A DNA stretch of 63,988 nucleotides, filler included, from Reticulomyxa filosa (lineage: Eukaryota; Protista; Foraminifera), in assembly GCA_000512085.1 (NCBI GenBank). It is 14 parts of 14 records of this genome, joined end to end, with 100 filler letters (N's around TTAATTAATTAA, not from the genome) between each part and the next. Parts side by side here need not be neighbours in the genome. Positions count along the whole stretch, not along the records: positions 31,788 to 33,454 come from ASPP01015496.1; 13 more parts are not named here. The stretch is one strand, 5' to 3'. This document shows, piece by piece, positions 1 through 63,988 of this stretch; the first letter of the stretch is position 1; every line of letters starts with the position of its first letter. The notes under the pieces are model-generated. The model worked only from the letters and a program-made list of their open reading frames with translations, had not been told where the DNA came from and made no database searches. A program made the translations under genes and the position numbers.

Positions 1-41
1 GTGCCATTTAGGTATGGCAGTTTTTTTTGCAATCTACTGTA
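1..41 (-). mobile_element. Tc1/mariner-like TIR end (copy 1)
   Basis: Reverse complement reads TA-CAGTAGATTGCAAAAAAAACTGCCATACCTAAA, matching the copies at 260-336, 5556-5598 and 22070-22149. It ends in TA. Confidence 0.6.
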
Positions 42-259
42 CAACGCTAATTTTTAAAAAAGTATCTACGTGAATTGAAGATTCCTAAAAAAAAACAAGA
101 TTTAAACATTTCATCTGGCAATATATGCATTCATGTGAAATTTTGAAAAATCATATAATAAACGATGTTTTTGATCAACCTAGAAAAAGTTTTATAAAAC
201 CAAGTTCATATTTAAAAATTATAAAACTTGTATTTTTTCAAAATTAAATTTAAAGGTTT

Positions 260-336
260 ATTTTTCATAGAGAAAATCGATTCTCTTCATAGAAATGACA
301 TTTAGGTATGTCATTTTTTTTTTGTAATCTACTATA
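260..336 (-). mobile_element. Tc1/mariner-like TIR end (degenerate copy 2)
   Basis: TTTTTCATAGAGAAAATCGATT...TTTAGGTATGTCATTTTTTTTTTGTAATCTACTA-TA is the degenerate reverse complement of 22070-22149. Confidence 0.55.
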
Positions 337-476
337 GATACATTTGTTGTTATTGTTTATGATTATTGAAAAAAAAAGATATGAGTGTATATAGATTTAG
401 ATAAAAAAAAGAAACAGAATAGATAGAATATAAAGTTTATTTAGTATTTTTCCAATTAAGAACACAAAAGTCTGTG

Positions 477-2878
477 TAAAACCACAACTCAGTCTTAATT
501 TTTTAAATAACATTGGAAATAATTGAATTGTATTTGTTTTAAATATTTTTTTTTTCAGCTTTATCTGCTTATTTTTTTTTTTTTTACAAAAATCTTAAAA
601 TTTATCGAACATACACTCCAAATTTTGATTGAAATTTGTAAAAAAAAATTTGGAGTCAAAAGTACCTTTTTAAATATTATAATTTTTATATATTCAAACT
701 TTGTATAAAAAAATCATGAGCCTGAGTGTTAAAGGTAAATGATAAAGTCTTTGTGCTCAAGTTCATGTTCTCTTCCATTTGTTTGTTGTGAAAAGAAGAC
801 AACAACCCAAGCGAATCAAGTCATACAAGCTCATCTACAAATGGATCAAATATTATTACGACAAACGAATCTCAATCAAGTCACCAAAGCCAGGATACAG
901 TTTTGTGAGATAGGAGATTTATTCATTTGTATGTAGCAAATCTTGTAAAAAAAAATAATGTTGTTATGTATTTCCAAGGGAATTAACAGCTATTTGACAG
1001 CCGACAGTATAAAGGTTTGTAAATAGTAAAACACTTTAATGCATTGCCTTTATATTTACTTTTGCTATAAAAATTGCCTTTAAGAAGACATATTTAATAG
1101 AACGAAAAAAAGGACACAATTAATAATGGAGATATGCTTTTATCGAAATTTAATAAACATGTTAATCTCATAGTTCCTTTATTTTTTATTTTAAAAAAAT
1201 AAGATGAATGAAAATTAACAAATTAATAATTGCATAGCAGCAAAAAATATAACGTATCTGTTTTTTTTTGTCATCCTGGAAAATAATGGAAGGTATCCGA
1301 CCAATATAAGACATCATCACAAATGCCCGATACATCAGATGTCCAGGCAAAAGAATATCATTACGAAAATACAGTAAATCATCAACAAATATCTACAACT
1401 AGCCAAAATAATGCCTCCATGCGAAGACCTACCAGTCAAAACCTGCCTGATTGTAAAAACTCAAGTTTAAATGCAGCTATTAGTAGTTTTTATTAGAGTT
1501 TCGATTTTTTTACGGTGTGGAGTGACTTTTGAGTTTTTTATAAACTTCAAAAAAAATAAATGCTTGAATTTTTTTGTTGTAGGATTCTTTCACTTTTATG
1601 TTTTCGTTTTGCTTTCAAATTATCACAACAAAAGGAGCATCCATGAAAGAATCCATTACAAATCCATAATTTGCTTGTATAAGATCAAACAGATAAATCT
1701 GATTCTAAAAAAAGTCTGTATGATAAACCTATCCACCGAAAGATGAAATCTTTTTTCTTCTTAAAACTTTAAAAATATTATAAAAACGCAAGCATTTATT
1801 TTTTTTGAAGTTTATAAAAAACTCAAAAGTCACTCCACACCGTAAAAAAATCGAAACTCTAATAAAAACTACTAATAGCTGCATTTAAACTTGAGTTTTT
1901 ACAATCAGGCAGGTTTTGACTGGTAGGTCTTCGCATGGAGGCATTATTTTGGCTAGTTGTAGATATTTGTTGATGATTTACTGTATTTTCGTAATGATAT
2001 TCTTTTGCCTGGACATCTGATGTATCGGGCATTTGTGATGATGTCTTATATTGGTCGGATACCTTCCATTATTTTCCAGGATGACAAAAAAAAACAGATA
2101 CGTTATATTTTTTGCTGCTATGCAATTATTAATTTGTTAATTTTCATTCATCTTATTTTTTTAAAATAAAAAATAAAGGAACTATGAGATTAACATGTTT
2201 ATTAAATTTCGATAAAAGCATATCTCCATTATTAATTGTGTCCTTTTTTTCGTTCTATTAAATATGTCTTCTTAAAGGCAATTTTTATAGCAAAAGTAAA
2301 TATAAAGGCAATGCATTAAAGTGTTTTACTATTTACAAACCTTTATACTGTCGGCTGTCAAATAGCTGTTAATTCCCTTGGAAATACATAACAACATTAT
2401 TTTTTTTTACAAGATTTGCTACATACAAATGAATAAATCTCCTATCTCACAAAACTGTATCCTGGCTTTGGTGACTTGATTGAGATTCGTTTGTCGTAAT
2501 AATATTTGATCCATTTGTAGATGAGCTTGTATGACTTGATTCGCTTGGGTTGTTGTCTTCTTTTCACAACAAACAAATGGAAGAGAACATGAACTTGAGC
2601 ACAAAGACTTTATCATTTACCTTTAACACTCAGGCTCATGATTTTTTTATACAAAGTTTGAATATATAAAAATTATAATATTTAAAAAGGTACTTTTGAC
2701 TCCAAATTTTTTTTTACAAATTTCAATCAAAATTTGGAGTGTATGTTCGATAAATTTTAAGATTTTTGTAAAAAAAAAAAAAATAAGCAGATAAAGCTGA
2801 AAAAAAAAATATTTAAAACAAATACAATTCAATTATTTCCAATGTTATTTAAAAAATTAAGACTGAGTTGTGGTTTTA
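477..2878. repeat. Large inverted repeat: arms 477-1566 and 1789-2878 (1,090 bp each), 222-bp spacer
   Basis: Paired coordinates sum to 3355 at both ends. Mirror ORFs 523-708/2647-2832 and 739-936/2419-2616 give identical translations. A degenerate outer extension pairs ~345-445 with ~2884-2963. Confidence 0.95.
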
Positions 2879-3006
2879 TACAAACTAAATCAACTTTATA
2901 TCTTTTTTTATCCAAATCTATACACATTCATATCTTTTTTTTCAACAATCATAAATAATAACAAACATATCCACATACCTTTTATGTGCTAATCTTTTAA
3001 AGAGAA

Positions 3007-3192
3007 TGTAGGGCAAGTCCTTATTATAGGTTCCAAAGTTCTAAGGAAACCTTAGAGCCTCCTAGTGGGTTAGACTTTTTTCACAACACAACTCACTTTT
3101 CTCTCTTGGTTTACTCTTTTCTTTTTTTTGTTGTAATTATTTCTTATTAGGTCACTTTCGTATTACGCTTAGTACCACTCACTATTCCTACA
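3007..3192. mobile_element. Solo-LTR-like element (TG...CA) with 4-bp TSD AGAA
   Basis: Starts TGTAGGG and ends CCTACA. AGAA flanks it at 3003-3006 and 3193-3196. Homologous to 53929-54152. Confidence 0.8.
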
Positions 3193-3557
3193 AGAAGGTA
3201 ACTATAAATACTTACCAAAAACAAAAAATTATTTCAAATATACTGTTATCATGAAAAAAGTGATTTTGATATTCTCAAGGTATATCAACGATGTATCTAT
3301 TTCTGAAGCCGTTTTTGACATTAAATATATCAAGATTTCAATAAATATCTTCGTTAGCTTAGCAATGTCGTTCGTGCCATAAAACAACATTCCTAAAATC
3401 AGTATATGCGATCAAGCAAATAAAAAGACATCACCAAAAAAAAAGTGACAATGGAAAAATATGATGAAATAAAAAAACATTACAAGTTGATGATTAAAAT
3501 GTTAAAATATTAAAGTATTATCTTTTTCAGAGTATACTATAATATGTGTTTGGCGTA

Positions 3558-5455
3558 TCATACTTTGTCTTGTCCACTTAAAAATTGTATTTGTTTGCTA
3601 TTTTTTTTTAAAAGTTGAATCATGTTATCGGACCCACTCAAGCGAATAGCAGCTTCCACAGGCGTTTCCTTCATCTGTACATTTTCACATATTCGCGGAC
3701 ATTGACAACATTTTAAGTGTAGACAATATATTCATACCAAAGCTTCATTTTTCTGCTCCAGCAAATTATTCCACACCTCTTCAGGCACTTGTCCTCGCAA
3801 GTACATCAAGTTGCTTAATGTGTTAATATTTTCGCTCAACACAACCAGATGTATCATATTTAGACCTTCGAAGTCATGATATTTTTTCTGTTCCCATCAT
3901 ACGTTCAAACAAAAAAAACCCATTCACACTAATATGAAGAGATTTTATAAACAGACAAACATTTGTTGTCATCTTCCAAAAATTTGGGTTTTCGTTGTTC
4001 TTTGTTATTAGCAAAGACATAATGTCTTCACTCATTTCAGGAGACTTCCATAGTGCGTACATCAAAGGCGTTCGGCCGTACTAAATGTGAATTTGTAATT
4101 GCATTATTCTTTATGTAATGATGCATTGAAATTAAAACAACACCAAAAAAAATGTACATTACACTTTATTTCTTTTCTTTAGCTCAACTTCGTCAGGTGT
4201 GACAACAAGATTCTCCCAAGATTCATCAGGCAAATATTTTCTCATTAACTTTAATCGTTCCCCTACACTTGGCAAAGGATTGTTGAACATTAAGTGCAGT
4301 ATATTTTTTCCAATCTATTTTTTTTTGAGGATTTCTTTTTGTGTTTCAGATGTGACACATAAATAAATCTATTTCAATAAAAAAAAGTGTTAACTCCATA
4401 TTCATTACACTTGTATTCCCAGAACTCGTGGTTCTGTTCGTAATTTTCTGGAATAAGTGCTTTTATGATATTGTCATTCAATTCTGATTGGTATATTAGT
4501 GCATTCATCAATGGAGTCAATCCTTGCTATTTTTTCAAGCAAACCAATTCTGTGTATTTTTTTATACATTCAAATTCATATATGTAGCCACATATGTGTA
4601 TATTGTACGTGTATAATACATACATTAGTGTCTCGAGTTTTGATAAACTTTTGCCAATTGCCTTTACCGATCTCTTCTTTCATCCAGTTCAAAAGCTCCA
4701 AGACATTAACATTCGTATTTCGGACAGCAAAACTGATGCAAGAGTATCCCTCCTGTAATGTATATCAAAACAAGATAGTTGATCGTTTCGTTTCGTTTGT
4801 CATACATATACATAATACTATAAATTCGTTTCTTAACATTGTTCAATGTATTCCATACAAACTTGTCCGTTTCATTGGAAGGGGAAGGGGAAGGAATGAA
4901 GAGTTTAATGCATTCGATAGACCTTTGCTTGGACAGGGCATGCATTAAGGCGTATGTACCCTTCTCATCCTTTGTGATGAGTTGAGATTGAACAAACTTG
5001 CCAAGAAAAAAAATATCTTTGTTATCTTCATCTTTTTTGGAAAAAAGCGCATTGGCATAATCATAGGTGACGTTGGAATTGTTGGCCATCTGTGATATGA
5101 AATTTTCACCATTAGGACCGAGCGAGCGAATAAGCGACGAACGGTGGAACTCGTTGGGAAAATAAAACATAAGATTGGCCATGTCTCTGCGATTGAACGA
5201 GGCAATTTGCAATTGTTTGTCGAATGGCAACTTATCCATAATCTCGAAAGAGCCCAGTATAAACGATTCTTGTCTCCATATCTCATAAAAAGGATGCGTT
5301 TCGTGATTGAAAACTGACATGATTTTAAACAGGAACTGCACTTCACCGACAATGCTCTTTCCATCCTTTTTAAATAAAAGATTTATTTTCACGTCTTTGT
5401 ACTTTTGAGGGATATTGAGTGATGTCATTTTGTTCTCTTTGTTTTTGTCATTGTC
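3558..5455 (-). CDS. RelA/SpoT-like NTase C-terminal motifs plus ankyrin-like repeats; multi-exon, 5' truncated by contig end
   Basis: YKDVKINLLF...IVGEVQFL...M...H..YE in ORF 4706-5428. Ankyrin-like GTYALMHAL, YGRTPLMYAL, GLNMIHLVV and ETPVEAA lie in downstream exons. The 3' end is approximate. Confidence 0.6.
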
Positions 5456-5555
5456 NNNNNNNNNNNNNNNNNNNNNNNNNNNNNNNNNNNNNNNNNNNNT
5501 TAATTAATTAANNNNNNNNNNNNNNNNNNNNNNNNNNNNNNNNNNNNNNNNNNNN
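5456..5555. other. Artificial contig linker (also at 7950, 11476, 19158, 22150, 31688, 33455, 36919, 38923, 40695, 43694, 55906, 62873; each 100 nt)
   Basis: N44-TTAATTAATTAA-N44 occurs 13 times and gives stops in all six frames. Confidence 0.98.
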
Positions 5556-5598
5556 AAGATATGTTTTAAGCGTACAAGATACGTTGCAACCTACTGTA
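5556..5598 (-). mobile_element. Tc1/mariner-like TIR end (copy 3) at contig start
   Basis: Reverse complement TACAGTAGGTTGCAA is identical to 22070-22084 and is followed by a related ..ACGCTTAAAACATATC segment. Confidence 0.65.
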
Positions 5599-6400
5599 GT
5601 TAACAAATCACTATGTCATAGATAAAATTTTTCTTTGGCCTTCCAAAATTAGCAAGAGAATTTATAAATTGTCAAAAAGTGTGTTTATCTACACATAATA
5701 TACGTGCAAATCTTTCATAAGAAAGACAATGTTTTGATAAGTATTACCTTTTCAAGTAAAGTTCATAAAAAAAAGGAAGTAATGACTGAAATGGGAAAAG
5801 AATTCGAAAATGAATATGTTTAACAATTGGAATTTTCGTCGGCAAAGGTTAATGTAAGAGCATTAAATCCATGTTTATCAATAGCTCCGCTTTTTCTAAT
5901 AGGGGTTGTAGTAGTGGATTGCTTCAAGTACATTTACTCCGGTCTGTTACAAGAGTATGGATCTCATGCAACTGTGAACGGGATAACGGGAGTTGGAATC
6001 TGGTTCTTAATCAACATACCTTCATCAAAACTATATGCGGACCCTCTCCAGGCTACGTACCCACTAAAGTGTCGAAATTTGACAACCGAATACTACAAAC
6101 AAACACAACCCGGAAATGAAAACTCAGAAAACAATTCGCTACTGTTCTAAATGCAAAATTGAAAAGCCTTGGCGAGCAAATCATTGCAGTATCTGCAAAA
6201 GATGAGTACAAAAAAAAAAAAAAAAAAAGATTGATCGAAATAATAATGCACTTCTTCTCTTTGAAAATAATTTATGAGACATACATTTGGTTCCAATGAA
6301 TTTCTTTTTAATAGATGTGCCGTCGGGCTTGTTCGGACAACAAAGTCAAAACTACTAGGGTTAGGTCTGTTGGTCAAATGAATTAAGTTTGGACTAGGCC

Positions 6401-7723
6401 ATGTTCGAACTGTTGCACACTACGGCCAACGTGGTAGGCAGGAGTCTGCGCAGCTTGATGGAGTGGGTCGCGAGCCTAATGACTTGGAGAAGGCACATTC
6501 GAAGTGGTTGGAGTCGCCGTTGTTCATCAATAGGCCGCGAGATGCAATTGTCGGAACAAGGCAAGGACAACAGCAAAGAGAACAAGAAGGAGCATGTGGA
6601 AAACAAGGTACTACAAAGTCATTTGAAGCCCAAGATAAGTGGAGATATCCCCCCCCCTTTGTCCTCGTGGTCTACAGTGGTATCACATCAAAGTTTCTTA
6701 GAATACTTGGACGTGATGAAGACTACCGATTTTGCGCGGAAGATGTTTGATCAGTTGAAAAAAGAAGCGACCGATCGCAAGGGAGAAAGGATCGTGGATC
6801 AAACCATTTTGTATGCCATTGCCGCACTTTTGAAGCACTTGGGCTTGGTCGAAATTGCCAGAAAGTTTGCTCCTGGTTCGGTATTCCACCACACCACCGA
6901 GTCAAACGCAAAATCAGTGGAATCAAAAGCTGCTGTTTGTATTCAAATTGGCCAAACGTCTTCGGCAATGGGGTTTACCAACGAGAAGCAATCGCTGTAG
7001 CAAAACTACGAGCGAATGATCGTGGAGGCCAAAGAAAAGGGCGAGAAATAAATGGAAGGTCTGTGTTACGAAATGATCGAAAAAGTCAAGTTTTTGTTGT
7101 ACATACGTCCCTACTGTCGAATGTACATGGAAGGGCACATCACATCGGACGAAGAGCTGCCCGACTTTTCCTTTGCCTTGCAGATTTCAAAGCTGCAGTC
7201 GCTTGAGAGACACGCATCGAGCATAAAGTCCGGTTTGGATTCGTGGAAAGCCGCCTTTTTGACATGGCAGACATTGAACAATATGCTGTTTTATAAGAAG
7301 CAAAGGAAGGAGAAGCAAAGTCATCAAATGTCGCTTCCCGACATTGTTAGTCACTTTTCTCCAGTCCAGCACACCACTCCAAACGTTCTTGAGGTTCATC
7401 GAAACCAATCAGACGCGAGAGCTGCTTCGTTAGCAACACTTTGCACAAACTGCTGGAACTGGCCGATCTCCACAAAGACACGGAAATGAAGGCCAAAGGC
7501 AGGGCTTTGATCGTGCTGCGTGAATAGTGTTATCCAATTCGCGAATTCGGAGATAAAGACAGATCATTTCCTGGGTCACATCGAATCGTACGGTGAAACG
7601 GTCGGGCGATCGGTGAGCAAGAACTGGGAGACACTGTATGACTACTTCACATACCTGACCAAAAGTGTTGACATCATATTGGTAATGAAACAGCATGCCT
7701 TAAATAGCTGGGGATTGTCTTGA
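6401..7723 (+). pseudogene. Fragment of a giant HERC2/HECTD4-like protein, broken reading frame
   Basis: AIAALLKHLGLV, EMIEKVKFLLYIRP, HFLGHIESYG..V...W..LY and ALNSWGL are spread over ORFs 6401-7000, 7052-7489 and 7520-7723, separated by stops or frameshifts. Confidence 0.4.
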
Positions 7724-8180
7724 CAAGGCGAAGAGTGATTTGTTTCCACCTGCAAACTCATCACCTTTGAAACTGCGTAAGATGTCGCCATTCATGTTTT
7801 GCACAAACCAATGTTACTTTATCGATGTGTGTTTGATTCCAGTTCAAAAGAGGATTTGCATCAAATTAGAAAAAGTTTATTGATGATGAAAAAGTTCATT
7901 TGAGATTAAGTTACAAGGATTTAACTGAAACAAATCATAGGTGTATTTANNNNNNNNNNNNNNNNNNNNNNNNNNNNNNNNNNNNNNNNNNNNTTAATTA
8001 ATTAANNNNNNNNNNNNNNNNNNNNNNNNNNNNNNNNNNNNNNNNNNNNCCCCTCCCCTTTTTTTCCCCCTTTATTATAGTTATATTGGTAAAACTTATT
8101 CTACCTTTGTTTATGTTCATATTTATATCACATTACATATATGCATATACACACATAAAAAAAAAAAAAAAAAAAAAAGA

Positions 8181-9540
8181 GATTGGACACCGGAAGAGAC
8201 GAACAAACTATTTATGACCGCCACCAAGTGCGGAGAAAATGACACATTTGCATGTATTTGAACATGTGCAAGATTTTTTAATTTTATTATTACTTTTTAA
8301 AAAAAGAAAAAAAATACAAATATGTGTGACTTATCTTCAAAAGAAAATTCAACAAAGTTTTTTTAAATAAATAAATAAATAAAAAATAAAAAATAAAAAA
8401 AATAGAAAAGTGTCGGCGGCTTTGGAAGGTCGAACAATACTTCAATGCTGGCATCGTGTTCGTCGTAACTTTACACCCGACGGACGGCTTTACGATCACT
8501 ATTTGTACTGGACAGAAATGGACGAGCTGACCCTAGTATTGTGTGAGAAAGTGTATGACTCGCACTGGTGTGCGGCGGTGCAAATGCCTTCCAAATTCAA
8601 AGAGTATTTTGAAAAAGAATCGAAACGAATAAATCACACGATTCAATCGATTTGGGCTATCCCTTTGACGCCTTTGGACATTATTTCCATTTTGATTAAG
8701 TTATTTCCAAGACAGTACTCTACTATTAATATACACAAACAAACAAATAATTGAATAATTAAATAAATGCAAAGGACGAAAGAAATTGGTTGGGGCAATT
8801 GGCTCCACTTGTCCTTTATATTGAGTTATCCTCGGTGTACTGATTATCTGAGCAAGTTGATGCACAGCATTTTTGGAGAGGCGTCACGCTTTCGAGATGA
8901 AGCCACTTATTACGACGTTTTGAGCGCATTCAGAAAATTGCATCAAGCTTGTGAATCGCTATGGCAACTTCAACCTTTGATTGTTTCTCACCCCGACAAT
9001 GACGCTAATAGCGTAGCTACGATCGCTAGTGATAGTAATAACAATAGTAATAATAATAATAATAATAATAATGATAATAATAATAATGATAATGATAACG
9101 ATAACAGTAACAATGAACAGGACAGACAATACATTGAAAATGAAATAAATGCGTTACAACAAAGAATTGAAAGCATGTGCCATAGCTTTCGATTCCAAGA
9201 TTACGTGTTTCAAATGTTTGAAGAAGAACGGGAACTTAAGAAGAAAGAATTGCAAGCATTTGAGCAAAAGTTCTGTCGCAAAAGAAAACTGAAGGAGTGC
9301 GAAGGGAAGGAAGAGTGCACTGCTTCGTCACCTTCCAAACGTGTATGTGAGCAACCGGCACAGCAAAGCAAAAAGCGACTGCTGAAATGGGCCCCTTTCA
9401 CGCCCAACACCTCCAGACTTTTGACTGAAAAAGAGCTCGTCAAAAAGATAATGAACAAACTTGGATTAAAATATCCAATCAATGGACAGCAGTCATACAC
9501 ACAATCATTACCATTACTATCACAAACACAATTACAATTA

Positions 9541-9573
<33 letters not shown>

Positions 9574-9747
9574 CGTAGTAGTAATAGTAATGGTCACTTG
9601 CCCGTCGCAAGGAATAAACAACGCAGTGCTTCGCCAAAAAAGAAGACAAAACAACACAAACCAAGTCCTAAAAGACAACCAAAAAATAACACATTACCCG
9701 CCACAAAGTTAAACGGGACGGAATGCATTGACATTGCTTCAGACTAA
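8181..9747 (+). CDS. Myb/SANT-repeat protein with Asn-rich tracts; multi-exon, 5' incomplete
   Basis: DWTPEETNKLF, then VSAALEGRTILQCWHRV...YWTEMDELTLVLCEKVYDSHW, give the tandem Myb-repeat Trp pattern. The C-terminus is basic. Confidence 0.7.
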
Positions 9748-10271
9748 TTTTACATGTCTGTGTTGTTATTGTGTTGCGCCTGCGTCCTCATTTCCTCGAT
9801 ACTCTTCCTACCTTTACGATCTACTGTCACCTCTTTCTTCCCGTTCGTCTAAAGATTTTCACGCAACGATTATTTTAGTTTCTCTTTTTTTTTTTAAAAA
9901 GTTTGCATCCAAAGTACTATTTTTAAGAGCTAATGCCGAATCATAAACACTTGATCAAATGTATAACAAATGTTTTGATATCGACTTAATTAGCCTTGAA
10001 GAATTTGCAAACTTGAATAAGAAACATTACTTTTTTTTTTTAGGAGCATTAATCTTGCACTAAACAATGATTAAAAACATTTCTATTTATTTTATTCGTG
10101 ACTAATTGTTTGACTTTGTTCCTGATCAAATGTGGCCTCCCCACAAAAAAAACTTTGTCTGAACGTGTTATGGTTCAAGGCAAAAAAATGGGGAAGATTT
10201 TGGAAAAAAAAAACCTTCGGCGATAACGCTGGAGCCAGTTTGGATATGATTTTTTGAATCTTAAAAAAGCG

Positions 10272-11361
10272 ATGACTAAACCAGTAGAGAAAAATGCCTT
10301 GAAATATCAGGAATATCTGGAAGAGCAACTTGAAGACGTAGTCGCAAAGGACACAACAAAAAAGTACTACGAGCGTGCGAATGAAATTGTCTCCACTTTG
10401 CTCGAGAAGAGTAAAGAGATATCACATCACGATAAAAAAAGTCCATTTTCATGTATTTACGGCGTGATACTATCAGGATGCGTCCAAAAGCAACTCGCCG
10501 TTCCCAATATGTCTTGTGGATATTTGGTATTTTTGTATTACTTAAAAGAAAAGCATTTGGACAATAGCGAAATGGATTCACATCAAAAAAAGCACAAAGA
10601 CATATTGAGTTGGATTAAGCAAAGTGTTGACAAAATAAGAAAAGAGCTTTGTACAAATAAAATAAAAATATTGAAACATTCAAAGTCATCATTGAAGATC
10701 AAATGGAAAGGATTGGAATACCATATAGCAATAGCTTGGACTTTTTCAAAACGACAATATTGTGCGTTTCATTACACTCAAGACAATGTTCACGTATATC
10801 CATTTTCTTTGGAGCAATTACAAATGGCTGCCAATGATTTGATTGACGAAGCACCAATACATCACAAACGTATAAAAAATGTGGGCAAAGCCAATAAAAA
10901 ATGGAGGACATTTTTGGAACACAATCTGTGTGCTTCACTTTCATTGCTTCGAGTATATTATATGAGAGAGGAATTGGTTGGAAGAAATACTCGATTGGCC
11001 GTGTTGTTTTTGAAAATATGGCAACACGTTGTAATGAAAGATAGACCACAACAACAACAACAACAACAATGTCTTTCCAATAACTCTTTGGAAATCATTT
11101 GTGCGCATCTACTTGAGCAACTGGAAAAGACATGCCAGCCCGATGTTGCTGTTCCTGCTTTGGACATCATTCACGCCTTCTTCAAACTGATGGCACGGTT
11201 TCTGAGACGCACCGGCGACAGTGCAAATGAGATCGTCGTACTGATCGAATGGCCGCATCGCGACGGTCAATCTGAATGTTTGGTTACCACAAGAGAGATC
11301 AACCGCTACAAAAGCAAAGTCGATTCAGAAGAATTTGTCGTTGTGGATAACCTCATTATAC
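10272..11361 (+). CDS. OAS-like nucleotidyltransferase paralog, predicted catalytically dead; 3' exon(s) lost at contig end
   Basis: Colinear with 31788-33454: GVILSGCVQKQLAV, TRLAVLFLKIW, SLEIICAH, VVDNLII. The DGD positions read CGY and the third Asp is His. A probable donor lies at 11362. Confidence 0.7.
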
Positions 11362-12086
11362 GTTAACAAAAAAAAAAAAAGGGGAGAGTTGGGAAAAATG
11401 GAGGAGAAGGGAAGAGATAGTAGTGCAAGTGTGTGCATATACATAACATATATATATACATATATATATATATATNNNNNNNNNNNNNNNNNNNNNNNNN
11501 NNNNNNNNNNNNNNNNNNNTTAATTAATTAANNNNNNNNNNNNNNNNNNNNNNNNNNNNNNNNNNNNNNNNNNNNGTTTTATGGTAAGGTCAACTGACAA
11601 ACATAAAGTAAAGTGAATCCAACAAATGATCTGAAAGACTTTTTATCTCGTTCATTTCTTAAAAGTGTTCTTATTCGCTCCCGTTTTCTCCTCTTTTTTT
11701 TTTGTTGGCTGCTTTAATGACAAACGGATAAGTGACTCCAATATGACGTGTTTCTTTTTTGTTGTGCAAAGATGACGTGGTACATGAGGTGTTTTTTTGT
11801 TGTTGATTTTCTTTTTTTCCTCTCAGACAACAACAAACCCTCCTCACACGCAAAAGTTAACTTTTTTACCCAAAACAAATTAATAACATTTATGATTGAT
11901 CAATCTGTTTAATGCAATTATAAATTTGTGTCACTTAGTGAAGAATAGGAAATGCAAGTCTTAAAACTGGCAACTCCTTTTTTTAGCAAAGTTCGATGTA
12001 CAAAGGAGAACGAGGGGGCTAAAAGAAAGACAAAAAAAAACAACGATAAGTCTTGATTATTTGGTTCGATAATAATTTTTAAAAAA

Positions 12087-22299: not shown

Positions 22300-24811
22300 A
22301 AAGACGAACAAAAGGAAACCAAAAAAGATAAATCTCAAAGTGGTAGCAAAACATCTCTCAAGGAAGAGCAAGATATGATTTCACTTAGAGACGAACGCAC
22401 GCAAACACAGGCGCGATCTCGCGCAGCTATGAACTTTGTAAAGAAAAAGGCTTTCTTCGAACGCGCGTTTAAAGGACTCAAATCTTATCATTTGCAACTT
22501 GTCCCTACAAAGAGACTTTATGAAAAAACTTTCAAGATCTCTTCAGTTGAATCTTTTTTTTTTTTTATAAGCATGTTGGACCATCCAAGACAAATGTAAA
22601 TAAACAAACAAACAAACAAAAAATATGTAATCATTAGCTATTGCAAAGTGTGCTGGTAGAAAATATGCTATTCGAACCTCTTGGCACCAAAATGATCAAA
22701 AAGGCCGTGTCTCAAATGTATGCCATCGAACTGCGCAAAGGCGAGCGCATCATTTGCAAAGGCAAACCGAATCAGGCATTTTTTGTCGTTGAAAAAGGCA
22801 GGCTTCGCGGAGACGTGGACGATCCCAGTACCAACACTGATACCAATTCCAATACCAACGCTTCCGCGAACAAACGCGAATACGAGTATTATCAACGCAA
22901 AGACACCTTTGGAGAAAGCGCCTTGTTATGCGGAGAACAGCCCAATTGCACCATTGATGCTTTGGACAGTTGTCGAGTGTGGGCATTGGATGCTGATGTT
23001 TTTATGCAGATCAAAAAAATGCGAACAGAGAAATTGAGGATGTTGCAATCCATTTCCCCTTTTAGTTTTGTATCATATTATATACACATATATGCATATA
23101 TGTGTAATGTAATCAAATGTGATGTACTCTTCTGTGTGGGATATTATTGCTTCAAAATATAGAAAAATGTACGGTGGAACAACTGCAGATCATTTGCGAT
23201 CACTTACGCTGCTTTACTTACTGGCGCGGCGACAAAATAACAACGGAGGGAGAAAATGCTACGTTTTTCCAAATAATAGTTTGTGGCGAAGCAAAAGGAC
23301 TTAAATACAACTCCAAAAAGTGCAAAGAAGTGGTCGTGCAAAAATATGAAGCGAAGGACGGAGGCTCTCCACTGTATTTTGGCGACAAAGAAATCAAATG
23401 TGACTCTGCCCACGAACTAACTGTCAAAGTGACTTCCGACACATTGAAATGCCATGCATTACCGATTACAGTGTTTAAGCAAATTATGGATGAATTGGAA
23501 GAGGAGGAAAAGGACATTGACGTCAATGGACATGGCAGCAGTGGAAGCAGGGACAAGATAAACATTGATGAAAAGAAGTTGACCGATAATGGAGAGGGAT
23601 CAGTCACTGGATCATTACGCGAAGTAACTCCGGAGCCCAAATGTGATCCATTGTCCAAGTTTGTAAATCGTGTAAATTGTTCTCTCAATGATTTGAAACA
23701 AATTGGAATTTTAGGCTCAGGCGCTTTTGGAACAGTCTCTTTGGTGGAAGATGTTACCACTGGCACTACTTATTCTTTGAAGAAAATTCGTAAAAACAAA
23801 GTGGTCGATTGTGCACAAGAAAAACATGTGCTAAATGAACGACAGATTTTAGGCTCCCTTGACAACAACTTTTGTGTCAAGCTTTATGCTACGTATAAGG
23901 ACGCGCTCAATGTATATTTGTTACTTGAGCCTATTTTAGGCGGGGAATTGTTTTACGTACTCCGCTATAATAAACGCTTTAAGGAACCCGTCGCACGTTT
24001 CTTTGCCAGTTGTGTAGTTTGTGCTTTCGAATATATTCACAAAAAAAATTTAATTTTTCGAGATTTGAAGCTCGAAAATTTGCTGGTGGCGAGCAATGGT
24101 TATTGTAAATTAATTGATTTTGGCTTTGCCAAAGTCCAGAATGAGTTACATAGCCTACTTTTAAAAGAGTAATATACATATACATATATACGTATATGTA
24201 CATTATACAAACAAAAGTGTTTGATGAATACGTGTCTGCTCTTTATATAGATCGTGCACATTATGTGGAACTGCTGAATATCTTGCGCCGGAGACTATCC
24301 AATCATTACGGCAAGAAGCTACGGTCGATTGGTGGGCCTTGGGCATCCTCATCTACGAAATGTTACTTGGAGTCCCTCCTTTTCGTCAAGATGGCTATGT
24401 CAAAATGTATGAAAAAATACTAACTTCACCAATCGAATTTCCCGAACGTCCTGCAATTTCCATCGAGGCGCAAGATGTCATTTCTTCATTACTAAAAAAA
24501 CAACCGCAAAAGCGCCTTGGAAGTGGCAATCGTGGTGCAAGAAATGTACAAGCACATCCATGGTTTCAAGTATGTAATAGCAAACATGCACTTTACTTGT
24601 AAATTTCTTTACTTTTTTTTGTGATTGTCCATTCTCACAGAATATCGATTGGAGAAAAACGAAGACACAACAATCACCAGCTCCATATATTCCACATATC
24701 AAGGATAATTACGATATGCGTAATTTTGAATTTCTCAATATCAACGACGTCGAAGAAGCGCTCCTAGATGATCCAGCAGGAGAAATCTATGGTTGGTGCG
24801 ATGAATTTTAA
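22300..24811 (+). CDS. PKG/PKA-like AGC kinase with two cNMP-binding domains (5 exons seen; 5' incomplete)
   Basis: FFVVEKG..FGESALL; FFQIIVCG..YFGD; GSGAFGTV, RDLKLEN, DFGFAK, TLCGTAEYLAPE, C-terminal GWCDEF*. Introns 22546-22637, 23065-23162, 24145-24250, 24570-24640. Confidence 0.9.
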
Positions 24812-25539
24812 ATAATTGATTTAATAGAGGCGACCATGGATTGCTTTCATTAATAAAGAGGTAAAATATTGATCGTCACCCAAACTGTTTGGTTGCAAAA
24901 AGGAATAAGGGAGAGGGCTTTTTCCTGTTGTTTGTGGTGATTTTTTGTTGTATTTGGCTATAAGTGTTTTTATTTGTTTGTTTTTTATTTGTTTGTCTGT
25001 TTGTTTTTTATTTTTTTTTGTCCATTTTTTAAAAACTGTTTGGAGAAAAGAAAAATGCTGAGGGTGTGTATACGTTGTTTTTCTTTTTCTTGTTTTTTCT
25101 GGGTTTTTTTTTCGTTTTGCTTTGAACCAGTGTATTTACACTTTCGCATTTGACATGTTTTGATTTGTCATTGAATGTGATGTGTAGTCGCGATGGTGAT
25201 CTTTCTTTAATGTGTTGTTCTTTCCTTATTTTGCTTTTTTTCTGCAGTTTTATTGAAAAAATTACAAAAATCGAAAAGAAATTGATATCACTTTTTTGAA
25301 TACATTTTTTTGTAAAAGGTGATATTATTAATGAGATTTTTAAATGACATAATGATATATTACCATAAAATAGATTATTATAAACTTTGCAATTGTATTT
25401 AATCAAAATTTCAAATCAATGTAATCTCTTTTCCTCTTAAAAAATGTCATTTTTATTCAAAGTTAAAATTCAAATTATTTTATTTCTTTTTTTTTAATTA
25501 ACATTTATGTGAAATCGTTTTAGCTTACTTGTCGAGATC

Positions 25540-26009
25540 TAAATTACCTTTGAAAAGCAGTCTTGGGATGTAGTAAAATAGCAAATTTCGTGGTTCGTGT
25601 CAATGACGCAGGACTCCGCTACGGTCAGTGTGGCCATCTTTATGGAACTTATGAGCTTAGTCGATGAATATATACATATTCACATAGTTTTTTCGAATAA
25701 GTTTTTTGAGTTGTACAAGATTTCTTTAGCTGAGCAAGCAATCGATTGTCATAAAGACTGTACGTCCAATTTTATGGGTATGCGCTCACTTCACAATGTT
25801 CACAAGAACTCGAGCAATATGACCTGATGAGTGATGACGAATGTGGACGCGTCGTTATACGTAAAGTCTATTATTTCGTTGTATTTAATGAACGAAAACA
25901 CGTTGACATAATATACAATCCGATCTTTTTCGAGGAACGACGTTGAAAATATCATATACACATCTACATTTAAGGACAAATTAAAATTGCACATTATGAA
26001 GACTACCAA
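25540..26009 (-). pseudogene. Decayed coding-like segment of unknown family
   Basis: Higher-GC island. The frame of ORF 25800-26009 continues as protein-like sequence through several stops. Confidence 0.25.
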
Positions 26010-26853
26010 TTTTCTAAGTCATAGATTAACTTTTTTCAAATCTTTCAAGTGTTTCAAAATGCATTTCATTTTTTTCTACAATTTTTTGCTAATCGCAAAC
26101 ATTTTAATTATTTTCTAATATTATCATTTTGATTATTGATTTTTAAACAAATATTTATGTTATTCTCAGTTTGTACATGAAATGAATGAATCTTTTGATT
26201 TATTTGAACTATTTGTATTAGTCATTAAAATTATTTTTTCGGACATAATCACTTATTAATGTAAACAATGCAATCTAGTAAATTAAGTAGCAATACAAAA
26301 AAAAAAGAATGCACAAACAAAACTAAAATAAAAGAGCAATATTTATGTTTGTTTTTCTTTTTTCGCTAGCAAAAATGCATAAGCATATTTCCAACAAGTC
26401 CATCTTAAGTTTATTTTACACGATTTAATATATTATACGTATTATTTTAAATATAAATATTTATAAAATTTGCTTTTTCATTCACAAATTTGAATATATA
26501 AAATAAAAATAAGATGCAAATAAAAAGCATAAAAAGAGCTATTGCACGAAGAACAGCGCAAAAAAATTTAAAAATTAAATTTAAATTCCAAAAAAAATGA
26601 ATAATTTTCAGATAATATTTTATGTTCATTTTTTTGCAGCTTAATGCCGTTTTTTAAATTGTTTGTGCTAAAGAACGAGTACCATTTTAATCAATTTGTG
26701 AAAAATTTTTTATAAAAGAATAGAAGCGGATGTGAATTATATGATTGTTTATTTCGGGATATTCTTGAATTGATCAAAAAGAATTCCATTAAATATCCAG
26801 GTTTATTTTTTGAATTCTTGCAAAAAAAATTGTGGACAAAGAAATTATTTTAG

Positions 26854-28085
26854 TTAGTCTCCTAAATTATAGTCTTTCCATTTGTCATCACATTCTTTCA
26901 AAATATCAACCCCAATGAGCGATTTTCCTACTCGACTTAATTTTTTTAAGTCATTTTGTGGTAATTGCTTTGGCTTCCCTGTTGACCGTCCTCCCAAAAT
27001 CTTGCACTGTGTCGGCCAATGTGAACAAGTTTGATTATTGAGAAAGGCATTCACTCTTTCCTGAATAATTTGTCCTTTGTTATACCGGTTCAATAAAGAT
27101 TTTGGAGCAAAAGTGACCATTGATGCTGCTCTTAACAGCTTTGGTTTACTAGCATTGTCATCCTCTTTGGTTTCTGTTTCCAATGTTTGGCTTTGATCAT
27201 TACTTTTTTGAGTTTGTTGATCAGGGAGTATGTCAATCGCAGGACTGCTGCAATGGACTAAGCGACTGTCCCAAATGAACAGATCCCCTTTTTCAAGACA
27301 TATTAACCACTTTTCACGTGAAAAAATGGCTTTGCAGTGATGAGGAACCTCGATATAGTCCGAAGGTCTTGAACAATAGGGACCCATTGTCTGATGTCCA
27401 ATTTGCACAAAAAATTCACACATATATCGTATGCGTATATATGCACATATATGTTTTTTGCAGTGCAAACTTTGACAATATCTTGTTGTGTCGTTGGAAT
27501 TACTGTTGTACCACCAGTGTATTGGTTCTGATCATAAAGGGTTACGTATCCTTGATAGCTGCACAACTTCGGCTTCATAATGACATTTTGGTCGATGTGA
27601 TACCATCCCCCTACTGTTTTCCATTGGGTCCTTTGCTTCCAAGGACGAAATATTGCGAGTCCGTCCATTGATACCAACAAATCTTCATAGCTGTTCACCT
27701 CCCACAGCTTCACAAATGCGTCCAACACACTTGGCCTTGTTCTTATGTACCATTGAAAATCAGATTGACCGGCGCCAAAGTTCCAAACTAATCCTGACAA
27801 CAGGCACCCAGGAAAAATATTTTCTTTCCATGTTGATATGTCGTCTTGTTTCATTCCACATTGTGACAAAAACTTCCACAGATTCTTTTCTGCTTCTGCA
27901 AGTTCGACTTCAGACAGAACATTTTTCAATGCTACAAATCCATTCTTGTTTAAGTAGTCACGAGCCTCGTTATTTAAGGAAGCAAACCGATATGGAGCTT
28001 CTGCGGTATTAAAGAAACGAAGATTTTCGGGATTTAAGTTGTTTTCGCTGTTTTTTGATTGTAGATTAGTATTAGTTACTTGCAT
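26854..28085 (-). CDS. Phytanoyl-CoA dioxygenase (PhyH)-family Fe/2OG dioxygenase, 2 exons
   Basis: YLNKNGFVALKNVL, WYHIDQ (HxD), TGGTTVIP, KGDLFIWDSRLVH. Intron 27391-27470. Confidence 0.9.
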
Positions 28086-28756
28086 TTTTCTTAATTCTTT
28101 TTTTGTCAGCACTTTAGGGCCTTAATTTTAACTGAGTTTTGATTGTTTTTATCAAATGTAAAATAGTTTAAATGTGTGCAGCCTCTAATATCTTGTCATT
28201 CGTTTTTTTGTATGCTGGTAGCACATTAACTTCGTCATAAATATTTGAATTGGAAAAAAGGAGTTATTCTCAAATAAATCGCAGGTGCTCAATTTTTACA
28301 ATCCATTAAAATGTTTCTTCTTTGCTTTTTCCTCCCAGTTCTCCAATAAATTATGTGCAAACCAATGAAAACATAGGTTGTGTTTAAAAAAAGTTTCATT
28401 TGACTGAGGTCTCCCGGTTATTCCTTGCTGTCCCTCCTCCAGAAAGCAAAAAAAAAAACGAACATGTCACAAACTAACAATTAAAATTGGGACAAAGATG
28501 ACAAGAATGTACTCCACATCAATTTACTCCACTCCTTCCAACACAATCAAAATAAGCAAATGTTGGAACACACCAATACCGTTAACAAAAATAAATGTTT
28601 CCAATGACAGACAATTTAAAATATTCCTCTAGGGAGCCGGATCTGACCCAACCTTTTTGTATCTAGATTTATGCGCACAAACAAACAAAACAAAACAAAA
28701 CAAAACAAAATATTTTGAACATTGATCTAAACAGTAATCAAGTATGTTTTTTTTTT

Positions 28757-31587
28757 TTAATATATTTTTATATTTTTTAAAAATAATTTGATTTTATCTT
28801 TTATTAGCCCTTTATGTATTACCAATAATTCTATGATCCCACTCTGGCAGTCTTTGTTTGTGTCCGCACCCACTAACATCCACTTTGAACCATTCCTCCG
28901 TATTTTTTTCTCTGTATTGTTGTTGTTGTTGTTATTGAAATTGTTGGCACTATTAATAGTAGAAGCAGTATTAATAGCTCCATTTCGATCATTCCTTACT
29001 GTTGAAATTGGTAGAATATCCATTTCACCCCCAATTCGACGCTGACTCGGTGGTGGAATTGGCATACCCGAGTTCAAACTCCCAAAATTTCCAAATCCTC
29101 CCGACATTGTCAAATCAGTTGTAAATACCAGCCTCTTATCCGTTCGTGTGTTTTGATTATAATTCAAATGGTAATTCGAATTAAATGAATTCATATTCAG
29201 CGGAAAATGTGTAACTTCACGTCGTTGTTCATTTTTTGGAGGCAACACTGCTTCATCGCTCTTTTTCTCTTCAGCTTTTTTTTCTTCTTTGGAGTTACTC
29301 TTTTCTTCAGTACGCTTGGCAAATTTTTCCACCAATTTTTTGGGCAACACATTTTTCGTAAAAATTTTGTTCAAATCATTGACTCCACTTTCATCAATGC
29401 AAACATTATTTTGCAAATGAATTTCACACAAATTGCAATCTTCGTAATATTTTTCGAAAAAGTTCAATATGGATTTACACGTTTGATTCGAAATGCTTGT
29501 GTGAGACAATCGAATGACTTGCAATTTTTTGCATATTTCTCCAATGGCTGTCAACAAAAATGTCATACATTCGTCACTGATATCTTTATTCCAATGCAAA
29601 TGTAACTCTCCTAAATTTGAAACATACGAATTCTTTGGAATAAAAGATCCTTTCTCCAAAGACTGTAGTTTCGCGCCATCGCCTTTCTTTTCCTTGCCTC
29701 GTTCTTTTTCATCTTCTTCTCCATTATTGTCCAACCATTCCTCTTCTTCGTCTTCATCCTCGCACGTATACGGAAACAATATACTGCTGGAAGGGTCGTA
29801 TTGTTTTCTCGAGAGCGCCTTTTCAATTGCACTTGCATTCCATGTTCGACTTTGGTTCTCGCGAGGGCAGATAGGCTCCAGTTTTAGTTTCAATTTTTTT
29901 TTGGAGTCTGTTTCCGTTTCACTTTCCTCCATCATTGTTTCCTCTTCTTCTTCTTCTTCTTCTTCTTCTTCTTCTGTTTCATCCATATCCAATTCCATGT
30001 CCGAGGTTTCCTCCCCGTCTATTTTTGTTTTGTTTACTTTTTTGACTTATTGATTTTTTTTTTTTTTTTTTTTTGTTTTTTTTAAGCAGAAAAAAAACAG
30101 AGAGAGAAAAAAACTTACGTTGTAACAAGACAGCAGATGGAGTCCTATCTGTGACATCACTTTGATGTGATTTCTTATCTATTGGTTGCACACTACTTGT
30201 CACATGCAACACATACAACAACAACAGTATTTTAACCACTGCAAAAAAAAGTCCTCTTAATGTTCGCCCTCTTTTTTTTTTTTTTTTGGGAAAAAAAGAG
30301 GAAAAAAAATGGAGTACAAACAGTCCTGCACCATATACACACATCGCAAGAGGTGGAACTCAAAACTGTGAGAAGAGGCTTTGCTGAGATAATTTCTTTG
30401 GAACTGAACCGAATTGCGTGATGGAAAACCTATTGCCGGTGTTGTTGTTGCGATTGTCGTTTGCATTACTAACTCTGGTCGTGCGAATGGAAGGCGGAGT
30501 TTTGTAATGCTGTTCCGAGCGATTGGTGGACAGCAAAGGAGCCGCCAAGTGTGAACAGCCCATAATAAGCGGAGAAAGGCTGTGAGGAGAAGAAGTTGCG
30601 GATACATTGGTCGGAGTTTTGTCGACAGTTTTATCTAAATCGTCGATATCCTGTAAGTCAGTATCATCATCATTACTATTGTTATTGTTATTGTTATTGT
30701 TATTGTTATTGTTTGCATTATTATTATTATTATTACTGCTACCACCACTACAATTACAATTATTGGTCTCATTCCCAGGGACACTCTTGGCTGGAGTCAG
30801 AAATCTCAATTGTTCCTGATTGTCGTCACTCCAAACCTCCCACATGTTATTTTGACTGCTTCGCACGGTATGCAATAACCATGGACTTTGCCTACCAATT
30901 TTATCGGCGTCAATATCCTCATCCACTTCATCTTCTGTCTCATCTTCATTGTTCATGTCTACACCTCTTTCCTGCTCCATCAATACACTGTGGAAACTAC
31001 ACAGATTGTCTTTATGAACGGTCCTGGAGGTGTCATGGCCCCCACTCCGAGTGCCTATTCCATTTTCGACATGTTCGAAACATACACATATTTGACATTA
31101 CGTATATATTTACATACGTGTATGCACATGTATCTATATGTATATGCCAAAAATCATGTTAAATAGAAATACAAATACAGAAATAAATATATGTTCATAC
31201 GTACGTATATACGTATATGATATGTAGTTTGTCTATGTGCCCTATGAAATATGCATAGTACATAAGATCAACAAAAATACCCTAAAATAAATAAATAAAA
31301 AAAGAAAGTATTTGATTCAAATAACTCATAGGAGTGGAAGGTTTGGATAAAAGCCTTCCTTTTTTTTTCGTAATGGATTTCTCTTCCTCACTGTCACTGG
31401 ATGTTGTCACAGCTTCTTCCGCGTCGGTTTCTTTGTGTTTTTTTTTGTCGCACTCGTAACACTTTTTGCTCCTTTCATTCATTGACTTCTGTGGAGACAT
31501 CGACGTCGGCGAGGCCAAATCCAAGGCGTCCACAGATTGGCATGTGCTACTCTGTGAAGTTACTGGTTCCATGAGATTGGGGATCAA
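28757..31587 (-). CDS. Multi-exon protein with acidic/Asn-rich regions and RNI-like leucine-rich repeats; boundaries approximate
   Basis: LGELHLHWNKDISDE, LQVIRLSHTSISNQ, LCEIHLQNNVCIDES in ORF 28757-29998. Upstream exons at 30360-30983 and 31282-31587. Confidence 0.55.
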
Positions 31588-31648
31588 GGGAATAAGCTAA
31601 GTCATAACAGCAGCAACAAAAAAAAAAAAAAAACTCTTCAAAAACTCT

Positions 31649-31687
<39 letters not shown>

Positions 31688-31787
31688 NNNNNNNNNNNNN
31701 NNNNNNNNNNNNNNNNNNNNNNNNNNNNNNNTTAATTAATTAANNNNNNNNNNNNNNNNNNNNNNNNNNNNNNNNNNNNNNNNNNNN

Positions 31788-32817
31788 CAGACGAAGCAAC
31801 AAGAGTCAAAGCAAAGAGAGGAAGAAGAGCGAAACACGTTAATAAAAGATCTTAGAGAGTGGACACCGCCAAACAACTACCGCATAAGAACAAAACAGCT
31901 GAAAAGGAACTTTATAAAGAATAGCGACACGAATGAATATTACGCAAAAATGATAGAGAAGAAGATTGCATTTAAGCAAGGAAGAGATAAAAACGTGCCC
32001 AAGATCGCAAATGATTTTGTACAAGAATTGTTAGAGGCATCACAGAATGAAGACAGATGTCCATTCCGACGAGTGTATGGAGTAGTATTGGGAGGAAGTT
32101 TGCAAAAGAGATTGGCAATCCGACATAAGTTTGATGGAGACATAGTATTTTTATTTCATCTAAAAAAGAAGTATCAAAACGATCATTATAAACATGCGCA
32201 AAGAGTGCAAAGAGAGATATTGACGTGGATATCAGATAGAGTGAATAAAAAAGCGAAAGAAGTGGCGAAAGATCAGAGGAATAATTTCCGAATTATAAGT
32301 AATCCAAATCGAAATATGACGATCGAGTATGAGGGATGTGAGTATGATATCTTGGTGGCATTTACGTATGAAGTGCGTTTGTATTGTCAGTTTAATTACA
32401 AAGGAGATAAAGAGCATATCTATCTGTTGGAAGACGAAGAGTTGGAAAGGATTGCCCAAGACCTGTTTGATCACCACGGTAAGTATAAAAAAGCGATTGA
32501 AGATGCGCAGATGGAAGAGTTTCCAAATCAAGGGGACATTGATTTTTTGGGTCGTAACATGAGTGCTTCATTGACACTCTTGAGCACGTACTATGTGAGA
32601 GAGACATTCATTGGCAAGGAGACACGTCTTGCCATTTTGCTGCTCAAGGCCTGGAAACAGTATCTACTTCGCAAAGGCACCGAAAAACTTATCAAAAGCA
32701 TCAGTATTGAAATGCTTTGTGTCTATGCCAAACATATCATCAAGGAAGGCCAATTAAAAAACACTAACAATAACGATAACAAGGATGACACTGATCATGA
32801 TAATAATGATGATGATG

Positions 32818-32878
<61 letters not shown>

Positions 32879-33454
32879 CGATGATGATGATGACGATGAT
32901 AATGACGCAGAGATCACCGTCTTAGACATTGTTCAACAATGTCTGCTCTTGCTCATTTATATTGGCGAGCAAGCCAAAACATCCAGGCCGTCCATGCTTG
33001 TGTGGCCTTTCGAGGAAACTCCCAACGAAACTTTGATCACGCGCGATAGGTCACCAAATGGATTAAAGGCAAGAAACGTCTACTTTGAAAGGCCCGCCCC
33101 TTCTCATGGACAATATCATCTTACGTTTCGTGTGGGTTACACAGGGGAACACACAAATTTTTTTCTGCTTTAAAAAAAAAAAAAAAAAACAAGAGTAGAG
33201 GGAGGGAGAGAGTAAAAAGAAAAAAAAAAAAACTCCAAAAAAAAAACTCCAAAAAAAAAAAAATAAATAATAAAATAATAATAAAATAATTACAGAAAAT
33301 GTTGAAAGAGATGCAACAGTAAGTACTTGGCAAGAGTTGGCCGATCAAGCCAGAATTGCCTTGGACTACTTGATGACGAATGATCCTAATATATGGATTG
33401 ATTCTTTAATGTTTTGCGGCAAAAAGACTTCATGTTATTTGTACACACAAAAAA
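31788..33454 (+). CDS. 2'-5'-oligoadenylate-synthetase-like (OAS/cGAS/CD-NTase superfamily) nucleotidyltransferase with intact catalytic motifs; both ends truncated
   Basis: GGSLQKRLAIRHKFDGDIVFL (GGS 32091-99, DGD 32133-41), EYDILVAF (Asp 32346-48), RLAILLLKAW, SISIEMLCVYA, LLMDNIIL|QNV...TWQELADQARIAL. Intron 33125-33295. The frame is open from the contig start. Confidence 0.8.
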
Positions 33455-34299
33455 NNNNNNNNNNNNNNNNNNNNNNNNNNNNNNNNNNNNNNNNNNNNTT
33501 AATTAATTAANNNNNNNNNNNNNNNNNNNNNNNNNNNNNNNNNNNNNNNNNNNNAGAGGGGAGAGGGGAAGAAAGATAAAAAGTGCAAATGAGATTGGAC
33601 ATGATTATAGAAGGGAAATAGGGGGAGGGGGAGGAGGAGGAGAGAGGATGACCAACTTTTAATCCAATATGCAATCCTTTAAAAAAAAATTTTAAATTCT
33701 TACATTTTGCATATTTCAAAAGAGTTGGAGATGCACATGCAAGTGACGATTTTTGATTTAATGAATGCATTTGAATGAATGTATGTTTGTGTGTGTATGG
33801 GGGGCTGTTTGGACAGTTGCTGACAAAGGCTGCACTACGTTGATGAAATCGATTCATTCAGTTTTTTTGCTACACATTGCGACATATATGTATCTAGACA
33901 CACATGTGTATATGTTTTTATGTGTATTCCTTTTTCTTTGTTTCGTGTTTTTCTTTAAGTCATTACAAAAACCTGCTAAAAAAAAAAACAATGAATAGAA
34001 AATGCTCAACGGTAGTTCGTATTTGGCAAATGTTCGAACAAAGTATGAAAAAAAAAATGGAATTCATAGAAAAGATGAGTGTATGCAGTTTAGTTCTAGT
34101 CACATCATTGCCAATGTGAGGGCAAGCAAAATAGATTTGAGTATTATGCACAAATAAATAAATACAAAAAAAAAAAAAAAAAAAAGTAAATGAATATATA
34201 TAAATATCCAAATGCAAATATGAATATAAATATTTATATTTATATTTATATGTATAATTTACTTATCTTTCTCTTCATTTTTTTTTTTTCTCACTACGT

Positions 34300-48800: not shown

Positions 48801-51538
48801 CCATTCTTGTTTGCAAGTAGTCCGGAGATATCCCATCTGACATGCGTACAAACACATGGTATTGATAATGGACAAATGGATTTGGTGCAAAACGAACAGT
48901 GGAGAGTCTTTGGCTTTTAAAAGTGTTGCGTGCTTTGTCTGACAATAGCAATCATTCACTTTTGTGGTGCTGGGATATACAAACACTGAAAGAGTATCGT
49001 TCGATCCTTGCTCACTCTTTGGTTGATCAGAGTCAGGCGCTAATTCTTTGTTGGTCCTACTTTTGTCACAAGTATTACCAATATTGCTACTGTCTTTTGG
49101 AGTGCACTTTGTGCAATTTATACCAATTTTAGGATCTCTTGTTGTATAAATCGGGAGGCATATGTAATCATCAATTTTCCTCAATTTGATCTCGTGGGCT
49201 AACCATTGACACATTTCTTGGACTGTTTGTTAAAGAGTTAGTTTGTGACACGTGCCCGTTTCGAGCAAAAAAGAGGCAATGAAAAAAATAAAAAATAAAA
49301 AAATAAATAAAAATAAAGACCAGTTGTTTGATCAGAGGACAGCGCCACAATGGGCAATATTTCTAGCAAATGCATCCATATCTTCGATACAAGTGCAATA
49401 ATTTTGCGGATTCTCCCGTTCATTTTCACATTCAAACATTGCTGCAATGTAGTTAACAGATTTCTGTGAATGACATAAATAGTTTCTGTGTGCACCAAAA
49501 TTAAGTCCAACATTTGCAATAGATATGCAGTAAGGGTTAAACGTTCTTGCGTAAATTCATCGTGGGCGTTGTTATCACAATAACGAAGAAACCATTCCAA
49601 ATACACAGATAAATAGGGACAGATTATCGTTTCAAAAAAATGCATTGCCAATGAGTAATCCCCGTCAGGAATTAAATGCAAAATCTCTTCTACAAGATGA
49701 CGACGTGCCTCTCTTGCTTGTCGACATATCGATTGAATGTGAGCAGATCTGAAAATTGTGAGAACAAATAAAAAAAATCTTGTATCTTCTTATATCAAAA
49801 CATCGGTCCAAAGCAGCCAAATCAAAAAAATTTTTTAGGCAAGTAATAAGCTTGAGAGACAATTGATCAAAACTTTTGTTGGGTGCCGTGATCATGATTC
49901 GGACTGTCGTCTGCTTTTGTTAAGTGTAATACGAAAATGACAATATCCGATGCTTGTTGCCCAATTGTACAGCCCAATTTTTTCAGAATAAAACATAAAG
50001 TTTTTAATGCAGCAGTTTGGAATAAATAACTAGGATGTACTTTGTGTTCATATACATATGTAATTGAGATAAAAAAATGTGCTGAAGTTTTTTGTAACAC
50101 TCAATCACCCAAAAAAAATTTTTCTTTGAACTTGTTAGTGGCAAAATAATTGAAATGAGTTTTTTAGAATGTTGAGAGAGGGCTTGCATTGACAATTTGG
50201 GATTAATGGATGCCTTATTTTCATCATGAGTTTGAATATTTGTTTTGGTGGCCAACAGTAGGTCCATTAGTGAAAATGCGTGAGAATACAAATTTTCATG
50301 TTCTGTCATAATGTAGCTAATTAAGATTTCCAAACTTACACATTGCTTGTCAATTTCTTTCTGCAAACTAAACAACAAAGGTTTTTTTAAGAAGTTGGTG
50401 ATCACAAAAGTGCATGAAAAACTGCCAATCCATTTAAAAGAGACTTTAAGTACCATGAATGGCAATTGGATGATATGTCGTTTTTGTCAAGAGCATTTTC
50501 CATTTGTTTGGCAATTGTCAGCCAATTTTTTTTGGCGCGGCTGATCACATTTTATTCAAGACAAGCGTTTGAGTTATTACAAAAATGAAACAAAAATCGA
50601 CTGCGAAATGCAATCTACCTGAGAAGTTCACACGCTTGATTGAAGCAGCGTTTTTGAACGAGTACTTGGGCACACAAAGTGTCACACTCCGCAGACGCCA
50701 TCCAAACCTGTTTTAAAATATTCTCTTGCAGTAAAATGTTTTTTAGACAAAGAATAATCGAACATGCCAATGTTCTGGTACACATTCAACAGCAAAAGTT
50801 CGGTTTTGACATGCTGTGGACAAGTTCAAAAGTTCAATGTGAGAGCACGGATTTGGAATTTCTGTGACTGCATATCCGTAAACATCAATAACTCCAAAAT
50901 GATCAGCTGTCTAAGTATCAGTTTTTATTACAACTTCAAAAGAGACACTTAAAATATAAAATAAACACAACTGCTGGAAAAGGATTTTCTCTTTGACTAA
51001 GCATCGATCTGCCTACAGTGCCACCAACTGAAACCTTTCCAAAGAGTAAAACAGTCAATCAAAAATTTTCATTTTCTTTTCGACTTTCAAACAAATTTGT
51101 CAACTTTCAAGCAAGAGACTACACCAGATACGAAAATTTGAATACAGTCTGTATTAGAAGTGGCATTAGAACTATGACATTGTTGTGGCAATAGTTCCTA
51201 TACGCAAAAGTTTTATCATTCGTTTGTGCAGTTGTTTCCGGTTGGTCAAAAAACATTGAATGTCAACAAACCCAGTATGTATGAATTCCGAGATCTTTTC
51301 TTGCTCCATGCAATGACAATTTGTTTGAAGGATTTTGTTTGGTTTTAGAAGTTTTAGATGGAGTAAAAACAATTAAATATACAAGACTTGCCATTGGCAA
51401 ATCAAATTCAAACACCAATCTCCAATCTTCTAGAGTACCTGCTAAGCATATCCGATCTACAGTAATAGTGAATTTTTTTCGTTTTGTGTTTGGCAAAATT
51501 AATGTAAGCTTGAAGTACATTCTCACCCATTGTTTCAC
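45893..51538 (-). CDS. Large multi-exon alpha-helical (HEAT/ARM-like) protein with acidic C-terminal region; family and boundaries uncertain
   Basis: A chain of Leu-rich helical minus-strand ORFs from 50465 to 45893, separated by short AT-rich gaps. Confidence 0.45.
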
Positions 51539-51956
51539 CGATGATAAACCTTGTCAATTTAGTCGTTTCAGAGAGTTGCATTTTTAATAATATTAAAAAC
51601 TAAAACAACTGAAAAGATCAATTAAAGCTGAAACATTATCTGACGTCATATAAACAAGCAAACAGAACGACGCCATAGCAAATCCATGAAATTTCGAGAT
51701 GTTCGTCTGTCCTGTCTTCAAAAAAAAAATAATAATAATAAATCCATTACTGTCGTCACGATTATATAGATAAATGTTTAAGCAGCGAACATTGAAACTT
51801 TATTGTCAAATTTTCGATCCTTTCATTAGGTGATGCTTGTGTGATTTTAAGTTTTTGCTTCGTCTGTCGTACAAGACAAGCCTTGTAATTTTGTATCTCC
51901 TTCCCCACTTTTGGTTTCCAAATAGTTCTCATGCCACGATTTCGTGTGCTCGTCTA

Positions 51957-53254
51957 ATGAACAAGAATGTAGTGCTAATGAATTATCAACGTGTAGCAGC
52001 ATTGACAATGTATCAAACAAACATACGTAACTTTAACACATCAAATGGACGAAAAAGAAAAAATGACGCAAAAGACAGCAAACCAAAGAAAGAAAAATTA
52101 GCAACAAAATCGAAAGAGCAAGAGCAACAAGACACAGAAAGAGAGTTGAAAGATAGCGAAAATAAGAAAGAAAAGGAGAACGAAAACGAAAATGAAAAAG
52201 AAGAAGAAGCAAATGAAAAAAAGAAAGAAAAAGAGGATGAAAAAGCAGGTCTTTTCGCTTATTTGTTTGCAATGAAAATAAAATAAAGTATAATTTACAA
52301 AATACATGACATATACGCATTCCCGCGTATACATATGCATATGTATATGTATGCGTGTAATAGACAAAAGCCAACCGCTACCCCTGAAGGAATGGTTTTC
52401 GAAAGTTCAAGCAGATGCGAAAAAGTCAATTGAGTTCCGCAGTAAGACAGTAGAGCAAATAGGAAAAGACAAAGATCTCATAATAAATCGCCTAACCCAA
52501 TTTAAAAACGAATATAACTCGCTTGAAGCACAAAACGCATTTTCCAAAACAGATTCCATAAGTTTCAATGCCCGTTTCTATAACTTTCTCATGAGGGCGA
52601 GACTCAATTTCACATTAGCTGCCATTTCTTTTGGTGGATATTACGAGTTTATGTTGGGCGCATTCCAAGGCTTTAAATTTGTTTCGTTATTTTTATTTTG
52701 TTTTCATTATTATTTGCATTTGCATATTGTCACAATTTTTTGATTGGAGGTTATAACATCGATATAAAAAAGTTTTGTGAGCAATTGGAAGAAAACAATT
52801 TCGATGCATTGGAACAATGCGTGGTACCTGATGCCACTGTAGATTGGAAACAATTAAAACAGGCTTGTTCATGATTGGTTATATTATTTATATTCATATA
52901 TGTATATACACATATATATGCATATGTTGTGATTGGAATGTATATCAACAGTCGTTATTGGATGACGATCATTCATTTCATAAAATGACTGCCTTTGCTA
53001 TGTCAATTCAGTACGATGTCGATTTCTTAGACTTAAATCTGCTTTCAGAACTACCTCCTAGAAATGTGACTTTTGCCATTGACGTAGAATATTATCTGGA
53101 GTTGAAACCAAAACGATCCGACTCAGATTTCTTATATACGAAAGCTAGAGTGACCTGGATATCTCAGTGGAAGTGGTCCATGCAAGATGGCAAATGCGAC
53201 CTCAAGGACGGCTGGAAAATTAAACAAGTTGATTCTTTCATTTCAACCAAATGA
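51957..53254 (+). CDS. Putative mitochondrial MAIP1/Tim44-like domain protein, 4 exons
   Basis: Basic, acid-free N-terminus; EFMLGAFQGFKF|FCEQLEENNFDALEQCV; C-terminal GWKIKQVD. Introns 52249-52363, 52681-52772, 52863-52951. Confidence 0.5.
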
Positions 53255-53928
53255 TAAGTTCTTCAGATTTCATTCAACGTCTACATTCAATCCCTTCTCT
53301 GTAATACCATTGCCCCAAAGTCTATGTCAGTTTCTCTTTGAAAACTGATTTAAAAACAAAAACAAAGCAAAATCGTCATTATATGGCATTGGTTTTATTT
53401 CATCTTCAATAGACATGACACAATTTTTTATAATTACATCTTTTTGTCACAGGATCAGAAATCTTGACTGCACAATCTTATCTTTCAAAACTAAGTAAGT
53501 TCCTTTGCAATTAAAAAACTTTGAATGGAAAGAATCACAAAAAACATACACAATTAAAAATTTAAAAAATATCATTATCTTTTTCGTCTCAAATGATGAG
53601 TGACAAATTTTAGGTTTGATAATATTTCTCACAATCAACAACTTTTTTCTTTATTTAAGATTTTATAAATTGTTTCTTTTATTTTGCGCTATATTTAACC
53701 AATTACTTGTCCTCTAACAAGCAGTGGAAGAGAAAGTATTTCAGATCCTCAGGACGTGATTGCACAGTAAGAATTTTTTCACAATTTCAAACAAGAAAGT
53801 TTTCAAAAAGGCATCGAAATGCATTTAGAAAGCTACACTGCAACACGAAATTTGTCTTTTTGAACTGAAGAAATCTATTAAAACATAATTTAATTTATTT
53901 TGTAATTTTAAAAAAAGAATTACACTTT

Positions 53929-54152
53929 TGTAGGGCAAGCCCTTATCATACATGGCTGAATGCCTATGGAACCGATGAGCTCACTTTGGGTTAGAACTTC
54001 CTCAACAACAACTTCTTACTTGTTTTATTTTCTTTCACTTTTCCTTTTAGTATTCTTTATTATTCTTTTTTAATTTACTTTCTTTTACTGAAGTTGTTCT
54101 TTTGGAACTAAGTTACTTTCGTATTACACTTAGTCTTCTCACAAATCCCACA
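53929..54152. mobile_element. Solo-LTR-like element (TG...CA) with 4-bp TSD CTTT
   Basis: TGTAGGGCAAGCCCTTAT...TGGGTTAGA...ACTTTCGTATTACACTTAGT...TCCCACA. CTTT flanks it at 53925-28 and 54153-56. Confidence 0.8.
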
Positions 54153-54836
54153 CTTTTTTAAAATTGTTCAGTGTCCTACAGTTCTTTCATCTTTTTACTT
54201 CAGGTGACAATCAAACGAGTAAAAATTAAAAAAGCGGGTAGTAAGACATTTCAACATAGAGATAAGATAAATATAAAAGGGCAAGGTTTGTAACTTGACT
54301 GCTAATTTCCGCACTTGTTGAACTGCATTTATAAAATCTATTTTAAAAAAACAAACTTTTTTTCGCACAATGAAGAAAAAAGGAGGAAAAAAGTGCACAC
54401 AAATCAGACTAATAAGATTCAAAATTGAAGAACCGTCAAAAAAAAAGATTAGATATAGAATAAAACATATCGAAAACTATGAAATTACAACAAGTTGAAA
54501 AAAAGACACTTTCACTTTGGACGAAGTTTAAAAAAAAAACTATTGTCGCAAAAAAAAAAACTAAAAAAATGTATTATTATTATTTTATTTCGAAAGTGTC
54601 AGAAAAAGAAATATTTTAGTTTTGTTTTGTGCTTTTTTTAATATTGCTTAATTAATTTACTAGATTGTATTGTTTACAATTATGATTAGTTTCGACTGTT
54701 GATGAATAGTAATTTTTTAAAAAAAATAAGTTGAAATTGAATAAAATATCTTTTTTTTTTGGAATATGTGAGACTGAACAATAAGTTAAATTGTAAAACT
54801 TTTTTTGGAACATTCCCACACATATATAAAAAAGTA

Positions 54837-55905
54837 ATGTCGTATATTACTTGTCCAATTTGCACAGAACTAGTTCCTTTGAAGGTGATAAATATTCATT
54901 TAGATTTGGCTTGTGATAAAAAGAAACTACAAAGTGTCAAAACTACTTCAAGTATATTATCAAATGGACAGAAACAAACTGTAAATAGCTTAGTCAACAA
55001 CAATGAAGAAAATAAGAAGCAAATGAAACCACTTCATACATATGTCCAAACATCAATATCCTCTTTTTTCAAATATCAAAGCACTTGCAATAACAGGAAG
55101 CGCAAGTTCCAGGAAGATGATCATCAGACTGTATACAACCGAATAAAAAAGCTCGAAGATTATCTATCGAAAAGGAAAGTATAAATCCATTAGTTACAAA
55201 TGAAATCAAGATTTCACTTGATAATATGGAATTTTTTGAAGAAATAGATCAAACAAAGTATATTAATATTTTACAAATTAAAGATTGGAATGATGGTATT
55301 TTTTTTTTTTTTTTTTTTTATTTTTCCATTATTTTTGCTTAGTTAATAATATTTTGCACTTGTGATGAAAATAGTGCAATATTTCTATTTTGATATCAAA
55401 GTATTCGGTCATACATTTGCACTGCAGCATGAAATAGAAGAAGATTGTAAAAATGATTCAATGAATGACAAAAAAAAGAGCAAAATTAAGCTCATTCGAG
55501 AGCCTAACAACAGTAAAGACAAAAATGCATGTAAATTAAGATTATGTAATCAAGAATATTGTAGAGATATTGGATATTTGTCCAAAGGAGTGGTAGAGCA
55601 TTTATCGCCTCTAATTGATCAACACATTATTTTAAGTACGCAAGTATTTCTAATACCTGGAATTTATGAAACAAAAGAAACCCAACTTACGCTTGGGAGC
55701 ATCAATCAGGTTCGAATATGCGCTCAGATCACCACAGATTTTGTCAACATGATGCAACAACGTTGTTGCGATTGGGCTTTCAATCATTTATTAACATTGC
55801 AGGCAATGATACGTACTAACACTATTACTTCTCTAAGTAATACAGGTATGCTTAAAAAAAAAAAAATTGTGCAAAACGAATAATCTGTCTACATATACAT
55901 GGGAT
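54837..55905 (+). CDS. UBZ4 zinc finger plus HIRAN domain protein (FAN1-like N-terminus); 3' truncated
   Basis: ITCPICTELVPLKVINIHLDLAC; LIREPNNSKDKNAC...DIGYLSKGVVEHLSPLID. Confidence 0.65.
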
Positions 55906-56005
55906 NNNNNNNNNNNNNNNNNNNNNNNNNNNNNNNNNNNNNNNNNNNNTTAATTAATTAANNNNNNNNNNNNNNNNNNNNNNNNNNNNNNNNNNNNNNN
56001 NNNNN

Positions 56006-56042
<37 letters not shown>

Positions 56043-59000
56043 TTTGTGTCATGGAGTTTGGTAAATTTACTTTTCAAATTTGATTTGAAAAGTGAATTTA
56101 CCAAACTTCTTCTATTTGAAACGGTTTACTATCAACCAATATTTTTTGAACTTGCCCTGGTTGATATTGTGCCAATGCCATTACGTCTTTGACGCCGTTG
56201 TTTACTAAAATGGAAGCGATTCGCCTTGTCATGATATCGCCAAGCTGAAAGAATTGTTTCAATTTGCGCTCATTGTTTGCCACACCAAACTTGACTCTTT
56301 TTTAATGTTTGTGTGTTTGGTTTTGTCAAATCCATTTCAACTTGCATTTTTGTAAACACAACAATGTACCTGTCCACACAGTCCAAAATTAAGAGATGCA
56401 AAGGGAACCAGTCCAATTTTTCACAAAATACCGAAACCATGCCTCCAAATGTGGCGACAGTTTTTTGTAAATACTGAACAATGCCCCTTTCTACTTGAAA
56501 ATCAGAGGCAATAGCTGCAACGGGCTTTTCGAGGATCAAGTCACATAAAATCAATGCGGAAAACAAGCGATCAGCAATTTGAACAAGGTCATCATGGATT
56601 AGACCCCTCTTTGAAGCTGTTAGGACATCGCTTTGTAATAATTGATAGGCTTTTTCCTTGCTCGACAAGCCCAAAGGAACTAATTTTGATTTTTCTTTTG
56701 TTTGTGATGTTTTATCCGTATTTTTTTCTTCATCTCCGATTTTCATTTCGGGTGGACAAGCACTCTTCATATAGCGTTGACGAATTTTTGATTCAATCTT
56801 TTGCATATCTGGTTTATTGCGTTCAATCGTTACCCAAAAAGCCTCGCTCAAACCCAGTAATTCAATTGCATTCCTTCGAGCCTCATTAATATTAACCATT
56901 TTTCGTAACAAAACCGACCAATTTGGAATAACGCCAGTTGGAACTGGAGTTATCTGTTCATACGCAAACTTTTGAAAGAGCTCAAGACAAAAAGTGTTAT
57001 ATGTGATTTGATTGTTGTTATTGCAAACAACAAGCCACATGTGTCATATTTGCTAACTTGAAAGATGATGGAAAGGTCATCTCCGATCACAATTTTTTCA
57101 TTGGCAAGAGACAAGTCTCTGTACACTTGCAATGCGATCCAAGGGTCTAACGAACTGTGGAACGATGCCAAGCCTAATCTTGTTGCCTGTATGTTCCATT
57201 AAACATATATTACTAAAAAAAAAATTTGAGAATGATCATATGATATTTTGTATCACTTCTTTTTTCTCTTTCTCTCAGAGAAGAAAAAAATATATACAAA
57301 CATGCCACGTTTTGGTCTTCTTTTCCCATTTAATAAATTTATGGCATTGTAGGAATTTTATTGCACACGAAGCAGCTTCATTGACAGTTTTCCTCTAATT
57401 TGTACACAAACAAGCCAGGAAATGCTTTGATAAAGTTTGAAGCGACAACGACAATGGTGATGGCAATACAACAACGAAAGGAAACTGTTGTCTGCGCAGA
57501 CAATAACGTGCATTGAACAAATTTATCGATATCCTCCACTTGTCCAATTCCGCTGGAAATTGCTTCGTTCATAATTCTTGTCAGTCCAACAATGTCCTAT
57601 ATCCAATACAATTAACTTCGTATCATTGGTGGTAACTTGCAATAAACAAGACAAACAGTCCCAACTGCAGATAAACAAGATTGCAAAGGGGGAAGAGGAT
57701 CATTGATTAAGTGGAGTGCATATTCTCTTTCTTTTTCCGTTGCAATGATGAATGATTCACCGAGCGTATCTTTGCCTGCTCTTCCTGCACGCCCTGCCAT
57801 TTGTTTGTAATTTGCAATATCAATTTGTTCGGCTCCAATCATTAGATTACGAAAGATTACTCGACGAGCAGGCAAATTGACGCCTTTTATTATTTATGTT
57901 TGCTCACGTTGCAACATAGGTATGTGTCACGTATACAGACAAAGGTGCATTAAAAAAAAATTTATTTTGCCTGCAGCAAGGGTAGACGTGGCTGTCAACA
58001 CACACAATACTCCATCACGGAAGGCATTTTCAATCAAACTCCTTTCGTCAATTGTCAATCCGCCGTGATGGAAAGCGATTCCATGGGGAATTGTTTTACT
58101 CAAAGTGGAATCCAATCCAAACTGCGTTTTTGCTAACTCTTTGCACAACATGTCCCTTTTGTTTAGCAAGGATGCATTGTATGCAATAGTCGGATTAAAC
58201 GGGCATGCTTTCGGTAGCACATTTGACAAATGCAACGCAACAGTCTCACATAAACGCTTACTGCTGCAAAATACCAAACAAGAGTGCTTCTTTTGAACTA
58301 CTTCTGCAGTCAAAACGGACAAGTGATACTTGTCTTCCGCTTCTGTCATGTTATTGCGCAATTTTATTTTTCGACAAACTGTCCCGTTTTTCGTGTAAAT
58401 TGTGCTCCCAATCGTGACAAATTCATTCAATTTAACAGGACGAAAGGTTGTTATAAATTTTGTGGCGTTCAGCCATTTGCAAATTATATCCAAATTGGGC
58501 AATGTTGCACTCAAGCCCACTATCTGTTCTCATTTTTTCAAATTTCCCCCCCTCTCAAAAAGTCAATTTAAAAAAATAATAACTACATTTTTTTTTTTTG
58601 AATAAAAAAAAACCTGCACTTTGTTGCAAATATCGTCCTGCATATTCATTGGCTCAGTTAAATAGACTTGAGGTACATTTGCCGTTGGATTGGGTCGCCG
58701 ATAAAAATGTACGATTTAGAACAACAAAACAAATAAACATAAAAAGATCATTTTGAATGTATAATTTGTTTGAAAAATAACTGTCATTCTGCAACATCAA
58801 TTCGTGTTTATCTTGAACAAATCGAACTTTTGTTAGCAATAACTCCAAAATATATCCTCGATTTGAGTTACCAATCATATGCATTTCATCCAAAACAATT
58901 ACTCCAATTGTTTTTAGCAATTCGCCTGCACTGACCAATTTGTTAATTATGCTGTTTGCCTTTTTCCCCCCCCCCAAAAAAATCTTTTCCTGAAGGTTCC

Positions 59001-60452
59001 GGGAACATTTTTTTTTTGAATGAAAACAAAAAGTGACAAAACTTTTTCCATAGTGCAAACTGCAATATCACAGTTTCTATCAAGAGAGCTAACTTTGTCA
59101 TTATAGAAACCTTTGACTTTAATGCGTTGCTTGGAGTACACACGCTTGAAATATTTTTCTTTTTCACAGACAATACTTACAAACGGCAAAACAAAAAGTG
59201 CTTTTTTTTTGTTCTCAGCACATTTCGGAGCATGATAATTTCCGCAACCAATGTTTTTCCTCCTCCTGTCGGCGCGCTATATACTAAGTTGCCTCCATTC
59301 AATACACCTCTATGATTCAAACACTCTACTTGCCAGTCATATAAGTGACTTATTCCTTCCTTTGCATAACCTTGTACCAATGCATCTGGCAATCCCCAAT
59401 GTTGCAGTTCATTGGGTTTGCTATCCTTGTGGTAAATGGGCTCAACAATATATTTTGATGGAATAGTATCTAAAAGAGCTGTTTCATCTATTTTTCTTTT
59501 TTAAGGCCAAAAAAAATATTTTGGAATTGCAAGGAGGAGTTTGGTACAAAAAGATTTCAAACTGTTCTGGCAATGTTCCTTGAAGATTACTTCCAGAACA
59601 GCTGGCAATAACTGGTGCCGTTGGTTCTATTTCCATTTGATGTACAGTAGCATTGTCGTTTGTAGGCAAGATAGTCTCTTCCACGTGACTGTGAACGTCT
59701 TTGGCAACTATTGTTTCATTATAGGTTATTTCGTCTAGAGAAGGTGACCATTCTTGCAAAATGGTTTCAATAGGAGTGTTCTTGATTGGCTCCTGACAAT
59801 TTGATTCATTGCCGATAGAATTTGGATTTTTGAGCGAATCCAAACCATTGTTGTTTGTTTCATCTTTTTTCGTTTTATCATTTGTTTCATCTTTTTTTGT
59901 TTCACCATTCATTTCATCATTCGTTGTTTCAGGTGTTTTTTCAGGGATCTGTTCCTCTTTGTTTGGGGTTGCAACCCGATTCTCGTGATTTATCTCAATT
60001 GACGGTTCAGAAAGCACAACGCTAACTCTGCATGGCGGTTCATTTTGCTGATTTGAGACATATTCCATACTTTCCACATCATCTCTTGGTTGTGTGAGTG
60101 AAGTGAATCTGTTTGTTCTGAAGCCGTTCTCTTTCTTGCGAATTGCGGGAATTATTGCTGATGTGCCTTTTTATTTTGTATTAATCAATTTTTTTTGTAT
60201 TTGACTTTTGGCAAAATCAAATTATTTTCTCCCCTCTTCTTTAGTTATGATGAAGGCCTGTTCCATATTTTTTTGTTAACAATGTTTGGAACCTGTTAGA
60301 GGTGCCGTAGGAAAGCCATTCAAAAAACGAGGTATTTTGAAGCCGCTTGTTGATAATTTTGCCCCTACTGTCTTCGTTAAACCACATGACGGACCATTAT
60401 TTTGGTTTTCTAGGAGAGTGCTTAGATTATTTCGATTTGATATGGTGTTCAT
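56006..60452 (-). CDS. POLQ/HELQ-family SF2 helicase, multi-exon; 3' truncated, so the polymerase domain cannot be assessed
   Basis: LYDWQVECL, SAPTGGGKTLVAEI, DEMHMIG, GLSATLPN, AFHHGGL, TSTLAAG|VNLPARRV, QMAGRAGRAG. One homopolymer frameshift near 59202-59210. Confidence 0.9.
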
Positions 60453-61275
60453 TCGAGCAACAAGCAAACAAAGCTTTTAAAAAATTTTGTGAGTAGACAG
60501 GAACTTCTTTGTTGTGTTACAGTTTTTAATTTTGAAAAATGAGTAATATTGGTATTTGTTAATTATGTAAAAACGAACAAGTATTGTCATAAATTTTCTA
60601 AACAATAATAAATTTTTGATTTTGGGAAAACGATCAGAACATCAGAACAGCATTTAAATCTTCAAAAACGTTCAACAAGTAATAACTTTTAAATAAAAAT
60701 TAAAGCAATATGTAAAGGCACGTTTGTTGAATTGAAAGCAAACACAGCAAATTTTTAAAAAAATTTATATAAATGGTACCTTATAAAGCTAATCAACTTT
60801 CCGTGAAAAACCAGTTTATTTCAATTTTTAAAGCACACCTACACGTATTGTATTCTACGGATATAGTTTTCTTTTTTGTTTTGTGCTCAAAGACATTACA
60901 AAAATTAAAAATTTGACAAAATTTTATTTAATTGGTGGCTACTTACATACAATTTTTTTTGTGTAATATTTTTGATTTTACTTGCAAAGTAAACAAAATA
61001 ATTTGAAACGTTTTAAAAATGTCACATATGCGTGAGGTATGTGTGAATATCCACCATACATTTCAAATTTTTGTTGTCGAAAAATTTACAATGAAAGTAA
61101 GATTATAACTGTTATAGATAAAAATTAAATAGTTTTTTTTGATTTATTTGCTTGAAATAGGTCGCCGAGTGGTATCAAAATATTCATTTGCTGTACTAGG
61201 GGACGTAGAATTTCTTTTTGATTTTTGCTCTGAAAAGATTATTGGCACGTTTGTTAATATCCAGCAAATATATCC

Positions 61276-62872
61276 ATGGAAGAACTTTTAAAAGATGAAA
61301 AATTGGCAGATTGCACAGTATGTGCTGGCTATGGTTTGCAGAAAACCACTTTTCGTGTGGTCAAGTCTCATCTTGCCAAGCTCAGTGATTTTTTCAGGTA
61401 AAGATGATCCCCTCTTTTTTTTTTTTCCCTCTGATATTCCAATAGCAAGTGAATAGCTCTTGTTTTTTTTTTTTTGGAATGTAATTGAAATTACGCCAGA
61501 AAGAGATTGTATGAAACGAACGACAAGGATTTTGTGGTGAAATTAAAGTTCGTTCCTCCAACAGCATTTGAGGTGATATTGCGGAAAGCATACCATTTGG
61601 AGCTGAAATTGGACGGAAAGAATGTAATTCCAACACTGTATGTGTGCAGAAAACTAAAATTGGAAGGGTTGAAGAAAGATTGCGAGCAGTACCTGAAAGA
61701 GTTGACAGCACAAAATGTGTTGCAAATATGGGACGCAGCAATGAAGTATAAGATGTGTTCCAAAGTCAAAATTGACTTTAGAAAACCACCAAAACACCAC
61801 GACCAAGTATTGGACAAGTACAATTATCGCTTGTTGTTTTTTTCTTTTTATTCCTTTCCCTCTGTCCTTTTTGATTTTCCCTTAAATGACGGAACAAATC
61901 ACACACACACACATACACACAAAAAACAATTACATATATACACACATAAAATGTATGTACATACATAATGAGAATGTGCATGCGCACCACAAACTACATT
62001 GAACAACAATATCAAAGGTGTTGGAAGATCGCATCTTGCATACCATAGCACACCAAAGCGAGGATGTATTGCATAGCGAAGGTTTTTTGGATGTGACGTT
62101 TGAGGTGATGATACGATTGGTGGCGGCGCCGTTTTTCCGTGTGAAGGAAGAAGACATGTGGCTGCGTGTCGAAGAGTGGATGCAATGCTACTCGGTGCCT
62201 TATTTGCGACGATTCCGATACAAGGAAAAAGAACAGCCCTACTCCTCCAGTGATTTTGACTTTCCACAAGACAGGTTGGCTTATGAAACCAACTTGGAAC
62301 GCATTCGTCCATATTACACCGATCCTGATCACAAAGAAAGCGATGAAGAAGAGGAAGAAACGAACAAACAACCCGAAGAGCCCAAGAAAAAGGACGAAAA
62401 GCTGACAGTTTTGATTACAAATTTTTTAGAAAGAAGAAAAAAAAAAGGGGTAAATTCCAAAAAAAGGATGTCAACAGTACCGAATATGCGTAAGCACAAC
62501 ACCTCTATACATGATTCACTGTAATATATAAACGATTCTTTAGTTGACAGTGCCCAGCAAGGGATTTGAACCGACACAAAAGACGATCGATGAATTGATT
62601 GATTTGTGGGACAACTTCTTCGTTCGCATTTTCCGCTATGGTTTAATGAAGTCACAATTCTTTTTGGATCGGGTCAAGGATCGCATTCCAAATCGAGATG
62701 TGCGAGAAGAGGTGCTCATCTACTTCATTGAGAGCAAGAGGAAACCCAAGCTCACCAAAATTGATTCGAGAGACATGACCGAAGAAACAGGTTTCACACT
62801 TTTTTTTTTTTTTGCATCAAAGGGAGAGACAGATTTTTTTTAATGGTGACACAATTCAGAAACAAATACAGT
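61276..62872 (+). CDS. BTB/POZ-BACK domain protein; 3' truncated
   Basis: DEKLADCTVC...FRVVKSHLAKLSDFF, AFEVILRKAY, LEGLKKDCEQYL, VLHSEGFLDV, EEDMWLRVEEW, IFRYGLM. Intron 61398-61499. Confidence 0.85.
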
Positions 62873-63988
62873 NNNNNNNNNNNNNNNNNNNNNNNNNNNN
62901 NNNNNNNNNNNNNNNNTTAATTAATTAANNNNNNNNNNNNNNNNNNNNNNNNNNNNNNNNNNNNNNNNNNNNTGATCCACATTTTCGTCTTTTTTCTTCT
63001 CATTAATCTCCTGTTCATCTTTCTCTCACTCCAAACCAAAAACTTCACGATAAAGGGACCTATGTTTACATTGCCTTGGTTGATGCATATTACAACCACC
63101 GAAAGTATGATACAAACAACATATATTCACACTGACCTTTAAATAGTGGCTTTCTTTAAATCAACGTTCGTGCTTTTTTTTTTGTCTTTTTTTTTTGGGT
63201 TGCATGTGTTGACGTGTGGACCTAACCATGAAGCAACCAGTCTTTGATTGATAATTGCGATATTTCGAAAAGGCTATTGCTGGATACGAACAGCACTGCG
63301 ACGCATATATGAATTTACATTTTTTTTCTTCATCTTCGTTGGTAACTCGTAATGCGATTATATTTATGGCCAGCAATGTGATTGTGGACTGCTCCTCAGA
63401 CGATACTTAATCAATTTGTTGAGCATTGTCCAAGATTGTCTATTTTGATTTCCATCTTATTTGTTTGCTACTTTTCCACATACAAAATTGTTCTTTGCAT
63501 TGCCAACTGTGTTCAAACTATTTTTTCTTGCAATGCCTTCGTTTAATAACACCCTATTCGATGATATCAATGAATTGCTATGTTAGTACGTCAATGTTTG
63601 ACTGCTATTGTGCACAATTTGGAGATTATATAATTTGGGCAGCATAAACAATGAATAGCGCTGTTATTGAAGATACTTTCACAACTCAAGTATATACAAT
63701 AGCGCCATACTATCTGATGGTTTTCACACATCCAAGAATTCAGTGCTTGCACAACAACCAAGATACAGTCTGCAAATGGAGTGTGTATTATATACTGACG
63801 CTGCTTTGGACAGCTTGTTGCTAATCACTAGCGCTTTCACTTGGCCCAATATCACATAAATCTTTTGGGTTGCTTCAATCTACGGCACACATACGAAAAG
63901 AGCCAAATAATAACGCACCAATTGAAAATTATTGTGGATGGGATCGATGATGTTGAGGAAAGAGGAAGTCCTTCGATTAATTTCGATC

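What the first reader, a model, noticed from the sequence alone, without database searches (positions are those of the whole stretch)
31788..33454. OAS-like nucleotidyltransferase with intact catalytic triad in a probable rhizarian protist
Seen: hGGSxxK-x7-DGD plus a downstream YDIL Asp. These are followed by OAS C-lobe-like motifs in the right order (RLAILLLKAW, SIEMLCVYA, LLMDN..NV, WQELADQA..AL), and the gene carries an intron, so it is not bacterial contamination. Known: this layout matches animal OAS (GGS..KGT...SDADLV, FDVLPAF, LIRLVKHW, YALELLTVYAW, ILDP, W..LA.EA), part of the cGAS/CD-NTase family of immune second-messenger synthases. Inference: it may be a nucleotide-messenger antiviral sensor with an unknown product and receptor in this lineage.
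Basis: partly seen in the sequence, partly recalled or inferred. Interest (0 to 1): 0.85.

Follow-up and report, generated by a model that had tools for sequence, protein, structure and literature searches.

The report
Foraminiferan OAS-like enzyme gene, already catalogued

Summary
Frame 1 of 31788-33047 encodes GGS(102-104), DGD(116-118) and D187. These align to the OAS G-S motif and catalytic triad. The C-lobe motifs follow in OAS order. A 171-nt GT..AG intron (33125-33295) is confirmed by an uninterrupted homologue.

It is not new. The annotated product of this gene (EukProt EP00480_P021013) is already in the OAS-superfamily tree of Culbertson & Levin 2023, with two paralogues found here.

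What this work adds:
- The annotated model is wrong at its C-terminus.
- Two 1-nt frame breaks (33048-49, 33068-69) separate the catalytic part from the last C-lobe helices. They could be pseudogene lesions or assembly errors, and no reads could settle it.
- The gene is cut at both contig ends.
- The family is a near R. filosa-specific expansion (28 clusters) in which most members have lost the triad.

Enzyme product, activating ligand and receptor remain untested.

The parts
31788..33047 (+). Coding stretch in frame 1 (420 codons, 5' end cut by the contig edge). It holds an N-terminal helical extension of about 45 residues, the NTase N-lobe and most of the helical C-lobe.
   Evidence: Translation. 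tblastn of paralogues in frame 1 up to about 33044. AlphaFold model with pLDDT 85.4 and pTM 0.83. OAS1 aligns to model residues 46-420.
32091..32099 (+). G102-G103-S104, the G-S motif of the Pol-beta NTase fold.
   Evidence: Aligned to the GGS of OAS2 and OAS1 by HMMER.
32133..32141 (+). D116-G117-D118, the first two catalytic acids. They align to DAD in OAS.
32346..32348 (+). D187 in CEYDILVAF, the third catalytic acid. It aligns to FDVLPAF in OAS.
32145..32168 (+). 24 nt (VFLFHLKK, the strand after DGD) that the public gene model splices out as a GT..AG mini-intron. This is almost certainly an annotation artefact.
   Evidence: The published protein reads DGDI|KYQNDH. The window and all paralogues keep D-I/L-I/V-F-L-F. 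The model shows a strand here.
32625..32654 (+). RLAILLLKAW. K287 and W289 are invariant in the close family. The block aligns to L(I/V)KHW of OAS.
32703..32729 (+). SIEMLCVYA, which aligns to ALELLTVYA of OAS.
32760..32905 (+). Low-complexity N/D-rich insert in a C-lobe loop, made of trinucleotide repeats ((TGA)38 by TRF). It is predicted to be disordered.
   Evidence: pLDDT is below 50 at residues 343-361. Paralogues have unrelated K/E-rich inserts of other lengths at the same loop.
33048..33049 (+). Frame break 1. Two bases are left over between D420 (frame 1) and VTKWIK (frame 3), a one-base gap relative to paralogue DNA.
   Evidence: DNA alignment. Three-frame translation.
33050..33067 (+). 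VTKWIK in frame 3, which matches VDKWLK, VLTWLK and VKNWTE of relatives.
33068..33069 (+). Frame break 2. An A-run of 3 stands where paralogue L002 has 4 (AAAAGG), again a one-base gap.
33070..33124 (+). QETSTLKGPPLLMDNIIL in frame 2. The exon ends with the first base of a split Q codon. This block corresponds to RPVILDP of OAS.
   Evidence: Profile alignment to OAS2.
33125..33295 (+). Spliceosomal intron: 171 nt, GT..AG, phase 1, A/T-rich with poly-A tracts.
   Evidence: Sequence. Uninterrupted homologue L001/P0007 and the conserved donor in L002 and L003. GC of 0.29. Repeats.
33296..33454 (+). Last exon in the piece: (Q)NVERDATVSTWQELADQARIALDYLMTNDPNIWIDSLMFCGKK... These are the final C-lobe helices. 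The 3' end is cut by the contig edge.
   Evidence: Paralogues continue for another 100-150 residues.

Best explanation
The piece is a short contig of the foraminiferan Reticulomyxa filosa. It carries most of one gene of an expanded paralogue family, found almost only in R. filosa, that belongs to the OAS superfamily of cGAS/DncV-like nucleotidyltransferases. Its public protein model is EukProt EP00480_P021013.

Shown here:
- The encoded N-lobe has the G-S motif and all three metal-binding acids (D116, D118, D187).
- The C-lobe keeps the conserved Lys-x-Trp block.
- The predicted fold is closest to OAS1.
- The gene has a conserved phase-1 intron.
- The annotated C-terminus is wrong.

Inferred:
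- If the reading frame is intact in the organism, the protein binds two Mg2+ and NTPs at this site.
- It would make a short oligonucleotide signal, either 2'-5'-linked as in OAS or linear/cyclic as in its bacterial clade-C relatives.
- It would probably do so after binding a nucleic-acid ligand.
- The signal would act on a receptor that is unknown. The published survey found no STING in R. filosa.

As assembled, two one-base gaps uncouple the catalytic part from the last C-lobe helices. This particular copy is therefore either a very young pseudogene or a victim of assembly errors, at roughly even odds.
For: Organism and family:
- The best hits are R. filosa hypothetical proteins at 63-44% identity.
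- Only 28 clusters match in 1.84 billion representatives, nearly all R. filosa.

Homology to OAS:
- phmmer of the window piece gives OAS2 E=1.8e-4 and OAS1 about 0.05.
- The 29-row family profile gives OAS2 E=1.8e-8 over both lobes colinearly and OAS1 E about 0.009. There are no other NTase families at E<1.
- Among 5027 PADLOC models, only CBASS cyclase models match, weakly.
- Language-model neighbours are led by OAS1_C clusters.

Fold:
- The model has pLDDT 85.4.

Active site.

Intron and frames.

Published placement:
- The Culbertson & Levin 2023 S30 File holds a protein whose letters equal this frame-1 translation.
- Their tree puts it with P024262 (=P0001) and P025644 (=P0006) inside the eukaryotic OAS superfamily.
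- Their S1 File scores R. filosa as OAS 1 and cGLR, eSMODS, STING and viperin all 0.
Against: - No Pfam OAS1_C or NTP_transf_2 hit for the window. Only one family member reaches E=0.044.
- The best PDB sequence hit is to the catalytically dead domain I of OAS2.
- The ORF is broken twice as assembled. Its nearest paralogue gene also changes frame. Most paralogues lack the triad.
- There is no expression or read evidence of any kind.
- No enzymatic data exist for any non-animal OAS-like protein that I could find.
Confidence: 0.85

Rival explanations
1. This copy is a pseudogene. It is a recently inactivated member of a fast-turnover OAS-like family, and no functional protein is made from it.
For: - Two one-base gaps relative to paralogue DNA break the frame within 20 nt.
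- The nearest paralogue gene (L003, RFI_15844) also changes frame at least twice.
- The family shows repeated loss of catalytic residues, which is typical of birth-and-death evolution.
- No transcript or read support was found.
Against: - All three frame segments downstream stay open and conserved. VTKWIK, LLMDNIIL and the last exon are 37-53% identical to paralogues.
- The triad and the splice sites are intact.
- One break lies in an A-run, which fits a homopolymer sequencing error.
- The assembly is very fragmented and the contig is only 1667 bp.
Confidence: 0.45
2. It is a catalytically silent regulator or nucleic-acid binder, like OASL, OAS2 domain I or the DZF proteins NF45/NF90. It keeps the fold but does not synthesise a messenger.
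For: - The best PDB sequence match is OAS2 domain I.
- DZF clusters are the second-nearest language-model neighbours.
- Most paralogues are clearly degenerate, for example the SGC/CGY/H clade.
Against: - This copy, P0001 and P0006 keep GGS, DxD, D and the C-lobe Lys.
- DZF and OASL lack these residues.
- DZF scores 4 Z units below OAS1.
Confidence: 0.1
3. It is a template-independent RNA 3'-tailing enzyme (poly(A)/poly(U) polymerase-like) or a Utp22/Nrap-like ribosome-biogenesis factor, not a signalling enzyme.
Against: - No sequence-level hit to PAP, TUTase, CCA or Nrap families at any threshold.
- OAS1 gives the best Z with the highest identity (19-20% against 10-12%).
- The published phylogeny places it with OAS.
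- A single-species expansion of 28 clusters with decaying active sites is unlike a housekeeping factor.
Confidence: 0.04
4. The two frame breaks are bypassed in vivo. One route would be removal of the GT..AG-bounded 19 nt at 33050-33068, which would join frame 1 directly to frame 2. Another would be ribosomal frameshifting.
For: 33050-51 is GT and 33067-68 is AG. Removing these 19 nt gives ...ITRD-R-QETSTLKGPPLLMDNIIL in a single frame (read).
Against: - The removed 18 nt encode VTKWIK, which is conserved as coding sequence in paralogues.
- 19 nt is far below the size of the gene's confirmed 171-nt intron.
- A GT/AG pair at suitable spacing is a plausible coincidence.
Confidence: 0.03

Closest known systems
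Animal 2'-5'-oligoadenylate synthetases (OAS1/2/3, OASL; Pfam OAS1_C PF10421)
   Same: - G-S motif, DxD...D triad, the L-x-K-x-W block, the (A/S)xE(L/M)L..VYA block and the (I/L)(L/M)D(P/N) block, followed by a terminal W..LA..A helix, all in the same order.
- A mix of active and degenerate paralogues.
   Different: - 18-20% identity.
- Below the Pfam thresholds.
- An extra N-terminal helical extension of about 45 residues or more.
- A disordered N/D-rich insert in the C-lobe.
- Paralogues carry a further conserved C-terminal region that is not seen in OAS.
- Residues aligned to the OAS1 Q-Y before ALELL are S-I here. By my recollection those contact the donor nucleotide, so this is a lead only.
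- Ligand, product and receptor are unknown.
R. filosa OAS-superfamily proteins in Culbertson & Levin 2023 (EP00480_P021013, P024262, P025644, P007837, P006249)
   Same: P021013 is the public model of this very gene. P024262 is P0001 (62-63% identical) and P025644 is P0006.
   Different: - The public model splices out the strand after DGD and reads the wrong frame and the intron at its C-terminus, so it lacks the true last C-lobe helices.
- The survey picked up 5 members. The family has at least 28 clusters at 50% identity.
- P007837 and P006249 form a sister clade that my profile search did not reach.
Bacterial CBASS clade C/D CD-NTases (CdnC, CdnD)
   Same: - Same fold. CdnC is Foldseek rank 2 and gives the tightest C-lobe fit (rmsd 2.7).
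- The only PADLOC families hit are CBASS cyclase models, weakly.
- The published tree nests OAS within clade C.
   Different: - This is a eukaryotic gene with a spliceosomal intron, and all its paralogues lie on R. filosa contigs.
- No CBASS effector or Cap2/Cap3/HORMA partners are seen on the paralogue contigs read.
DZF proteins (NF45/NF90), Utp22/Nrap and canonical poly(A) polymerases
   Different: - No sequence-level similarity was detected.
- DZF and Utp22 lack the catalytic triad that this protein keeps.
- The PAP-specific RNA-binding domain is absent.

Membership tests
OAS superfamily of CD-NTases | Two-lobe Pol-beta NTase fold, with OAS as the nearest solved structures | tested here: met
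   [not shown]
OAS superfamily of CD-NTases | G-S motif plus three catalytic acids ([DE]x[DE] and a downstream D) | tested here: met
   GGS 102-104, D116, D118 and D187. They align to the OAS2 and OAS1 motifs.
OAS superfamily of CD-NTases | Significant sequence or profile similarity to OAS proteins across both lobes | tested here: met
   Family profile against the PDB gives OAS2 E=1.8e-8 with colinear N-lobe and C-lobe stretches. OAS1 gives about 0.009. No other NTase family appears.
OAS superfamily of CD-NTases | Pfam OAS1_C (PF10421) at the gathering threshold | tested here: not met
   No hit for the window pieces. One of 29 family members hits at E=0.044. The published survey also reports no OAS1_C hit for the R. 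filosa proteins shown.
OAS superfamily of CD-NTases | Phylogenetic placement inside the OAS clade relative to cGLR, eSMODS and bacterial CD-NTases | not tested
   I built no such tree. The published IQ-TREE tree places this protein (P021013) with Tetrabaena and dinoflagellate OAS-likes, next to animal OAS (support 98-100). Alternative trees put the clade beside chrysophyte sequences and bacterial CD-NTases.
OAS superfamily of CD-NTases | Nucleic-acid-dependent synthesis of 2'-5'-linked oligoadenylates | not testable with these tools
   This needs recombinant protein, NTPs with and without dsRNA or dsDNA, and LC-MS.
OAS superfamily of CD-NTases | Uninterrupted coding sequence (a functional member) | tested here: not met
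   Two one-base gaps relative to paralogue DNA give frames 1, 3 and 2. Whether they are real or an assembly error could not be resolved.
cGAS/cGLR (Mab-21) family | Mab-21 domain (PF03281), with cGAS-like structures as the best match | tested here: not met
   [not shown]
DZF (NF45/NF90) | DZF_N and DZF_C domains with degenerate catalytic residues | tested here: not met
   [not shown]
Canonical poly(A)/poly(U) polymerases, CCA-adding enzymes, Utp22 | Family-specific Pfam domains or the best structural placement | tested here: not met
   [not shown]

The most novel reading that the evidence does not exclude
The R. filosa expansion (at least 28 clusters) would be a foraminiferan innate-immune sensor array. 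It holds a few triad-intact members, this one among them, and many pseudoenzymes, and several members carry an unassigned conserved C-terminal region. In this reading the active members make a nucleotide messenger read by a receptor unrelated to STING. The published survey found no STING and no cGLR in this genome. Whether an RNase L-like receptor exists in R. filosa was not checked. The degenerate members would act as decoys or regulators.
Probability: 0.2. Interest if true: 0.7.

Novelty: already known. Interest (0 to 1): 0.25.

Why it matters
OAS-superfamily enzymes outside animals have been catalogued but never characterised. Their product, activating ligand and receptor are open questions in the evolution of nucleotide-based immunity.

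This locus does not open a new question, because the protein is already in a published OAS-superfamily tree. What this analysis adds is practical:
- a corrected exon and frame structure for the gene;
- a warning that the public model lacks the real C-lobe end and a core strand;
- the observation that the family is much larger than the five members catalogued, and that it has lost its catalytic residues repeatedly.

These points help in choosing which paralogue to express. RFI_14454 (P0006) is a better candidate than this broken copy.

Tried and rejected
- **Pfam.** Scans of the three coding pieces gave only low-complexity noise. Across all 29 family members there was one marginal OAS1_C hit.
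- **Rfam.** Nothing on the piece.
- **Reads.** No public run holds the piece. The best share was 0.08 of sampled words, which I take to come from the trinucleotide repeat and A-runs. Laying four runs on 32900-33454 gave nothing. The frame breaks, splicing and expression are therefore unresolved.
- **Genome paper.** The R. filosa genome paper is not held in the library, so I could not check the sequencing technology.
- **C-terminal region of paralogues.** It folded at low confidence (pLDDT about 60-68, three helices) and found no match.
- **Joined model.** Every piece was handled by reference, and intact relatives stood in for the missing C-terminus.
- **Rejected readings.**
  - Bacterial contamination is ruled out by the intron and by all paralogues lying on R. 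filosa contigs.
  - The 407-aa ORF 31950-33173 is not the gene product. Its tail is out of frame and runs into the intron.
  - A 19-nt micro-intron at 33050-33068 is unlikely, because it would remove conserved coding sequence.

Full report
**What is there**

The piece 31788-33454 is 1667 bp of A/T-rich DNA with GC 0.28-0.46. Frame 1 on the + strand is open from the first base to 33173. Only 31788-33047 of it is real coding sequence.

The closest proteins in a 5.8-billion-protein collection are hypothetical proteins of Reticulomyxa filosa. RFI_15844 is 63% identical and RFI_22828 57%, and the others run down to 44%.

An exhaustive profile search of 1.84 billion cluster representatives found only 28 relatives. 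Every named relative I looked up comes from R. filosa. The few unnamed ones include environmental sequences such as P0007 (JGI) and P0019 (ENA). This is an expansion found almost only in R. filosa.

**The observation**

- GGS at residues 102-104.
- DGD at 116-118, with an eight-residue spacer rather than seven.
- D187 in CEYDILVAF.
- RLAILLLKAW (K287 and W289 are invariant in the close family).
- SIEMLCVYA, LLMDN, NV, and WQELADQA..IALDYL.

HMMER aligns these blocks to the matching blocks of OAS2 and OAS1.

**Gene structure**

tblastn with paralogues shows frame 1 up to about 33044, frame 2 from 33067, and a last exon from about 33295. A DNA alignment with two paralogue genes and an uninterrupted homologue shows two single-base gaps in the window.
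- One follows D420 and leaves 33048-49 unassigned.
- One lies in an A-run, AAAGG where paralogue L002 has AAAAGG, and leaves 33068-69 unassigned.

Between the two gaps, frame 3 reads VTKWIK. Relatives read VDKWLK, VLTWLK and VKNWTE here. Frame 2 then reads QETSTLKGPPLLMDNIIL up to 33124.

The intron runs 33125-33295 (171 nt, GT..AG, phase 1). The split codon C|AA gives Q, followed by NVERD.... The environmental homologue P0007 (locus L001) reads ...LIMDNIILQNVERD... without interruption. L002 and L003 keep the same donor context. This confirms the splice.

The gene is cut at both contig ends. Paralogues continue for another 100-150 residues.

No public run holds this sequence. I therefore cannot tell whether the two frame breaks are real lesions or assembly errors. 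The nearest paralogue gene also changes frame, which fits either explanation.

All searches used the pieces by reference.

**What it is**

Pfam sees nothing except low-complexity noise. The other lines of evidence all lead with OAS:
- The window piece alone finds OAS2 (E=1.8e-4) and OAS1 (about 0.05) in the PDB.
- A profile of 29 family members finds OAS2 at E=1.8e-8. The match is colinear over the N-lobe and the C-lobe, including the ILD(P/N) and terminal W..L..A helix region. OAS1 scores about 0.009, and no other NTase appears.
- Among 5027 defence-system models, only CBASS oligonucleotide cyclases match, weakly.
- Language-model neighbours are mostly OAS1_C clusters, with DZF second.
- An AlphaFold model of the 420-residue frame-1 part is confident, with pLDDT 85.4 and pTM 0.83.
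- Foldseek ranks OAS3 domain I, CdnC, OAS1 and OAS2 first.

|---|---|
| OAS1 (269 residues, rmsd 4.2, 19-20% identity) | 18.0-18.4 |
| OASL | 16.6 |
| OAS3 domain I | 16.2 |
| Yeast PAP | 16.0 |
| OAS2 | 15.8 |
| CdnD | 15.5 |
| Utp22 | 14.6-14.7 |
| cGAS | 14.4 |
| NF90/NF45 | 14.4 |

That criterion is not met.

**Already known**

Culbertson & Levin (PLoS Biol 2023, PMC10732462) searched EukProt for CD-NTases.
- Their S1 File scores R. filosa as OAS 1 and cGLR, eSMODS, STING and viperin all 0.
- Their S30 File lists EP00480_Reticulomyxa_filosa_P021013. Its letters equal this window's frame-1 translation from TKQQESKQREEEERN... to ...YFERPAPSHGQYHLT.
- In their main tree it is sister to P024262 (=P0001) and then P025644 (=P0006). 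It sits inside the eukaryotic OAS superfamily, next to Tetrabaena, dinoflagellate and animal sequences (support 98-100). Alternative trees place the clade beside chrysophyte sequences and bacterial CD-NTases.

It appears only in the supplementary data and is not discussed individually.

**What this analysis adds**

(i) The public model is faulty. It splices out 32145-32168 (VFLFHLKK, the strand after DGD that all relatives conserve). It also reads the wrong frame and the intron at its C-terminus, so it lacks the real last C-lobe helices.

(ii) The family is much larger than the five members catalogued.

(iii) Only a minority keep the triad. The window copy, P0001 and P0006 have GGS/DGD/D. P0012 has ExD/D. 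The fragments P0021 and P0029 keep the DxD part.
- Most other members have lost it.
- A well-supported clade (100/99) reads SGC/CGY/H at these positions.
- The pattern requires repeated losses.

(iv) In my tree the window copy groups with P0001 and P0002 (85/90), within a 96/94 clade.

**Mechanism**

Shown: the fold, the metal-binding triad, the G-S motif, the C-lobe Lys, the intron and the family context.

Inferred from the established OAS and CD-NTase mechanism: two-metal catalysis joins NTPs into a short oligonucleotide messenger. This is probably triggered by a nucleic-acid ligand and read by an unknown receptor. None of this can be tested here. For this copy it also depends on the frame breaks being artefacts, which I put at about even odds.

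**Verdict**

Novelty is low, because this is an already catalogued OAS-superfamily gene, seen here as a broken and truncated copy. Interest is 0.25.

Noticed in passing
window 32145-32168: The public protein model of this gene (EP00480_P021013) omits VFLFHLKK by calling a 24-nt GT..AG intron right after the DGD motif. All paralogues keep this strand, so the public model used in the published alignment lacks a core beta-strand.
   Followed up: partly
window 32760-32905: A trinucleotide-repeat insert ((TGA)38 by TRF) encodes a run of N and D in a C-lobe loop and is predicted to be disordered. Paralogues carry unrelated K/E-rich inserts of varying length at the same loop, so this loop is a hotspot for low-complexity expansion.
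   Followed up: partly
window 33050-33068: The 19 nt between the two frame breaks start with GT and end with AG. Removing them would join frame 1 to frame 2 exactly. This is probably coincidence, since the stretch encodes conserved VTKWIK.
   Followed up: partly
L003:2008-3550 (RFI_15844 gene, closest paralogue): This gene also switches frame (1 to 3 to 2 to 1) relative to intact relatives. Its public model bridges one switch with an 'intron' that deletes about 22 conserved residues. Frame problems therefore recur in this family or in this assembly.
   Followed up: partly
Family alignment A3 (P0010, P0013-P0017, P0020, P0027): A well-supported R. filosa subclade has SGC / CG(Y/N) / H where the G-S motif, DxD and the third Asp should be (one member reads SGH / YGY). 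These conserved replacement residues suggest a pseudoenzyme with a retained function rather than random decay.
   Followed up: partly
P0002, P0003, P0007, P0010, P0012, P0019, beyond the window's 3' edge: After the OAS-like C-lobe and an acidic linker, these relatives share a conserved region of about 70-100 residues around an I(E/I)HCF(S/T)Q motif. It is predicted as three helices at low confidence and has no PDB match. The window is cut before it.
   Followed up: partly
R. filosa contig of 9663 bp (RFI_05373 and RFI_05369): Two family members (P0016, P0017) lie on the same contig, which suggests tandem duplication.
   Followed up: no
L001 (JGI sample 3300030627) and P0019 (ENA contig of 18,962 bp): Relatives occur in environmental data outside the R. 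filosa assembly. L001 has no intron at the DNIIL|QNVERD junction, so it is either a transcript or an intronless gene in a related organism.
   Followed up: no
Culbertson & Levin S30 File, EP00480_P006249 and P007837: R. filosa has a second, more canonical-looking OAS-like pair (GGSVQKGT..YDGDLVFLLN..FDVLVAF). My HMMER profile of the first 8 sequences did not reach it in 1.84 billion proteins. The two R. filosa clades are thus very divergent.
   Followed up: no
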